Part shown: piece by piece, positions 1-64,000 of the stretch
How positions within the stretch are numbered: the stretch's first letter is position 1
Layout of the letters: every line of letters starts with the position of its first letter
NCBI GenBank assembly: GCA_965215605.1
Contig: OZ244070.1
Span: 1,632,001-1,696,000, forward strand
Length of the DNA: 64,000 nucleotides
Origin: an uncultured Candidatus Binatia bacterium
Lineage (GTDB): Bacteria; Desulfobacterota; Binatia; UBA9968; JAJDTQ01
Reading direction: 5' to 3'
Notes under the pieces: generated by a model
What the model saw: the letters and a program-made list of their open reading frames with translations, nothing else
What the model was told of the DNA's origin: nothing
The model's database searches: none
Made by a program: the position numbers and the translations under genes

Positions 1-912
1 GAGCTGGTAGCGGGCGGTGCGCTCTCCACTCGACAGCACCCGGCCGCGGGTTTCCAGGACGAATCCTGGATCCCGGCTGGCGCTCGGCGTCACGGCCGCG
101 TCCGCCTCGATCCCTTCCACGGGGATGAGCGCGGAAAAGAAATAGGTGTAGCCGAAGCCGACCCATGAAAGCGGGCCGTTGAGGTTGACCCGGCCTTCGA
201 TGTCGCCCGGCCATTCGCGCGTCACGTCACCCTCGCGCAGCGCGATCACCCCCTCGAAAATGCCATCGCCCTTGACGCCCTTGTTCTCGCCGCTGGTAGT
301 GAAGAGCAGCGTTGCGCCCTGCGGCGACCCGGCGATCGATACGCCCGCGTCCACCATGTAGCTGGAGCCGCTGAAGGCGAATCGCTTGACCACGCGACGG
401 CCCGACGGCGTCGAACCGACGAAGGCGAGGCTGCCGTTCCTGCCCTCATCGAGGGTCAGGTCCGTGCCCTGAACTTCGTAGACGATTCCCTGGTCGGTGC
501 CGGCGGGCGTGTCATCGAGGCGGAGCCCGAGAGGATATTCCAGCCCCGGTCGGTGGGAGACCATATCGATCAACGGGCTGTCCGCCGCCACTCCGGCGCG
601 GTACCGCTTCAGCAGAAAGCTCTTGAGCCGGGCTCCCTGGTTGGTGAACCGCGCGATGTAGTCGGGCGTCTCTACCGTCACTTCCCGGACCGGGACCGCC
701 CGGACGCTTCCGGCAACCTCGGCGGCGGGTGCGGCGGAGGGCGCCGGAGCCTGTACCGGGGCCGGAGCGGCACGTTGCGCCGCCGGCGGCAGCGCGGTTT
801 CCCGCGCAGGCGGCTGGGGCGGCGCCGGCGGATAGAAACGCCGCATGTACTCCTGGTAAAGGATGATGATCAGGATCGAGACGACGACCGCTATGAAGGC
901 TCGCTTTTCCAT
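1..912 (-). CDS. yidC: Membrane protein insertase YidC (N-terminal part, runs off window)
   Basis: ATG at 912 opens MEKRAFIAVVVSILIIILYQEY..., a TM anchor followed by a Pro/Ala linker and FTNQGARLKSFLLK; position after rpmH-rnpA-yidD. Not in the ORF track because it has no stop inside the window. Confidence 0.9.
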   Translation of the reverse strand, partial: MEKRAFIAVVVSILIIILYQEYMRRFYPPAPPQPPARETALPPAAQRAAPAPVQAPAPSAAPAAEVAGSVRAVPVREVTVETPDYIARFTNQGARLKSFLLKRYRAGVAADSPLIDMVSHRPGLEYPLGLRLDDTPAGTDQGIVYEVQGTDLTLDEGRNGSLAFVGSTPSGRRVVKRFAFSGSSYMVDAGVSIAGSPQGATLLFTTSGENKGVKGDGIFEGVIALREGDVTREWPGDIEGRVNLNGPLSWVGFGYTYFFSALIPVEGIEADAAVTPSASRDPGFVLETRGRVLSSGERTARYQL

Positions 913-919
913 GGAACTT

Positions 920-1141
920 TCACGGAACCGGGTCAAATCCCCCGGCGTGGAGCGGATGACAGCGCAGAATCCTCAGGACACCGAGGCCAAGCCCCTTGAC
1001 GACGCCGTGACGGTCCACCGCCTGTAGCGCGTAGGCGGAGCAGGTCGGAAAGAACCGGCAGGAAGGCGGCAACAGCGGCGAAAGAAATCGCTGGTAGGCC
1101 CGGATGCAGACTCGCACGGCGGTGCGGGGAATCGAAGTCAT
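920..1141 (-). CDS. yidD: Membrane protein insertion efficiency factor YidD
   Basis: [22 protein letters not shown]...RILRCHP...GGFDPVP signature; synteny. Confidence 0.95.
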
Positions 1142-1145
1142 GAGA

Positions 1146-1514
1146 TCACAGCGGCTGCGAACCCGCCTGGCGCTGGACGCCGACGAGTTTCCGGAGCTCC
1201 GCGGTCATGGCCGGGTAGCTCAACTGTCCCGCTCCTCTGCGGGCAATGATGACCGTATCCTGGCCGGGACGAAAGTGTTCCCGTCCACGACGGAAGAACT
1301 CGCGCAGCCCCCGCTTCACGCGGTTGCGCACCACCGCGTTTCCCACCTTGGAGCTGACCGTGACTCCCAGCCGTTTCCCCGGATGGTCGTTGTCGCTTCG
1401 GATGATGATGAAGTGCGGCGTGTAGAACTTCCTGCCTCTGCGCGACAGCAGCAGGAATTCGGAACGTCTGGTCAGGCGGGCTTCCTTTGGGAAACTCTCG
1501 CGGACACCGGACAA
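1146..1514 (-). CDS. rnpA: Ribonuclease P protein component
   Basis: [21 protein letters not shown] (RNR motif); synteny. Confidence 0.95.
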
Positions 1515-1523
1515 CGGCTTGTC

Positions 1524-1685
1524 CTAGGAACGAGGACCCTTCGGTGGGATGACGACGGTCAACCGTTTTCTTCCCTTGGCCCTCCGGCGCCTCAGCACAT
1601 TGCGCCCGCCCGGTGTCTCCATTCGTGCAAAAAAGCCGTGGGTTCTTTTGCGCTTCAGATTGCTTGGTTGATAAGTCCGTTTCAT
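1524..1685 (-). CDS. rpmH: 50S ribosomal protein L34
   Basis: [22 protein letters not shown]; start moved to ATG at 1685. Confidence 0.97.
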
Positions 1686-1807
1686 CGTCGCACCTTCATT
1701 TTCAGTTACATAACTCAAGCATACGGGTGAGCGCTTGTCAATTTGACATAGATCGGCCGGCAACTGCAAAGAAGGGCTTCAGGGTGAGTGCATCAAGGTT
1801 CTTGCGC

Positions 1808-2803
1808 TCAGTCCGCCTCGGCTCGCTGGGTCCTTCTCATGAGGTCGCGGACGGCCTGTATGGGGTCCTTGTCCTCGTAGAGGACACGGTACATCTGATC
1901 CACGATGGGCATCTCGACGCCGTGGCGTTGGGCCAGCAGGTGGACGGTGCGGGTGTTGCGGATGCCCTCGGCCACCATACGGCTTTCCGAGACGATGTCG
2001 GCCAAGCGGCGTCCCCGGCCAAGCTCGACGCCGACCTTGCGGTTGCGGCTCAGGTGGCCGGTACAGGTGAGCGCCAGGTCGCCGAGACCCGGGAGGCCGG
2101 CGAGTGTGACCGGGTCGGCGCCCGTCTTGGCGGCCAGGCGGGTCATTTCGGCCAGGCCTCGGGTGATAAGCGCGGCCCGGGCGTTGTGCCCGAGATCCAG
2201 GCCGTCGCTGACGCCGGCGGCGATGGCGATGACGTTCTTGATGACGCCACCCATCTGGACGCCGACGACATCGGTCGAGGTGTAGACCCGGAATTCGGGG
2301 GAGCCGAGGGTTGATTGTACCGTCCGCGCCACGCCGGGGTTGGAGCCGGCCGCGGTTATGGCAGTCGGCAATCCCTTGGCCACCTCCAACGCGAAAGTGG
2401 GTCCGGAAAGGAACACGTGCCGTTCGGAGTGGCCCAGCACCTCGGCCAACACATCGCCCATGGTCATCAGCGTCGACTCCTCGATTCCCTTGGAGCCGCA
2501 GGCGACGATGGTTTCGGGCGCCACGAACGGCGTCGCCTGGCCCATGACTTCGCGCAGGAAATGGGACGGGGTGACGCAGATGAGCAGGGTCCGGCCGGAT
2601 GCGGCGGATTCCAGCGAACGGGTGGTTCGGAGGCGGTCAGGCAGCCTCACGCCGGGCAGATAGGCGGTGTTTTCGCCGGTCTCTTGTATCCGCGCGAAGG
2701 TCTCCTCGGAGTGGCACCACAAGGCGACATCGTCGTGTTTCCTGCACAGCAGCACCGCAAGGGCCGTGCCCCAGCCGCCCGCGCCTATGATGCCGATGGA
2801 CAT
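1808..2803 (-). CDS. gpsA: NAD(P)H-dependent glycerol-3-phosphate dehydrogenase
   Basis: GAGGWGTALA, KNVIAIAAG, GLGDLALTC...SRN motifs. Confidence 0.95.
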   Translation of the reverse strand: MSIGIIGAGGWGTALAVLLCRKHDDVALWCHSEETFARIQETGENTAYLPGVRLPDRLRTTRSLESAASGRTLLICVTPSHFLREVMGQATPFVAPETIVACGSKGIEESTLMTMGDVLAEVLGHSERHVFLSGPTFALEVAKGLPTAITAAGSNPGVARTVQSTLGSPEFRVYTSTDVVGVQMGGVIKNVIAIAAGVSDGLDLGHNARAALITRGLAEMTRLAAKTGADPVTLAGLPGLGDLALTCTGHLSRNRKVGVELGRGRRLADIVSESRMVAEGIRNTRTVHLLAQRHGVEMPIVDQMYRVLYEDKDPIQAVRDLMRRTQRAEAD

Positions 2804-2843
2804 TCAGGAGCACCCGAAAGGATAGGAACTGACACCACACAAA

Positions 2844-2871
2844 CGTCATCCCCGCGAAAGCGGGAATGACG
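2844..2871. repeat. REP-like palindrome family A (GTCATTCCCGCGAAAGCGGGAAT), copy 1
   Basis: cgtcatccccgcgaaagcgggaatgacg between gyrA and gpsA; similar copies elsewhere in the window. Confidence 0.8.
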
Positions 2872-2926
2872 GATTCGGGGCTTTGCTACCATTTCGCACC
2901 GTGACGCGGGAATCGGAGGCGATGGT

Positions 2927-5362
2927 TTAGCTGTCGTCTTCCACCACCCGGGTGAGGGACACCACGCGTTCGCCGTTGTCGAGATCGATGAGATGCACGC
3001 CCTGGGTGTTTCGGCCTATAATGCGCAGGTCGCCGATGCGGAGCCGGATGATCTTGCCGCCGTCGGTGATGAGCATCAACTGGTCCTCGTCCACCACCTG
3101 CTGGACGCCCACCACGCGTCCGGTCCGCTCGGTGGTCTTCATGGTGATGAGACCCCGGCCTCCACGGCCTTGGGACCGGTACTCGCCGGTGCCGGTGCGC
3201 TTGCCCATGCCCTTGTCGGAGACCGTGAGGATGGACGCGCCGGGGTGCAGCACCTCCATGCTCACCACCTGGTCCTTCTCCTCGAGCCGGATGCCGATGA
3301 CCCCCATGGTATCGCGCCCGGTGGGGCGGACCTGCTCCTCCTTGAAGCGGATGGACTGCCCATCCATGGTGGACAGCAGGATGTCCTGGTCGCCGTCGGT
3401 GAGCCGGACCTCGATCAACGAGTCGTTCTCGTCCAGCGCGATGGCGCGGATGCCGGTGGCCCGGGGACTCGAATAGGCCATCAGGTCGGTCTTTTTGACC
3501 AGCCCGTTCTGGGTCGCGAAAATGATGTAGCGGCCCTCCTGAAATTCCCGCACCGGCAGAAACGCCGACACCTTCTCGCCTTCCTGAAGCTGCAGCAGGT
3601 TCACCACCGGCCGGCCCTTGGCGGAGCGGCCACCCTGGGGCAACTCATGCACCTTGATGCGGTAGACCTTGCCGATGGTGGTGAAGAACAGGATGTGGGA
3701 GTGGGTGGATGCCACGAACAGGGTCTCGACGAAGTCCTCGTCCCGGGTCGTGGTGCCCACCTTGCCTTTGCCGCCTCGGCGTTGCGCGCGGTACAGCGTG
3801 ATAGGGTTGCGCTTGATGTACCCCTCGTGGGACACGGTCACCACCATGTCCTCCTCCACGATGAGGTCCTCGATGGATATCTCCTCGGCCTTGTCGACGA
3901 TGGCAGTGCGGCGGCCGTCGCCGTAGACTTCCTTGATCTCCCGGAGCTCCGCGACGATGATCGCGTAAATCTTCTTCTCGTCCGCCAGAATCGCCCGAAG
4001 CTCCGCGATGTTGGCAGCCACCGCCCGGTGCTCCTCGACGATCTTGTCGCGCTCGAGCCCGGTGAGCCGCTGCAAGCGCATGTCCAGGATGGCCTGGGCC
4101 TGCGCCTCGGACAGGCCGAAGCTGGTCATGAGGCCTTCCCGCGCGGAGCGGGGGTCCCGCGACTCCCGGATCAGGGTGATGACGGCGTCGAGATTGTCCA
4201 GGGCGATCTTGAGCCCTTCGAGGATATGCAGCCGTTCCTCGGCCTTCCTCAGGTCGTAGGCGGTGCGCCGGGTGACGGTTTCCCGGCGGTGCTCGAGGAA
4301 CGCCTCCAGGATCTCCTTCAGGTTCAGCAGCTTCGGGCGGCCGTCGATGATGGCGAGCATGTTGACGCCGAAGGATTCCTGAAGGCTCGTGTGCTTGTAC
4401 AGGGCGTTGATGATGATCTGCGGCATCGCGTCGCGCTTGGGCTCGATGACGATGCGCATGCCGTCGCGGTCGGATTCGTCCCGCAGGTCGGAGATGCCCT
4501 CGATCTTCTTCTCGTTGACCAGGTTGGCGATCTGTTCCAGGAGCCGGGTCTTGTTCACCATGTACGGGATTTCGGAGACGATGATCTGCTCCTTGCCCGT
4601 ACGCTTGACGGTCTCGGTGGACACCCGCGCGCGCATCTGCACGCTGCCGCGTCCGGTCTTGTACCCCTGCTTGATGCCTTCGCGCCCGTGAATGAACCCC
4701 CCGGTGGGGAAGTCGGGGCCGGGGATGTACTCGATCAGCTCGTCGATGGTCAGCTCGGGCCGCTCCACCAGCGCGATGAGGCCGTCGATCACCTCGCTCA
4801 GGTTGTGCGGCGGAATGTTGGTGGCCATGCCCACGGCGATACCCGAGGCGCCGTTGATGAGCAGGTTGGGCAGCCGCGACGGCAGCACCGACGGCTCCTC
4901 CATGGAGTCGTCGTAGTTGGGCAGGAAGTCGACGGTCTCCTTGTCGATGTCGGCGAGCAACTCCTGGGTGATGCGCGCCATGCGGATTTCCGTGTAGCGC
5001 ATGGCGGCCGGCGGATCGCCGTCGATGGAGCCGAAGTTTCCCTGCCCGTCCACCAGGCAGTAGCGCATGGAAAAGTCCTGCGCGAGGCGGACGATGGCGT
5101 CGTAGGCCGCGGCGTCGCCGTGGGGGTGGTATTTGCCGATGACGTCACCCACGACCCGGGCGGACTTACGGTAGGCGTTGTTCCAGTGGTTGCCCATGTC
5201 GTGCATGGCGAACAGCACGCGCCGATGCACCGGCTTCAAACCATCCCGCACGTCCGGCAGCGCCCGCCCCACGATGACGCTCATGGCGTAGTCCACGTAG
5301 GACTGACGCATCTCGTCCTCGATGTAGACGGGGACCTTTTGTTGTCTCATTCCGGCTTCCAT
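2927..5362 (-). CDS. gyrA: DNA gyrase subunit A
   Basis: [15 protein letters not shown], GyrA box QRRGGKG, C-terminal beta-pinwheel repeats. Confidence 0.98.
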
Positions 5363-5463
5363 GACACGGGGCTCAACTGGAGAAATGCGTCCGGCGCGCT
5401 GCCGGCGAGGAGGAAGGCGGTCGCGCCGGCGCTTGTCGTTTCATGCTTGACACGGATACGGGT

Positions 5464-7947
<2,484 letters not shown>

Positions 7948-8067
7948 TCAATCTTTGCGGGTTGGTGAAAGCAACAGGAAGAACTTCGGTCAACTATAAC
8001 ATCTGCCGTGGATGAATGCCAGCAGGCCGCCGGATCGCCCAGGTCCATTCAAGGCGCGGTGCTCCGT

Positions 8068-8101
8068 TTCCGTCATCCCCGTGAAAGCGGGAACGACGGA
8101 A
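8068..8101. repeat. REP-like palindrome family A, copy 2
   Basis: ttccgtcatccccgtgaaagcgggaacgacggaa between the MFS gene and gyrB. Confidence 0.75.
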
Positions 8102-8182
8102 GAGGGAGGGGTGCAGGAATGCCTCAAGACACTCGCCCGGTTCGGCTACCGCATGACCTCACCGGCCGGTCCGTAAGTGCCT

Positions 8183-9379
8183 TCATGGCCGGCCGCTTTG
8201 GCCGGCCTCGGATACGAACACGGCGATGTTCACCGTCCCCAGGGCCAGCACGCATGCCAGCGCCTGCCATGCGATGGCGTAGGAGCCGGTGACGTCGACG
8301 ATGCCGCCGAACGTGGGAGTGCCCACCACGGTGCCCAGCGCATTGATGGTGATCATCAGGCCCAGGGCCATGCCGGCCCGGGACTGTCCCGCGATCTCGC
8401 TGATCAGCGAATAGGACACACCCTGATAACCGATCATGGTGAACCCGGCGAGGAATGTCAGCGGCACCAGGATGACCGGCGAGACGCCCTTGTCGAGAAC
8501 GCTCAACGCGACCGCCAGGAACACCGAGATGACGCCGATGACCACCAGCACGATCTTGCGTCTGCCGCCGAAGAGGCGGTCGCTGACCGTGCCCCAGCCG
8601 ACACGGCCCACCACCGCCCCGCCTTGGGTGATAGACAGCCACTGGCTGGCGTGTACCGTGGAGAACGCCAGCTTCTCCTTGAGGAACAACGGCAAATAGG
8701 TCAGCAGCGACATCTGCCCGATCAGCAAAAGGGCAGTGCCGCAACTCAGGGCCAGCAGGCTCCTGACCCGCAATCTCCCGCTGCCGGCGGCTCCGGAACG
8801 TTCCCGGCCGTTCCCTTCGGCTTCGGGGGGCTCGCGCCAGAGGAACCAGAAGGCCACGCCGAACAGCACGTTGACCACTCCCAGGCCCGCCAGCGTCGCG
8901 CGCCAGCCGAAGACCGCCGCCACGGGAGCGCCCACCAGCGCGGTCACCACGCCGCCGGCCGGCACCCCGGTCTGCTTGATTCCCATGGCGGTGGCGCGAT
9001 GGCGCCGGAACCACATCAGCACCCCTTTGGTGGAGGCGGGGTTGAGGAAGGCGTAGCCCAGGCCGGTGAGAAGAAAGCAGATGAAGGCCCGGACGAAGGA
9101 GCCCGCGGAAGAAGCGAGAATGACCGCGGCTCCGGCGAACACGTGGCCGATGCATGATGCCCTTCGCACGCCCAACCGGTCGCTCAACCATCCCGCGACG
9201 AACGAGAAACTCGCCATGCCGATGTAGAAGGCCGTGAAGAACAGCCCTACCTGGGCGCGGGTAAGACCCAACTCCTCCTGGTAGAACGGCGCGAAGGTAT
9301 TGATGCCGTACTGCGCCGACGCCCCGATGACGTGGGTGACGGTGACCAGGGCGAGGATGAACAGGGGGAAAGAGGCCAT
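8183..9379 (-). CDS. MFS transporter
   Basis: About 12 hydrophobic segments; motif A GWLSDRLGVRR and GTVSDRLFGGRR. Confidence 0.9.
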   Translation of the reverse strand: MASFPLFILALVTVTHVIGASAQYGINTFAPFYQEELGLTRAQVGLFFTAFYIGMASFSFVAGWLSDRLGVRRASCIGHVFAGAAVILASSAGSFVRAFICFLLTGLGYAFLNPASTKGVLMWFRRHRATAMGIKQTGVPAGGVVTALVGAPVAAVFGWRATLAGLGVVNVLFGVAFWFLWREPPEAEGNGRERSGAAGSGRLRVRSLLALSCGTALLLIGQMSLLTYLPLFLKEKLAFSTVHASQWLSITQGGAVVGRVGWGTVSDRLFGGRRKIVLVVIGVISVFLAVALSVLDKGVSPVILVPLTFLAGFTMIGYQGVSYSLISEIAGQSRAGMALGLMITINALGTVVGTPTFGGIVDVTGSYAIAWQALACVLALGTVNIAVFVSEAGQSGRP

Positions 9380-9424
9380 GACGTTCCGGGCCGATGGTCC
9401 ACCGCCTCTCGGCGGGCGGGCCGC

Positions 9425-9877
9425 CTACTTGTCCGCCGCTCCGGTCTCCGCCGCGGCCCGCAGCGCCAGCAGATAGCTCTGGGCGCCGAAGCCCGCTATC
9501 TGCCCCATCGCCACGCCGGAGATCAGGGACGTGTGCCGGAACGTTTCGCGCTTGTAGATGTTGGAGAGGTGGACCTCGATGACCGGAAGCTCGCACGCGG
9601 CCAGGGCATCGCGCAGCGCGATGCTGGTGTGGGTGTACGCGCCCGCGTTGACTATCACGGCGCGGAACCCCTCCGTGCCGGCCTGCTGGACCCAGGTGAC
9701 CAACTCACCCTCGTGATTGGACTGGCGCGCCTCCACCGCGACGCCCAACTCCCCGGCCAGCGCGGCCAGGCGGGCGTCGATGTCCGCCAGGGTGTCGTGG
9801 CCGTAGATCTCGGGCTCCCGGGAGCCGAGCAGGTTCAGGTTGGGTCCGTGGAGGACCAGGATCTTCGTGTCGGGCAT
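9425..9877 (-). CDS. aroQ: Type II 3-dehydroquinate dehydratase
   Basis: [40 protein letters not shown]; start moved to ATG at 9877. Confidence 0.95.
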
Positions 9878-9899
9878 GGTGGTGGGCTCCCGTGCGATG

Positions 9900-10982
9900 T
9901 CAGCGGCCGGAAGCCAGCTCCCGGACGATCTCGGCTGCCGAGAACCATTGGAAGCGGGTCCCGCCGATGCCTTCGCACAGCACGAACTTGATCTTGCCGG
10001 CATGCGACTTCTTGTCCAGCGCCATGCCGGCGACAAGGTCCTCCAGGGCGATGTCGTCCGGGATCCGCCACGGCAGGCCGGCCCTGCGCACCAGCGCCTC
10101 GATGCGTCCCAGCTCGGCGGCGCTCAGCAGGCCCCGGCCCGCCGACAGGGCCGACGCCTGGATCATGCCGATGGCCACGGCCTCGCCGTGGAGGAAGCGC
10201 TCGTAGCCGGTGAACGCCTCCAGCGCGTGGCCGATGGTGTGACCGAAGTTGAGGATGGCGCGGCGGTCGTCCTCCCGCTCATCCTCCTCCACCACCGCCG
10301 CCTTGATCCGGCAGGAGCCGGCCACGGCGGTCTCGACGGCCGCCGGATCCAGGCGCATCAGCGCATCCATCTCATCTTCCAGGAACCCGAAGTAGCCGGC
10401 GTCCTGGATGACGCCGTGCTTGATCACCTCCGCCATTCCCGCCGCGAACTCTCGCGGCGGCAGGGTCCGCAACGTCTTCATGTCGATGACCACCAGCCGC
10501 GGCTGGTGGAAGGCGCCGATGAGGTTCTTGCCCTGCTCGTGGTTGACCGCGGTCTTCCCGCCCACGCTGGCGTCCACCTGCGCCAGCAGGGTCGTGGGGA
10601 TCTGGACGTAGCCGATGCCGCGCAGGAACGTGGCCGCGGCGAAGCCGGTGATGTCTCCGATGACCCCTCCGCCCAAGGCGATCAGCGTGGCGCTCCGGTC
10701 GAAGCGGTGTTCCACCAGCGCGTCGTAGATCAACCCCAGGGACGCCGTATCCTTGTGCCCCTCGCCCTCCGGAATCAGCACCAGCGCGGTCTCGTAGCCC
10801 GCGCCCTGGAGGGACTCCCGGACCTCCTGCGCGTAAAGGCCGGCCACCGGCGGATTCGACACGATGCCGACGCGGCCGGCGATTCCCTGGGCCTTCATGA
10901 GCTCGCCGACGCGGGGAAGGAGCCCCTCGCCCAACTCGATGGGATAGGAGCGCTGTCCCAGATTGACGGTTACGGTCTGCAT
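9900..10982 (-). CDS. aroB: 3-dehydroquinate synthase
   Basis: [35 protein letters not shown]. Confidence 0.97.
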
Positions 10983-11485
10983 AGCTGCTGCTGGATTTGC
11001 TGCACCACCCTGTCCACGGTGAGGTCGTCGGCATCCACGGTGACGTGGGCCTCGGAATAGATGCCTTCCCGCTGCGCCGAAAGCTCCTCGATGCGTTTGA
11101 GCCTGTCGGAGCCCTGCAGCAGCGGGCGGTCGTCGGTCTGTCCCACCCGGCGCAGAACGGTCTCGGGCGACACCCTGAGCCAGATCAGCAGGCTGCGCTC
11201 CTTGAGCAGCCGCAGGTTGTCCCGGTCCACTGCCGCGCCGCCTCCCAGCGCGATGACCTGATCGGACCCTTCCAGCACCTGTCGCAGCGCCGCCTTCTCG
11301 CGCTCCCGGAAATAACCCTCTCCGCGGCCGGCGAAAATCTCACGAATGCGGATGCCTTCTCCGGCCTCGATGACGGCGTCCAGATCCACGAACGACCAGC
11401 CCAGCGCCCGCGCCAGCCCGCGGCCCACCACGGTCTTGCCGGCGGCCATGAAACCGGTCAGAGCGATGTTCGCGTAATCGGTAAT
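10970..11485 (-). CDS. aroK: Shikimate kinase; start probably a non-canonical ATT at 11485
   Basis: NIALTGFMAAGKT P-loop, FVDLD, GEGYFRERE, RPLL. The conserved strand before the P-loop lies upstream of the first ATG (11449). Confidence 0.9.
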   Translation of the reverse strand: MTDYANIALTGFMAAGKTVVGRGLARALGWSFVDLDAVIEAGEGIRIREIFAGRGEGYFREREKAALRQVLEGSDQVIALGGGAAVDRDNLRLLKERSLLIWLRVSPETVLRRVGQTDDRPLLQGSDRLKRIEELSAQREGIYSEAHVTVDADDLTVDRVVQQIQQQLCRP

Positions 11486-11494
11486 GACCCGGCC

Positions 11495-12691
11495 TCAGAG
11501 GCTCTTGATCTGGTCCAGGTAGCCGTCGTAGTTGCGAGTGATTTCTGCCAGCGAATCGCCGCCGAACTTCTCCAGGAACGCCCGCGCCAACTCGAAGGAG
11601 ACGATGGCCTCGCCGATAACGGCCGCCGCCGGCGCGGAGCAGACGTCCGAACGCTCCACCGAGGCGTCCTCGGGCTGCTTGGTGTCGAGATTCACCGACT
11701 GGAGCGGGCTCATGAGGGTGGAAATGGGCTTCATCGCCACCCGGACGACCAGCGGAGCGCCGGTGGTCATGCCGCCTTCCACCCCGCCCGAGTTGTTGCT
11801 GCCGCGATAGAAATCGGTGGGCTGCATGCGCGGCCTGGTATCGGAGACCATGTGCTGCGGGTCGAAGAAGATCTCGTCGTGCACCTCGGACCCGCGCCGC
11901 ATGGCCACGTCGAAACCGCGCCCGAACTCCACCCCCTTCATGGCCTGGATGCTCATGAGGCTCTGGGCCAGCCGCCCGTCGAGCTTGCGGTCCCAATGGA
12001 CGTGGCTTCCCAGGCCCGGCGGAACCCCGGTGGCCACCACTTCGAAGACGCCGCCCAGGGTGTTCCCTTCCTTCTTGCACGCGTCGATGAGCTCGATGGC
12101 CTTCTTCTCGGCCTCCGGATCCGCCATGCGCACGGGGGAGTTCTCCGCCAACTCGAAGATCTCGTCGTAGCTCTTCCCCTCCACGTCCGCCTCGATGCCG
12201 CCGAGAGAGCGAAGGTAGCCCCGCACCTTGACCGAGAACGGCTCGACGAGCTGCCTGCAGAAGGAGCCCACCGCCACCCGGGACACGGTCTCGCGGGCGC
12301 TGGCGCGCTCCAGGATGTTACGGATGTCCGAGTGGCCGTACTTCAAGATGCCGGTGAGGTCCGCGTGGCCCGGACGGGGCTTCTTGACCGGAATGGCCTG
12401 GCCGTCGTGCTCCGCGTACGGCGACATCTTCTTGGTCCAGTTCTTCCAGTCGCGGTTGTCGATGCCGAAGGTCACCGGCGAGCCCAGGGTCCTGCCCCAC
12501 CGGAGCCCGGACCGTACCTGCACCTCATCCTTCTCGATGAGCATCCGGCCGCCACGGCCGTAACCCTGCTGCCGCCGCCAGAGATCGTGGTTGACCTTTT
12601 CGATGTCGATGTCGAACCCCGCGGGCACGCCCTCGATGATGGTCGTGAGGCACGGGCCGTGGGATTCTCCTGCGGTGAAATAGCGCAACAT
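11495..12691 (-). CDS. aroC: Chorismate synthase
   Basis: MLRYFTAGESHG, RRQQGYGRGGRM, PRPGHADL, ERASARET, MKPISTL, ERSDVC; start moved to ATG at 12691. Confidence 0.97.
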   Translation of the reverse strand: MLRYFTAGESHGPCLTTIIEGVPAGFDIDIEKVNHDLWRRQQGYGRGGRMLIEKDEVQVRSGLRWGRTLGSPVTFGIDNRDWKNWTKKMSPYAEHDGQAIPVKKPRPGHADLTGILKYGHSDIRNILERASARETVSRVAVGSFCRQLVEPFSVKVRGYLRSLGGIEADVEGKSYDEIFELAENSPVRMADPEAEKKAIELIDACKKEGNTLGGVFEVVATGVPPGLGSHVHWDRKLDGRLAQSLMSIQAMKGVEFGRGFDVAMRRGSEVHDEIFFDPQHMVSDTRPRMQPTDFYRGSNNSGGVEGGMTTGAPLVVRVAMKPISTLMSPLQSVNLDTKQPEDASVERSDVCSAPAAAVIGEAIVSFELARAFLEKFGGDSLAEITRNYDGYLDQIKSL

Positions 12692-12871
12692 GTTCCACAT
12701 CTTAGCCGAAATCCACGCCCCCGGCCAGCGTACCGGGTTCGGGCCGGATCGGATCCGTGTACTTGCGGTGTGAAGCGAGCAGGTCAGGACTTGACGCCGC
12801 ACGGGCGTGAAGGCGGCGCGCCCAGCTTCGAACGGCCGCCTGATTGTTCGATTTGACGACGAGCGCGGCGG

Positions 12872-13282
12872 TCAGCGCTGACCGGCCGTTTCGAGCCTGA
12901 GGAGTGCGCGCTCAAGGGCGGCTTCCGCCGCCGCCAGCGCCTCTTCGTCCGCGTTGTCGCGGTCTTCGAGGGTGCGTTCGGCTCTTGCCCGGGCGGTCTC
13001 GGCCCGGGCGGCATCGATCTCGGCGGGAAACTCGGCGGCGTTGGCCAGTACGGTGACCACGTTGTCGAGCACCTCGGCGTAGCCGCCGGTCAGCGTGATG
13101 ACGGAGTTGGAGCCGGACTTCTTGTAGCCGAGTTGGCCGATGTCCAGGGTGGTCATCAGCGCGGCGTGGTCGGGCAGGATACCGAGCTGGCCCAGGGGAC
13201 CGGGCGCGGTCAACTCGTCCACCTGCTCTTCGAGCACCAGACGCACCGGAGTGACGACTCTCAGTGAAATGCTGCCGGCCAT
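12872..13282 (-). CDS. atpC: ATP synthase F1 epsilon subunit
   Basis: LRVVTP...GQLGILPDHA...GGYAEV; follows atpD. Confidence 0.95.
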   Translation of the reverse strand: MAGSISLRVVTPVRLVLEEQVDELTAPGPLGQLGILPDHAALMTTLDIGQLGYKKSGSNSVITLTGGYAEVLDNVVTVLANAAEFPAEIDAARAETARARAERTLEDRDNADEEALAAAEAALERALLRLETAGQR

Positions 13283-13285
13283 GAC

Positions 13286-15614
<2,329 letters not shown>

Positions 15615-17123
15615 TTACGCTTCAAACTGTTGGTTGAATTCCTTCAGCACCGTCTCCACCTGCCCCTTGATGTCATCGTCGATCTGGCGCTTCTCCGCGA
15701 TGGCCGGGAACAGGTCCGGGTGTTTCGCTTCCGCGAACTCGAACAGCTCGTTCTGGTATCGTTGCAGGTCCTCGGGGGCGACCTGGTCGACGAAGCCGTT
15801 GGTGCCGGCGTAGATGATGAACACCTGCTTCTCCACCGGCATGGGCTGATACTGCCCCTGCTTGAGGATCTCCACCAGCCGGCTGCCGCGGGCGATCTGC
15901 CGCTGGGTGGCCACGTCGAGGTCCGACCCGAACTGGGCGAAGGCCGCCATCTCGCGGTACTGGGCAAGGTCCAGCCGAAGCCCGCCGGCCACCTGCTTCA
16001 TGGCCCGGATCTGCGCATTGCCGCCGACACGGGACACCGACAGGCCGACGTTGATGGCCGGACGGACGCCCGAGTAGAAGAGGTCCGTCTCCAGATAGAT
16101 CTGGCCGTCGGTGATGGAGATGACGTTGGTGGGGACGTAGGCGGAGACGTCGCCCGCCTGGGTTTCGATGATCGGCAACGCCGTCAGCGAGCCGCCGCCG
16201 TTGTCGTCGCTCATCTTGGCCGCGCGCTCCAGCAGCCGTGAATGCAGGTAGAAGACGTCGCCCGGAAAGGCTTCGCGGCCCGGCGGGCGCCGCAGCAGCA
16301 GCGAGAGCTGGCGGTAGGCCACCGCGTGCTTCGAGAGGTCGTCGTAGATGACCAGCGCGTGGCCGCCGTTGTCCCGGATGTGCTCGCCCATGGTGCAGCC
16401 GCTGTAGGGAGCGATGTACTGGAGCGGAGCCGACTCCGAGGCGGTGGCCGCCACCACGATGGTGTACTCCATGGCGCCGTACTGCCTGAGCTGGTCCACC
16501 ACCTGGGCCACGGTGGAGCGCTTCTGGCCCACCGCCACGTAGATGCAGGTGACGTCGCCGCCCTTCTGGTTGATGATGGTGTCCAGGCAGACCGCGGTCT
16601 TGCCGGTCTGGCGGTCGCCGATGATGAGCTCCCGCTGGCCCCTCCCGATGGGGATCATGGAGTCGATGGCCTTGAGCCCGGTCTGGAGCGGCTGCGTCAC
16701 CGGCTGCCGCGCGACGATGCCCGGAGCCTTGAGCTCGATGCGGCGCCGTTCCGTGGTCTCGATGGGGCCCCGGCCGTCGAGGGGCTCTCCGAGCGGCGAA
16801 ACCACCCGGCCCTTGAGCGCGTCGCCGACGGGGACCTCGACGATGCGGCCGGTGCGGTTGACCCGGTCGCCCTCCTTGATGAGGTGCGACTCGCCGAACA
16901 GCGCCGCGCCGACGTTGTCCTCCTCCAGGTTCAGCGCCATGCCGAAGACGTTGTTGGGAAACTCCAGGAGTTCTCCGGCCGCGGCGTTGTCCAAGCCGAA
17001 GATGCGGGCGATGCCGTCGCCGGTGGACAAGACGGTGCCGACCTCCTCGACCTTGACGCCCTTGTCGTAGTCTTCGATCTGCTTCTTGATGATGCTGGTA
17101 ATTTCGGCGGTGCCGATTTCCAT
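15615..17123 (-). CDS. atpA: ATP synthase F1 alpha subunit
   Basis: [32 protein letters not shown]. Confidence 0.98.
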
Positions 17124-17160
17124 GGCTCGCTCCTGAACTGGTGTACTGTCTCCGCGATAC

Positions 17161-17185
17161 GGGCGGGCTGGAAACCCGCCCCTCC
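17161..17185. repeat. REP-like hairpin family B (GTAG-type-like)
   Basis: gggcgggctggaaacccgccc hairpin between atpH and atpA; similar to 23696-23716. Confidence 0.55.
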
Positions 17186-17247
17186 ATGCGTGCTCTCTCC
17201 GTCACGCGCGCTCGCTCGCTCGAACCCCGACCTCGCGGGTCCCCGCG

Positions 17248-17784
17248 CTAGTAGGTCCGTTCGATGTTCTTCCTGAGACTCGATAGCTGCGTCCGCACGC
17301 TCCCGTCGTAGACCTTGCCGCCCACCTCTACGATGATGCCGCCGATGATTCCCGAGTCCACTTCTTCCGTGAGAAGGGCGGTCTTGCCGGTCATTTCGCC
17401 GACCACCGCCGCCAGACTGATTCGCTGATCTTCGCCGAGGGCCTGCGGCACGACGACCGTGGCGTTCACCCGGCCCGCCGAATCGTCCAGCAACCTGTGG
17501 TAGTGGCGCGCGATGGAGGGCAGCCCGTCCAGGCGGTCCCGTGTGACCAACAGCGAAAGGAAGTTGGTGGTCAGGTCCGAGAGGCCCAAGCGTCCGGCCA
17601 ACTCCACCACGATATTCTTGCGGCGGTCCTGGTCGAAAGCAGGGTTGCCCAATACCTTCTTGAGGTCGGGGTCCCCGTACACGTCGAGAAACCCGTCGAG
17701 CTCGGCCCCGACGGCCTCCTCCCGGCCGGCGGCGAGCTCGAAAACGGCTCTTGCGTAACGGCGGCTCAGTTTTCCTTCGATCAT
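17248..17784 (-). CDS. atpH: ATP synthase F1 delta subunit
   Basis: SRRYARAVFE, IIGGIIVEVGGKVYDGSVRTQL. Confidence 0.95.
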   Translation of the reverse strand: MIEGKLSRRYARAVFELAAGREEAVGAELDGFLDVYGDPDLKKVLGNPAFDQDRRKNIVVELAGRLGLSDLTTNFLSLLVTRDRLDGLPSIARHYHRLLDDSAGRVNATVVVPQALGEDQRISLAAVVGEMTGKTALLTEEVDSGIIGGIIVEVGGKVYDGSVRTQLSSLRKNIERTY

Positions 17785-17854
17785 CGGTTATGAACCCGGT
17801 TTTCCTGGCCTGATCGGCACGGCTTCGCGTTCCCAACAGGGACCCGCACCGGCG

Positions 17855-18397
17855 TCAGAGTTCCTGTATCTGCCCCGAGAAACTCTCCACCATGCGCGCC
17901 TGGTCGGCCGCCGCCATGTGCTGCCGGATCACCCGTTCCGCGGCGGCCTCCGCCAGCAGCGCCATCTCTCCGCGAATCTGCTGCCGCGCCATTTTGACCT
18001 CCTGTTCGGCCAGGAAATCAGCGTCGGCCTTGAGCTTCGCGGCCGACTCTTCCGCGGCGGCGACGATCCGTTCCCGTTCACGCTCGCCCTCGGCCCTCAA
18101 CTCCATCCGGATCCGTTCGCATTCATCGTCGAGGACTTCCAGCAATTCCCGATACTTGCGGACGTAACCCTCAGCGTCGCCCTTGGCCTGCTGTGCCGTC
18201 GCCACGGATTCGACGAGTCCCTGGCGACGCTGCTCAAGGTGCTGCTTTATCAGCGGAAGGCCATAGCGCTTGACCAGGAAGGCAAAGATCAGGAAGTTGA
18301 CCAAGGGAAAGATCAACTCCGTGATGGAGGGGACGTGGCCCTCGCCAGCGGTTGCGGCCCATGCCGCAGGGACCAGCATGTCGGTCAAAAAGGTCAT
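17855..18397 (-). CDS. atpF: ATP synthase F0 subunit b
   Basis: N-terminal TM (VNFLIFAFLV) followed by a coiled coil; operon position. Confidence 0.85.
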   Translation of the reverse strand: MTFLTDMLVPAAWAATAGEGHVPSITELIFPLVNFLIFAFLVKRYGLPLIKQHLEQRRQGLVESVATAQQAKGDAEGYVRKYRELLEVLDDECERIRMELRAEGERERERIVAAAEESAAKLKADADFLAEQEVKMARQQIRGEMALLAEAAAERVIRQHMAAADQARMVESFSGQIQEL

Positions 18398-18822
18398 GAC
18401 AGCTTCCGGCCCAGGACCTTCTCCGCCATTTCCTCCGCCAGCGCATCGGCGTTGGCCGAGGCGACGCGGCGCGCCGCGTCCAGTTCCTTCTGGACCTCTT
18501 CGCGAATCTCCTGGATCTTCTGGGCGGCGGCGTCACGCCCTTGGGAGAGAATAGCGTTGCGGGCTCTGAACGCCTCCTCCCGGATCTCGCCCTTGATGGC
18601 TTCTCCCTCGGCCCTCGCCTTGGCGATGGCGGCGTCGTACCGCTCCTGCAGCTCTTTCCCCTCCTCGACCAAGGAGCGGGCTTCCGCGTGGGCGCCGTCG
18701 GTCCTGCGCTCCCGTTCCGCCATCAAACGTCCCACGGGCCCGAACAGCACCCGGCGGAGAATGCTCCAGAGGATCAGGAACAGGACAACTTGGGCCACCA
18801 AGGAATAGTCTATGCTGATCAT
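18394..18822 (-). CDS. ATP synthase F0 subunit b'
   Basis: QVVLFLILWSILRRVLFGPV TM followed by a coiled coil; tandem b'/b pair as in Deltaproteobacteria. Confidence 0.85.
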   Translation of the reverse strand: MISIDYSLVAQVVLFLILWSILRRVLFGPVGRLMAERERRTDGAHAEARSLVEEGKELQERYDAAIAKARAEGEAIKGEIREEAFRARNAILSQGRDAAAQKIQEIREEVQKELDAARRVASANADALAEEMAEKVLGRKLS

Positions 18823-19106
18823 GCTTCGCGTTCGGTGTTGATGACGCCGGACTCGGACGGAGCCCCGGTCATCGAAGATTCGGAGATGGGGTGAACCGAG
18901 ATGTCGTCAGTTGGCTTCTATAAGTTTTTCCTTCCCGGTTTGGCCGGTTACGTCTCGCCGTGATCGCGCTTCGACGTCCCGACAAAGGAAAACTTTTGAA
19001 AATCTGCCCGGTTACACGGATTCGCGACCCTGTACGGCCACGCCTGAAGGGGCTCTGCTTGCAGTCCGAGGATAGGCAACCTCTTTCAACTGCAACCACG
19101 GACAGG

Positions 19107-19135
19107 TCTATAGCACTCACATCTGTGCTTGTCAA
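19107..19135 (-). promoter_or_regulatory. Putative sigma70 promoter of the atp genes
   Basis: Minus strand TTGACA-N17-TATAGA with TG upstream of the -10. Confidence 0.6.
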
Positions 19136-19155
19136 AGAGACAACCACCTTGTGGT

Positions 19156-20046
19156 TTACCGAGGGACACCCTGCGAGCCGCCGCTACCCTGTCCCATCAT
19201 CATGCTCGTAATCCGGTCCAGGTCGTCCTGCGAATAGTACTCGATTTCCAGCTTCCCCTTGTCGCCGCCGGCCCGCTGCGTGAGGCGGACCCGGGTGCCC
19301 AGGCGGCGCTGCAGTGTTTCGATAAGGTGGGCCAGATCGGGGTCCGGACGGCGGTCGCTGCTGGTCCGCCTGGGGGTGTTCAGCCGTTTCACGAGGGCCT
19401 CGGTGTCGCGGGTGGACAGCTCCCTGGCCATCACCTCGCGCGCGGCGGCCGCCATCATCGACCGGTCCTTCAGTCCGAGCAGCGCCCGGGCCTGCCCGGC
19501 AGCCAACTCGCCGCGGGAGACATGCTCCTTGATCGGGTCGGGCAGGGACAGGAGCCTCAGCGAGTTGGCCACCGCGGACCGGCTCCTGCCGACCCTTTCC
19601 GCCACCTGTTCCTGGGTCAGGTTGAACTGCTCCTGCAACTCGGCGAAGGCCGCCGCTTCCTCGACGGGATTCAGATCCTCACGCTGGAGGTTCTCGATCA
19701 GGGCCAGCAGCAGCGAGCTCGGATCTGCTGTTTCATGAATGATAATCGGCACTTCCGAAAGCCCCAGCCTTTGCGCGGCACGCAAGCGACGCTCGCCCGC
19801 GATGAGTTCGTAGCCGCCGGCCGTGGCCCGGACCACTAGCGGCTGCAGCATGCCGCTCGCCTCGATGGAACTCGCCAGCTCGTCTATCTTCGCGTCGTCG
19901 AAGATCCGCCGCGGCTGGTTCGGATTCGGGACGATCAACGATGGGGCGACCGCCGTCGGGGAAGCCTCCGGGTCGGTATCCTGGACGACCGGCTCCTTGC
20001 CCGGCAGGAGGGCATCGAGACCGCGTCCCAGTCTATTCTTCTGCAT
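19156..20046 (-). CDS. parB: Chromosome partitioning protein ParB
   Basis: [43 protein letters not shown]. Confidence 0.97.
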
Positions 20047-20815
20047 GACTCCGCTCCTTTTGGCCCATCAATTCAGCGGCGAGGCTCAGGTAGCTCTGTG
20101 CCCCGGTCGAGCGGGCATCGTAGAGCAGTGCCGGCCTGCCATGGCTGGGACTCTCGCTAAGACGAACATTTCGCGGGATAACCGTGCGGAAGACACCGTC
20201 GGGGAAATGGTTGCGGACATCCTCCGCGACCTGGGCCGAGAGGTTGCTCCGGCCGTCGTACATGCAAAGAAGCACGCCCTCGAACTCCAGATGCTGGTTG
20301 TAGGATGCCTGGACTCGGTTCATGGTGTCGAGGACCGCGCTCAAGCCCTCAAGGGCGTAATACTCGCACTGCAGGGGGACCAGCAGCGAATCCGCCGCCG
20401 CCAGCGCATTGAGCGTGAGCAGGCCCAGGGACGGTGGACAATCCAGCAGAATGTAGTCGAAACGGTACTTGACGCTTTCCAGGGCTTGCCTCAACCGTCC
20501 AATGCGGTTCTCCATGTCAATCAACTGGAGTTCCGCGCTCACCAGGTCCCGGTTGGCGGGCAACAGGGACAGCGAAGGCATTTCCGTAGCGCAGAGCGCC
20601 TCGGTGACGAAGCAATTCTCAAGCATCACGTCGTAGACGCTCTTGTTGAGAGACCGGGGATCGACCCCGAAGCCCGTGGTGCTGTTTCCCTGCGGGTCCA
20701 GATCCACGAGCAGCGTCCTCTTCGTGGCGACAGCCAGGGATGCGCCGAGGTTCACCGCCGTGGTGGTCTTTCCGACGCCGCCCTTCTGATTGGCTATGGC
20801 GATTATCTTTCCCAA
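20033..20815 (-). CDS. parA: Chromosome partitioning ATPase ParA/Soj
   Basis: [30 protein letters not shown]. Confidence 0.97.
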
Positions 20816-20894
20816 AACTCGTTATATTTCAGTATGTTATTAACTTGACAGCATTCTGATTTGTAACACGCCAGGGCTCGAAAAGGAAGCGCGG

Positions 20895-20910
20895 TGTTTC
20901 ACGTGAAACA
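20895..20910. promoter_or_regulatory. parS centromere site
   Basis: Perfect TGTTTCACGTGAAACA between rsmG and parA. Confidence 0.95.
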
Positions 20911-20945
20911 TCGACACGGCGCCGAATCAGGCGTAATCACTTCTC

Positions 20946-21629
20946 TCAACATTGCTCCGACGTGGAGGACTTTTGGAACGTGAGCACTGTCCGGCGCTCA
21001 CCACCGAAGGGCAACTCGAAACGGATGCTTCTCTCCGCCGAGAGGCCACAGTCGGGCAGGTGTGATCGGACCTCATCCAGGACCGCGTTCCCCTTGGGCC
21101 CTTGCATGAGAACGGCTATGCCTCCGGGGACAAGGAGGTCTCCGCTGACCCTGAGGAACCCGCGAAGGTCCGAGAATCCACGGGTAATGGTTTCCGTCAT
21201 TTCCGGCAGTTTCCGATCGCGCAGGTTCTCGATGCGGTTCTCGATCACGTGGACGCCCGTCAGCTTCAGTTCACGCGCGACTTGCCTCAGGAAGTTCGCC
21301 CGCTTCCGGCGCGGCTCCAGAAGATACACGGGTTTGTCCGGAAGCGCGAGCTTGATGGGAATGCCAGGGAAACCCGCCCCGCTGCCGACGTCCAACAGGT
21401 TGCCGGCAGGACTCAACAACCGGACGACGGAAAGGGAGTCTATGAAGTGGAGCCGTACTACGCTCTCTTCTTCACGGATGGCAGTGAGGTTGAGCCGCGC
21501 GCTCCAGAACGAAAGCAGGGAAAGGTAGCAAGCGAACGCCCCGGTTTGAAGCGGTGACAGTTCGACATCAAAAGACCTTGCGCCCGAGATCAGTAGTCGC
21601 TCGTTGTTTGCTGGGTCTGTGACGGGCAC
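20946..21629 (-). CDS. rsmG: 16S rRNA m7G527 methyltransferase
   Basis: NLTAI, HFIDSL, LDVGSGAGFPGIP; follows mnmG. Confidence 0.93.
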   Translation of the reverse strand: MPVTDPANNERLLISGARSFDVELSPLQTGAFACYLSLLSFWSARLNLTAIREEESVVRLHFIDSLSVVRLLSPAGNLLDVGSGAGFPGIPIKLALPDKPVYLLEPRRKRANFLRQVARELKLTGVHVIENRIENLRDRKLPEMTETITRGFSDLRGFLRVSGDLLVPGGIAVLMQGPKGNAVLDEVRSHLPDCGLSAERSIRFELPFGGERRTVLTFQKSSTSEQC

Positions 21630-21653
21630 GAGTCCTGGGCCAGCCTCTCGCCG

Positions 21654-23552
21654 TCAGCCGGCCTTCTGCTTGTACAGGTAGAGCGAGAGCACGGAGATGG
21701 CCGCAGGCGTCACGCCGGAGATCCGGTAGGCCTGTCCCAGGGAACGGGGGCGAACGTGAGACAGCTTTTCCTTGATCTCGCGGGAGAGTCCGTTGACTTG
21801 CCCGTAGTCCAGGTCATCCGGAAGGGTGACGTTTTCCATCTTCTGGAACCGCTTGAGACCCTGAGCCTGCCGATCCACGTAACCGCTGTACTTTATTGAT
21901 ACTTCCACCTGAAGCGCCACATCCGAGGGCACCCCTTCGAGCTCAGGACCGAAGGACGTCAGGTCCGCGAAGGTAATCTCCGGACGGCGAAGCAGTTGCG
22001 CCAAGGTCGTGATGTTTCGGATGGGCGCCGTTTCGAGCGCTTGGAGCTGGGCCTGGACCGGCCGGGACGGATGGATACGGGCGGTCTCGAGTCGATGCGT
22101 CAATTCGGTGATCTGTTCCTGTTTCCGTGCGGTTCGCCCATGGGACTCCGGAGTGGCGAGCCCGATACGGTGGCCCAGCTCGGTAAGGCGCAGGTCGGCG
22201 TTGTCCTCACGCAGCAGCAACCGGTACTCGGCGCGGGAAGTGAACATCCGGTAGGGCTCGCCGTCGGTACCCTTGGTGACCAGGTCGTCGATGAGCACGC
22301 CGATGTAGGCTTGGTCACGGGAAAGAATCAACGGCTCCTGGCCCCGGAGGCTGAGACAGGCGTTGACGGCCGCCATCAAGCCTTGGCTGGCTGCCTCCTC
22401 GTATCCAGTGGTCCCGTTGATCTGCCCCGCAAGGTAGAGACCCCTGATAGCCTTGGTCTCCAGGGACGGTTTCAGTTGGGTGGGCTCCACGTAGTCGTAC
22501 TCGATGGCATAGCCCGGCCGCATGATCTCGGCCTCCTCCAGACCTTCGATGCTGTGGACCATGTCCACCTGCACGTCGAGCGGAAGGCTCGTGGAGATGC
22601 CGTTGGGGTAGACCTCCACCGTGTCGTAACCCTCGGGCTCGAGAAAGATCTGGTGCCTCTCTTTTTCGGCGAAACGCACCACCTTGTCTTCGATGGAGGG
22701 GCAGTAACGGGGTCCGCGACTCTTGATGACCCCGGAATACATGGGCGAGCGGTGGATGGCCGCCCGGATGATGTCGTGAGTGTTGGGGTTCGTGTACGTG
22801 ATGTGACAGGGAATCTGCGGCTGCTCGATCCTCTCCGTTCCGAAGGAGAACGGCGCCGGCGTCTCATCGCCGTACTGGACGGAAAGTCTCGAATAATCAA
22901 TGGTATGGGCGTTCAACCGCGGACACGTCCCGGTCTTCAGCCGTCCCAGCCGCAGGCCCAGCGCACTCAACGACCCGCTCAGGCCCTGGGCGGCGAAGTC
23001 CCCGGCGCGGCCGGCCGAGTAATTGCGGTCGCCTACGTGGATCAAACCCTGAAGGAAGGTCCCGGTGGTCAAGATGGTCCTTCTTGCTTCGAAGACCTCG
23101 CCCATCTGCGATTCGACGCCCGTGACGTGGCCATCCCGGCACAAGAGTGTCTCGACACTGGCCTGTTTGAGAGTCAGATTCTCGCAGTTCTCCACCACGC
23201 GCTTCATGCGCTGGCGGTAAAGAGCCTTGTCGGCCTGCGCCCGCGAGGCCCTGACGGCCGGCCCCTTCTTGGTATTCAGCATGCGAATCTGGATGCCGGT
23301 TTCGTCAATGGCCCGGGCCATTTCACCCCCGAGGGCATCGATCTCCTTGACGAGGTGACCTTTACCGATGCCGCCGATGGCGGGATTGCACGACATCTGC
23401 CCGATATGGTCGAGGTTGAGAGTCAACATCAAAGTGTCGAAGCCCATGCGAGCGGCCGCCAGAGAAGCTTCGATGCCCGCATGTCCGGCGCCGACCACAA
23501 TGACGTCGTAAACCTTGCCCTTTGCCTTATCCGATTGTTTCACGTGAAACAT
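21654..23552 (-). CDS. mnmG: tRNA uridine-5-carboxymethylaminomethyl modification enzyme MnmG/GidA
   Basis: [42 protein letters not shown]. Confidence 0.98.
23536..23551. promoter_or_regulatory. parS centromere site overlapping the mnmG start
   Basis: Perfect TGTTTCACGTGAAACA; reads ATG TTT CAC GTG AAA CAA (MFHVKQ) in the mnmG frame. Confidence 0.95.
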
Positions 23553-23695
23553 CCTTCGCGGACTTCCCGATCATCACTCCAATACTGCCAAACGATTGTG
23601 CCAAATTTCCTGACGAACTTCCACGCGACGTAGCACAAAGACTGTCCCCGGGCGCCTGGTTGACTCCATACCGGACCAACGCGCCGCCCGGGCGC

Positions 23696-23716
23696 GGGCG
23701 GGTTTGAAGCCCACCC
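23696..23716. repeat. REP-like hairpin family B
   Basis: gggcgggtttgaagcccaccc between mnmE and mnmG. Confidence 0.5.
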
Positions 23717-23749
23717 GGGCACCTTTGTCTTCTACAGAACAGCCGCGTT

Positions 23750-25117
23750 CTACTTGCCGATGCAAAACTGCGAGAAGATACGGTCGAGAACGTCGTCATT
23801 GGTGACGGTGCCAATGATCTCTTCGAGACTGTCACGAGCCTCCTGCAAATCCACCGCGACAATATCGGGCGGCAACCCGTCGTCCATCGCTCGATGGACC
23901 TCCACCAGGCTGTCCCGTGCACGGTCCAGCGCTGCCTTGTGTCGAACATTGGTTATGACGATTTCAGGCTCTTCCGCGGAATCCAGAAAACAATCATGCA
24001 AGGCGGTCCGCAACTCATCGAGCCCCTGGTTGGTAAGCGCCGACACCTCCATCTGCCGCAGACGTGGTAACAACCCCGACACCGCCGCCCGGTCGATCCT
24101 CTGCTGCAGGTCGATCTTGTTGATGACGACAAGGCCCGGACTCTCGCGCAACCTCTCCATTACCTTCCTGTCTTCGCCGGTAAGCGGCGACGATCCGTCC
24201 AGCACCAGCAGACATCCCTGGCTCTCCGCAAGCCTTCGGAGGGTCACATCAATGCCGATCTGCTCGACACCTTCGGTGTTCTCCCTGAGACCCGCGGTGT
24301 CCCACAGGACCACCGGAAGCCCCTTGAGATTCACCGTCTCCTCGATGAAATCCCGAGTCGTTCCGGGGGTGTCGGTGACAATGGCCCGATCTACCCCAAG
24401 CAGCGCATTCATCAGACTCGACTTGCCGACATTCGGCCGTCCGACGATGCACACCCGGACGCCTTCGCGAATCAGTCGACCCCACTCGTAGCTGTCGATG
24501 AGAGCCGACATCCTGTCCACGACTCCGGTCACCTTCCGGACCAGCTCCGCGCGCTGGAGCAACTCGATCTCTTCCTCCGGGAAGTCGATGGCAGCCTCCA
24601 CTTGCACCAACGTGTCCACCAGTCGTTCCCTGAGGTCCTGGACCTCCTGCGAAAGGCCACCCTCCATCTGATCCAAGGCGACATCCGCGGCCTTGTCCGT
24701 GCGTGAGCGGATGAGGTCCAAGACCGCCTCGGCCTGGGTTAAATCCAAACGTCCGTTCAAAAATGCCCTTTTGGTAAATTCTCCTGGTTCCGCATGCCGT
24801 GCCCCTTGCGCCAGCACCAAACCCAGCACCTGGCGGACCACATGGGGGCCCCCATGGCAATGGATCTCGACGGTGTCTTCACCCGTGTAGCTCTTCGGCT
24901 GCTGAAGGAATACAAACATGACCTCGTCCACGACAGACCCGCGAGCCGGATCACGCACCCTCCCGTAATACAATCGGTGCGACTCCCAGCCATCATCCTT
25001 GCGTCCGAGGATCCCGCTGCCGATGCGTCGTGCATCCGGGCCGCTCAGGCGTACCACGGCCACGCCTCCCTCGCCGGGAGGCGTGGCCACCGCCGCTATG
25101 GTATCTGACTGGTACAT
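23750..25117 (-). CDS. mnmE: tRNA modification GTPase MnmE/TrmE
   Basis: DTIAAVATPPG, GRPNVGKSS, GTTRD, DTAG, NKID, terminal FCIGK. Confidence 0.98.
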   Translation of the reverse strand: MYQSDTIAAVATPPGEGGVAVVRLSGPDARRIGSGILGRKDDGWESHRLYYGRVRDPARGSVVDEVMFVFLQQPKSYTGEDTVEIHCHGGPHVVRQVLGLVLAQGARHAEPGEFTKRAFLNGRLDLTQAEAVLDLIRSRTDKAADVALDQMEGGLSQEVQDLRERLVDTLVQVEAAIDFPEEEIELLQRAELVRKVTGVVDRMSALIDSYEWGRLIREGVRVCIVGRPNVGKSSLMNALLGVDRAIVTDTPGTTRDFIEETVNLKGLPVVLWDTAGLRENTEGVEQIGIDVTLRRLAESQGCLLVLDGSSPLTGEDRKVMERLRESPGLVVINKIDLQQRIDRAAVSGLLPRLRQMEVSALTNQGLDELRTALHDCFLDSAEEPEIVITNVRHKAALDRARDSLVEVHRAMDDGLPPDIVAVDLQEARDSLEEIIGTVTNDDVLDRIFSQFCIGK

Positions 25118-25284
25118 GATCGGTTCTTCAGTTTCTCCATGCCCGCAACATTATACCCCATCCGTCGCCGACCTGCGTGCCGATGGAGCGTTGGGCCACC
25201 GCCCGTCCAGAACGCCGTCCCACCACCCCCGCCCGTTATTCGCCTCTCCTGAAAAACTGTGTTAGATACCATCGTTGGAACGTC

Positions 25285-26343
25285 ATGATCCAAACTACCG
25301 ACGACCTCAGAATCGAGAATCTCCGTCCCTTGGTCCCTCCGATGATTGTCGTGGACGAAGAACTGCCGATTACCGAACAGGCCACGTCGACGGTGACTGC
25401 CGCCCGTCGCGCCATAACCGATATCATCAACGGCCGGGACCAACGACTCCTGGTCATCGCCGGCCCGTGCTCCATTCACGACCCGAAAGCCGCGCTTGAG
25501 TACGCCGGCCGGTTGAAGCGGGAGTCCGACCGCCTCGCCGACGACCTGCTCGTCATCATGCGTGTCTACTTCGAGAAACCCCGCACGACCGTGGGGTGGA
25601 AGGGCCTCATCAACGACCCGGACCTCGACGGCAGCTTCAACATCCACCAGGGGCTGCGGATCGCCCGGGGCCTGCTGCTCGATCTGGCGAACATGGGACT
25701 GGCGACGGGTTCGGAGTTCCTCGACACCATCACGCCGCAATTCACCGCCGACCTGATATCATGGGGCGCCATCGGCGCGCGCACGGCGGAAAGCCAAGTG
25801 CACCGCGAACTCGCTTCCGGGTTGTCCATGCCGGTGGGCTTCAAGAACGGCACCGGCGGTTCCATACAGATCGCCATCGATGGAGTGCGCGCCGCGTGCC
25901 ACCCGCACCACTTCCTCGGGGTTACCAGCCAGGGAATCGCCGCCATCATCTCCACGTCGGGGAACGAGAGCTGCCACGTCATCCTGCGAGGCTCCAACAA
26001 CGGCGCCAACTTCGACCAGGGCGTGGTTGACGACACCGCCCAAAAGCTGCGCGACGCCGAACTTCCACACCGCGTGCTCATCGACTGCAGCCACGGCAAC
26101 AGCCAAAAGGACTACCTGCGGCAGCCCCAGGTCTGCGCCGATGTATGCGAGCAGGTTGCCGCCGGTTCCGACAGCATCTGCGGCGTCATGATGGAGAGCC
26201 ACCTCGTGGCCGGCCGCCAGGACATCAAGCCCGACACCCCGCTCACCTACGGCCAGAGCGTCACCGACGCCTGCATCGACTGGGAAACCACCGTGCCGAT
26301 GCTCGAGGACCTGGCCCGGGCCGCGGCCATGCGGCGGTCCTGA
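25285..26343 (+). CDS. 3-deoxy-7-phosphoheptulonate (DAHP) synthase, class I alpha
   Basis: GPCSIHD, RVYFEKPRTTVGWKGLINDP, AIGART, DCSHGNS; start moved to ATG at 25285; aroF/G/H isoform not assignable. Confidence 0.95.
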   Translation: MIQTTDDLRIENLRPLVPPMIVVDEELPITEQATSTVTAARRAITDIINGRDQRLLVIAGPCSIHDPKAALEYAGRLKRESDRLADDLLVIMRVYFEKPRTTVGWKGLINDPDLDGSFNIHQGLRIARGLLLDLANMGLATGSEFLDTITPQFTADLISWGAIGARTAESQVHRELASGLSMPVGFKNGTGGSIQIAIDGVRAACHPHHFLGVTSQGIAAIISTSGNESCHVILRGSNNGANFDQGVVDDTAQKLRDAELPHRVLIDCSHGNSQKDYLRQPQVCADVCEQVAAGSDSICGVMMESHLVAGRQDIKPDTPLTYGQSVTDACIDWETTVPMLEDLARAAAMRRS

Positions 26344-26368
26344 ACGGTCCGACCCGGGCGTTGCGCCC

Positions 26369-26570
26369 TAGTGTCCTGTCCCACGTAGTTCTTTACCAAT
26401 CTGCCGGTCTGTCTTGTGGCCGGCTCATTGCTCCTGCCCGCGCGTTTCCGGACGACGCCTCGAACACCGCGACGGCCCGGGTCCGAACGTCCGAGGTGCC
26501 GACGCGACCTGCCGGCGCAGGGAGTTCCTGGGCGCCGACCTGCCGCAAAATTACGTGGGACAGGACACTA
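26369..26570. mobile_element. MITE-like non-autonomous element (202 bp)
   Basis: Terminal inverted repeats TAGTGTCCTGTCCCACGTA(G/A)TT (19 bp perfect, 21 of 22), TA at both ends, no transposase inside. Confidence 0.8.
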
Positions 26571-27662
26571 TAGCTCCACGGCGCGCCCTTGCGCCGACGA
26601 CGCCGCGATGGCGTCGATGAGCCGGTGCAAGTCCACGGCGGTGTTGAAATCGGGTTCGCAGCCGGTGCCGTTGCGGATGGCGCCGGCAAATCTCACGTAC
26701 ATTTCGCCGACGTTCCTGGGCTCCTTCTCCGGCGTTTCCGCCGGCGCGGTCACGTACTCGGCCGGCACCTCCAGCTCCTCGAGGCCGGACCCGCCGGCCT
26801 TGACTCCCTGAAGACGTACGGCCAGGAGTTGCGGGGTGTTGCCGGAGGAGGCCACCAGCGTGCCCTCCCGGCCGTAGATCTCCATGCGGTAGCCGGCCGC
26901 GCTCCAGGGTACGGCGGCCACGTAGACCGAGGCCACGGCACCGTTGGCCAACCGCCCGCTCACGAGCACGTTGTCCGGGGCGTCGACGTCGACGTAGCGC
27001 TGCGTGTCGGTCTCGAACCACTGGCGCGCCTGGGTGCTCACCACGGCGGAAACGGAGCTGAAATCGCCCACGATGAAGCGCAGCGCATCGATGGTATGAC
27101 CGCCCGGGATATTCAAGGTGCTGGCGCCCAAGGAACCGTCCCTCTGCCAAGTCCGGTCCGAGGGCCGTTCCAGCACGCCGCCCCGCGCCACGCTCACGTG
27201 GCACGCCATGACCTCGCCCACGTAGCCGTCCGCCACCAGGTCCCTGGCATACCGGATCGAGGGGTTCGCCCGGGCCTGCAAGCCAACCATGTGCCGGAGC
27301 CCCTTGGCCTCGGCGAGATCACGCATCGCCACGGCCTCCGCGCCGGTCTTTCCCAGAGGCCACTCCGTGAACACGTGCTTGCCGGCGTTGAGCGCGTCCA
27401 TCGTCACGTGATAGTGGTTCGGCACCACCAACACCACCGCCACCGCCTCGATATCGGGACAGGCCAGCAGTTCGCGGTAGTCATGGAACGCCATCCTTGC
27501 ACCGTACTTCTCAGCCGACGCCTCGGCGCTCTCCTTGCGCGTGGTGCACACCGCCGTCAACTCCACGTCGCGGCTTGCGACAATGGCGGGAAGGTGCGCC
27601 CTGGGACCCCATCCACGGGTAGGATTCGCGCCGATGACGCCCAACCTTATCTTTTCGGCCAT
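26568..27662 (-). CDS. Gfo/Idh/MocA family oxidoreductase
   Basis: IRLGVIGA Rossmann start, GKHVFTEWPL, GGHTIDAL. Confidence 0.9.
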   Translation of the reverse strand: MAEKIRLGVIGANPTRGWGPRAHLPAIVASRDVELTAVCTTRKESAEASAEKYGARMAFHDYRELLACPDIEAVAVVLVVPNHYHVTMDALNAGKHVFTEWPLGKTGAEAVAMRDLAEAKGLRHMVGLQARANPSIRYARDLVADGYVGEVMACHVSVARGGVLERPSDRTWQRDGSLGASTLNIPGGHTIDALRFIVGDFSSVSAVVSTQARQWFETDTQRYVDVDAPDNVLVSGRLANGAVASVYVAAVPWSAAGYRMEIYGREGTLVASSGNTPQLLAVRLQGVKAGGSGLEELEVPAEYVTAPAETPEKEPRNVGEMYVRFAGAIRNGTGCEPDFNTAVDLHRLIDAIAASSAQGRAVEL

Positions 27663-27725
27663 TATTTTCCTTTCAGCGTTAAAACAAGGAGTTATGAACT
27701 ATTACCATAGTCCAAGAACCGGCCC

Positions 27726-29768
27726 CTAAGGTTCCAGAAGGGGCCCCAGCCCCTCCCAGTCGGTCACCGGCGCCGCACAGGTGAAATTGCGGCAGACGTA
27801 GACCGTCGCCTTGCCGTCGATCTGCGATTTCCCCTCCAGCAGCGGGGAGATCTCGGCCAGGCGGGCATCCGGGCTGACCCACCGGAGCGTCTTGTTGGGC
27901 AGATAGCTGTCCTGTACCTGCCGCGCGATCACGTGCGCATCCGGGTCGTCCCTTCCCGCCACCATGACGATCTCCGCCGGCATCGAAAGATGGAAGTCCA
28001 GGGCCGCCAGCATGTGGGCCAGGCCGAACGGCTCCTTGGCCATGGCGTCATAGTGAAGACGCAGGGTCTTCTCCGCGCGCTCCACCAGATCCTGCTCTCC
28101 GGTGTAGTGGTGGAGCCGTAGCAACACCAGCGCCGCCACCGCGTTGCCCGACGGAATGGAGCTGTCGAACCCAGGCTTGGTGCGGCTGATGAGCTGCTCG
28201 TGGGACTTGCCCGTATAGAAGAACCCGCCGTTCTCTTCGTCCCAGAACTCCTCCACCATGGTCCGGGCCAGGGCCTTGGACCGGTCCAGCAACCCATCCT
28301 CGAAGGTCGCTTCGAACAGGTCCAGCAGCCCCGCGATGAGAAACGCATAGTCGTCGAGATAGCCCAACAGTTTGGCCTGCCCGTCTTTGTAGGTGTGGAG
28401 CAGCAGACCGTTTTCGAACATGCGGGTGAAGATGAAATCGACGGTCCTCGTACCCGCCTCCCGGATCCGCGCATCGCCGGTGATGGCATATCCCGCGGCA
28501 ACGCCCGACAGCATCAGACCGTTCCAGGACGTGATGACCTTTTCGTCCCGGAAGGGCTTGACCCGCTTCTCCCGCTCCGTGAAAAGACGCGCCCGGGACT
28601 CGGCCAGAACGGCCTCGATCTGCTGCTCGTCCTTGTTGAAATACCTGGCGGCCTGCTCGACGGTGAGGATGGGATGCAGGATGTTGTTTCCCTCGAAGTT
28701 GCCCAGGTCCGTGACGTCGTAGAACCGGCAGAAGATGTCACCGCGCTCCTTGCCGAGCACGTTGTGAACTTCCTCGGGCGTCCACACGAAGAACTTGCCT
28801 TCCTCGCCCTCGCTGTCCGCGTCCTGGGCGGAGTAGAACCCGCCCTCGGGCTGGATCATCTCCCGCAACACGTATTCCAGGGTCTCCTCGACGATGCGCT
28901 TGAAGAAGCCGTCCTTGGTGATCCGGTACGCCTCGGCGTAGACCTGCGCGAGCTGGCCGTTGTCGTAGAGCATCTTCTCGAAGTGGGGCACGAGCCACTT
29001 CTCATCCACGGAGTACCGGTGGAAGCCGCCGCCGAGTTGGTCGTACATCCCCCCCTCGGCGATTTTCCGGAGCGTCTCGGCGATCATCTCCAGGTACCGC
29101 CCGTTTCCCGACAGCCGGTACGACCGCAGGAAGAGGTTGTAGACCCCGGCGTTGGGGAACTTGGGCGCCCGGCCGAAGCCGCCGTGGGCGGCGTCGTAGG
29201 CCGGGGTCAGGCCTTCGGCCCCACGGGTGACGACCTCCACGGCCAACTCGTTGCCGGTCTCGCTCAGCACGCTCATGCGATCCAGCGCCGCCACGATCTG
29301 GTCGACGTTCTTGGCCACGTCCTGCGGCTTGTTCCGGTAGGCCTCCAGCACCGCCTGCAGCACCCGGGGGAAGCCCGGCATGCCCTGCCGGTCCTCGGGC
29401 GGGTAGTAGGTGCCGCCGAAGAACGGCTTGCCCTCGGGGGTGAGGAACACGGTCATGGGCCAGCCGCCCCTCCGGGTCAGCATCTGCACGGCGTTCATGT
29501 AGATCTCGTCCAGATCCGGACGCTCCTCCCGGTCCACCTTGATGCTCACGTAGTTCTCGTTCATCAGCGCGGCGATGGCCTCGTTCTCGAACGACTCGTG
29601 TTCCATCACGTGGCACCAGTGGCAGGCCGAGTAGCCGATGCTCAGGAGGATAGGCTTGTCCTCGGCCCGGGCCTTGGCAAAGGCATCCTCCCCCCAGGGA
29701 AACCAGTCCACCGGATTGCCGGCGTGCTGCAGCAGATACGGGCTTGTCTCGTTGGCCAGGCGGTTCAT
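27726..29768 (-). CDS. Thioredoxin-domain/six-hairpin protein (YyaL/SPATA20 family)
   Basis: [51 protein letters not shown]. Confidence 0.92.
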
Positions 29769-29799
29769 CGACAGATTCTCCTGTTGCGCTGCTCCGAGT

Positions 29800-30162
29800 T
29801 CAGTATTTCCGGATCACGGCCACCACCACCCCCCGGATCTCCACGTCTTCCTCCGCGGCCACCGTGGGGACGAGCCGCTCGTCGGCGGGCTGCAGCAGCA
29901 CGCTCCCACCCTGGTGGTGGAGCCGCTTGACCGTGGCGTCGCCCCGGACCAAAGCCACCACCGTGTCGCCCTCCCGCGCCACGGGCGCCGCCTGGACCAG
30001 GATGACGTCGCCGTCGCCGATCTGCTCCCCGATCAGGGTTTCCCCCCGGACGCGCAGCGCGAATATGCCCGGGCTCCGCGCCAGATCCCTGGGCGCGCCG
30101 GGGATGTCTGCCACCTCCACCGGCTCGAAGACCTGTCCCTGCCGCCTCCCGACGGTCATCAA
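29800..30162 (-). CDS. LexA/S24 C-terminal-domain-only protein, catalytic Ser substituted
   Basis: [11 protein letters not shown]...IGDGDVILV...GDTVVALV...ATVKR...LLQPA...[10 protein letters not shown]; no N-terminal wHTH. Confidence 0.8.
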
Positions 30163-30168
30163 ACCAGC

Positions 30169-30474
30169 TTAGCAGCCCTGGGAATCCATGGCACCTTTGG
30201 CGGCGTCGACCATGCCCTGGGCCTTCACGGCGTTGGCGTCCCCGGCACCGTAGAACTTCCCGAGGTAGGCCGCCACCTTGCGCAACACCTCGTAATGGGC
30301 CTCGGCGCACGCGCTTCGGGCCTCCGCTGAAAGCTCGTCGAACTCCCGCTCGATATTGCCCAGCCAGCCCGGCAGATACTCGGTCTCGATGTCCGTGCCG
30401 GTATAGAGGTATCCCTCCAGAGAGCCCGCCCTGGCCGCCAGGCCGTAGACTCGCTTGACGTCGGATGCATCCAT
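30169..30474 (-). CDS. Hypothetical protein
   Basis: Strong SD (AGGGAGG) before the ATG, host-like codon usage, fits the gap between mltG and the S24 gene. Confidence 0.75.
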   Translation of the reverse strand: MDASDVKRVYGLAARAGSLEGYLYTGTDIETEYLPGWLGNIEREFDELSAEARSACAEAHYEVLRKVAAYLGKFYGAGDANAVKAQGMVDAAKGAMDSQGC

Positions 30475-30528
30475 GATCGCGTCCTCCCTTTCGTCGCCCG
30501 TCCGTGAGCGACTTTAACGCACCTGCGT

Positions 30529-31587
30529 TTACGGCGTCTCCGGGGGACGGTTCTTCTGATATTTCCTGACCGCCGCGTTGTGCTCCCGGAGGCTCTCGGA
30601 GAAGTAGTGGCTGCCGTCGTTCCTGGACACGAAATACAGGTAGTCGACTTCCGCCGGATGGAGCGCCGCCTTCAACGCGACCAGACCGGGGTTGGCGATG
30701 GGACCCGGGGGCAACCCCCGGATCCTGTAGGTGTTGTAGGGACCCGGGCTCCGGAGATCCCCGCGCGTCAGGTTGCCGTTGAAGTCTTCCAAGCCGTAGA
30801 TCACCGTCGGATCGCTCTGAAGCCGCATGCCCCGCTTCAAGCGGTTGTGGAACACCGCGGACACCAGCGGCATCTCCGCGCCCGGGCCGCCTTCCTTCTC
30901 GATGATGGACGCCAGCGTCACCAGTTGGTGGCGGGTCAGGCCCAGCTCCTTCGCCCGCGCTTCCAGTTCGGGGGTGAACCTGTCCCTGAACTCGGCGAAC
31001 ATCGTCCTGACGATCTCTTCTTCCATGGCCAGCGCGCGGAAGAAATAGGTGGTGGGGAAAAGATAGCCTTCCATGCTGCCCGCCCCCAGGGAGTCGAGAA
31101 GGGACGGATCGGCGATGGCCGCCGCGAACTTCTCCGGCGTCACCAGCCCCTTGCTCTCGAGCAACCGGCCGATCTGGCGCAGCGTGAAGCCCTCGGGAAT
31201 CGTGACCTTGTGGATGACGGTCCTGCCACGGACGAGTCCGTCGAGCACCGACCGGGGCGAGACGGCCCCCTCGAAGCGGTAGAGGCCGCGATGCACTCTG
31301 GTATCGAGTCCGCGCAACCGAGCCCACAACGCGAAGAGCCGGGGCTGCGAGACAACCCCTTTCTCACCGAGTTGGCGGGCCGCCGCCGCAAACGTGTCGC
31401 CGCGCCGAATCTCGATCTCCGCAACCGACGAATGGCCGTGGTAGGGGGTCAGGAGGAAGGCGGCCATGTACCCGAGGGCGGTGAGGGCGGCGAGCAGGAA
31501 CAAAGCGCCGGCAACCAGAAGGCCTCGACGACCGGAAAGCAGGGACTCGATCACCTTCAGTTGTCGGTTACGTTCACCTTCATCCAT
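30529..31587 (-). CDS. mltG: Endolytic transglycosylase MltG
   Basis: TM anchor, TIPEG, EGYLFPTTY, LASIIEKE, LQSDPT, YNTY..GLPPGPIANPG. Confidence 0.95.
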   Translation of the reverse strand: MDEGERNRQLKVIESLLSGRRGLLVAGALFLLAALTALGYMAAFLLTPYHGHSSVAEIEIRRGDTFAAAARQLGEKGVVSQPRLFALWARLRGLDTRVHRGLYRFEGAVSPRSVLDGLVRGRTVIHKVTIPEGFTLRQIGRLLESKGLVTPEKFAAAIADPSLLDSLGAGSMEGYLFPTTYFFRALAMEEEIVRTMFAEFRDRFTPELEARAKELGLTRHQLVTLASIIEKEGGPGAEMPLVSAVFHNRLKRGMRLQSDPTVIYGLEDFNGNLTRGDLRSPGPYNTYRIRGLPPGPIANPGLVALKAALHPAEVDYLYFVSRNDGSHYFSESLREHNAAVRKYQKNRPPETP

Positions 31588-32156
31588 CCTTCAATCTGCT
31601 TCAGAAAGCCTGCGAATGGATCCTTCTTGGGCGAATCCGCAAAGTAGGCCTTGTGCATGTAATCCAGCGCCCCGGACAGGTACTCGAACTTTTCCGAGAG
31701 TTCCTGGTAGAGCAGGAATCCGGTGCGGTAGAGGGACAGGTCCACCTCGGACACCTTCCAGTAGGATCGGCTGCCCTCCTGAAGGTAGTAGTCCAGGTAG
31801 CCTCCCCGCTCCACGTGGGACCTGAAGACCCCGCTCATGAACAACGTATAGTCTCCCAAGTACTTCCGCATCCGCCGCTCCTGCATGAGCGGGTTCTCAC
31901 CGGAAACCGTCGTTTCGTCCGCCGCCAGCATCTCCACCACGCTGTCGAGTCTCTGGTTCCTGCGGGAGCGGACGCGATACAGCCGGTCGCTGCGGGCGAA
32001 CTCCGTCAGGACGTCCGCCACGTAGCCCGTCACCTCCGCGTCCCGGATCCCCAGCTCGCCGAAGCATCGCTGCGTCAGATTGAGGAAGAACCCCTGCAAT
32101 CGATCTTTCGAAGTCATCTTTGTCATGGCATCACCCGTGGCCGGGTATGCCATCAA
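31557..32156 (-). CDS. Hypothetical protein
   Basis: Protein-like ORF overlapping the mltG start by 31 nt; true start may be the ATG at 32126 (MTKMTSK). Confidence 0.75.
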   Translation of the reverse strand: MMAYPATGDAMTKMTSKDRLQGFFLNLTQRCFGELGIRDAEVTGYVADVLTEFARSDRLYRVRSRRNQRLDSVVEMLAADETTVSGENPLMQERRMRKYLGDYTLFMSGVFRSHVERGGYLDYYLQEGSRSYWKVSEVDLSLYRTGFLLYQELSEKFEYLSGALDYMHKAYFADSPKKDPFAGFLKQIEGWMKVNVTDN

Positions 32157-32247
32157 GAAACGGCGGGGATGTCAAACTGAATTTCTTCGGGTTGACCCTG
32201 CCGTGCATGGCTCGTAACCTGCGGAGGTCCGGTTCGGTGGCGCGCGC

Positions 32248-33060
32248 ATGAAGATCCACAAGGCACTGACCATCGCCGGCTCCGATTCGGGAGCTGGCGC
32301 CGGCCTTCAGGCCGACCTCAAGACTTTCGCGGCGCTGGGAGTATACGGCACGTCGGTGGTCACGGCCATCACCGCCCAGAACACCATGGGCGTGACGCGG
32401 GTGCTGGAAACGCCGGCAGCCATGGTCGCCGCCCAGATCGACGCCGTCATGGACGACATCGGCGCCGACGCGGTGAAGACCGGCATGCTCGCCAATGCCC
32501 GCATCATCCGGACCGTGGCCGACAAGATCCGGCAGCACGGTGTCCAGCGCCTGGTGGTGGACCCGGTGATGGTGGCCAAGGGCGGCCACGCGCTGCTGCG
32601 CCCGGACGCCATCCGGACGTTGAAGAGCCGGCTGTTCCCGCTGGCCGCCGTGGTCACGCCGAACCTCCCGGAGGCACAGGCGCTGACGGGCGTGGAGGGG
32701 TCCGGGGTGCGCGCCATCAGGGAGATGGCCCGTCGCATCGTCGACATGGGCGCGGGAAGCGTCGTGGTGAAGGGGGGGCATCGGAGGGGCGCCGCTACCG
32801 ATGTATTCCATGACGGCACGGTGTTCCACGAGTTTCCGGCCGTGCGGATACGGACGAAGAACACCCACGGGACCGGATGCACTTATTCAGCCGCCCTGGC
32901 CTGCGCCCTGGCCCGGAACGAGTCCGTGGAAGCCGCGGTCGCCGAGGCCAAGGAGTTCATCACCCAAGCGATCCGGCTGGCATTCTCCATCGGCTCCGGG
33001 CACGGACCGGTGGATCACTTCCACCGTTACCGGGCTGCCGGCCGGACCCGCAGTTATTGA
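32248..33060 (+). CDS. thiD: Hydroxymethylpyrimidine/phosphomethylpyrimidine kinase
   Basis: LTIAGSDSGAGAGLQADLKT, VKTGML, VDPVMVAK, HGTGCT. Confidence 0.96.
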   Translation: MKIHKALTIAGSDSGAGAGLQADLKTFAALGVYGTSVVTAITAQNTMGVTRVLETPAAMVAAQIDAVMDDIGADAVKTGMLANARIIRTVADKIRQHGVQRLVVDPVMVAKGGHALLRPDAIRTLKSRLFPLAAVVTPNLPEAQALTGVEGSGVRAIREMARRIVDMGAGSVVVKGGHRRGAATDVFHDGTVFHEFPAVRIRTKNTHGTGCTYSAALACALARNESVEAAVAEAKEFITQAIRLAFSIGSGHGPVDHFHRYRAAGRTRSY

Positions 33061-33119
33061 AACGGGTGGCCTGCAACGGCCAAGTGGAGACCCATCTACT
33101 ATCACACCTTTGAATCACC

Positions 33120-33544
33120 CTCCTAGCGAGGCCGACATTGCCGAATTCATTCGCCGGCTCACCTTCAACACGCTGATCGGCAATGCCGACATGCACCTCA
33201 AGAACTGGTCCATGATCTATCCAGACCGACGCCGTGCGGCGCTCGCGCCGGCCTATGATCTGGTTTCGACGATACCGTACATCCCGGACCCAAAGGCCGC
33301 GCTTAACGTAAGCCGCACGAAGCGTTTTGATGAGTTCTCCGAGGACGAGTTGTCACATCTTGCCGCCAAGGCGCGCCTGCCGCGAAAGCCTGTCCTTGAT
33401 ACGGCGCGCGAGACCGTCGCACTCTTTCACCAGCACTGGAAAACGGCGAAGGCGGGCCTGCCGCTTGCCAGCGATGTCATCAAGGCCATCGAAAGACACC
33501 TGAAGACGATACCGATTGCCTGGTTCAACCGGGGGCGACCATAA
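33120..33544 (+). pseudogene. HipA-family kinase toxin, C-terminal fragment
   Basis: FNTLIGNADMHLKNWS...LAPAYDL motifs; N-terminal part absent (upstream frame runs into thiD); left boundary approximate. Confidence 0.85.
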
Positions 33545-33556
33545 ACCGGCCCTACA
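33531..33556. repeat. REP-like hairpin family B (degenerate GTAG-type)
   Basis: Minus strand tgtagggccggtttatggtcgccccc. Confidence 0.45.
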
Positions 33557-33560
33557 CCGA

Positions 33561-33653
33561 ATGGAGTCCCAAATGGATCAGGCACAGGCGAAAGCGGTCA
33601 AGCAGGAAGTGATCGCGATCCTCGATCGCCTCGACGCCGACGCATACATCTAA
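33561..33653 (+). pseudogene. Probable C-terminal remnant of an Xre/MbcA-type antitoxin
   Basis: ...EVIAILDRLDADAYI* ends 5 nt before the RES gene; resembles C-termini of DUF2384-type antitoxins (from memory). Confidence 0.45.
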
Positions 33654-33658
33654 CCGCG

Positions 33659-33991
33659 GTGCAAGGGAACAGACATCAGACCCGTCGCCGCATACGTGAT
33701 CGGCCGCTGCTCGACGCGTTGGAAGCCGTTGAACATTCTCCTCATTCGGGAACGGTGTGGCGGTCGGTCCGTGAGGGCCGCGATCCGCTTGCCTGCTGGC
33801 GGTCGGGCGGCCGCTGGGACGACGGGACGTTCGACGTGCAGTACACCTCGGAAACGCGCGAGACCGCCATCGCCGAGCGACGGTTTCATCTCTATCAGGG
33901 CCAACCCATTCCGCCTTCCAGGGTCCGATATGAACTATACGAACTCACCGTCTCTCTTGAGGCGGTCATCCGCTTCCCCGACCTAGCGTGA
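33659..33991 (+). pseudogene. RES-domain toxin, C-terminally truncated
   Basis: VWR...GGRWDDGTFDVQYTS...AIAE; stops at 110 aa before the region that should carry the conserved Ser. Confidence 0.75.
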
Positions 33992-33997
33992 CACACT

Positions 33998-34660
33998 CTA
34001 AGCGACCACCGGGTAGAAAGGTCGTCCCCAGTTTTCCAACGGGTTGTCCAACATTACATCGACGAATACGGGAATGAGAAGGGCGAGAATAGCGGTGCCG
34101 TCGTGTACCTGAGTCCGGTTGATACTGCTGCGCCAGGTGGCGCCCCCATGCACGAGTTGGTTGCGGAGAATAGAGAGTCGGTCGAAGACCATGTCCAGGA
34201 CAAATTCCGTGTCCTGCCGTGAGAGGGCTTGGTGGAACCGACGCTTGGCGGTGTCGAACCGATCCTTCCAATCTTCCGTGCCCTTGATCCCGTTATGGTA
34301 CTGCCAGAATGGCCCGAACACGTACTTGTTCTCCATGAGCAGCCGTACGGGACCGGAGAAGCTCTTCCAAATCGCCTCGTAGATCCGTTGACCCCTGTCG
34401 AGGGACACTGCCTTTTGAAAGAAGTCGACGCGGAACTTCTGTTCGGAAGACGTGGGCTGCCAAAACACCCTCTCGTCAGCGTAGGCAGCATTGAAGGCAA
34501 TCCAGAAGAAAATGAAGCGGGCGTCGTTATCCTCTGCTCGCTCCGCCCGTTCGATCCAACTGATCGATCTATGGACGCGAAGGCGCAACGAATTTGGAAC
34601 CTCAGCGCCGAATCCTTGTTCTTTGGCTTTGAGAACCTCGTGGTTCAGGGGAGGTTGCAT
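33998..34660 (-). CDS. HEPN domain-containing protein (putative RNase)
   Basis: FIFFWIAFNAAY and an RNQLVHG (Rx4H) motif; lower GC than flanking genes. Confidence 0.8.
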   Translation of the reverse strand: MQPPLNHEVLKAKEQGFGAEVPNSLRLRVHRSISWIERAERAEDNDARFIFFWIAFNAAYADERVFWQPTSSEQKFRVDFFQKAVSLDRGQRIYEAIWKSFSGPVRLLMENKYVFGPFWQYHNGIKGTEDWKDRFDTAKRRFHQALSRQDTEFVLDMVFDRLSILRNQLVHGGATWRSSINRTQVHDGTAILALLIPVFVDVMLDNPLENWGRPFYPVVA

Positions 34661-34749
34661 GTGGAGTTGACCTGAATCCGATATAGTCGCGGTCCTTCGC
34701 CCAACAATCAGTGGCCTTGGGGTATTGGCTTTGTAGGCGGCCGAGACAC

Positions 34750-34800
34750 GGGACTTCCATTTCTGCCGTCAGCATCCGCTCCGCCAACGCCTCCTCAAGC
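34750..34800 (-). mobile_element. Possible short IS256-family transposase remnant
   Basis: Reads LEEALAERMLTAEMEV, resembling the IS256 N-terminal motif LKKALAERxLxAEMxxHL; very short. Confidence 0.4.
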
Positions 34801-35229
34801 GCCCGCAGTCACCTTTTCCCTTTTGGAGATCCAGTTGCCAATCGCGTCAACTATTTCAGTTGTCACCCCCGGCGTGCCCTGGATATTGTGATTGAAGCCG
34901 AGGACTTTGACGGTTCTGTAGAGTTTGACGCCGCAGAGCGTGTCCACCATTCCCCAGTATGCATATCCTTTTCGAACATCCGAATTCCAACGCAGGGACC
35001 AATCTGACATTTCTTGTTCCTTCAGACGAAGGCCAGTGATCTTCTTGGTCTGGTCAACGACGGCCCGCCCGTTAAGGATCAGGATCCGAATCCGAGAATC
35101 CCGAATGAGGAGACCGAGGAATTCATCAGGCACGTTGTCAAATAACACCCGCTGTTGGCATCGCTTGAGATCCGTCCACTTCTTTGCGGTGGCGTATGGG
35201 ACCAAGTCAAGGTGGCACGCACAAACAAC
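34795..35229 (-). pseudogene. 5'-truncated gene of unknown function
   Basis: Frame VVCACHLDLVPYATAKKW... opens directly after the DUF429 stop with no RBS or start; lower GC. Confidence 0.55.
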
Positions 35230-35958
35230 TCAACTCCGGACGGCGATGATGTACCCTTCGGCGTGATCGCCGATGATCTCGCAGCGAGTCTCTCCCCAGG
35301 TTTGGAAATACAATGCCATGTAGGCGCACAGCACGGCATCCAGCCGGTCCTCCAGCGACTTGAGGGCCGAGCCGCGCAATGCCCGGGGGTCGTCATCAAG
35401 CAGGCGGGAGAGCTCGGGCGACGGCAGCAGGGGAGGGTCCTGGCGGCTCAGGTGGGTCCCGATGGCCGTCTGGAAATCGGCCATGCCGGTTTGCCGGACC
35501 GCCACGGGGCCTTTCTTGTACTTGATAATGCGGGGCCGCTCGAAGAACGCCACCTGAACCAGGTGGGGAAAGATCTCGAGCTGCCGGCGGCCGTCGCGGC
35601 CGGGCAGCAACGGGTTCGACGAGAACCCCCTTCGCCGGAGCTTGCGGCATAACCGGATCGGCCGTTCGCAACGGATCCGGTTGGCCGGGTAAGCCCCCGC
35701 GTGATACCGGCCGAACCGGGCCGAGACCGTCTTGTCCGCGGGCCGGGACGTCCCGGGCGGATTCTTCGCGATGATGGGGGCGTCGATGCCCAGCCAGACG
35801 TCGTCCCCGCCGCGGGCCTCCACCCACTCGAGAATTTCGGTGTCGGTGGTGCGCCGGGCCGAGCTCACGAGGCGGCAGCCGGCATCCCCGGACACCAGAT
35901 GGGCCAATCCGGTCGGATTGCGGTTGCCCCAGGCCAGATCGATGCCAATGAAGTTCAT
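35230..35958 (-). CDS. DUF429 family protein (predicted RNase H-fold nuclease)
   Basis: FIGIDLAWG, GIDAP, EIFPH, EDRLDAVLCAY. Confidence 0.85.
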   Translation of the reverse strand: MNFIGIDLAWGNRNPTGLAHLVSGDAGCRLVSSARRTTDTEILEWVEARGGDDVWLGIDAPIIAKNPPGTSRPADKTVSARFGRYHAGAYPANRIRCERPIRLCRKLRRRGFSSNPLLPGRDGRRQLEIFPHLVQVAFFERPRIIKYKKGPVAVRQTGMADFQTAIGTHLSRQDPPLLPSPELSRLLDDDPRALRGSALKSLEDRLDAVLCAYMALYFQTWGETRCEIIGDHAEGYIIAVRS

Positions 35959-36001
35959 GACCAGGAAGGGAAAAGGGTATCGGCCCTTCCGGACGGGCGG
36001 T

Positions 36002-36607
36002 TTATCCGCCCGAACCGCGCCTGCGCAACTCGAAGGTCGGCTCTTCGCCCGCCATCAGGCGGCGGATGTTCTCCCGGTGGCGGACCATCACGAGGATTCC
36101 GATGACGAGGCTCATCCAGACTGTTTCCACCGGATAGGACAACGCCCATGCCACAACGGGGGCTGCCACGCCCGCCGCCATGGAAGCCAGCGAAACCCGC
36201 CGGCCAACGAGCATCACCAGGACGAAGACCCCCAGCACGACCAGGAGGCCCGGAGCCATGGCGCCAAGGTAGACGCCGGCGGCGGTGGCCACGCCCTTGC
36301 CGCCCTTGAAGCCCAGGAATACCGGGTAGAGATGACCCGCGAACGCGGCCAGACCGGCCGCGGCCGCCGCCGCGGCGCCGAGGTCCAGCAGGTGGGCCGC
36401 CAGGACCGGCAGAAAGCCCTTGGCGACATCGGCGAAGAGGGTAACGAGGCCCTTCTTCCACCCCAGCGTCCGCGCCACGTTGGTGGCGCCGATGTTGCCG
36501 CTGCCGGCGCTGCGCACATCCACCCCCGCGGACGATCCCAACAGGAACCCGGCGGGAACCGATCCCAGGAGATAGGACAGTAGGGTCAGGATGATCGGAG
36601 CAGCCAT
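36002..36607 (-). CDS. plsY: Glycerol-3-phosphate acyltransferase PlsY
   Basis: YLLGSVP, GSGNIGATNVAR, GHLYPVFLGFKGGKGVAT, RHRENIRRL; start moved to ATG at 36607. Confidence 0.95.
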   Translation of the reverse strand: MAAPIILTLLSYLLGSVPAGFLLGSSAGVDVRSAGSGNIGATNVARTLGWKKGLVTLFADVAKGFLPVLAAHLLDLGAAAAAAAGLAAFAGHLYPVFLGFKGGKGVATAAGVYLGAMAPGLLVVLGVFVLVMLVGRRVSLASMAAGVAAPVVAWALSYPVETVWMSLVIGILVMVRHRENIRRLMAGEEPTFELRRRGSGG

Positions 36608-36614
36608 GGCGGAC

Positions 36615-36649
36615 AAAAAAAGGGAGGAAGCATGCGGGCTTCCTCCCTT
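36615..36649 (-). terminator. Rho-independent terminator after the cupin gene
   Basis: AAGGGAGGAAG-loop-CTTCCTCCCTT followed by a T tract. Confidence 0.85.
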
Positions 36650-36668
36650 GGTCACAAGCCCTTTTCGT

Positions 36669-37769
36669 TTAAGCCGCGGGCTTCGTGTACACGCCGGAAT
36701 CCATTCTCGACTCGGCCCCAAGCTTGGTCATATCAGCCTCGAACATCTCGCGGATGTACTTCGGCTGGTCGTAGTACTCGATCTGGTTCCCGCCGGACTT
36801 CACGTCCTTGTCGACCTTGGAGATGTCTCCGTAGCCCTCGCCCATGCTGTGCTTGATGCCGCCGAAACGCAACGGCAGGTAGCGCGCGCCGCTGGGGCCG
36901 AGGTTGAAGTGCTGGTGGAACATCATCTCCGGCGGCACGAACACGCTGCCGTCCTGCCAGTCGTAGCGCTTGGGCTCCTCGCCTTCCCACCAGAACAGCG
37001 AGAAACCCTGCCCTTTGATGATGATGACGTTGAAACCGGGCCCGTGGCGGTGGGCCTTCTTGTAGGTCCCTACGGGGAACTCCGAGATGTGCGCCGCCAT
37101 GGTGCCGTCGCACATTTCCAGGAAGACGTTCTTGCCGCCCGCGCCCCGCTCCTTCCACTCCTGGAGGTTGAAGGTGCGCGTGTCGGCGATGAAGTTGGTC
37201 TCCCAGATGCGGCCGGGATGCTGCGTGCCCTGGCTGGAGAAATAGTCCGGCCGCCCGTCGAAGCGGTCCGCGAAGTCGTAGGGCGTGTTGAAGATGAAGT
37301 CGTCGTTGTGGAACAGGCTGAAGACGATGGGCATGTTGTTGACGGAGAACAGCCGCGCCGGCTTGTCACCCTGGCCGTTGAAGTGCTGGTGATGTACGTT
37401 CAACGGGACCGAAATGAGGCTCCCTTCCTGCCACTCGAAGGTCTGCTTGGCGCCCTTGTCGTTCCAGATGGTGGTGGCGCCGCGGCCCTGCACCACCAGA
37501 ATCAGCTCTTCGTAGAGATGGCGCATGGGGTTCAGGCTCTTCCCCGGCGCGATCTCGACGATGTAGGCGCCGGTGGCGTCGCCCGCTCCCTCCATGTTGA
37601 AGAGGGTCCCGTCACCGCCCATGCGGTCCCACCACTTGAGCGGCACCTCCTTCAGGTCCTTGATGAAGAATGTCTCGACGACCGGGATTCCTTCGTCCTT
37701 CTGCCACTTGTAGAAGAAGGGGATGTTGTCCATCGTGGTGGTTTCAGTCTCTTGTGCCGGCTTGGCCAT
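36669..37769 (-). CDS. Bicupin domain protein
   Basis: Two cupin motifs (HLYEE...PLNVHHQHFN; KAHRHGPG...PPEMMFHQHFN). Confidence 0.85.
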   Translation of the reverse strand: MAKPAQETETTTMDNIPFFYKWQKDEGIPVVETFFIKDLKEVPLKWWDRMGGDGTLFNMEGAGDATGAYIVEIAPGKSLNPMRHLYEELILVVQGRGATTIWNDKGAKQTFEWQEGSLISVPLNVHHQHFNGQGDKPARLFSVNNMPIVFSLFHNDDFIFNTPYDFADRFDGRPDYFSSQGTQHPGRIWETNFIADTRTFNLQEWKERGAGGKNVFLEMCDGTMAAHISEFPVGTYKKAHRHGPGFNVIIIKGQGFSLFWWEGEEPKRYDWQDGSVFVPPEMMFHQHFNLGPSGARYLPLRFGGIKHSMGEGYGDISKVDKDVKSGGNQIEYYDQPKYIREMFEADMTKLGAESRMDSGVYTKPAA

Positions 37770-37902
37770 GTGCTCCTCCGAATCTTCCAGTAAAATTCAA
37801 GAGCTATCTCTTACATGAGGCGTTTTGAAAATACAAGAACCGTCTGGGCGCCATGCCCCTGCGAGCAAATGCCTGCGGTCACGGACCGTCTTGACATACA
37901 GC

Positions 37903-37932
37903 AATTACTAATTTACCTATAAATTAGTAATT
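37903..37932. repeat. AT-rich palindrome upstream of fic (site L)
   Basis: AATTACTAATTT-ACCTAT-AAATTAGTAATT. Confidence 0.9.
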
Positions 37933-37947
37933 TTGCTGGAATCGCCC

Positions 37948-39291
37948 ATGAAGATCCCACAAACCCCGCCCAGCCTCACGGAGATACTCGCGAACCTGAA
38001 GGAGCCCGACCAGATCAGGCGGATGACCGAGATACTCGCAGGCCAGGGAATCAGCCCCTCACAGGGGAAGAAGTACCGGCATTGGGAAAACCTCCGTCGC
38101 GTCCAGTCCCCGACCGGACTCTCGTCCGAAGAATGGTGGGCGGCCGTGAAATTCGCCCGCCGCCAGACACGCAGGACCATTCCTCTGAAGGACAAGGACG
38201 GGAACGCCTTCGGCTACTGCCTCGCGGACCCCGTGCTCGAATCCCTGTATGAAATCGACCGGAACGTAAGCGGGAGAATCACGGCAACCGACCAGCTCCT
38301 GAATCCACAAACCCGGGACCGTTATGTCATGAGTTCCCTGATCGAGGAGGCCATCACTTCGAGCCAACTCGAAGGGGCCTCCACAACGCGCGACGCGGCA
38401 AAGCAAATGATTCGCTCCGGCCGAAATCCCATGAATCGAAGCGAGAGGATGATCCTCAACAACTACCGGGCGATCCAACGGGTCAAGGAACTCACCGCCC
38501 AGCCCCTCACCCCTGAGATCGTTTTCACGATCCACGAGACGCTGATCGATGGAACCCTCGGGGAAGACCAGACCGGCAACCATCTGCGGATACCGGGTGA
38601 CGGCGTCGCCGTCTATTACGACGGGGATGGAACCCTGCTCCATACTCCCCCGCCCGCGCGAGAGATCGCCCGTCGCATGGCCGCCATGTGTGAGTTCGCG
38701 AACAAGAAGCAGACGGACACCTTTCTGCACCCGATCCTCAAAGCGATTATCCTCCATTTCTGGCTTGCCTACGACCACCCCTTCGTCGACGGCAACGGCA
38801 GGACCGCAAGAGCACTGTTCTATTGGTCCGCACTCTCACAGGATTTCTGGATGTTCGAGTTTCTTTCGATTTCCGCCGTCATTCGGAGATCGCCCACCCG
38901 GTATGCCAAGTCTTTCCTCTACACCGAGACCGACGAGAACGATCTGACCTACTTTCTCTTGGCTCAGCTTCAAGTCATCCGGCAGGCCATCAAGGCCTTG
39001 TACACATACCTCGACAAGAAAGCGCGGGAGATTCAAAGCATCGAGAAGATTCTTCAATCCCAAATCTCGATCAACCACCGGCAACTGGCGCTACTCGGGC
39101 ATGCCCTGCGCCACCCGGGGGCGCGCTACACGATAGACACGCACAAAAAGACCCACAGAGTCACGTACCAGACGGCTCGGACCGACCTTCTCGATCTTTT
39201 CTCGCGGAACCTGCTCGTCAGGACGAAGACCGGGCAGTATTTCACCTTCACCGCGCCCTCTGACTTGGCGAAGCGGCTGACGGTCCTGTGA
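37948..39291 (+). CDS. Fic family AMPylase (class II) with C-terminal wHTH-like domain
   Basis: HPFVDGNGRTAR catalytic motif; N-terminal inhibitory SSQLEG; C-terminal NHRQLALL...TYQTARTDLLDL helix pattern; start moved to ATG at 37948. Confidence 0.92.
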   Translation: MKIPQTPPSLTEILANLKEPDQIRRMTEILAGQGISPSQGKKYRHWENLRRVQSPTGLSSEEWWAAVKFARRQTRRTIPLKDKDGNAFGYCLADPVLESLYEIDRNVSGRITATDQLLNPQTRDRYVMSSLIEEAITSSQLEGASTTRDAAKQMIRSGRNPMNRSERMILNNYRAIQRVKELTAQPLTPEIVFTIHETLIDGTLGEDQTGNHLRIPGDGVAVYYDGDGTLLHTPPPAREIARRMAAMCEFANKKQTDTFLHPILKAIILHFWLAYDHPFVDGNGRTARALFYWSALSQDFWMFEFLSISAVIRRSPTRYAKSFLYTETDENDLTYFLLAQLQVIRQAIKALYTYLDKKAREIQSIEKILQSQISINHRQLALLGHALRHPGARYTIDTHKKTHRVTYQTARTDLLDLFSRNLLVRTKTGQYFTFTAPSDLAKRLTVL

Positions 39292-39293
39292 TC

Positions 39294-39323
39294 AATTACT
39301 AATTTATAAACAGATTAGTAATT
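39294..39323. repeat. AT-rich palindrome downstream of fic (site R)
   Basis: AATTACTAATTT-ATAAAC-AGATTAGTAATT, 2 nt after the fic stop. Confidence 0.9.
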
Positions 39324-39364
39324 GATTGGTATGTTGTGGGACACGCTGTCCGACACACCCTTGT

Positions 39365-39394
39365 TTGACACCCTGGATCACGCTTCCCTATAGT
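39365..39394 (+). promoter_or_regulatory. Putative sigma70 promoter of the M24/ThrC-like/LLM operon
   Basis: TTGACA-N18-TATAGT. Confidence 0.7.
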
Positions 39395-39441
39395 CAGTCC
39401 TTCCGCTGCATAGCTGCATTCCAACTCCAGGGAGAACTCCA

Positions 39442-40629
39442 ATGTGGATCAACGAACCGCGGGCCAACCGCGTGCTGGCCGAGCGGGACCTCGACGGCCT
39501 GATGGCCGCCACCAACATTCCCAACGTCTTCTACCTGAGCGGGGTGTGGCGCCGGCAGGACATTGCCGCCGTCGTCACCCGGGACGCAGTCACGGCGCCC
39601 TGGCTGGTGATTCCCCGGGGCGAGGTGGACTACATGGTGGACACGGTGCCGCCCGCGGGGGTGGCCACCTACGGCACCTTCCACCGTGTCATGGAGGACA
39701 ACGGGCCGCTCACCCCTCGTGAGGAACGCATCCGCGAGATCGGCATCGACCTGGAGCCGGTGAAGGACTTCTTCGAGGGCCTCGTCCGCACGCTGGAGAA
39801 CGCCGGCCTCGACCGGAGCCGGCTCGGCTACGACGAACGGGGCCTGGACCCGGCGCTGGCCCAGCGGTTGAAGGAGCGGCTGCCGCATCTGGAGCTGGTG
39901 CCGGCCATGTCGGCGTTCCGGGAGATCCGCATGGTCAAGAGCGCCGCCGAGATCGAGCGCATGACCGAGGCGGTGCGGGTCACCGAGGAGTCCATCTACG
40001 AGGCCGCCCACGAGGCCCGGGAGGGCATGGCCGAGGCGGAGATGTGCATGGCCTTCGACCTGGGACAGGTGCGGCGCGGCGCCGAGCCCAACATGAACCA
40101 CGTGGGCTTCGGCCGGAGCGCCGCCCTGGGCATGACCAATGTGCCGGAAGACACGCTCAAGGTAGGCGACATGATCCGTTTCGACGTGGGATGCCTCTAC
40201 AAGGGCTACCTCACGGACATGTCGCGCACCTTTTTCTTCGGCTCGCCGGACAAGAAATTCTCCAGTTATTACAATGCCATACTTAAAGGCCAAGATCTGG
40301 CCCTAAGCCTCATCAAGCCGGGCAAGATCGCCTCGGAGATCTTCAACGACACGGTAGCCGAGGTACGCGAGACCGGCATCCCCCACTACGGCCGCCAACA
40401 TGTGGGACACGGCATCGGCCTGGGCCTCGGCGGCTACGACCGCCCCACCATCTCCCCCGGCGACGACACGCCGCTGGAGGCCGGCATGGTGCTGTGCATC
40501 GAGACCCCCTACTACGAGATGGGCTGGGGCAGCGTCCAGGTGGAAGACATGATCGTGGTGACCGAAGACGGCTACCGGCGGCTCACCTCGTCGCCTCGGC
40601 ACCTCCAGGTACTGGAGCCGCGTACCTGA
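39442..40629 (+). CDS. M24 family (Xaa-Pro peptidase/creatinase-like) hydrolase
   Basis: DVG...YLTDMSRT, HVGHGIGL, IETP, VEDM. Confidence 0.9.
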   Translation: MWINEPRANRVLAERDLDGLMAATNIPNVFYLSGVWRRQDIAAVVTRDAVTAPWLVIPRGEVDYMVDTVPPAGVATYGTFHRVMEDNGPLTPREERIREIGIDLEPVKDFFEGLVRTLENAGLDRSRLGYDERGLDPALAQRLKERLPHLELVPAMSAFREIRMVKSAAEIERMTEAVRVTEESIYEAAHEAREGMAEAEMCMAFDLGQVRRGAEPNMNHVGFGRSAALGMTNVPEDTLKVGDMIRFDVGCLYKGYLTDMSRTFFFGSPDKKFSSYYNAILKGQDLALSLIKPGKIASEIFNDTVAEVRETGIPHYGRQHVGHGIGLGLGGYDRPTISPGDDTPLEAGMVLCIETPYYEMGWGSVQVEDMIVVTEDGYRRLTSSPRHLQVLEPRT

Positions 40630-40651
40630 ACGTCGAGCGATCCAGATCCAT

Positions 40652-41920
40652 ATGAGCCACCTTACCGGCCTCGCTTGCATCCGATGCGGCGCGTCTTTCG
40701 GCATCGAGCCCCGCTTCGACGGATGCCCGGAATGCCGGCGGGAGGCCCCCGCCAACCTCACGCCCCGGTACGACCTGGATGCCGCCGCCCGGGAACTCTC
40801 CGTCGGGTCGCTTCGGGACCGGCCCACCGGCATGCGGCGCTACCGGGAGTTGCTGCCCCCGGATGTCCAGGATGCCGCCTCCCTGGGCGAAGGGGAGACG
40901 CCGCTGCTCCACTGTGAACGCTACGGGCGCCGGCTCGGGCTCGAGCGGCTCTACCTGAAAGACGAATCGCAGAATCCATCCGGCTCCTTCAAGGACCGCC
41001 TGGCGTTCACCGCCCTGGCCATGGCCAAGCGGTTCGGTGCCAAGGCCGTGGGGGTCAGCTCCACCGGCAACGCCGGCGCCGCGGCCGCGGCCTACGCCGC
41101 CCGTATCGGGCTGCCCTGCATCGTCCTCACCGTCCAGGGCGCCGCCTCCGCCATCGTCACCCAGATGCGGGCCTACGGCGCCATGGTGATGGCCACCCGC
41201 ACCAAGGCCGACCGCTGGAAGCTCCTGCAGACCGGGGTGGCCGAGTGGGGCTGGTACCCGACCTCGCCCTACTTCGGGCCGCCGGTAGGCAGCAACCCCT
41301 ACGGCGTGGACGGCTACAAGACCCTGGCCTACGAGACCTGCGAGCAGATGGACTGGGAGCCGCCCGACTGGTGCGTGCTGCCGGTGGCATACGGCGACGC
41401 CCTGTTCGGCATGTGGAAGGGCTTCGACGAACTTGCCGCCCTGGGGTTGATCCCCAGGAAGCCGCGCATGGTGGCGGCGGAGATGGCCGGCTGCCTGAGT
41501 ACCGCGCTCGCCTCCGGCGAGGACGCCATCCCGGAGATCGCCGCGCCAACGCCCTACGTCGCCGGCTCCATCAGTGTAAACCAAAGCACCTATCAGGCGC
41601 TGCATGCGCTGCGCGCCTCCGGCGGGACGGCACGGGTGGCAAGCAACGATGAATTGCTGGGCCTGCAACGGGATCTTGCGGCGGACGAAGGCATCTATGC
41701 CGAGCCGTCGTCGCTGGCCGCCCTTGCCGCGGTGGGCCGCCTGTGCGAAGAAGGCCGCATCAGCCGGAGTGACACGGTGGTGGTCGTCAACACCGCCAGC
41801 GGCCTCAAGGACACCGCCGCCACCGCGGGAGCCGCGCCTGAGATCCCCACCGTGGGCGGCGACATCGCGCGATTCCTGGAGGCCCTGGAGGAAGCCTACG
41901 GCTTTCGCGCGGAGGCATGA
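40652..41920 (+). CDS. Threonine synthase-like PLP-dependent enzyme
   Basis: CxxC...CxxC N-terminus, SLGEGETPL, NPSGSFKDR, SSTGNAG, TASGLKD. Confidence 0.85.
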   Translation: MSHLTGLACIRCGASFGIEPRFDGCPECRREAPANLTPRYDLDAAARELSVGSLRDRPTGMRRYRELLPPDVQDAASLGEGETPLLHCERYGRRLGLERLYLKDESQNPSGSFKDRLAFTALAMAKRFGAKAVGVSSTGNAGAAAAAYAARIGLPCIVLTVQGAASAIVTQMRAYGAMVMATRTKADRWKLLQTGVAEWGWYPTSPYFGPPVGSNPYGVDGYKTLAYETCEQMDWEPPDWCVLPVAYGDALFGMWKGFDELAALGLIPRKPRMVAAEMAGCLSTALASGEDAIPEIAAPTPYVAGSISVNQSTYQALHALRASGGTARVASNDELLGLQRDLAADEGIYAEPSSLAALAAVGRLCEEGRISRSDTVVVVNTASGLKDTAATAGAAPEIPTVGGDIARFLEALEEAYGFRAEA

Positions 41921-41922
41921 AG

Positions 41923-42015
41923 CCGTCATGAAACACATCCGTCATTGCCGCATCCCCCTTTGTCATTCCTGCAACCCCTCGGTCATTCCCGCGAAAGCGG
42001 GAATCCGGGGGCGGG
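41923..42015. repeat. REP-like family A, copy 3, with tandem GTCAT lead-in units
   Basis: GTCATT at 41941, 41962 and 41982, the last opening gtcattcccgcgaaagcgggaatcc. Confidence 0.8.
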
Positions 42016-42034
42016 GCGGAGGGCCTGACCACTC

Positions 42035-43039
42035 ATGAAATTCAGCATCCAGCTCCCCACCTGTACCGAAGGCTTGGTCAACCCCGTGCCGTTCGTAGAA
42101 CCGGCAGCGTTCGTCCACATGGCGCAGGAGGCCGAGCGGCTGGGCTACGACGCCGTCTGGGGCAACGACCACGTCACCCCGGCGGCCTACGCGCGGCAGA
42201 AATGGCCGGAGCCGCCCAACTTCTACGAAGTGTTGGTGACCCTGGCCACGGTGGGCGCCCGCACCACCCGCATCCGGCTGGGCACGGCCGTGCTGGTGAT
42301 GCCGCTGCGGGACCCGGTGCTGCTGGCCAAGCAGGTGAGCACCCTGGACCGGTTCACCGGCGGCCGGGTGATCCTGGGCACCGGCATCGGCGCCTACCGG
42401 GAGGAGTTCGACGCCCAGTGGCCGAGGCGGAAGGCGGAGCGCCGCGGCGACCTGCTGGACGAGAGCCTGGCGGCGCTGCAATGCCTGTTTCGGGACGCCG
42501 ACGCCAGCTACGAGGGGCGCCATATCGCCTTCCGGAACATCGCCATGCGCCCCAAGCCGCTACAGGACCCGCTTCCCATCTTCGTGGGCGGGCACAACGA
42601 AGCCATGATCCAACGCGCGGCCCGCCTCGGCCAGGGATGGCTCCCGGGCTGGCGGCCTTTCGAGCAGATCGTGGAACGCGTGGCGCTGCTGCGGCGGCTC
42701 ACGGAGGAGGCCGGACGGCATCCCCGGGCAGTCGAGGCGTGTTCTCAATTCACTCTCTGCATCGGCAAGACCGTGGAGGAGGCGCGCGCCCGCTACCGTA
42801 GCACCGGCATGGTCCAGCACCGGGTATCCCTGGCGCACACCGGCCGGGATCCGGCCCTGGCCGAGAACAACAACCTCATCGGCAGCCCGGCCAGCATCCT
42901 GGAGCAGGTGGCGTTCCTGGAAAAGGGCGGCATCGACCACGTATGCGCGTTGCAGTTCCCCTCGGATACCGGCACGGAGATGCTGGAGCAGATCCAATGG
43001 CTGGCCGAGGAGGTCATGAAGCCGTTCAACGGCGCGTAG
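42035..43039 (+). CDS. LLM-class flavin/F420-dependent oxidoreductase
   Basis: AERLGYDAVWGNDH, IRLGTAVLVMPLRDPVLLAKQ, GRVILGTGIG. Confidence 0.9.
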   Translation: MKFSIQLPTCTEGLVNPVPFVEPAAFVHMAQEAERLGYDAVWGNDHVTPAAYARQKWPEPPNFYEVLVTLATVGARTTRIRLGTAVLVMPLRDPVLLAKQVSTLDRFTGGRVILGTGIGAYREEFDAQWPRRKAERRGDLLDESLAALQCLFRDADASYEGRHIAFRNIAMRPKPLQDPLPIFVGGHNEAMIQRAARLGQGWLPGWRPFEQIVERVALLRRLTEEAGRHPRAVEACSQFTLCIGKTVEEARARYRSTGMVQHRVSLAHTGRDPALAENNNLIGSPASILEQVAFLEKGGIDHVCALQFPSDTGTEMLEQIQWLAEEVMKPFNGA

Positions 43040-43065
43040 GGGCTACAACCGACACCACAACGAAT

Positions 43066-43119
43066 CGTCATTCCCGCAAACGCATGTCCCTGACTCCGAT
43101 CGGGGGCGGGAATCCAGGG
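43066..43119. repeat. REP-like family A, copy 4, with expanded loop
   Basis: cgtcattcccgc-[28 nt]-gcgggaatccaggg. Confidence 0.75.
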
Positions 43120-43138
43120 TGGGGAGGGGAAGAATTTC

Positions 43139-44101
43139 ATGACACAGGCAAGAACCGCCATAGGCTACCTGCTGCCCACGCGTGAAGTGGTGATGGCGCA
43201 GGCGACGCCCGATTGCAGCCGCATCGTCCAACTGGCGGAGCGCGCCGAGGCACTGGGCTTCGACTCCGTCTGGGTGGGGGACAGCATTCTCGCCCGGCCG
43301 CGCCTGGAACCGCTGACCACGCTGGCCGCCGCGGCGTCGCGCACCAACCGGGTGAAGCTGGGGACCGCGGTGCTGCTCCCGGCCCTGCGCCACCCCGTGG
43401 TGCTCGCCAACGAGGCGGCCAACCTCGATCTCCTGTGCAACGGCCGGCTGATCCTGGGAATCGGCATCGCCGGCAACAACAACAGCGTCGAGCGGGAGTT
43501 CACCGCCTGCGGCGTCGACTTCCGGCGACGCATCGGCGTCTTCGAGGAAGGCGTCACCCTGATGCGGCGGTTGTGGACGGAACCGGAAGTGACCTTCCAC
43601 GGACGCCACTTCCGGCTCGACGGCGTCCGCCTGGGTCTTCGGCCGGCCCAGGCTTCGGGCATACCGCTCTGGCTCGCCGGCGGCGTGGACAACGCGCTGC
43701 GCCGGGTGCTGCGGCTGGGGGACGGCTGGTTCCCGCTGCCCAAGTCTCCGGAGCAGTTCGGCCGCCATTGGCAGCGGCTCGAAGAGCTGGGACAGGAGAT
43801 GGGGCAGAACGCCGGCCGGCTCGCCCGGGCCGTCTACGTCTCCGTCAACCTGAACGACGATGCTGCCCAAGCCGAGCGGGAGATGCGCGCGTTCATGGAA
43901 GGCTATTACAACGTACCCTACGAAACCATGACGGCCGTGCAACCGCCGTACAACGGCCCCGCGGCCGGCTGCATCGAATGGCTGCAGGCGTTCGTCGAGC
44001 AGGGTGCCGGGACCATCGTGGTGCGTTTCGGCGCGCCGGACCAGCCGCTCCAGCAGGAACGCTTCGCCGCCGACGTGCTGCCGGCGTTGCGCGCGGGGTA
44101 G
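43139..44101 (+). CDS. LLM-class flavin/F420-dependent oxidoreductase
   Basis: AEALGFDSVWVGDS, KLGTAVLLPALRHPVVLA, GRLILGIG. Confidence 0.9.
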   Translation: MTQARTAIGYLLPTREVVMAQATPDCSRIVQLAERAEALGFDSVWVGDSILARPRLEPLTTLAAAASRTNRVKLGTAVLLPALRHPVVLANEAANLDLLCNGRLILGIGIAGNNNSVEREFTACGVDFRRRIGVFEEGVTLMRRLWTEPEVTFHGRHFRLDGVRLGLRPAQASGIPLWLAGGVDNALRRVLRLGDGWFPLPKSPEQFGRHWQRLEELGQEMGQNAGRLARAVYVSVNLNDDAAQAEREMRAFMEGYYNVPYETMTAVQPPYNGPAAGCIEWLQAFVEQGAGTIVVRFGAPDQPLQQERFAADVLPALRAG

Positions 44102-44188
44102 CCGGCCGCCGAACCGCCGGTCCCGCGCGGCTTTCTCCGGAGAAACCGCGGGGAGAGCCGGCTATACCCAGCAAGGAAACACCGAGGA

Positions 44189-45229
44189 ATGAGCGAGATT
44201 CAATTCGACCTGGGCTTCAGCTCGCGGACCGTGGCCTCCTACCCGCTGGCCCGGCGCGTGGCCATCATCAAGAGCGCGGAGGCCCTCGGCTTCGACCGCC
44301 TGTGGCACTCCAACGAGAAGTTCGGCCGCGACATGGTGGCCAACATGACCCTGAGCGCCGCCCACACCGAGCGCATCGGCATCGGCGCCGCGGTCACCGA
44401 CCCCTACAGCGTCCATCCGGCCCTGACCGCTGCGGCCATGGCCACCGTGGACGACATCTCCTCCGGCCGCGTCATCGTGGGCATCGGCGCCGGCGGCTCC
44501 GGCTTCCCCGCCATGGGCGTCCAGCGGGAACGTCCGGTGGCCGCCATGGCCGACGCCATCGCCATCATGCGAGGCATGTGGTCCGGCAAGCCCGCGACGG
44601 TGGACGGCAAGGTGGTGAGCGTGAAGAACGGCGTGCTGGGATTCAAGGCCCGGCCCGACATCCGCATCATCATCGCCAGCCGCGGCCCGGCGGTTTTCCG
44701 CCTGACCGGGCGCGTCGCCGACGGCGCCATGATCGCCACCATGGCCACCCCCGAAGGTGTCGGCACCGCTTGGGACTTCGTCCGGCAGGGCGCGCGACAG
44801 GCCGGCCGCGACCCCGAGGAGATCGAGATCATCTCGAGGGTCGACACCTGCGTGGACCGGGACCGCGACAAGGCCCGGGCCGGAGTCAGGCAGATGATCG
44901 CCTTCCTGTTGTGGAGCAGCTACCCCAACCGGGACTTCGTCACCCAGTTGGGCATGGCGGTCCCCGCCGAACTGGAGGCCATGATCGCCAAGCGGGACTA
45001 CGAGCTCATGTTCGAGGCCGGACCGCTGGTGCCCGAGGAGTTCGTCGACGCCTTCGCCTGGGCCGGCACCCCCGAGGAAGTCGCCGCCAAGATCATCCGC
45101 ATCGCCGAAATGGGCATCCGCCGCTTCGGCACCTGGGTGCTGGCCCCGCCGGGAGGCGGGATCGAGTCGGTGATTCAGTTGATCGCGGAGGAGGTGATGC
45201 CCAGGGTGCGGGCACCTCGCCGTCTTTAA
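44189..45229 (+). CDS. LLM-class (Mer-like) oxidoreductase
   Basis: AEALGFDRLW, IGAAVTDPYSVHPALTAAA, SGRVIVGIGAG. Confidence 0.88.
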   Translation: MSEIQFDLGFSSRTVASYPLARRVAIIKSAEALGFDRLWHSNEKFGRDMVANMTLSAAHTERIGIGAAVTDPYSVHPALTAAAMATVDDISSGRVIVGIGAGGSGFPAMGVQRERPVAAMADAIAIMRGMWSGKPATVDGKVVSVKNGVLGFKARPDIRIIIASRGPAVFRLTGRVADGAMIATMATPEGVGTAWDFVRQGARQAGRDPEEIEIISRVDTCVDRDRDKARAGVRQMIAFLLWSSYPNRDFVTQLGMAVPAELEAMIAKRDYELMFEAGPLVPEEFVDAFAWAGTPEEVAAKIIRIAEMGIRRFGTWVLAPPGGGIESVIQLIAEEVMPRVRAPRRL

Positions 45230-45310
45230 CTGTCCTCTTGACCGTAACCGCGTCGCCAATCTCAGCGTCGGAGTCCGATTAATCCCCTGAATTGGGGATG
45301 CAGGCTGGAA

Positions 45311-45721
45311 CTAAACGGGCAGGGTACCTACCTGGACGCGATGGGCCGCGCGGATGAGTTCCTTGTCCAGCGTAGCCAAGGGCAACCGTCGGCGCGCGGC
45401 AAGCTCGAGATAGGCCGCGTCGTAGGTGGTCAGGCCTTCATTTCGGGCAAGCGTCAATATTTCCCGGAACGCCCGGCCTTCGGTTTCCGTGTCCGTTACG
45501 ATGGGAGAACGATCCAGCAGATCCAGGAAGCCGGCAATCTGGGCATTGGTTATGCGTTTTAGTCGTTCCGCCCTTGCCAGAACATTCCCCAGCTCCAGAC
45601 GCCAGAGCGCGGGTACCAGCGCTACCGAGTCTTTCAGGCGGTCCAGCAGTTCGTCTGTCTGCGACGTGGACTCGTCCTCGAACAGCCAGGCGACGGTGAT
45701 GGAACAGTCCAGCACGAACAT
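45311..45721 (-). CDS. VapC/PIN-domain toxin
   Basis: FVLDCS, ELGNVL, LTTYDAAYLELA, LATLD. Confidence 0.92.
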   Translation of the reverse strand: MFVLDCSITVAWLFEDESTSQTDELLDRLKDSVALVPALWRLELGNVLARAERLKRITNAQIAGFLDLLDRSPIVTDTETEGRAFREILTLARNEGLTTYDAAYLELAARRRLPLATLDKELIRAAHRVQVGTLPV

Positions 45722-45724
45722 CGT

Positions 45725-45964
45725 TCACCGGCGCCCTTCATCGCGTAGCTTCTTCCAGTCCAGACCTCCGAGCTTCAGACCCGCCCGAAGGCTGCGAATG
45801 CCCTCGATCACGCGTTCCGTCGCCACCCGTTGCGCTTCCCCGGCAGCTACGAGGCGAGCTATCGGAACACCGCGGCGGGTAATGACCACTTCCTCTCCCT
45901 GGGTGACCTTGTCGAGCAGCGACGACAGATGTGTCTTCGCCTCGAACGCTCCGACTTCGATCAT
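45725..45964 (-). CDS. Phd/YefM family antitoxin
   Basis: VGAFEAKTHLSSLLDKV...VVITRRGVPIARL; start moved to ATG at 45964. Confidence 0.92.
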   Translation of the reverse strand: MIEVGAFEAKTHLSSLLDKVTQGEEVVITRRGVPIARLVAAGEAQRVATERVIEGIRSLRAGLKLGGLDWKKLRDEGRR

Positions 45965-45975
45965 GTGCTTGCTCC

Positions 45976-46002
45976 AATCAACTAGTTGATTAGACCAGTA
46001 TA
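45976..46002 (-). promoter_or_regulatory. Putative TA operator palindrome and -10 box
   Basis: Perfect AATCAACTAGTTGATT (45976-45991) just downstream of minus-strand TATACT (46002-45997). Confidence 0.65.
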
Positions 46003-46130
46003 GTAAAGTGCGGCGACTACGCAACCACGTGGTTGCGGCTCAAGCCATCAACCCCGCGCCCGAGTTCACTCCCACGCGGCCAAGTCAAGCTTGGCGCCGT
46101 GCGGCCATGGCATGGCAGCGGGCGGCCTTC

Positions 46131-47228
46131 TCACAGCCCCGGAAACGCCGCAAGAACCATCTTCACCAGCATCTGCGGTGGTCGGCTCAGCGGGTCGGTG
46201 ACGGGGATGCCAAGTTCGTCCTGGTACGCCGCGATGGCGGCGCTGACATCCGCGTCGGTCATGTTCTCGTGGTTGATGGTGAGGCCGATGACCTTTGTGT
46301 CGGAGAAGGTCTCAATGAGATGGATCTCGTCGGCCGGTTCCGGCATCGGCATGTTTTCGAAGTCGCAACGATGGGCGCGTGCAGGTGCGTGCTGCAGCAC
46401 GACGCCGTCGGGGCAGGCGCCACGGAGGATCAGGGCGGAGGTGGGGTAGGCGGGGTGGCTGAGGGCGCCTTGCCCTTCCACAATGATCACGTTGGGGTTC
46501 TCGGCCTCGAACGCTTCGCGGATGGTCGCTTCCAACTCGCCGGCGCAGAACTGTGAAGGAACGGCGTCGAGGGCCACCCCGTAGCGGGCGCCCTGGATCA
46601 GGCCGGTCTGGCCGGTGCCGATCATCACCGCGTTGATGCCACGGTCATTGAGTGCCCCAGTCAGGACGGTTGCGGTGGTCCGCTTGCCCACGGAGCAATC
46701 GGTGCCGAGGACGACGATGCGGGGGCAGATGACCTCCGCGATGCGGCCGCTGAAGGTCCGTAGGCCCTCCTTGGCAGGCGGCTTGCGGACATCCACGATC
46801 TTCACGTTTCGCGCGGCGCTTGCCGCTACGAACTCCGGGTCGTCGGTCAGGAACTCGTGAAGCCCGTTCACGACGTTCATTCCCAGGTCGATGGCCTCCA
46901 GCAGAATCCCGCGATCGCGGGACGACAACCTGCCGCTCGCGGGAGCCATGCCGAAAATGAAGTAGTCGGGCGTGGCGCCGGCGCGCGCCAGCGCATCGGC
47001 CAGGTCGTGGCAGACGGGAATCCCGTTGGGCGGTTCGTCGAGCACGGCGCCGGCATCGAGACCGGCCTTCCCACTGTCGATGACCGAAAGGATCTTATAG
47101 AGCTCGGAGTGACGAACGAGACCGTTGGCAGTCTTTCCATCAATGCCGCCGAAGTTCCCTTCGCAATAGACGATTGCCGTTGCGACTCCGGCGGGGGATA
47201 GTGCGGTGTCATGTGCGAGCGGTACGAT
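46131..47228 (-). CDS. DUF1611 family P-loop protein; start codon anomalous
   Basis: GKTANGLVRHS, GTDCSVGKRTT, GTGQTG, EGQGAL; frame open to 47240 but no ATG/GTG/TTG before 47045. Confidence 0.8.
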   Translation of the reverse strand: MVPLAHDTALSPAGVATAIVYCEGNFGGIDGKTANGLVRHSELYKILSVIDSGKAGLDAGAVLDEPPNGIPVCHDLADALARAGATPDYFIFGMAPASGRLSSRDRGILLEAIDLGMNVVNGLHEFLTDDPEFVAASAARNVKIVDVRKPPAKEGLRTFSGRIAEVICPRIVVLGTDCSVGKRTTATVLTGALNDRGINAVMIGTGQTGLIQGARYGVALDAVPSQFCAGELEATIREAFEAENPNVIIVEGQGALSHPAYPTSALILRGACPDGVVLQHAPARAHRCDFENMPMPEPADEIHLIETFSDTKVIGLTINHENMTDADVSAAIAAYQDELGIPVTDPLSRPPQMLVKMVLAAFPGL

Positions 47229-47323
47229 AAGGTCCCCTTTCTACAAGGCTGAAAACAAGGCTTCGGGCGCTTGCCCGGGAGGCCGGCTTCGACTCGCCTG
47301 TGTTCCGTGCCGATGACGGTCGG

Positions 47324-49225
47324 CTATCCGGCAGCCGCGGCGCGGGACTGTGAACGATACCACTCCCACCCGGTCAGGGCCGCGCCCACCGCCAGGCCGA
47401 CGATGTTCCACTGGAGCCACGGCGTGACCATGCCCAGGCTGGCGGCCAGGAAGAGCAGGCGGGTGATGCCATCAAGGTTCCGATAGCAGTAGCCCTGAAC
47501 GGCCATACCCATGGCGATCATGCTCAACACCGCGAAGGCAACGGTTACGGTGACCTCCGCGGCGGTGCCGATGGTGATCAGCGCGGAGTTGGCCACGAAC
47601 GCGTAAGGAAGCACGAAGGCGGGCAGCGCCAGCTTGACGGCTTCGATGGACGTGGGCACCACCGGCGACTGGGCGATGGCCGCGGCGGCGTAGCTCGTGG
47701 GAGCGGTGGGCGGAGTGATGGCCGAGATGGCGCAGAAGAAGATCACGAAGAGGTGCGCCTGGGGCACGATGGCGTCGGCGTCGAGACCCATGTTCCTGAG
47801 CATGACCACCAGGGCCGGGATGGCGATGCCCACCTGCACGATGTAGGCGGACGACAGCGGCAGCCCCATGCCGAGGATGATGGCGGTGATCATGACGAAG
47901 ACCAGGGCAAGCAACAGGTGCCCGCCCGCCAGGTCCACGATGACGCCGGAAAACTTGATGGCGACGCCGGTAAGGTCGAAGATGCCCACCATGATGCCGG
48001 AGGTGATGATCGCCACGGCCACCACGGTGGACTGGATGCCTCCCTGCACGAGAGCATCCCAGATGTCCTTGAGGCCCATGCGTGTCGCCTTGCGGAACCA
48101 GCTTACGATCACGATGCCGACGATGCAGCGCACCACCGCGTAGCCCGGGCTGAATCCGGCCACCAGGAGATAGATCAGGATGATCAGGGGCAGCGCCAGG
48201 TGCCCCCGGTCCATGATGGTCTTCTTGAGGCTCGGCAAGTCCTCCCGCGGCACCGTGGGGATCTTCTCCTTGACCGCGTAGATGTGCACCATGATGCCCA
48301 CGGCGAGGAAGTACAGCACCGCGGGGACCAGGATGTACTGCATCACGTTGACGTAGGGGATGCCGGTGTACTCCGACATCAGAAAACCCGCGGACGCCAT
48401 CACCGGGGGCATGATCAGGCCGCCGGTGGACGCCGAAGCTTCCACCGCCCCGGCCATGTAGTCCTTGAAGCCGATCTTCTTCATCATCGGGATGCTGAAG
48501 GAGCCGGTGATGACGGCGTTGGCCGTGCTGCTGCCCGAGATGGAGCCCATGAGGCCGCTGGACACCACCGCGATCTTGGCCGGGCCGCCCCGGAACCGCC
48601 CGGCCAGGGCGGTGGCGAACTCGATGGTGAACAGGCCGAAGCCCGACTTCTCGAGGAAGGCGCCGAAGACGATGAACAGGAAGATGAAGTTGGCCGAGAT
48701 GTGCGTCGGCAGCCCGAACAGCCCATCGGTGAGGAAGTATTGGTTATCGGCCACCTCCGACGGCGTGTACCCCAAGTGATTGAGGAATCCGGGCAGGTAG
48801 GGCCCCAGGAACGAGAACAGGAAAATGATCAAGGCCAGCGCCGCCAGCGGCCAGCCGACCGCGCGACGGCAGGCCTCGAGGGTCAGCGCCACCGCGCCAA
48901 AAGCCAGGACGAACTGGAACGGAGCGAAATCCTCCGTGTAGCCGATGTGCTGGATGATCCACTCGTACTCGTAGAAGAGATAGCCCATGGTCGTGAGCCA
49001 CAGGCCGATGACCACGACATCGTACCAAGGAAGCTTTCCGTCATCCGGCCGGCGGAACGCCGGGAAGCTCAAGAAGGTAATGCCCATCATCAACGTGACG
49101 TGGATCACGCGATGCAGGAACGCTTCAGGTTGCCCGAAGAAGCCGGTGTAGATGTGGTAGGCCGAGGTTGTGAAAGCCACCAGGGTCAGGATGATCCCGG
49201 CGACCCCTGTCAGGTTGCGCTGCAT
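47324..49225 (-). CDS. TRAP transporter fused permease (TAXI-type 4TM/12TM)
   Basis: GGPAKIAVVSS...GSISGSSTAN, ASTGGLIMPPVM, ILGMGLP, ITPP; start moved to ATG at 49225. Confidence 0.93.
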   Translation of the reverse strand: MQRNLTGVAGIILTLVAFTTSAYHIYTGFFGQPEAFLHRVIHVTLMMGITFLSFPAFRRPDDGKLPWYDVVVIGLWLTTMGYLFYEYEWIIQHIGYTEDFAPFQFVLAFGAVALTLEACRRAVGWPLAALALIIFLFSFLGPYLPGFLNHLGYTPSEVADNQYFLTDGLFGLPTHISANFIFLFIVFGAFLEKSGFGLFTIEFATALAGRFRGGPAKIAVVSSGLMGSISGSSTANAVITGSFSIPMMKKIGFKDYMAGAVEASASTGGLIMPPVMASAGFLMSEYTGIPYVNVMQYILVPAVLYFLAVGIMVHIYAVKEKIPTVPREDLPSLKKTIMDRGHLALPLIILIYLLVAGFSPGYAVVRCIVGIVIVSWFRKATRMGLKDIWDALVQGGIQSTVVAVAIITSGIMVGIFDLTGVAIKFSGVIVDLAGGHLLLALVFVMITAIILGMGLPLSSAYIVQVGIAIPALVVMLRNMGLDADAIVPQAHLFVIFFCAISAITPPTAPTSYAAAAIAQSPVVPTSIEAVKLALPAFVLPYAFVANSALITIGTAAEVTVTVAFAVLSMIAMGMAVQGYCYRNLDGITRLLFLAASLGMVTPWLQWNIVGLAVGAALTGWEWYRSQSRAAAAG

Positions 49226-49319
49226 AGGACCGCTCTCTGCCGTGTGTCCGATGCGGCGCGGACACCCGAACATTCACTCACGTCAGGTCGGTTTCACGTT
49301 GGTTGAAGATGTCGAAGCG

Positions 49320-49354
49320 AAAAAGAGGGCCGGCGTTCTGCGCCGGCCCTCTTT
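49320..49354 (-). terminator. Terminator or stabilising hairpin after the TAXI gene
   Basis: AAAGAGGGCCGGCG-loop-CGCCGGCCCTCTTT followed by a T tract. Confidence 0.8.
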
Positions 49355-49367
49355 GCCTGGGGTCCCT

Positions 49368-50324
49368 CTACTTGAGGATGCCCTTCTCCTTCAGGTACTT
49401 GTCCATGCCGGGGTGCCGCAGCGCGCCCACGTCGTTGGTGGCGTTGGCCACCTTGACGCGTTCGAAGGCTTTCACGGCTCCGGCGAAGTCGCCCAGGTTG
49501 TCGTAGACGGTCTTCGTGAGCTTGTAGACGCGCTCCTCCGGAACGTCCTCGTTCGTAATGATGAGCAGGAAGGTCTGAACGGTGTTCACGTCGTTCTTCT
49601 GATCGTAGTTCTTCTTGTCCAACGTGAAGGGGCCGACGCCGGGATTGGCCGTGTTCATCTTCGCAATGTCCTCCTTGGAGAAGGAGAGAATGCGGATCGG
49701 CGCGTGCGCCGCCAACTGCACGATGGGCGCGTAGTTCTCCTCGCCGGGGCCGAGGTAGGCGTCGATGTGGTTGTCCTTCATCTGGGCCACGGCGTCGTTG
49801 AAGCCGAGATAGTTGACCTTGGAGAAGTCCTCGTACTTGATGCCCAGGGCGCCCAGCATCTGCTGGTTCAGCGCCTGGAACGAGAACCTCTTGGGCATGA
49901 CGTTGACTCGCTTGCCCTTGAGTTGCTCGTAGGACGTGACATCGGATTTCGCCCACACCAGCCAGAACAGGTAGTTGGGGTACAGCACCGCGGCCACCCG
50001 CACCTTCTTGGCCTGCGCCTCCTTCCCCTTGAACATCTTCGCCCCCTTGAGGGCTTCCTGAATGCTCGTTGCGCTGGAGAGGCCGAAACTCAACTTGCCG
50101 GCCATGACGTTCAGCAGGTTGGAGGTGCCGCCGCCGATTTCCACCGTCACCTTGTCGCCGTAGTTCTTGTCGGCCAGCCGCTGCAACACGGTCCCGATGG
50201 GATACCAGGAGCCCCCCGGCTTCGAGGCGCCGAACTTGTAGCTCTCCGCCAGGGCCGCCGGCGCGAGCGTCGCGACAAAGACCGCGATTAACGAAACTAC
50301 CAGAAACCTCTGCAATCGACTCAT
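49368..50324 (-). CDS. TAXI family TRAP solute-binding protein
   Basis: Signal peptide, GGSWYPIG, GGGTSNL, LKGKRVN, C-terminal HPGMDKYLKE; start moved to ATG at 50324. Confidence 0.92.
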   Translation of the reverse strand: MSRLQRFLVVSLIAVFVATLAPAALAESYKFGASKPGGSWYPIGTVLQRLADKNYGDKVTVEIGGGTSNLLNVMAGKLSFGLSSATSIQEALKGAKMFKGKEAQAKKVRVAAVLYPNYLFWLVWAKSDVTSYEQLKGKRVNVMPKRFSFQALNQQMLGALGIKYEDFSKVNYLGFNDAVAQMKDNHIDAYLGPGEENYAPIVQLAAHAPIRILSFSKEDIAKMNTANPGVGPFTLDKKNYDQKNDVNTVQTFLLIITNEDVPEERVYKLTKTVYDNLGDFAGAVKAFERVKVANATNDVGALRHPGMDKYLKEKGILK

Positions 50325-50451
50325 CGTGTGATCTCCTTTCGCTGCTCCATGCGGCACCCAACGCGCGCAGGTGCCCGGATAGTCAAGGTAGCGAAACTAC
50401 TTGCGCCACACCTAAAAGTCAAGAACGATGGTGCCGGGAAGGATGGCGACC

Positions 50452-50532
50452 ATGAGCATGACCAGACGCAACTTCATCCAGTCCCTCGGCGCGGTCGCCG
50501 GCTTTCCGCTCATCTTGACAACCTCGGGTTAA
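50452..50532 (+). pseudogene. Orphan twin-arginine signal peptide ORF (26 aa)
   Basis: MSMTRRNFIQSLGAVAGFPLILTTSG*, preceded by GGGAAGGA. Confidence 0.55.
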
Positions 50533-50567
50533 TTGGCTAGGCACCCCAGAAAGCAGCATTCGTCCCC

Positions 50568-51443
50568 ATGAAACCCGCACCCTTCACCTACTACTGCCCG
50601 GATACCCTCGATGAAGCGGTCCGCCTGCTCGACGAGCACGGCGACGACGGCAAGATCCTTGCCGGCGGACAGAGCCTGATGCCGCTCATGAGCCTGCGTT
50701 TGGCCCGTCCGGCCGTGATCGTGGACATGAACCGCGTTCCCGGCCTGGACCGCATCGCCGCCAACGGCGACGGCAGCCTGAGCATCGGCGCGATGACGCG
50801 CCAGCGGGCGATCGAACGGGACGCCGGTCTCGTCGAACGAAATCCGCTGCTGGCGGCGGCGGTACCCCTCATCGGCCACTTCCAGATCCGCAACCGCGGC
50901 ACGGTAGGCGGCAGCCTGGTGCATGCCGATCCGGCGTCCGAGCTGCCGGCGGTGACCGTCACCCTGGGCGCCGACTTCGTGCTCGCCAGCGCCGCCGGCG
51001 AACGGGTGGTGAGCGCGGAAGACTTCTACCTGGGCTACATGGCCACGGCCTGCGAAGCCAACGAGGTGCTGACGGAGATCCGCGTGCCTGCCTGGAAGGC
51101 GGGCCGGCTCTGGGCCATCGACGAGGTGGCCCGGCGCAAGGGCGACTTCGCCATGGTGGGCGTGGCGCTGTGGGTGGACATGGACGGCGGCGCCTGCGCG
51201 GACGCCCGCATCACCCTGTTCGGCGTCGGCGGCAGGCCCGTCCGGGTCGAGAAGGCGGAACAGCGCCTCCAGGGCGCCGCCCTGGACGACGCCACCCTCA
51301 AGGAAGTCGAGCGCATCGTGTTCGAGGAGTTGGAGCCCGACTCCGACATCCACGCATCGGCGCTGTACCGCAAGGAAGTGGGCGGCGTGCTCGCCCGGCG
51401 CGCGCTCCGCGTGGCGGCGGCGAGAGGCACGGAGGCCGCATGA
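50568..51443 (+). CDS. Xanthine dehydrogenase family FAD-binding (CoxM-like) subunit
   Basis: MKPAPFTY, LAGGQSLMP, IRNRGTVGGS, ARRKGDFA. Confidence 0.93.
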   Translation: MKPAPFTYYCPDTLDEAVRLLDEHGDDGKILAGGQSLMPLMSLRLARPAVIVDMNRVPGLDRIAANGDGSLSIGAMTRQRAIERDAGLVERNPLLAAAVPLIGHFQIRNRGTVGGSLVHADPASELPAVTVTLGADFVLASAAGERVVSAEDFYLGYMATACEANEVLTEIRVPAWKAGRLWAIDEVARRKGDFAMVGVALWVDMDGGACADARITLFGVGGRPVRVEKAEQRLQGAALDDATLKEVERIVFEELEPDSDIHASALYRKEVGGVLARRALRVAAARGTEAA

Positions 51444-51928
51444 GCACCAAGAGCATCCTCAACCTGACGGTGAACGGCAAGGCCTACGAGAAGCTGGTGG
51501 AAGTGCGCATGACCCTGGCGGATTTCCTCCGGAACGAGCTGGACCTCACGGGCACGCACCTGGGCTGCGAGCACGGCGTGTGCGGCGCCTGCACGGTGAT
51601 CATGGACGGCGAGGCGGTGCGCTCCTGTCTGCTGCTGGCGGTGCAGGCGGAGGGGGCGACCCTGGAGACGGTCGAAGGGCTGGCGGACGGCGACCGGCTG
51701 CACCCCTTGCAGGCGGCGTTCCAGGACCGGCACGCGCTCCAGTGCGGTTTCTGCACCCCGGGGTTCCTCATGACCGCGGCGGCCTTCCTCAAGGAGAACC
51801 CGCAGCCCACCGATGCCGAGATCCGCGAGGCCATATCCGGAAACATCTGCCGGTGCACCGGCTACCAGCCCATTATCGAGGCCATCGGCCAGGCGGCCCC
51901 GGAGGTGGGCGGCAAATCCCGTCAGTGA
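51440..51928 (+). CDS. 2Fe-2S (CoxS-like) subunit
   Basis: GCEHGVCGACTV, QCGFCTPG, GNICRCTGY; start at ATG 51440. Confidence 0.95.
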   Translation: MSTKSILNLTVNGKAYEKLVEVRMTLADFLRNELDLTGTHLGCEHGVCGACTVIMDGEAVRSCLLLAVQAEGATLETVEGLADGDRLHPLQAAFQDRHALQCGFCTPGFLMTAAAFLKENPQPTDAEIREAISGNICRCTGYQPIIEAIGQAAPEVGGKSRQ

Positions 51929-51974
51929 TAGGAAAATGGCGCCGGCGGCCGCAGTCATCATTCCGGCACCCTTC

Positions 51975-52001
51975 CGTCATTCCCGTTTTCGCGGGAGTAA
52001 C
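51975..52001. repeat. REP-like family A, degenerate copy 5
   Basis: cgtcattcccgttttcgcgggagtaac, preceded by a GTCAT unit at 51954. Confidence 0.6.
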
Positions 52002-52075
52002 CTGCTTTCGAGTTGCTGGAGGCTATTTCGTGCCGGCAGCGATGGCGCATTCCCCTGAACGAGAGGCTCCCTGAC

Positions 52076-54388
52076 ATGGCGGAATCATACATCGGCGCTC
52101 CCATCAGGCGGCGCGAGGACATCCGGTTCATCACCGGCGCGGGCACCTACGTGGACGACATCAAGCTGCCCCACATGGTCCACGCCGCCATCCTCCGCAG
52201 TCCCCACGCCCATGCCCGTATCCTGAATGTCGACACCAGCCGGGCGGAGGCTCTGCCGGGGGTGGTTTCGGTGTTCACGCTGAAGGACATCGGCGAGCTG
52301 GACGCCACCGTCCCCATCCGGATGTACAAGATCCCGGGGCTGGACAAGTACCTGCAGCCGTCGCTGGCGCGGGACGTGGTGCGCTACGTGGGCGAGCCGG
52401 TGGCCGTGGCGGTGGCCGAGAGCCGCTACCTGGCCGAGGACGCGCTGGACGCCATCGACGTCGATTACGAGATTCTCCAGGAAGTGATGGACGTGCGCGA
52501 GGCGCTGGAGGACAAGGTGCTGGTGCACGAGCACAACGGCACCAACCTGGCCGGCGTCCACCATGTCTCCATCGGCGACGCCGGCAAGGCCTTCGCGGAA
52601 GCCGACTACACCCGCCGGGAGGAGTTCCGGGTCCACCGCTTCACCGGCAACCCCATGGAGACCCGCGGTACCGTGGCCCACTTCGACCGCGGCAAGGGCG
52701 AGCTCCGGGTCTACGGCGCCACCAAGCTGCCGCACCTGAACCGGCAAACCATCGCCGCCTTCCTGCAACTGCCCGAACACAAATGCCACTTCGAGGAAAA
52801 CGACGTGGGCGGCGGCTTCGGCATCCGCGGCGAGCTCTATCCCGAGGACTTCCTGATCCCCTTCGCCTCGGTGCGCCTCGGCTTGCCGGTGAAATGGATT
52901 GAGGACCGGCGCGAGCACCTGCTGGCCGCCAACCACTCGCGCCAGGTGACCTGCGAGCTGGAGATCGCCGCGCGCAAGGACGGCACGCTGCTGGCCCTGC
53001 GGGCACGGATCTACGGCGACATGGGCGCCTACGTGCGCACCCACGGCGGGCTGGTGCCCTGTTCCACGGCCGCGCTGCTGACGGGCCCCTACCGGATCCC
53101 CAACTACGAGGCCAGAATCCACTGCGTCATGACCAACAAGACCGGCCTGGGCACCCTGCGGGCCCCCGGACGCGTGGAGTCCTGCTTCTATCGTGAGCGC
53201 ATGCTCGACATGATGGCACGGGACCTGGACCTCGACCCGGTGGAGTTGCGGAAGAAGAACCTGGTGACGCCCGAGGAGATCCCCTACGAGATCGGCTTCA
53301 CCCGACCCAGCAACCACCCGACCATCCTCGACAGCGGCGACTACGCCAGCGCCCTGCGGCAGGCCCTGGAACGGTTCGAGTACGACGAGATGCAGGGCCT
53401 TCAGGGTCTCCGGGACGATGGCCGCTACCACGGTGTCGGCCTGTCGTACTTCGTCAAGAACACCGGCGGGCTGGAACCCTACGAAGGCGCCCGCATGGTG
53501 GTGGGCGAAGGCGGCGGCGTCAGCGTCTACCTGAGCATCGCCCAGCTCGGCCAAGGACACGAGACCGCCATGGCGCAGATCTGCGCCGACGCCCTGCGCG
53601 TGCCCATGGACGCCATCTCGGTTTTCCACGGCAACACCGACCTCTCGCCCTTCGGCTGGGGCACCTTCGCCAGCCGCGGCACGGTCATGGCCGGCAACGC
53701 CGTGCACCTCACCGCGCTGCAACTGAAGGACAAGATCCTGGAGGCCGCCGCCCGGCACCTGGACACGGACGCGGCCGAGCTGTCGCTTGAGGACGGCAAC
53801 ATCGTCCAAACCGGCACCGAGGCGCCGGCGCTGCCGCTGGGCGAGCTGGTGGCGCACATGCGGGAATCCATCACCCCCGAGCAGGGCGTCCCCGAGCTGG
53901 AAGCCACCGCCTACTACAACTCCAACAACATCACCCACACCTACGGCGTGCACTTGGCCCACGTGGCCGTGGACCCCGAGACCGGCATGCTGGAGGTGCT
54001 CAAGTACTTGGTGGTGGAGGACGTGGGCCGGGTGGTGAACCCCTTGATGGTGCACGGTCAGACCGTGGGCGCCGCGGTGCAGGGCATCGGCGGCGTGGTG
54101 CTGGAAGAGCTCGTGTACGGCGAGGGCGGCCAGCTCCTCACCACCACGTTCCTGGACTATCTCTTGCCCACCGCCACCGACGTCCCCCCCATCGACGACT
54201 TGGTGCTGGAAGAAGCCCCCTCGCCCTACAACCCGCTGGGCGTCAAGGGCGCCGGCGAGGGCGGCATCGTCGGCACCGCCGGCGCCCTGGGCAACGCCGT
54301 CAGCAACGCCCTCGGCATCGAGGTCAAGGACCTCCCCCTGAGCCCCGACCGCATCCGCGCCTGGCTCCGCGCCCGCGAAGACGCCTAA
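52076..54388 (+). CDS. Xanthine dehydrogenase family molybdopterin-binding (CoxL-like) subunit
   Basis: RREDIRFITG, VGGGFG, GQGHET, FASRG, GVKGAGEGG; active-site loop TLRAPGR; start moved to ATG at 52076. Confidence 0.93.
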   Translation: MAESYIGAPIRRREDIRFITGAGTYVDDIKLPHMVHAAILRSPHAHARILNVDTSRAEALPGVVSVFTLKDIGELDATVPIRMYKIPGLDKYLQPSLARDVVRYVGEPVAVAVAESRYLAEDALDAIDVDYEILQEVMDVREALEDKVLVHEHNGTNLAGVHHVSIGDAGKAFAEADYTRREEFRVHRFTGNPMETRGTVAHFDRGKGELRVYGATKLPHLNRQTIAAFLQLPEHKCHFEENDVGGGFGIRGELYPEDFLIPFASVRLGLPVKWIEDRREHLLAANHSRQVTCELEIAARKDGTLLALRARIYGDMGAYVRTHGGLVPCSTAALLTGPYRIPNYEARIHCVMTNKTGLGTLRAPGRVESCFYRERMLDMMARDLDLDPVELRKKNLVTPEEIPYEIGFTRPSNHPTILDSGDYASALRQALERFEYDEMQGLQGLRDDGRYHGVGLSYFVKNTGGLEPYEGARMVVGEGGGVSVYLSIAQLGQGHETAMAQICADALRVPMDAISVFHGNTDLSPFGWGTFASRGTVMAGNAVHLTALQLKDKILEAAARHLDTDAAELSLEDGNIVQTGTEAPALPLGELVAHMRESITPEQGVPELEATAYYNSNNITHTYGVHLAHVAVDPETGMLEVLKYLVVEDVGRVVNPLMVHGQTVGAAVQGIGGVVLEELVYGEGGQLLTTTFLDYLLPTATDVPPIDDLVLEEAPSPYNPLGVKGAGEGGIVGTAGALGNAVSNALGIEVKDLPLSPDRIRAWLRAREDA

Positions 54389-54558
54389 CCGGTTGTTGAA
54401 AAACACCGTGTGGCGCCCTTCGACTTCGCTTCGCGAAGCCTGTCCGGAGCTTGTCGAAGGGCTAAAGGCGAATGTTTAAGTCAGATTCCGTTCGCCCTGA
54501 GCGAAGCGAAGTCGAAGGGCGCCGACCCATATCGCAGGGAGTTTTCAGCAACCTGCTA
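54386..54558. mobile_element. MITE-like composite repeat (family C), full copy
   Basis: Imperfect TIRs TAACCGGTTGTTGAAAA / TTTTCAGCAACCTGCTA enclosing the long inverted repeat GGCGCCCTTCGACTTCGCTTCGC...GCGAAGCGAAGTCGAAGGGCGCC. Confidence 0.7.
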
Positions 54559-54575
54559 GAGAAATTCGTCCATAC

Positions 54576-54597
54576 CTGTCAAGCTGGATCTTGACAG
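54576..54597 (+). promoter_or_regulatory. Putative operator over the -35 box of the antitoxin-doc operon
   Basis: CTGTCAAG-N6-CTTGACAG inverted repeat containing TTGACA. Confidence 0.55.
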
Positions 54598-54639
54598 CTA
54601 GCCACGGCAACAACCTAGTAGGGGCGGATCGGAGCGGTC

Positions 54640-54867
54640 ATGCGGCTGCCACGTGAGAAATTTTCCAGCCAGGCGCCTCCGGAGCTATTGGCGACGATGC
54701 GTGAGATCGCGCAGCAGGAAGGGCGCCACTTTCAAGCAGTTCTGGAAGATGCGCTGCGGGAGTACATCGAAAACCGCTCTCGAGAGAAGCCTCGCTCCGC
54801 CGTCATGGCCCATTTCCAGGCCAGCGTCGAGCGCAACCGTCGCCTGGGCGAGCTGCTGGCCAAATGA
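54640..54867 (+). CDS. Putative ribbon-helix-helix antitoxin
   Basis: KFSSQ strand followed by two helices; ATGA overlap with the doc gene. Confidence 0.75.
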   Translation: MRLPREKFSSQAPPELLATMREIAQQEGRHFQAVLEDALREYIENRSREKPRSAVMAHFQASVERNRRLGELLAK

Positions 54868-55253
54868 CGCATGACTTCCCCACCCTCCAGGAAGTCATGG
54901 CCATGCACGGAGCCCTGATCGCCGCTTTCGGCGGGACCACGGGCATACGCGATGAGGGCGCCCTGGCGGCCGCGCTCATGCGACCCCAGCTCGGGTACTA
55001 TGACAGCCTCGCCGAGGAAGCGGCCGCGCTCATGGAGAGCTTGGCCAACAACCACCCCTTCGTGGACGGCAACAAGCGGGTGGCCTTCTTCGTCACCGAC
55101 ACCTTCCTGCGCATGAATGGTCGATTCATCGACTGCGACGACGAGGAAGCGTACGCCTTCTTCATGCAGCTCTTCGAAACCGGCTCCTTCCGGTTCACCC
55201 AATTGCACGCGTGGCTTGAGTCGAAGGTCCGGGCCCTCACCCCTGGCTCCTGA
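54864..55253 (+). CDS. Doc (death-on-curing) family toxin
   Basis: GIRDEGAL, HPFVDGNKRVA (Doc-type NKR motif). Confidence 0.92.
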   Translation: MTHDFPTLQEVMAMHGALIAAFGGTTGIRDEGALAAALMRPQLGYYDSLAEEAAALMESLANNHPFVDGNKRVAFFVTDTFLRMNGRFIDCDDEEAYAFFMQLFETGSFRFTQLHAWLESKVRALTPGS

Positions 55254-57447
55254 GCGCCCGCCACACCCGCTCCGGGGTCAGCGGCAGGTCCCGGATACGC
55301 GCGCCGGTGGCCCGGGCCAAGGCGCTGACCACCGAGGGGGCCACGGAGAAGATGCCGCCCTCGCCCATACCGCGGCTGCCGTAGGGGCCGATGCCGTCGC
55401 GGTTTTCCACCAGGAACGTGTGGAACTCCCTTGGCAGGTCCTCGAACTTGGGCACCCGGTAGTCGACGAGGTTGGGATTCAGCAACTGGTGGTCGTCGTG
55501 GATCATCTGCTCCATGAAGGTGTGGCCGATGCCCATCATGGCCGCGCCCTCTTCCTGCCCGATGCAGTGTTGCGGATGGATGGCCTTGCCGACGTCGGCC
55601 ACGGAGACGTAGCTCACCAGTTTCGCCGCGCCCGTATCGCGATCGATGTCGAGCTCAGCAACTCCCATACCCACTTCCCAGAGCACCGGCGTCTTCCAAC
55701 GGACCATCTCCGGGCCCATGGTGCCGCGTCCCACGATCTCGCCGGCGACGATGCCGAAGCGGCACGCCAGGGCGTCGGTGAACGACATCTCCTGCTCACC
55801 GGCCACGAGCCGGCCCTCCGACACCGTCACCTTGCCCGGCGTGACCCCGAACGCCTTGGCCGCGATGGCGCGCAACTGCCGCCTGAGGTCCCGGGCCGCG
55901 GCCTGCACCGCCCGGCCCATGACCGTGGTGGAGCGGCTGGCCCCGGTGGAGTGGTCGTAGGGCGTCACGGTGGTGTCCACCGGCACGACCCGGACCCGAT
56001 CGCGCGGCAACGCCAGCTCCTCGGCGACGATCTGGGTGAACGTCGTCTTGACGCCTTGCCCCATTTCGGTGCTGCCAGCCAGTAACGAGACGTAGCCGTC
56101 GGGCCCCAGGCGCACCAGCGCCACGGACACCGGCAATGTGCCGCCGGCGTTGGTGGCGCCGCAGGCCATCCCCAGCGGCGCCTTCCGGACACCGGCACGC
56201 CGCCGCCAGCGGGATGCCGAGACCAAACGCCGCAGGCTCGAACGGAGATTCACATCCACCGGCCGTAGCTTCGGCTGGAGTATCTCACCTCGCTTGAGCA
56301 GGTTCATGTCGCGCAACGCCACCGGGTCCATTTCCAGGTCGGCGGCGATCTCGTCCATCTGCGACTCGCAGGCGAAGATGGTCTGAGGGGCGGCGACGGA
56401 ACGGAACGAGCCCGCCGAGCCGGCATTGGTGTGGACGGAGTAGACGTCGCTCCGGAGGTGCGGGATGCGGTAGGGTCCCAGCACCCGGGTGGCGGCGAGC
56501 TGGGCCACCATCCGGGTGTTTTCGGTGAATGCTCCGGTGTCGAGATGGATCTCGGCCTGCCGCGCCACCAGGGTGCCGTCGTTCATCACCCCGGTCTTGA
56601 GGTCGACGGTGGCGCCGTGCCGCCGCACCGTGACCATGGCCTCGGGGACCGACAGGCAGAGCCGCACGGGACGGCCCGCCTTGCGCGACAGCAGCACCAC
56701 CAGGGGCTCGAACTTGCTGTAGGACTTGCCGCCGAAGCCGCCGCCCAGAAAGGAGACCCGCAACCGTACCTGGGAGCGGGTGACGCCGAAGATGCGCGCG
56801 ATATCGCCCTGCACAAGGAACGGGTGCTGCGCCGACGACCACAGGTCGATGCCGTCATCACCGTACCGGGCCACCGCGCCGTGGGGCTCCATGCTGTAGT
56901 GATACACCATGGGAAACGTGTAGCGGGCCTCGAAGACACGGTCCGAAGCCGCAAAACCCTGGTCCACGTCCCCTTGCTCCACCCGCTCGTGGGCGCACAC
57001 GTTGCCGGGAGCATCCTCGTGGATCAGCGGCGCACCCGGAGCCAGGGCCGCGTCCATGCCCAGGGCCGACGGCAGCTCCTCGTAGTCCACGTCGATGAGG
57101 GCGAGGGCCGCCTCCGCCGTGTGCTCGTCCTCCGCCGCCACGGCCGCCACCGGCTCGCCCACGTAACGCACCCTGTCCATGGCCACCACCGGCCGGCCGT
57201 TGTAGAACGGGTCGATACCGGCCAGATCCTTCGCGGTGACCACCGCGCGCACGCCCCGGAGCGCCTCCGCCCTCGACGTATCGATGGCCCGGACGCGCGC
57301 GTGCGGCAACGGGCTCCGCAGGATCCGGCCTTCGAGCATCCCGGGGAGCACGATGTCGCCGGTATACTTGGCCCGCCCCGTCACCTTGTCGACGCCGTCC
57401 ACCCGGGGAACGTCCCGGCCCACGTGCTGGAAACTGGATTGCCGCAT
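55237..57447 (-). CDS. Stand-alone xanthine dehydrogenase family molybdopterin-binding subunit
   Basis: KVTGRAKY, LGGGFGGK, EMGQG, GASRST, GSRGMGEGG; start moved to ATG at 57447 (AGGAG SD). Confidence 0.92.
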   Translation of the reverse strand: MRQSSFQHVGRDVPRVDGVDKVTGRAKYTGDIVLPGMLEGRILRSPLPHARVRAIDTSRAEALRGVRAVVTAKDLAGIDPFYNGRPVVAMDRVRYVGEPVAAVAAEDEHTAEAALALIDVDYEELPSALGMDAALAPGAPLIHEDAPGNVCAHERVEQGDVDQGFAASDRVFEARYTFPMVYHYSMEPHGAVARYGDDGIDLWSSAQHPFLVQGDIARIFGVTRSQVRLRVSFLGGGFGGKSYSKFEPLVVLLSRKAGRPVRLCLSVPEAMVTVRRHGATVDLKTGVMNDGTLVARQAEIHLDTGAFTENTRMVAQLAATRVLGPYRIPHLRSDVYSVHTNAGSAGSFRSVAAPQTIFACESQMDEIAADLEMDPVALRDMNLLKRGEILQPKLRPVDVNLRSSLRRLVSASRWRRRAGVRKAPLGMACGATNAGGTLPVSVALVRLGPDGYVSLLAGSTEMGQGVKTTFTQIVAEELALPRDRVRVVPVDTTVTPYDHSTGASRSTTVMGRAVQAAARDLRRQLRAIAAKAFGVTPGKVTVSEGRLVAGEQEMSFTDALACRFGIVAGEIVGRGTMGPEMVRWKTPVLWEVGMGVAELDIDRDTGAAKLVSYVSVADVGKAIHPQHCIGQEEGAAMMGIGHTFMEQMIHDDHQLLNPNLVDYRVPKFEDLPREFHTFLVENRDGIGPYGSRGMGEGGIFSVAPSVVSALARATGARIRDLPLTPERVWRALRSQG

Positions 57448-57469
57448 GGTGCTCCTGATTTCTCCGCTC

Positions 57470-57485
57470 GGCAGGACTTGTGCCG
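57470..57485 (-). promoter_or_regulatory. Possible sigma54 -24/-12 promoter
   Basis: Minus strand cGGCACaagtccTGCc (GG-N10-GC) about 23 nt upstream of the ATG. Confidence 0.4.
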
Positions 57486-57633
57486 CGTTCTCCCAGCGGT
57501 CCGGACCAGATTTCCGCTCAAGGAACGAGTCGCGCCCATTGAACGTATATCCGGCACGGGTCCGGCGCAACGATCTCCCGGTGTGCTGTCCGGTCAATTT
57601 GCATGACAAGATGGGCGGGATTCTTGTGTCGTC

Positions 57634-57685
57634 GGCAAGGCGCGATGACCTGTAGGGGCGACCGGCGGTCGCCCTCCGCCTTGCC
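57634..57685. repeat. GTAG-type REP hairpin (family B) inside an outer stem
   Basis: tgtaggggcgaccggcggtcgccct enclosed by ggcaaggcg/cgccttgcc. Confidence 0.65.
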
Positions 57686-57723
57686 TTGAAGAACCGGCGC
57701 ATGGTTTAGTTCCGGTTACCATC

Positions 57724-58662
57724 ATGGCTTCCCCGACCCCCATCCAGCTCATCCAGTTCCGCGCCGCCTACAATCTGCCCGTCCATGCGGCGGTGGAGAA
57801 CGGCATCTTTGCCGGCGGCGGGCTTGCCGTGGAGATCGAGTACACGCCGGGCTCGGCCTATCTCGTGGAGGCGGTGCGTACCGGGCGCTGCACCATCGGC
57901 CACGCGGCCGCGGACGACGTGGTCGCGGACGTGGAGAATCAGCCCGGTTCGGACCTGTTCGCGTTCATGGGGCTCCACAGTGGGCTGCTGAGCCTCGTCG
58001 GCGCGCCCGAATGTCCGACGATGGAGTCGTTGCGGGGCAAGCCGCTGGCGGTGGACGCCCGGGACAGCGGCTTCGTCTTCATCCTCGAGAAGGCCTTGCG
58101 CGACCGCGGCTTCGGCCCGGACGAATACGAGCTCGTGGAGGTGGGGGGCTGGGAGAGCCGCTACCAGACCCTGATCGAGGGGAAACTCTACGCTACGCTG
58201 CTGACAACGCCCTTTGTCGGGGCCGCCCTGGAAAAGGGCTGCCACGTCATCGCCCGGGGCGAGGAGATGGTGCCCGTGTACCAAGCGACGGTGGGTCTGG
58301 CCAGCCGGTCCTGGGCGGAAGAGAACCGGGCGCATCTGGTCAACTACATCCGCTGCTACGTGGCTGCCACCGAGTGGTGTTTCGCACCCGGAAACCGTCG
58401 GCACTGCCTCGACCTGTTGGCCCGGCACAACGCCCTCACCGGCGCCGCGGCCGAGGAAACCCTGGACTCCCTGCTGGACCCCGAACAAGGTCTCTACCCC
58501 AAGGCCGCGTTGAACATCCCCGGTATCGCCGCCGCCCTCGACCTCAGAGCCGGCATGGGCTTCATCGCCTCTCCCCCGCCTCCGCCCGAGAAATATATCG
58601 ACGTTTCCTACTACCAAGCCGCTGTCCGGTGGCCGGAGGAGTTCAACGATCCCGCGTTCTGA
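57724..58662 (+). CDS. NMT1/THI5/SsuA-like substrate-binding-fold protein
   Basis: LPVHAAVENGIFA..GL.VEI, LRGKPLAVD, C-terminal YIDVSYY; no obvious signal peptide and no ABC partners nearby. Confidence 0.75.
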   Translation: MASPTPIQLIQFRAAYNLPVHAAVENGIFAGGGLAVEIEYTPGSAYLVEAVRTGRCTIGHAAADDVVADVENQPGSDLFAFMGLHSGLLSLVGAPECPTMESLRGKPLAVDARDSGFVFILEKALRDRGFGPDEYELVEVGGWESRYQTLIEGKLYATLLTTPFVGAALEKGCHVIARGEEMVPVYQATVGLASRSWAEENRAHLVNYIRCYVAATEWCFAPGNRRHCLDLLARHNALTGAAAEETLDSLLDPEQGLYPKAALNIPGIAAALDLRAGMGFIASPPPPPEKYIDVSYYQAAVRWPEEFNDPAF

Positions 58663-58665
58663 TGA

Positions 58666-58747
58666 AGATTCCGTTCGCCCTGAGCGTAGCGAAGCGAAGT
58701 CGAAGGGCGCCGACCCATGTCGTAGGGAGTTTCTCAACAACCTGCCA
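58666..58747. repeat. Family C repeat, right half only
   Basis: Closely similar to 54483-54558, with a 5-nt insertion and a few substitutions. Confidence 0.8.
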
Positions 58748-58761
58748 GGCCCCCCCGAAGG

Positions 58762-59304
58762 CTACCAAAACAAGGACAACTGCTCCGGAACGTTTGATCG
58801 CAACGCGGGCACTCGCTCCGGCAACTCGGCGATCCGTGACTCCAGCCAGCGGATGTAGGTGCGGTGGGATGGGCGCTGGCGGATGGCCTCCACGCACAGG
58901 GAGCGCACGCGGCCGGCGTAGTGCCGCCAGTTCTCGCGCACGGCGCGCGGCATGCGCAGATAGGTGGGGGCGTCGTCGCAGAAGAGTTCGCTGCGGGCGA
59001 GGGTATAGATGTCGCACTGGGTCTCGCCGCCGGGCAACGGCGCCCACGCGGGGGTTCCCTCGGGAGGCGGCAGCTTCGTCAACCCCTGCAACAAATGGGT
59101 CAGCTCATGGCCGATGGTGTTGTAGGTCAGGCCCCGGACCCGGAGGCGGATGTACAACGGCAGCCGGAGCCGCGTGGGAATGAACGCGACGCCGAGCTTG
59201 GTCCGGGTGTGGCCGATCCGGACTTCCAGGTTTCGTAGCTCCGGGAACCGGCTCAGCGACTGCTTGATCATCCGCACGGCGCGCTGCGTGAGGCGTTTCT
59301 CCAT
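58762..59304 (-). CDS. Hypothetical HExxH (zincin-like) protein
   Basis: TIGHELTHLLQG and downstream GETQCD; start uncertain (59304 or 59361). Confidence 0.7.
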   Translation of the reverse strand: MEKRLTQRAVRMIKQSLSRFPELRNLEVRIGHTRTKLGVAFIPTRLRLPLYIRLRVRGLTYNTIGHELTHLLQGLTKLPPPEGTPAWAPLPGGETQCDIYTLARSELFCDDAPTYLRMPRAVRENWRHYAGRVRSLCVEAIRQRPSHRTYIRWLESRIAELPERVPALRSNVPEQLSLFW

Positions 59305-59391
59305 CTGCGGCGTGAACGACACGGTCACGCCCATCCCGGGTGATAGCAAGGTCATGGACAACGGCTCGGACAGACTCTAAACTCTAACGCA

Positions 59392-63858
<4,467 letters not shown>

Positions 63859-63900
63859 GTTTTACGCCCGGAAAACCGGTCTTGCTCTACAGCTTGATTT

Positions 63901-63918
63901 TGTAGCTTGAAAGCTACA
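63901..63918. promoter_or_regulatory. Operator-like palindrome
   Basis: TGTAGCTT-GA-AAGCTACA just upstream of an ORF start. Confidence 0.5.
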
Positions 63919-63928
63919 TCATATGCCT

Positions 63929-64000
63929 ATGGAGAGGAAGCCGACCGTCAAGGAACGCGACCGTCTGAATCGCGCCTTCGAAAGAGACCGCGGGCAGTTC
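63929..64000 (+). CDS. Start of an unidentified gene (runs off window)
   Basis: MERKPTVKERDRLNRAFERDRGQF..., open to the window end. Confidence 0.45.
   Translation, partial: MERKPTVKERDRLNRAFERDRGQF

Follow-up and report, generated by a model that had tools for sequence, protein, structure and literature searches.

Paired palindromes bracketing a class II fic gene are probable operators for the Fic protein's own DNA-binding tail

The window, a 64,000-nucleotide stretch of DNA from an uncultured Candidatus Binatia bacterium, carries on its forward strand a gene, fic (37948..39291), which encodes a 447-residue class II Fic AMP-transferase-like protein with the architecture of SoFic and CccR. 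Homologues align from M1, the methionine encoded at 37948, and we therefore took this ATG as the start codon; the open reading frame list instead gives a TTG at 37933. To the left lies a divergently transcribed cupin gene (36669..37769, reverse strand; Pfam Cupin_2) and to the right, after a gap of 150 nucleotides, an M24 peptidase or creatinase-like gene (39442..40629, forward strand; Pfam Peptidase_M24 and Creatinase_N). Both flanks are conserved, and the M24 gene directly follows fic in 13 of 19 fic loci in the genus. The neighbourhood is made up of metabolic genes and is not a defence island, and no Pfam match to an integrase or transposase was found among the 20 open reading frames scanned within about 12 kb, in agreement with the original prediction that no recombinase is nearby. 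The G+C content of fic is below that of its flanks, and across the genus its product is 69-94% identical to the window copy, compared with 86-97% for the cupin protein. Contigs from an RNA library of a relative, with roughly 4-13% of their letters differing, cover parts of fic, which is no proof of transcription.

The gene is bracketed by two near-perfect palindromes with symmetric arms, neither of them assigned to a strand. The left operator, L (37903-37932), reads AATTACTAATTT-ACCTAT-AAATTAGTAATT and ends 15 nucleotides 5' of the fic ATG. The right operator, R, extends over 39294-39331, of which the palindrome proper, AATTACTAATTT-ATAAAC-AGATTAGTAATT, takes up 39294-39323 and begins 2 nucleotides 3' of the TGA stop codon (39289-39291). 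The arms of L and R are identical at 23 of 24 positions, and the two centres are 1391 bp apart, a distance that includes the whole of fic. The positions and sequences of both palindromes, their arm match, the TTGACA at 37891 and the AT-rich character of L and R in a high-GC genome (65.8% G+C) had all been described in the original prediction, and each was reproduced here. The 12-nucleotide arms it described are also present, but conservation is confined to a shorter unit, TACTAA-N12-TTAGTA, which has N11 in most relatives. The half-sites of this core lie at 37906-37911 and 37924-37929 in L and at 39297-39302 and 39315-39320 in R. Near-identity of L and R over the full 12-nucleotide arms is found in this genome only, as the L and R of relatives share the core alone. 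R has in addition a third half-site, TTGGTA (39326-39331), positioned exactly 11 bp beyond its right arm.

A chance origin of this pattern is excluded. The 20-letter pattern has two matches in the window and none in 100 shuffles, and across the 4,057,781 bases of the genome it occurs in two places, L and R only, with none for a control pattern. The exact core ACTAAT-N9/10-ATTAGT likewise occurs twice in the whole genome. With one mismatch allowed in each arm the same genome gave 12 matches, while two control patterns gave 13 and 15; no wider regulon is therefore detectable there. Four of these 12 relaxed matches are members of an unrelated repeat.

Immediately upstream of L is a TTGACA hexamer (37891..37896, forward strand), the likely -35 element of a fic promoter, and each of the 19 fic loci of the genus has a TTGACA upstream of its L-type palindrome. 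A promoter consensus scan found no canonical -10 element at 16-18 nucleotides from the TTGACA beside L, so the fic promoter is a putative assignment, and repression by occlusion of this promoter is an assumption of the model set out below. The sole promoter returned by the scan was a site on the forward strand at 39365..39394 (TTGACA-18-TATAGT, 11 of 12 matches), which may serve the M24 operon. It begins 41 bp after R, close to the roughly 40 bp originally predicted, and is kept in loci L003-L009, L011 and L017 and in two genomes that lack fic (G013 and G043). We found no intrinsic terminator on the forward strand and no T-run after R.

The Fic protein gave a Pfam Fic match with an E-value of 4.3e-20, and it contains both motifs expected of a class II enzyme. 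The active-site motif HPFVDGNGRTAR (H277-R288; 38776..38811, forward strand) follows the pattern HxFx(D/E)GNGRxxR, and H277, P278, F279, D281, G282, N283, G284, R285 and R288 are invariant across 48 homologues. The inhibitory-helix motif, S138-S-Q-L-E142-G143 (38359..38376, forward strand), has the form (S/T)xxxE(G/N), and all six of its residues (S138, S139, Q140, L141, E142 and G143) are invariant in the same set. It lies N-terminal to the Fic motif on the same chain, within a helix (120-141) of the AlphaFold2 model, which has a pLDDT of 86.4. A class I toxin-antitoxin assignment (FicTA or VbhTA) was considered and rejected, as Fic carries the inhibitory motif on its own chain and no conserved small neighbour was found in 71 loci. 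The protein is also extended N-terminally by about 95 residues, and its C-terminus forms a winged helix-turn-helix (wHTH) tail (39076..39252, forward strand), identified from the modelled secondary structure and fold comparison. In the model this tail has helices at 377-388, 396-403 and 407-419 and strands at 424-428 and 431-435, the latter forming a beta hairpin (424-435). The third helix, H3 (residues 407-419; 39166-39204, forward strand), is the predicted recognition helix, and it starts with Y407 and Q408 (codons 39166-39171) in a confidently modelled region. The original prediction of a class II Fic with these two motifs and a wHTH tail is thus upheld by sequence, Pfam, AlphaFold2 and Foldseek alike.

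The nearest folds, aligned by Foldseek over about 355-372 columns, were CbFic2 (8cil), SoFic (3zcn and 3eqx) and 7xux, so that the architecture is that of the wHTH-bearing Fic group formed by SoFic, CccR and CbFic2. We take 7xux, from its release date, to be the structure of CccR. Its chain B ranks 11th among the fold matches at 19% identity, and if the assumption holds the structural likeness of CccR to the window Fic is distant. The SoFic model of PADLOC (PDLC03963), for which there is no curated cut-off, matched residues 97-435 with an E-value of 1.1e-39 and 134.8 bits. The NCBIfam equivalog model for SoFic (NF046030) gave 53.5 bits, below its cut-off of 550. Judged from these sequence models, the window Fic is related to SoFic and is not its orthologue.

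Fic is patchy in the genus, being present in 20 of 28 genomes, and we examined 19 fic loci for palindromes. An L-type palindrome was present in all 19, 39-55 nucleotides before the ATG, and an R-type palindrome in 15, 4-91 nucleotides after the stop codon. Around L the half-sites alone are conserved, the surrounding DNA being 34-80% identical. The exact pattern TACTAA-N11/12-TTAGTA has 28 sites in the 28 genomes, all of them at the fic locus, compared with 3 for a control pattern; their coordinates place 27 next to fic or a fic pseudogene and one next to a 26-nucleotide fic remnant. Searching for paired sites, as had been suggested, returned only fic between the pairs, both in the window's own genome and in those of the genus.

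The same association holds far outside the Binatia. In 70 homologous fic loci from other phyla, the 250 nucleotides upstream of fic contain 75 exact palindromes in 17.2 kb (4.35 per kb), compared with 4 in 279.6 kb of far flanks and 1 in 94 kb of genes, an enrichment of about 300-fold. At least one exact upstream palindrome is present in 54 of the 70 loci, at least two in 21, and none in 16, and in species-representative genomes there are at least 577 matching stretches. The flanks of homologous fic genes, which the original prediction had singled out as a check, therefore carry the sites both inside and outside the genus. In most other phyla both operators are 5' of fic, about 47-49 bp apart and around the -35 element, and by eye one of the two abuts or overlaps a TTGACA. 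An extra half-site at exactly +11 accompanies 26 of the 75 sites on the right side and 15 on the left. The bracketing layout recurs outside the Binatia in Sumerlaeia (L058), Chloroflexi (L062 and L092) and Bacteroidota (L056). We found no conserved partner gene that might encode an antitoxin or a regulator, the largest family of flanking open reading frames occurring in 6 of 71 loci, all of one clade.

The letters of the half-site covary with the recognition helix. We compared site class with helix residues, taken by alignment-based extraction, in 91 proteins, 15 of which have no callable site class. Of 58 loci with the residue pair YQ and a called site, 57 have TTAGTA; all three YA loci have TTGATA, all four YD loci TTGGTA and both NQ loci TTAGGA. 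The exceptions are L090, which pairs YQ with TTGGTA, and YE, which is found with TTAGTA in five loci and with TTGGTA in one; for L102 the calling rule assigned a wrong site class. Within the genus, Q has changed to E in locus L019, and both its L and its R have shifted towards TTGGTA. In a scan of all alignment columns, Q408 (AMI 0.502) and Y407 (0.472) are the two most strongly associated with operator class. Tree contrasts gave a mean of 5.5 site changes in the same direction and 0 in the opposite direction (p about 0.03), in a sign test based on only six independent contrasts and a quick tree. Y407 and Q408 may therefore constitute a two-residue recognition code, which we regard as a candidate.

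The palindromes are real and conserved, belong to fic only, travel with it and covary with two residues of its recognition helix. On the strength of this conservation, exclusivity to fic, cross-phylum co-occurrence and covariation, together with the precedent of CccR and SoFic, we consider it probable that L and R are docking sites for the wHTH tail of Fic itself, through which the protein would control its own gene. This favours the second of the two explanations in the original prediction, that the wHTH binds both sites. We infer physical binding, the sign of regulation, the stoichiometry and the role of R from these comparisons. An operator would be an inverted pair of 6-bp half-sites bound by one Fic dimer, and the half-sites phased 11 bp away suggest that additional copies would be added on the same face of the DNA. 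Fic bound at L, between the TTGACA and the start codon, would turn fic transcription off, and such negative autoregulation would keep a potentially toxic enzyme low, as has been shown for CccR. R would give Fic a second operator, which might cooperate with L through a 1.39-kb loop enclosing the gene, gate the next operon's promoter, 41 bp further on, or prevent transcription from reading through beyond fic.

The closest functional parallel is CccR (YPK_0951) of Yersinia pseudotuberculosis. In the accessible text of its description, palindromes near the -35 and -10 elements of its own promoter are protected and its own gene is repressed; the protein acts as a dimer on DNA, and its regulatory activity can be separated from AMPylation (PMC9755527). 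As far as that text goes, CccR is likewise a Fic of class II, its inhibitory helix being N-terminal and its HTH C-terminal. With 380 residues it is shorter than the window protein, which has 447 and the extra N-terminal part, and its footprint, AGATAATCAT-N26-ATGATAATCT, differs from the core found here with its half-sites phased at 11 bp. Centre to centre, the half-sites are 17-18 bp apart here and 36 bp apart for CccR, and the dimer geometry of CccR is thus not simply transferable. The same account presents CccR as a type VI secretion effector beside effector-immunity genes, in contrast to a fic between metabolic genes, and the part available describes a single promoter palindrome pair, without the counterpart of the second operator that follows the gene here.

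SoFic (SO_4266) of Shewanella oneidensis, which also joins a Fic domain to a C-terminal wHTH and is among the best fold matches at about 20% sequence identity, is described in the accessible part of a preprint as a dimer that binds a fragment comprising the 100 bp immediately upstream of its gene (bioRxiv 10.64898/2026.07.09.737422). Its operator is there narrowed to that fragment only, compared with a base-level motif here. An AS1-like small gene is absent after the window fic, since only 150 nucleotides separate it from the M24 gene. CbFic2 of Coxiella burnetii (8cil) is the best match in the PDB by both sequence and fold. The available portion of its description reports a Fic-HTH dimer with DNA-responsive activity, assayed with randomised double-stranded DNA (a random 20-mer and other lengths) and with DNA binding partly called unspecific, and presents a secreted effector that has histone H3 as its target and for which no operator is described (PMC10628234). 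In the parts available of the literature on Fic enzymes with a DNA-binding tail, a base-level operator was found for CccR only. Own-promoter binding and autorepression by the window Fic are suggested by the conservation, exclusivity and covariation of the sites.

The original prediction had also offered a mobile one-gene cassette, in which L and R would be dif, pdif or lox-type sites and an unlinked tyrosine recombinase would insert or excise fic. Short inverted arms, differing 6-bp centres and two sites around a single gene do resemble such recombination sites, and the patchy occurrence of fic, its lower G+C and its much faster divergence than the flanks would all fit. The arms of L and R are symmetric, unlike those of Xer sites, in which the XerC arm differs from the XerD arm. 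The relatives lacking fic also argue against movement. Genome G011 has a deletion of fic that retains the -35 element, roughly 80 nucleotides of post-stop spacer and R; G043 retains the last 26 nucleotides of fic and R with R's own spacer; and G013 has no fic and no palindrome whatever. None of the three is an L by R hybrid, and since the deletion ends of G011 and G043 lie outside L and R these are ordinary deletions and not the empty sites that had been anticipated. In G019, L is kept beside an internally deleted fic. Each genome has one pair of sites, with no alternative cargo in the 28 genomes, so that neither the multiple sites with varied cargo nor the empty or hybrid sites of pdif/Xer modules were found. 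Both sites are 5' of fic in most other phyla, the block of divergent DNA overruns L and R with no sharp break in identity at either, and the conserved part is the 6-bp half-sites alone, which covary with the DNA-binding helix. None of the contig joints listed for four sequencing runs skips from L to R, a contig-level comparison that is a weak point. With the scan for integrases and transposases described above, these observations largely refute the cassette, which we regard as extremely improbable. A caution in the other direction concerns R, which persists in G043 and G011, where our query found no fic. This fits recent deletion, and also fits R serving another factor, for example an unlinked DNA-binding protein to whose regulon fic merely belongs. 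Such a protein would need to occur in more than 10 phyla and act at fic alone, yet no gene is common to the fic neighbourhoods and there are no further sites in the 28 genomes. The covariation of site letters with Fic residues 407 and 408, the top two columns, also speaks against it, and we consider an unlinked regulator very unlikely. The palindromes could each form a 12-bp A-U-rich stem, and with R directly behind the stop codon and no terminator found on the forward strand, they might instead work in the fic mRNA, as hairpins of its 5' and 3' untranslated regions that affect stability, translation or termination. A hairpin leaves unexplained the direct-repeat half-sites exactly 11 bp away, which are a feature of the DNA helix, and would not be expected to covary with protein residues. 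The upstream site that in other phyla abuts or overlaps TTGACA would lie outside the transcript, and R is not followed by a T-run; the hairpin reading is as improbable as the cassette.

Within the operator model the role of R is less certain. It may act locally with no loop to L, the level of Fic tuning or insulating the M24-peptidase operon, and we give this a tentative but appreciable chance, short of even. In the genus R is always upstream of the TTGACA of the next gene, whichever gene that is, and in L013, L015 and L018, where the next gene is a different one (substrate-binding-protein-like by eye), the third half-site abuts the TTGACA. In the window R is placed 41 bp before the M24 -35 element. 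Against this, G013 keeps the M24 promoter with neither R nor fic, so that R is not needed for the existence of the promoter; the downstream operator of L058 stands between fic and a convergent 787-residue open reading frame, where no promoter is expected; and R is absent in 4 of the 19 genus loci. The fuller alternative is that Fic bridges L and R with the whole 1.39-kb gene looped out, that release would also set the adjoining metabolic operon, that the bracketing layout is selected, and that residues 407 and 408 are a re-programmable code for half-site positions 3 to 5. We think this combination unlikely; were it true, fic would be a self-clamping toxin or defence gene. In the lac (O1 and O2) and gal (OE and OI) systems a promoter operator and a distant operator, within or beyond the regulated gene, are bound by the same repressor. 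Unlike in those systems, the 1391-bp spacing here spans a whole gene, and looping is hypothetical.

Self-binding of Fic-HTH proteins at their own promoter is already known from CccR and SoFic. New here are the operator motif, the candidate recognition code and the second operator after the gene; in the literature outside subscription journals we found no TACTAA/TTAGTA operator and no downstream operator for any Fic protein. The double operator proposed for L and R would provide a precise operator for a large cross-phylum Fic subfamily, with natural cases of a second operator that has shifted from the promoter to the opposite end of the gene. For genome scans it is a caution that palindrome pairs bracketing a gene are not necessarily recombination sites. 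That Fic enzymes with a DNA-binding tail can be toxins or defence proteins and at the same time transcription factors is a recent insight.

The two palindromes lie where the original prediction had put them. On re-reading the region, L (AATTACTAATTT-ACCTAT-AAATTAGTAATT, 37903-37932) ends 15 nt before the ATG of the fic gene at 37948 and R (AATTACTAATTT-ATAAAC-AGATTAGTAATT, 39294-39323) begins 2 nt past its TGA, with the arms agreeing at 23 of 24 positions. A 20-letter palindrome pattern matched the window twice, compared with no match in 100 shuffles, and in the complete 4.06 Mb genome it was found only at L and R, while a control pattern gave no match. Likewise, the genome (65.8% G+C) has just two copies of the exact core ACTAAT-N9/10-ATTAGT. 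A chance origin of the pattern is excluded. With one mismatch tolerated per arm, the pattern gave 12 matches and two control patterns gave 13 and 15, so that a larger set of sites cannot be detected in this genome. The relaxed half-site search also returned a 22-nt element, ACTA[AG]T[AG]TCCTGTCCG[AG]TTA[AG]T, with four copies outside the window (G000:C1:823434, 1591796, 2216290 and 3383738, G000 being the window's own genome). It has a conserved, G+C-rich centre and is a repeat family separate from L and R.

The fic reading frame (37948 to 39291) encodes 447 amino acids, and homologues align from M1 at 37948. Pfam identified only the Fic domain. The PADLOC SoFic model matched aa 97-435 (E 1.1e-39), and the NCBIfam SoFic equivalog scored 53.5 bits, so far below its cut-off of 550 that we regard the protein as related to SoFic without being its orthologue. 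The protein has the catalytic motif HPFVDGNGRTAR (aa 277-288) and, at S138-G143, the inhibitory motif, each invariant in 48 homologues. An AlphaFold2 model built from 48 sequences (mean pLDDT 86.4) ends in a canonical winged helix-turn-helix (wHTH), with helices at 377-388, 396-403 and 407-419 and a hairpin at 424-435, in agreement with the predicted class II Fic protein with a wHTH tail. The best PDB fold matches were CbFic2 (8cil), SoFic (3zcn, 3eqx), 4rgl, 7cb8 and 7xux. Sequence alignments to these proteins leave approximately 95 N-terminal residues unmatched. This extension (aa 1-95, 37948-38232) has no counterpart in sequence alignments with SoFic, CccR or CbFic2 and matched no Pfam family. 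It is conserved across phyla, with Y43, P55 and R71 invariant and W64 and K68 nearly so, and is modelled as helices with a beta hairpin at 75-91.

The surroundings of fic are metabolic. A cupin gene lies on one side and an M24-peptidase gene on the other, followed by genes for a PALP enzyme and a luciferase-like protein; DAHP synthase, ThiD and TRAP transporter genes are found farther away. As had been claimed, no recombinase was evident nearby: the 20 ORFs scanned within ~12 kb contained no Pfam match to an integrase or transposase, 8 of them having no match at all. We detected fic in 20 genus genomes out of 28, counting the one that holds the window, and fetched 19 loci for comparison. The flanks are conserved, with the same cupin gene at 17 and the M24 gene at 13 of the 19. 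An L-type palindrome is present 39-55 nt before the ATG, following a TTGACA, at all 19 loci, and an R-type palindrome 4-91 nt past the stop at 15, being absent from L012, L014, L016 and L020. At genus level only the half-sites are conserved. Identity to the window is 34-80% in the DNA just before L, 47-76% in the L segment and 85-97% in the cupin and M24 genes. The match of L to R over all 12 nt of the arms is confined to this genome; in relatives the two sites have the core alone in common. Across the 28 genomes TACTAA-N11/12-TTAGTA gave 28 distinct sites, compared with 3 for the reversed control pattern. By their coordinates 27 adjoin fic or the fic pseudogene of G019, and the remaining one, in G043, adjoins a fic remnant. 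The exact pattern was not found in the fic-less genomes G004, G010, G011, G013 and G023.

Some loci depart from this arrangement. In G020 (L012/L034) the order is cupin, M24, fic, placing M24 upstream of fic; its L-type site departs from the perfect palindrome (ACTAAT...ATTAGC), and R was not found. G021 carries two near-identical cupin-fic-M24 loci on two contigs (C1:2762446-2763783 and C8:20105-21442), which may be an assembly or binning duplicate, as this genome is listed with 9% contamination. The cupin belongs to a family that is large and paralogous within this genus, with 4 to 11 protein matches per genome at 38-58% identity (genomes G004-G023).

Two explanations had been offered for the paired sites: that fic is a one-gene cassette moved by a recombinase, or that the wHTH tail of Fic binds both palindromes. 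The cassette predicts relatives with an empty site bearing a single hybrid palindrome, and none of the four informative genomes contains such a site-specific product. In G011, 290 bp separate the cupin gene from the M24 gene, and the fic -35 is joined directly to the ~80-nt post-stop spacer, followed by a partly decayed R; recombination between L and R would have deleted this spacer. The G043 deletion starts immediately upstream of the -35 and ends 26 nt short of the fic stop, retaining the 3' end of the gene and an intact R with its own spacer. G013 has no palindrome, its M24 promoter abutting the cupin leader, and G019 retains L before an internally deleted fic. The block of elevated divergence also begins before L and extends beyond R. 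We therefore reject the mobile cassette. The fic gene does evolve much faster than its neighbours (protein identity across the genus 69-94%, vs 86-97% for cupin and 85-95% for M24; window 36669-40629, loci L003-L021), and its allele groups do not track flank similarity. This suggests allele exchange, with crossovers in the conserved flanks and not at the palindromes, or diversifying selection.

Binding by the wHTH tail is the best-supported reading, and the sites accompany fic far beyond the genus. A word-indexed protein search returned at least 8000 family proteins at E up to 1e-10, and among the matches listed, full-length proteins at 56-60% identity bear names from other phyla. Species-representative genomes contained at least 577 matching stretches, of which the best 80 loci were kept; L056, L081, L100 and L122, which match without the N-terminus, were dropped, leaving 76, 70 of them outside Binatia. 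In these 70 loci we searched for an exact T-xyz-AA, N10-12 and then its complement. The 250 nt upstream of fic held 75 palindromes in 17.2 kb (4.35 per kb), compared with 4 in 279.6 kb of far flanks (0.014 per kb) and 1 in 94 kb inside genes (0.011 per kb). At least one upstream palindrome was present at 54 of the 70 loci, and by this strict exact rule 16 had none. Two were present at 21, mostly 45-49 bp apart, and by eye several of these have the -35 between the pair. The half-sites are spaced by N11 nearly everywhere and by N12 in the window's closest clade. Among 75 sites with N11 spacing, 26 have an extra TTAGTA (at most 1 mismatch) exactly 11 bp rightward and 15 an extra TACTAA 11 bp leftward. 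The largest ORF family shared by the flanks of 71 loci was common to only 6, all from one planctomycete clade, and fic is thus the only gene always accompanying the sites. By eye, the gene right after fic in four verrucomicrobial or planctomycete loci (L063, L068, L071 and L121) opens with a common N-terminal sequence, and its product looks like a subunit of a type I restriction enzyme.

The half-site varies in some lineages, and the variation tracks the residues aligned to Y407 and Q408, which start the predicted recognition helix in the AlphaFold2 model. Among 91 non-identical proteins, those with YQ had TTAGTA in 57 cases and TTGGTA in one (L090), with 7 uncalled. YA went with TTGATA (3; 2 uncalled, each with two TTGATA half-sites), YD with TTGGTA (4; 1 uncalled, L098, TCGGTA by eye) and YE with TTAGTA (5) or TTGGTA (1; 2 uncalled). 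NQ was paired with TTAGGA (2; none uncalled), PQ with TTAGCA (1; 1 uncalled) and YN with TTGAGA (1; 1 uncalled). The single TQ protein (L102) was mis-called by the calling rule and reads TTAGCT by eye, with none uncalled; the one HE protein gave no call. A quickly built maximum-likelihood tree places the variant classes in separate clades (for example L087 vs L088, L085 vs L108 and L072 vs L094). Its supported branches yield six independent contrasts; on average 5.5 of them have the site shifting in the matching direction, and none has the reverse (sign test, median p 0.03). Scanning all alignment columns against operator class placed Q408 (AMI 0.502) and then Y407 (0.472) at the top, ahead of a third column at 0.363. 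Within the genus, L019 has Q replaced by E; one of its L arms reads ATTGGT and its two R arms read ACCAAT/ATTGGT, showing that L and R change together.

Related systems have been described. CccR from Yersinia pseudotuberculosis is a class II Fic protein with a C-terminal HTH that represses its own promoter, with a footprint, AGATAATCAT-N26-ATGATAATCT, near the -35 and -10; dimerisation is required for repression and not for toxicity (PMC9755527). The SoFic dimer is reported to bind the 100 bp immediately upstream of the gene that encodes it and to AMPylate EF-Tu (preprint 10.64898/2026.07.09.737422), and CbFic2 was assayed with randomised dsDNA, part of its DNA binding being termed unspecific (PMC10628234). 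Another account places SoFic among abortive-infection defences, a small antitoxin being encoded downstream of it in E. coli (PMC12249575); unlike in that system, nothing comparable follows fic in the window. Our literature search turned up neither a TACTAA/TTAGTA operator nor any operator located downstream of a fic gene.

The paired palindromes are real and in all likelihood functional, and belong to a kind of feature described since 2022. The original proposal of binding by the wHTH is supported by the recurrence of the sites across phyla and by their covariation with residues 407-408; physical binding by Fic is inferred, as are the sign of regulation, the oligomeric state and looping. With its position downstream of the conserved TTGACA and ahead of the start codon, L should serve for negative autoregulation of fic. 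In the promoter scan this TTGACA had no canonical -10 at a distance of 16-18 nt, so the overlap of L with the promoter is presumed. For R, several roles may be considered. Throughout the genus R precedes the TTGACA of the next gene, whatever that gene is, which favours local control of the neighbour; at L013, L015 and L018 this hexamer directly adjoins R's third half-site. The M24 promoter also exists in G013, which lacks R. Downstream operators are seen again at L058, L062, L092 and L056, the one at L058 being flanked by fic and a convergent 787-aa ORF; this favours a function linked to fic itself, for instance bridging to L or the blocking of transcription. No intrinsic terminator was found after fic on the + strand. 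What is new here is a defined operator predicted to be common to a large, cross-phylum subfamily of Fic proteins, together with a putative second operator positioned after the gene and a candidate two-residue recognition code that is testable.
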